Positions 1 to 5,434 of a stretch of 5,434 nucleotides of DNA are shown here, one piece after another. The notes under the pieces are model-generated. The model did not search any database, had not been told where the DNA came from, and saw only the letters and a list, made by a program, of their open reading frames with translations. Position 1 is the first letter of the stretch; each line of letters begins with the position of its first letter. Origin of the DNA: Paraspadella gotoi (Eukaryota > Animalia > Chaetognatha); assembly GCA_051294375.1 (NCBI GenBank), contig JBJCIZ010001257.1:1-5434 (forward strand). The letters are read 5' to 3'. A program made the position numbers and the translations under genes.

Positions 1-229
1 TAAAAAGAATCAAATCTCATTAACGATTAAATGGGGTCAAATGATTAATAAATCGTCACTGTTTTGGTTTCTAGTGCCAATCTAAGAAAAACTTTCTTTG
101 TCTGCCAGTTTGAAGTTGGCTTTAATCAGGTTTTCTGTTTTTATGTAAATTTAATAACAGAAAGTATTTTGGCCTTATTTTACCCGGAACGACCAATTTT
201 ATTCTAAATTCGGAATTAATTTTTTGAAG

Positions 230-312
230 TAAAGATTAGGATAAAGATTAGGGTTAGGGGTTAGGTTAGTGATTAAAGTTAGGGACTTGGTTAGTGATTA
301 GGGTTAATCACT
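230..312 (+). repeat. Degenerate telomere-like (TTAGGG) patch
   Basis: Four exact TTAGGG (248, 254, 279, 298) plus TTAGG/TTAG variants and a duplicated TAAAGATTAGG (230-240, 242-252). Confidence 0.75.
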
Positions 313-360
313 CCGGCATTACTCATTATTACGAGCATTGATCGTCCTGGACCTCAACAA

Positions 361-385
361 NNNNNNNNNNNNNNNNNNNNNNNNN
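361..385. other. Assembly gap (25 N)
   Basis: Run of 25 N. The true gap length and the adjacency of 1-360 to the rest are unknown. Confidence 0.99.
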
Positions 386-386
386 A

Positions 387-1556
387 TTCATCAACTGTAA
401 AACCTTTAACAGGCTCATCTTCCAAAACGTATCATTTTTATAAGCATTTCTTCCCTAAATTGTGATAATATTTATATTGTTGCGTCAGTTTTTCAATAAA
501 AAAGTCTTAGTTTCTTTGATGAAACGGCCTGATCTTTTGATAGCAGCATCAAATTGGATCAAACACAACTATATATTGTATTGTAACATTCTTTTAATAG
601 TTTCCTGTAATATTTCTGTTGTTTAACCAATCGATTTAAGACGAGTCCATCAAATGATTCTCTGAGGAATCGCCTCCTGCCCACTTTTGAATTTCTAATT
701 CAGGAATCAATTGTTTTCTCAACACAGAATCCGTTAAGGTCACTGTATAAAATTAGATTCTTTTGTTTTAAAATTGCCTTTTGCACTAAATATGACTTTC
801 CATTTCCTGTCGACGCCATAAAGGTAAAAACAAACTATTTTCTTTATATTTATCAGTTGGTCGATTAGTTTTGTCTCGATTTGCCTATCAATGTGTAAAT
901 TTTTTTCGGATTCAGTAGCTTTAATAGTTTTGCTTGAAATAACTTCAGTTAAATGACACTTTTAATTTCACTAGAAGTAAGTTCTTGAATTTTAAATTTA
1001 ATATCGCTGTTGTTTTCAAATAAATTTTCAACAAGAGCAACGTCAGACCATTCAATAAATCTTTTTCTTGCATTAACAAAAGCAAAGTGGTCCATCGATT
1101 TGGTTTCAGTCTGTTTGCAAGATTTTCGAAAATCGCTCCAAGTCTTCCCAAATTTATTTTAAGTTTGGGTTATCTTTGGTCAATAATATTTTTCTCTAAT
1201 TCATTTTTCACAGTGATTAGAGTTTCTTTAACGCCTCTTTGTTACAATCCAGTGATAAAGGAAATGAGAAGAATCTTTTAAGAAATCTTTCCAATAACCT
1301 TTATAACTTTCAGCTATACATTTCTGTTCAAAAGATGCTCGTTTGCAACGAAAACAAAAATAGCTACAAAAGGTTGATGCGATCCTCAAAAAACTTTATT
1401 CAAAAATCCGAGCCTCGTTCCGATTCCTGATCTGACGATGTTTTCAGATTCTTCCTCAGATTCTGAATTTAATTAAGCGATTCTTTAACTTTTTCAATTC
1501 GGACAGTTGATTTGAATGAGTCAGCAGCGGTGGAGCTACTATTTTGTTTATTTTAT
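387..1556 (-). pseudogene. Second tandem copy of the NTPase unit (approx. residues 28-413), frameshifted as written and truncated by the N-gap
   Basis: Colinear with 2521-3680: both start ttcatcaactgtaaaacctttaacaggctc and end ggagctactattttgtttattttat. Differences are mostly single-base indels, often in homopolymers. It could be a real pseudogene or an intact copy read with errors. Confidence 0.75.
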
Positions 1557-3759
1557 TTTCTTGATAACTTTCTTGAACTGAAAAATGTGGTTCTTCTTCA
1601 TTCTTTTCTGTTTGCAAAAGTAAAAGTTCATCATAAAACTTGAAATCATCCAAACAGTTATCAAACAACATGTGCCTTCTTAAAAAGTTAATAATTGCAT
1701 ATAAGTTCTCTTTGAACTTACGAAGGAGTGTAGGAATTTCATCTTCAGAAAGATTTAAAATTCTAAAAGGCTCCTCTGGCGAATATCGTCGCAATAACAT
1801 TAGAACAGCTTGTCTTATCTGTCTTGCTTCCATAGCCGAAGGGGAGCGGTTCAACTTTATACACTCTGTAATGCATTCAAGTTGTAGACGAACAAAATTG
1901 ATTTTTAAATATTTGAAGGGGTTGATAGTTGTAAATTCTTGAAATGCAAATTTTCTTATGTTAGGATCCATTATAAAAGTGCCATCTTTAACTGTTTGAA
2001 TGAAATTTAATCTTAAAAAAGTTTTTATAAGTTCAATGCAGAAAGATTTTATATTATTATGAAAAGGGATGTATTTTTCTAGATTTTTCTTTACATTGTC
2101 ATGCAAATTTTCAAGCTTTTTATGATCAAAATCAGCCAAACTTTCTTCTGTTTGTTCTCTCAGCAAAATCTCCCTGACCTCTTTGATGCTAAGCAAGTTA
2201 ACAAGATGATCGTATGTAAATTTACCATGAAACAATGTTATTGCTTCTAGCATGACTTTTTCATCTGATTTCAGACCTTTAATGAACTTTATTATTATTT
2301 CATCTACTTTTTTCTTATCATCATCATCCTCATTATCCAGGTCATAAAAGACTGATTCATCTACTTTGCCGCATATTTTCATTATATTTTTGATGTGGTT
2401 TGCATGCATGAATAGTAGCTTTGGGTTATATGCAGAAAGTGATGCAACTTTTTCTAGCGAAAGTTCAGGTGGTAATTTAATCACTTTTTCAGCTAAAATT
2501 AATTCAAGATATTTAAGGCTTTCATCAACTGTAAAACCTTTAACAGGCTCATCTTCCAAAACGTTCATTTTTATAAGCATTTCTTCCCTAAATTGTGATA
2601 ATATTATTATTGTTGCGTCAGTTTTTTCAATAAAAAGTCTTAGTTCTTTGATGAAACGGCCTGATCTTTTGATAGCAGCATCAATTGGATCAAACACAAC
2701 TATATATTTATTGTAACATTCTTTTAATAGTTTCTGTAATATTTCTGTTGGTTTAACCAATCGATTTAAGACGAGTCCATCAAATGATTCTCTGAGAATC
2801 GCCTCTGCCCACTTTTGAATTTCTAATTCAGGAATCAATTGTTTCTCAACACAGAATCCGTTAAGGTCACTGTATAAAATTAGATTCTTTTGTTTTAAAA
2901 TTGCCTTTTGCACTAAATATGACTTTCCATTTCCTGTGACGCCATAAAGGTAAAACAAACTATTTTTATATTTATCCAGTTGGTCGATTAGTTTTGTCTC
3001 GATTTGCCTATCAATGTGTAAATTTTTTTCGGATTCAGTAGCTTTAATAGTTTTGCTTGAAATAACTTCAGTTAAATTGACACTTTTAATTTCACTAGAA
3101 GTAAGTTCTTGAATTTTAAATTTAATATCGCTGTTGTTTTCAAATAAATTTTCAACAAGAGCAACGTCAGACCATTCAATAAATCTTTTTCTTGCATTAA
3201 CAAAAGCAAAGTGGTCCATCGATTTGGTTTCAGTCTGTTTAGCAAGATTTTCCGAAAATCGCTCCAAGTCTTCCCAATATTTATTTAAGTTTGGGTTATC
3301 TTTGGTCAATAATATTTTTTCTAATTCATTTTTCACAGTGATTAGAGTTTCTTTAACGGCCTCTTTGTTACAATCCAGTGGTAAAGGAAATGAAGAAGAA
3401 TCTTTTAAGAAATCTTTCCAATAACCTTTATAACTTTCAGCTAATACATTTCTGTTCAAAAGATGCTCGTTTGCAACGAAACAAAAATAGCTACAAAGGT
3501 TGATGCGATCCTCAAACGTATATTCAAGATCCGAGCCTCGTTCCGATTCCTGATCTGACGATGTTTCAGATTCTTCCTCAGATTCTGAATTTAATTTAAG
3601 CGATTTCTTTAACTTTTTCAATTCGGACAGTTGATTTGATTGGTCAGCAGCCGGTGGAGCTACTATTTTGTTTATTTTATATGCAACATTGCTCTCCCAA
3701 ACAATGTTTTTTTTGGATTTATTCATTACTTTCCTCTTGGGTTCAGAAGATTTTGCCAT
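1456..3759 (-). CDS. STAND-class (NB-ARC/AP-ATPase-like, NLR-like) P-loop NTPase with an unrecognised N-terminal region; true C-terminus uncertain
   Basis: Uninterrupted 767-codon ORF. Motifs occur in NB-ARC order: Walker A LFYLY-GVTGNGKS (nt 2943-2920), Walker B YIVVFDPID (2703-2680), sensor-1-like TIIILSQ, RNBS-C-like PVKGFTVDESLKYL, GxP-like SAYNPKLL (YNP 2430-2422), winged-helix-like LKSDEKVMLEAITLFHGKFTYDHL and MHD-like FIMDPNIRKFA (MDP 1971-1963). Family assigned by motif recognition, no search run. The last 32 aa re-run residues 28-59 and the TGA follows indels in the duplicated copy. Confidence 0.85.
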   Translation of the reverse strand: MAKSSEPKRKVMNKSKKNIVWESNVAYKINKIVAPPAADQSNQLSELKKLKKSLKLNSESEEESETSSDQESERGSDLEYTFEDRINLCSYFCFVANEHLLNRNVLAESYKGYWKDFLKDSSSFPLPLDCNKEAVKETLITVKNELEKILLTKDNPNLNKYWEDLERFSENLAKQTETKSMDHFAFVNARKRFIEWSDVALVENLFENNSDIKFKIQELTSSEIKSVNLTEVISSKTIKATESEKNLHIDRQIETKLIDQLDKYKNSLFYLYGVTGNGKSYLVQKAILKQKNLILYSDLNGFCVEKQLIPELEIQKWAEAILRESFDGLVLNRLVKPTEILQKLLKECYNKYIVVFDPIDAAIKRSGRFIKELRLFIEKTDATIIILSQFREEMLIKMNVLEDEPVKGFTVDESLKYLELILAEKVIKLPPELSLEKVASLSAYNPKLLFMHANHIKNIMKICGKVDESVFYDLDNEDDDDKKKVDEIIIKFIKGLKSDEKVMLEAITLFHGKFTYDHLVNLLSIKEVREILLREQTEESLADFDHKKLENLHDNVKKNLEKYIPFHNNIKSFCIELIKTFLRLNFIQTVKDGTFIMDPNIRKFAFQEFTTINPFKYLKINFVRLQLECITECIKLNRSPSAMEARQIRQAVLMLLRRYSPEEPFRILNLSEDEIPTLLRKFKENLYAIINFLRRHMLFDNCLDDFKFYDELLLLQTEKNEEEPHFSVQESYQENKINKIVAPPLLTHSNQLSELKKLKNRLIKFRI
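2521..3680. repeat. Direct repeat partner of 387-1556; tandem period 2124 bp at the junction
   Basis: Identity ends at 1556 and 3680 (3680-1556 = 2124 = 708 codons). KINKIVAPP occurs at residues 28 and 736 of the ORF. Confidence 0.95.
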
Positions 3760-3938
3760 TTTAGATTTTAGATTTTGATTAAGTAAAAAAAGTTAATTGA
3801 GTCTTTTAAAAGATAATTTTGTTTGCACTGAAAAAAAAAACATTTAAATAAGTTTTATTTGAACAAAACAATCATAGTGGTAAGATTTTTAATTGTTTAC
3901 AACAATAAACCAAAAACAAATAAAATCGTTATTATACT

Positions 3939-3942
3939 ATTA
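3939..3942 (+). repeat. Left 4-bp target-site duplication ATTA
   Basis: Immediately precedes the TGT at 3943; identical to 4567-4570. Confidence 0.8.
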
Positions 3943-3996
3943 TGTAGTCGGGCATTGCCTAGGTTCACCCCGCTAAAATCATGACACTTTCAGTTG

Positions 3997-4066
3997 TACC
4001 GAGTGGCTCATTGAGTAAAGCCATCAGCTCATACCACTAGTACCGGGTTTCAATCCCAACCCGTAC
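3997..4066 (+). promoter_or_regulatory. tRNA-like cassette with Pol III A and B boxes in the 5' LTR
   Basis: A-box-like TGGCTCATTGAG (4004-4015) and B-box-like GGTTTCAATCCC (4046-4057) at tRNA-like spacing. Confidence 0.55.
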
Positions 4067-4110
4067 CTACCCTGCGGAAGCGTGAGGAGGCATAAGCCCG
4101 CCCTGGGCAT

Positions 4111-4167
4111 GGCAAACCTCAAGCTGGTCCAAGCCAGGGACCCGTTCCATGGCTGCTAGAGGGGGTT
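4111..4167 (+). ncRNA. Candidate degenerate twister-like ribozyme in the 5' LTR
   Basis: GCTGGTCCAAGCCAGG (4123-4138) resembles the twister P4/L4 core GCCGGUCCCAAGCCCGG. CCTC (4117-4120) can pair with GAGG (4159-4162), which is followed by GGGTT. Several consensus positions are missing. Confidence 0.35.
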
Positions 4168-4215
4168 ATAGAAGTTACGGACAGTCATCTCAGCCCACTA
4201 GCGCCTTATCCACAC

Positions 4216-4230
4216 TGGTGAGGCCCATCC
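4216..4230 (+). promoter_or_regulatory. Putative primer-binding site (TGGTGAGGCCCATCC)
   Basis: Starts with TGG, the complement of tRNA 3' CCA, one base after the 5' LTR end, which is the canonical PBS position. Cognate tRNA not identified. Confidence 0.7.
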
Positions 4231-4329
4231 TTGTCCGAGCGTTATTCCAACCTTCTGATTTCCAGGCCCTTGGTCTAGCTGAGATTGCTCCCCTCCCCCA
4301 CTGGAAGCAGTGCAGGGTGGTTACAATCT

Positions 4330-4337
4330 GGGGGGCA
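4330..4337 (+). promoter_or_regulatory. Putative short polypurine tract (GGGGGG-CA)
   Basis: G6 run directly upstream of the 3' LTR's TGT. Confidence 0.65.
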
Positions 4338-4566
4338 TGTAGTCGGGATTGCCTTGGTTCACCCCGCCCGCCTAGAATCATGACACTTTCAGTTGTGACC
4401 CGGTGGCTCATTGAGTAAAGCCATCAGCTCATGACCACTAGGTACCGGGTTCAATCCAAACCCGTTACCTTCCCCGCGGGAAGCGTGTGGACGGACGCCG
4501 TTCCAATGCTGTCTAGAGGGAAGTTACGGACAAAGTCATCTTCAGCCCACGTAGCGCATATCCACA
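4338..4566 (+). repeat. 3' LTR (229 bp, lacks ~50 bp present in the 5' LTR)
   Basis: TGTAGTCGGG...ATATCCACA. Shares blocks such as aatcatgacactttcagttgt, gtggctcattgagtaaagccatcagctcat and gaagttacggaca with the 5' LTR. Confidence 0.9.
4397..4468 (+). promoter_or_regulatory. tRNA-like cassette with Pol III A and B boxes in the 3' LTR
   Basis: TGGCTCATTGAG (4404-4415), D-arm-like GCTC..AAGC, anticodon-loop-like CTCATGA and B-box GGTTCAATCC (4448-4457). Acceptor and anticodon stems pair poorly, so this is not a functional tRNA. Confidence 0.6.
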
Positions 4567-4570
4567 ATTA
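4567..4570 (+). repeat. Right 4-bp target-site duplication ATTA
   Basis: Immediately follows the ACA ending at 4566; identical to 3939-3942. Confidence 0.8.
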
Positions 4571-4614
4571 GAAATCGATCGAAATTCGCATTTTATCATG
4601 CCCAAAAGTTGTCT

Positions 4615-4670
4615 ATTGCGCTGATGAAGGTTTGAAACAAAAACAAGTTTGAGCCAAACAATGTCGGATC
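4615..4670 (+). ncRNA. Candidate degenerate type-I hammerhead ribozyme (Penelope-like layout)
   Basis: CTGATGA-A (4621-4628), stem GGTTTGAAAC/GTTTGAGCC (4629-4655), then AAACAAT-GTC (4656-4665). The G of GAAA is absent and stem I pairs poorly. Confidence 0.35.
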
Positions 4671-4863
4671 TGCCTACGATAATTATTAATTATCGATTTA
4701 TTAATTAATTAATAATTTAATATGTAATAATAATTTTAAATTTATATTCAACTTATCATCATCGATGTCCTTAAAATTGCGGTTAGGACAGTTATTAAAT
4801 ATGTTTTGTTATACATTTTATCAAAACAAACCAAATATCCTCTATTTTATTTTATGACATCCT

Positions 4864-4898
4864 TCTCCTCTCTCTCTCTCACTCTCTCTACTCTCTCT
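4864..4898 (+). repeat. Imperfect (CT)n microsatellite
   Basis: tctcctctctctctctcactctctctactctctct. Confidence 0.9.
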
Positions 4899-5000
4899 TT
4901 TTATGCAATTGCGACGCATTCTTTATGCTTTTAACTGGAATTTTTAACTTAGCATCATTTTTCACTATTAATTAATAATTAATTAATTAAAACATATTTT

Positions 5001-5434
5001 TTAGTAATCATTAAATATTAAAGATTCAAGTAATGTGACTTTATGGTTTTTTCCATCTAAACTCATTTCCACTGCACAATATCCGTCAAAACTTATATAT
5101 AATTATTATATTATTAATAAAATATTTAAAAGCTTCAGTGCCAACAACCCTGTTACGAAAATAACTATCTTTATATCACGAAGAATTTCCAGCTTCTCTA
5201 CCTTTTCCCGATGCTCTTTGTCTTTTTTACTGAGCAAGAAATTTCCAGCTTTCTCAGCGATTTACAAGACATCTTGTGGTTTAGACTTTTGTATATATAT
5301 ACTTAAGTTACAGATTCCGTGGCGCGATTCTGATTGGTTCATCGGATTTCGCATATAGATTTTAATTTACATTTTATCGATATTGATACGCATCAGATCT
5401 GTTCTATTCTTGAACCACTTCAGTTCTCTGAAAA
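5001..5434 (-). pseudogene. Possible frameshifted 3' end of an upstream protein-coding gene
   Basis: The minus strand gives protein-like stretches in changing frames (ELKWFKNRTDLMRINIDK; SCKSLRKLEISCS; EKVEKLEILRDIK; YISFDGYCAVEMSLDGKNHKVTLLESLIFNDY-TAA at 5003-5001), followed by AT-rich sequence. No family recognised. Confidence 0.3.

Follow-up and report, generated by a model that had tools for sequence, protein, structure and literature searches.

A dispersed miniature LTR retrotransposon of Paraspadella gotoi with tRNA-like boxes in both LTRs and a likely twister-derived module in one

The locus and its neighbouring features

The window is the whole stretch of DNA that was analysed, 5,434 nucleotides of contig JBJCIZ010001257.1 (assembly GCA_051294375.1, forward strand) from the chaetognath Paraspadella gotoi. 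Its subject is a 624-bp element at 3943-4566, whose GC content of 54-58% stands out from the 26-29% of the flanks. About 185 bp away, head to head with the element, starts an intronless frame of 767 amino acids on the reverse strand (window 1456-3792, first Met at 3759), the element lying upstream of that start. The encoded protein has a P-loop and weak Pfam matches to AAA/STAND families. Its look-alikes are NB-ARC-like or otherwise generic NTPases, it has six relatives, the best of which is 777 aa long at 26% identity, and a word-index search with the protein gave no matches.

Two stretches of the window, 387-1520 and 2521-3650, form a tandem duplication with a spacing of about 2.13 kb. The left copy (387-1520) is frameshifted and adjoins an N gap at 361-386, and the pair represents either a recent gene duplicate or an assembly artefact. 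The 1.1-kb copies align with 1105 matches, 6 mismatches and 33 gap runs, a pattern of indel noise, so single-base gaps in the copy of the element studied here may be sequencing errors and are weak evidence.

Three further features were seen. A second very high-copy repeat occupies about 4641-4800; it starts near 4641 with variable upstream flanks, and the contigs that carry it diverge after 4685. Its AACAAG start may point to Helentron-associated elements. At 4621-4639, CTGATGA...GAAAC looks by eye like a hammerhead core, with unconvincing stems and no Rfam match. At 234-306 there are three repeats spaced 25 bp apart and rich in TTAGGG-like words.

Anatomy of the element

The element is a non-autonomous, gene-less miniature LTR retrotransposon (TRIM). 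Its 5' LTR (3943-4214, 272 bp, delimited by alignment and by contig ends) and its 3' LTR (4338-4566, 229 bp) lie on the forward strand and both run from TGT to ACA; aligned with each other they agree at 203 positions, with 10 mismatches and 18 gap runs. A target-site duplication of 4 bp, ATTA, occupies 3939-3942 to the left of the element and 4567-4570 to its right. The two flanks differ at the fifth base, and an identical pair of 4-mers would be expected by chance in these flanks at a rate of about 0.011.

Between the LTRs lies a non-coding internal part of 123 bp (4215-4337, forward strand), which begins with C-TGG and ends with G6-CA. The putative primer-binding site is at 4216-4226, its TGG starting at 4216, and the polypurine tract is the run of six G at 4330-4335, followed by CA. 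The original prediction had called a TRIM from the TGT...ACA LTRs, the ATTA duplication, the TGG, the G tract and the 123-bp core, and all of these are present at the coordinates given here. The element has no coding capacity, its longest Met-started frame being 89 aa long and running over LTR sequence. Self-priming was considered and rejected, as no complement of the primer site occurs within 3943-4566.

The tRNA-like part of the LTRs and the Helenus families

A tRNA-like head, likely a Pol III promoter, covers approximately 3997-4068 (forward strand) of the 5' LTR, as judged from box matches and folding. The original prediction placed A and B boxes in each LTR, and both LTRs do carry them. 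The A-like box is at 4004-4014 in the 5' LTR and at 4404 in the 3' LTR, with 2 mismatches to the A-box consensus. The B box is at 4046-4057 in the 5' LTR, its start falling at 4046-47, and at 4448 in the 3' LTR, with 1 mismatch; the contigs described below favour C over A at 4458, and with it a perfect match. In the 3' LTR 44 nt separate the two boxes, a tRNA-gene-like spacing. The pattern TRGCY...GGTTCRA at this spacing, which is matched exactly in the 3' LTR only, turned up in 101 of 20000 shuffles.

The tRNA-like head is the only part of the element that folds well in comparison with shuffles (z -2.2 and -3.6). Neither ARAGORN nor Rfam called a tRNA on the element. No TTTT occurs within it, the first lying at 4591, and 917 of 5000 shuffles were likewise free of TTTT.

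TRIMs with tRNA-like A and B boxes (TRGCY, GGTTC) in their LTRs have been published as Helenus, or TRIMp3 (Kojima 2024, PMC10886601). According to the sections of that paper drawn on here, they range in size from 311 to 1263 bp, have 4-bp duplications in animals and 5-bp duplications in fungi and plants, have in animals primer sites in common with Gypsy elements, and show an LTR excess of up to about 21-fold; the Pol III function of the boxes is itself unproven there. The element described here is like them in being a non-coding TRIM of less than 1 kb with A and B boxes in both LTRs, a primer site, a purine tract, a 4-bp duplication as in the animal families, and an LTR excess. The label "animal-type" applies to it in respect of the 4-bp duplication only. 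It differs in having about 145 nt of LTR after the tRNA part, which hold the twister-like module, and in its A box, which ends in TGA in both LTRs in place of the YGG typical of most Helenus families. The same sections report no ribozyme for Helenus.

The head contains a CAT anticodon-like loop (4021-4034 and 4421-4434), and by eye the stretch around it resembles several rust-fungal Helenus LTRs among those printed in the same sections. From sequence likeness, this could perhaps reflect a shared tRNA-Met origin.

By Kojima's definition, and going by its sequence, the element would be a new family of Helenus type, a kind already published. The original prediction depended on there being no match to a described family, and 11 short motifs gave no match to published Helenus families in the parts of the paper covered, where line breaks could hide matches. 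Its primer site likewise matched none of the Helenus primer sites printed and searched there. The family may already be named in Repbase or Dfam. The suggested novelty holds in part: no Helenus-type LTR bearing a twister-like module came up in the open papers covered, and tRNA-bearing TRIMs as such are already known as Helenus/TRIMp3 (PMC10886601). The Ty3/Gypsy partner that had been proposed gains support by analogy, from the 4-bp duplications and Gypsy primer sites of the animal Helenus families as given there.

Copies of the element in sequencing-run contigs

Contigs from four public sequencing runs were examined; 9 of the 11 runs listed have part of the stretch. In run X1 the summed contig depth, which is not a copy number and serves here for a contrast of orders of magnitude, is up to 1.66 million in the LTR bins, 11,000-136,000 in the internal bins and about 52 in the unique left flank. 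The right end of the LTR is fixed, with 20 of 32 listed contig pieces stopping at 4214 and 26 of 32 within 4213-4216. Letters past 4214 disagree among the contigs that continue (23, 5 and 8 of them in X1, X5 and X8; agreement 0.42-0.55). On the left, 69 contigs of X1 reach back to the TGT start, where other flanks are seen. One X1 contig spans 3700-3969, so the left junction of this particular element is present in X1, and X1 may come from the sample that was assembled. Run X8 may be an RNA run, and its contigs carry no information on expression. None of the contigs listed spans the whole element, and its internal part is repeated in all four runs.

The element is a dispersed, very high-copy repeat with fixed ends and unlike flanks. 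Other copies with the same termini, as the original prediction expected, were found in the contigs of four runs, with identical ends and varied flanks. A pattern scan of metagenome contigs gave a single match, judged to be chance, in a gene that looks bacterial, and a scan of viral and prokaryote contigs gave none.

Depth in the LTR bins exceeds that in the internal bins 10- to 100-fold, and this excess could also be explained if the repeat were a tRNA-headed SINE or a free solo unit that moves via a LINE, with the two-LTR form as a minor by-product. RTE-type non-LTR elements are known to carry twisters in the part of the literature cited (PMC8501958), which would suit such an origin. It is very improbable in our view: the TGT and ACA ends are sharp and have no tail, the element has a primer site, a purine tract and a 4-bp duplication, and the LTR excess has its counterpart in the Helenus families cited above.

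A type-P5 twister-like module in the 5' LTR

A type-P5 twister-like module lies on the forward strand at 4080-4137 of the 5' LTR, supported by a descriptor, a model of phage P5 twisters and contig variants. In the type-P5 register, P2 pairs 4080-83 with 4096-99 and is followed by GA at 4084-85 and by the T1 pseudoknot, GGA/UCC, which pairs 4086-88 with 4128-30 in Watson-Crick pairs throughout. A P1 slot of 4 nt separates T1' from UAA at 4093-95, where the predicted cut is 4093/4094. GC is at 4100, T2 pairs 4100-01 with 4133-34, and P3 and P4 complete the module, with L4 at 4127-34 in a P4/L4-like hairpin at 4124-4137. A P5 stem is possible between 4076-79 and 4145-48.

The 5' LTR has every one of the catalytic and pseudoknot bases (AA, GC, GA, T1, T2 and L4) in type-P5 order; L4 is one T short in the window copy, and the T is restored in contigs. 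The rice twister has four positions that tolerate no change, G13, G30, A46 and G48, and all four are present in the 5' LTR together with both A at the cut site. P2 has 3 of its 4 pairs in the window, the outer pair being C-C. The P1 hairpin is missing, with a slot of 4 nt in the window and 6 nt in the contigs. P1 is dispensable for twister cleavage in vitro. In the portion of the rice twister data available, by our own column counting, the equivalent C-C mismatch kept a relative activity of about 0.40 and a U25-A49 pair 0.77.

In the 3' LTR the twister core is lost after about 4494, where about 45 nt are absent, and the essential A46 position (4488) is a T. Because the 3' core is lost, this copy cannot give unit RNA.

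The descriptors were written post hoc, after the sequence had been seen, and three registers were tried on the one hairpin at 4124-4137; with that limit, the P5-order descriptor was found in 22 of 100000 shuffles, in 8 when T1 had to be all Watson-Crick and in 5 with the P5 stem added. The module is its sole placement in the window. For calibration, 230 viral-contig loci were picked by an L4/P4 motif that was partly taken from this element. A twister was called in 180 of 235 motif matches in these loci, and Rfam confirmed Twister-P5 in all 20 of the loci tested. Several of the viral contigs have two twisters 0.5-3 kb apart.

Compared with these natural placements, the module has some common and some rare traits. 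The GAGGA/UCC pseudoknot form of the element occurs in 22 of 79 distinct phage P5 placements. P2 is fully paired in 75 of 82 natural placements, and in 24 of the 82 it is a fully paired 3-bp stem, so the 3-nt strand of the contigs is natural. The natural P1 slot is 14-39 nt long in 78 of 79 P5 cases, as against 4-6 nt in the element.

Our own model, built from 16 of 33 P3-bearing loci and not fully independent of the element, ranked 4080-4137 first in the window at 16.0 bits (E 0.0032), in the same register and with P1 skipped. Against the 16 bits of the element, two true P5 loci that had no part in building the model scored 34.5 and 47.5 bits, and the L4/P4 motif alone scored 16-21 bits in control loci. 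A further model, R1 (24 loci, without P3), found the same site at 8.1 bits and E 0.23. Rfam gave no ribozyme match to the element at E up to 10, leaving it far below threshold. Neither the module nor the 395-nt unit had a better folding energy than shuffles (z 0.19 for the module region).

Several of these results would also be expected of an ordinary Helenus-type TRIM in which the twister likeness arose by chance, in an LTR rich in GC and in hairpins, or in which another, decayed tRNA piece supplied the P4/L4 hairpin as its T-arm. The post hoc descriptors with their three registers, the lack of an Rfam match, the folding of the region, and the choice of the model loci by a motif from the element that scores as highly by itself all point that way, and one chance-like phage match (L060) shows the same weak pattern as the element. 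The hairpin has a 5-bp stem and a 7-nt loop, with CCA 11 nt later, and a B-box-like match with 2 mismatches lies at 4126. However, the shuffle rates are low, the GAGGA/UCC form matches a covariant form of natural twisters, the 8-nt loop of the contig form with three C does not suit a T-arm, and no D-arm or anticodon arm aligns. We regard an origin by chance or from a T-arm as unlikely.

A second twister-like half module, with P2, GAGGG, a P1 hairpin and GC, lies on the forward strand at 4155-4207. Its descriptor was found in only 2 of 20000 shuffles, which also speaks against chance, and our own model gave it 4.5 bits (E 1.5). It lacks the AA at the cut site and is predicted to be inactive.

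The two other registers were rejected because each is defective at a place critical for activity. The type-P3 register joins GAGGG at 4159, the P1 hairpin, P2 with 4 of 4 pairs, GC at 4203 and P3; in it the cut-site AA is replaced by CAC in the window and by CACN in contigs. In the available portion of the published mutant data for rice twister, A8C has a relative activity of 0.05-0.07 and A7C of 0.04-0.05 (by our matrix reading, with blank cells dropped), and twister variants 0A and 1A do not cut. In the type-P1 register (UAA at 4093, GAGGG at 4159), P2 has 1 of 4 pairs, and the matching GGC is 5 nt too far upstream.

Variants of the module among related contigs

In three contigs close to the 5' LTR the A at 4085 is retained, the P1 slot is 6 nt long and the P2 strand 3 nt. 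A46 is present in all three covering contigs. These three share the C-C outer P2 pair of the window, and P2 in contigs has 2 of 3 pairs, or 3 with a bulge. In the loose-end consensus of 31 X1 contigs (agreement 0.70), the P1 slot is a 6-nt palindrome and P3 is an 8-bp, fully paired stem. Since deletion of the middle of a hairpin leaves a palindrome, the palindrome would by itself be no proof of selection.

Two loose-end groups among the contigs listed, 125 contigs together, cover P4 and L4. Both are canonical, with a 5-bp P4 and an 8-nt L4, in 35 of the 125, a subfamily close to the copy in the window. The other 90 have one C fewer after L4, which makes P4 imperfect or turns the hairpin into a T-arm-like one. 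No compensatory changes within the family were demonstrated in the contigs.

The original prediction of a twister-like core in the 5' LTR survives with restrictions: the core is there, above chance and in type-P5 order only, with its P1 collapsed and no Rfam call. Going by sequence, it appears to be more than chance in that order. The module is likely twister-derived, and for most copies weak cutting or none is predicted. By analogy with the rice twister, intact copies may cut well, given that P1 is dispensable, the C-C mismatch leaves part of the activity and a canonical-P4 subfamily exists.

Proposed mechanism

We tentatively prefer, at a little under an even chance, a Helenus-type TRIM that is driven by Pol III and mobilised by a Gypsy partner, with a twister-derived module that is weak or dead. 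Transcription by Pol III would start near 3997, from the tRNA-like boxes of the 5' LTR, and as the element contains no terminator of the TTTT type, its RNA would run on past the 3' LTR into the flank, where the first TTTT lies. The terminal repeat of this RNA would then be used in ordinary strand transfer. A tRNA would prime the first strand at 4216, the G tract would prime the second, and a Gypsy integrase would make the 4-bp duplication. The module may have arrived together with the promoter, on one SINE-like piece. Loss of the P1 loop and the mismatches in P2 and P4 would then have weakened it, because a cut RNA loses the terminal repeat on which ordinary replication depends.

In a different reading, which we hold to be doubtful although a serious possibility, the family would be retrozyme-like. 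Intact copies would have a type-P5 twister in place of a hammerhead in both LTRs, and a unit of about 400 nt would circularise and be copied by a Gypsy partner. The cut, about 95 nt past the Pol III start, would remove the tRNA-like head and replace the terminator, leaving a unit of about 395-405 nt that has no terminal repeat. The 6-nt palindrome in place of P1 may let the two LTRs of one transcript pair, and full elements would then cut better than solo LTRs.

The invariant positions and cut-site bases of the 5' LTR, A46 in the covering contigs, the canonical P4/L4 subfamily, the fully paired P3 and the palindrome of the loose ends are all consistent with such a route. Plant retrozymes use one of this kind in the parts of PMC4918200 cited, and palindromic minimal hammerheads cut as dimers in the part of the literature covered. 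The absence of TTTT from the element also fits, although it is a weak argument given the shuffles that lack it too. Against the route, P2 is weak, P4 is imperfect in most contigs, and in this copy the 3' LTR shows a T at the A46 position and no core.

Relation to known systems

The module shares with type-P5 twisters (Rfam RF02684; PMC5408937), as described in the parts of that source used here, the order P2'-GA-T1'-P1-UAA-P2-GC-P3-P4-L4, the catalytic bases and the GAGGA/UCC form. It differs from them in a P1 of 4-6 nt, an outer P2 mismatch, a P4 that is imperfect in most contigs, and a score below the Rfam threshold.

Plant LTR retrozymes (Cervera 2016, PMC4918200) are likewise non-coding LTR elements with a 4-bp duplication, a ribozyme motif in the LTR, a Gypsy-type primer site and a purine tract. 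In the sections of that paper drawn on, they have active type III hammerheads and circles of 600-1000 nt, and no tRNA-type promoter is reported for them, whereas for the element described here activity and circles are possibilities.

Perere-3 of Schistosoma mansoni (Liu 2021, PMC8501958) resembles the element in that twister T-variants with an altered P1 are tied to a retroelement. The Perere-3 twister is of type P1, in an autonomous non-LTR element that is cut at its 5' end, in contrast to the type-P5 module in mid-LTR found here, as far as the cited parts of that paper go. Perere-3 is the sole link between twister and retroelement in the parts of the open literature searched. Full-text searches of open papers turned up no LTR element with a twister inside its LTR.

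Cassandra and Ajax TRIMs also have a Pol III-type promoter inside their LTRs. Theirs is derived from 5S rRNA and not from tRNA, and in Cassandra the terminator is in the LTR (PMC10886601, in the sections covered).

What the finding means depends on the module. If it is dead, the element represents a new Helenus family that has captured a ribozyme, now a relic, and its interest is modest. If intact copies cut, the family would join TRIMs with Pol III promoters and LTR retrozymes that bear ribozymes, which have so far been known separately. It would give the twister a second concrete job in eukaryotes and extend LTR retrozymes beyond plants and hammerheads. It would also offer a very high-copy system for the circular-RNA route of LTR replication, and a form of twister that Rfam misses.
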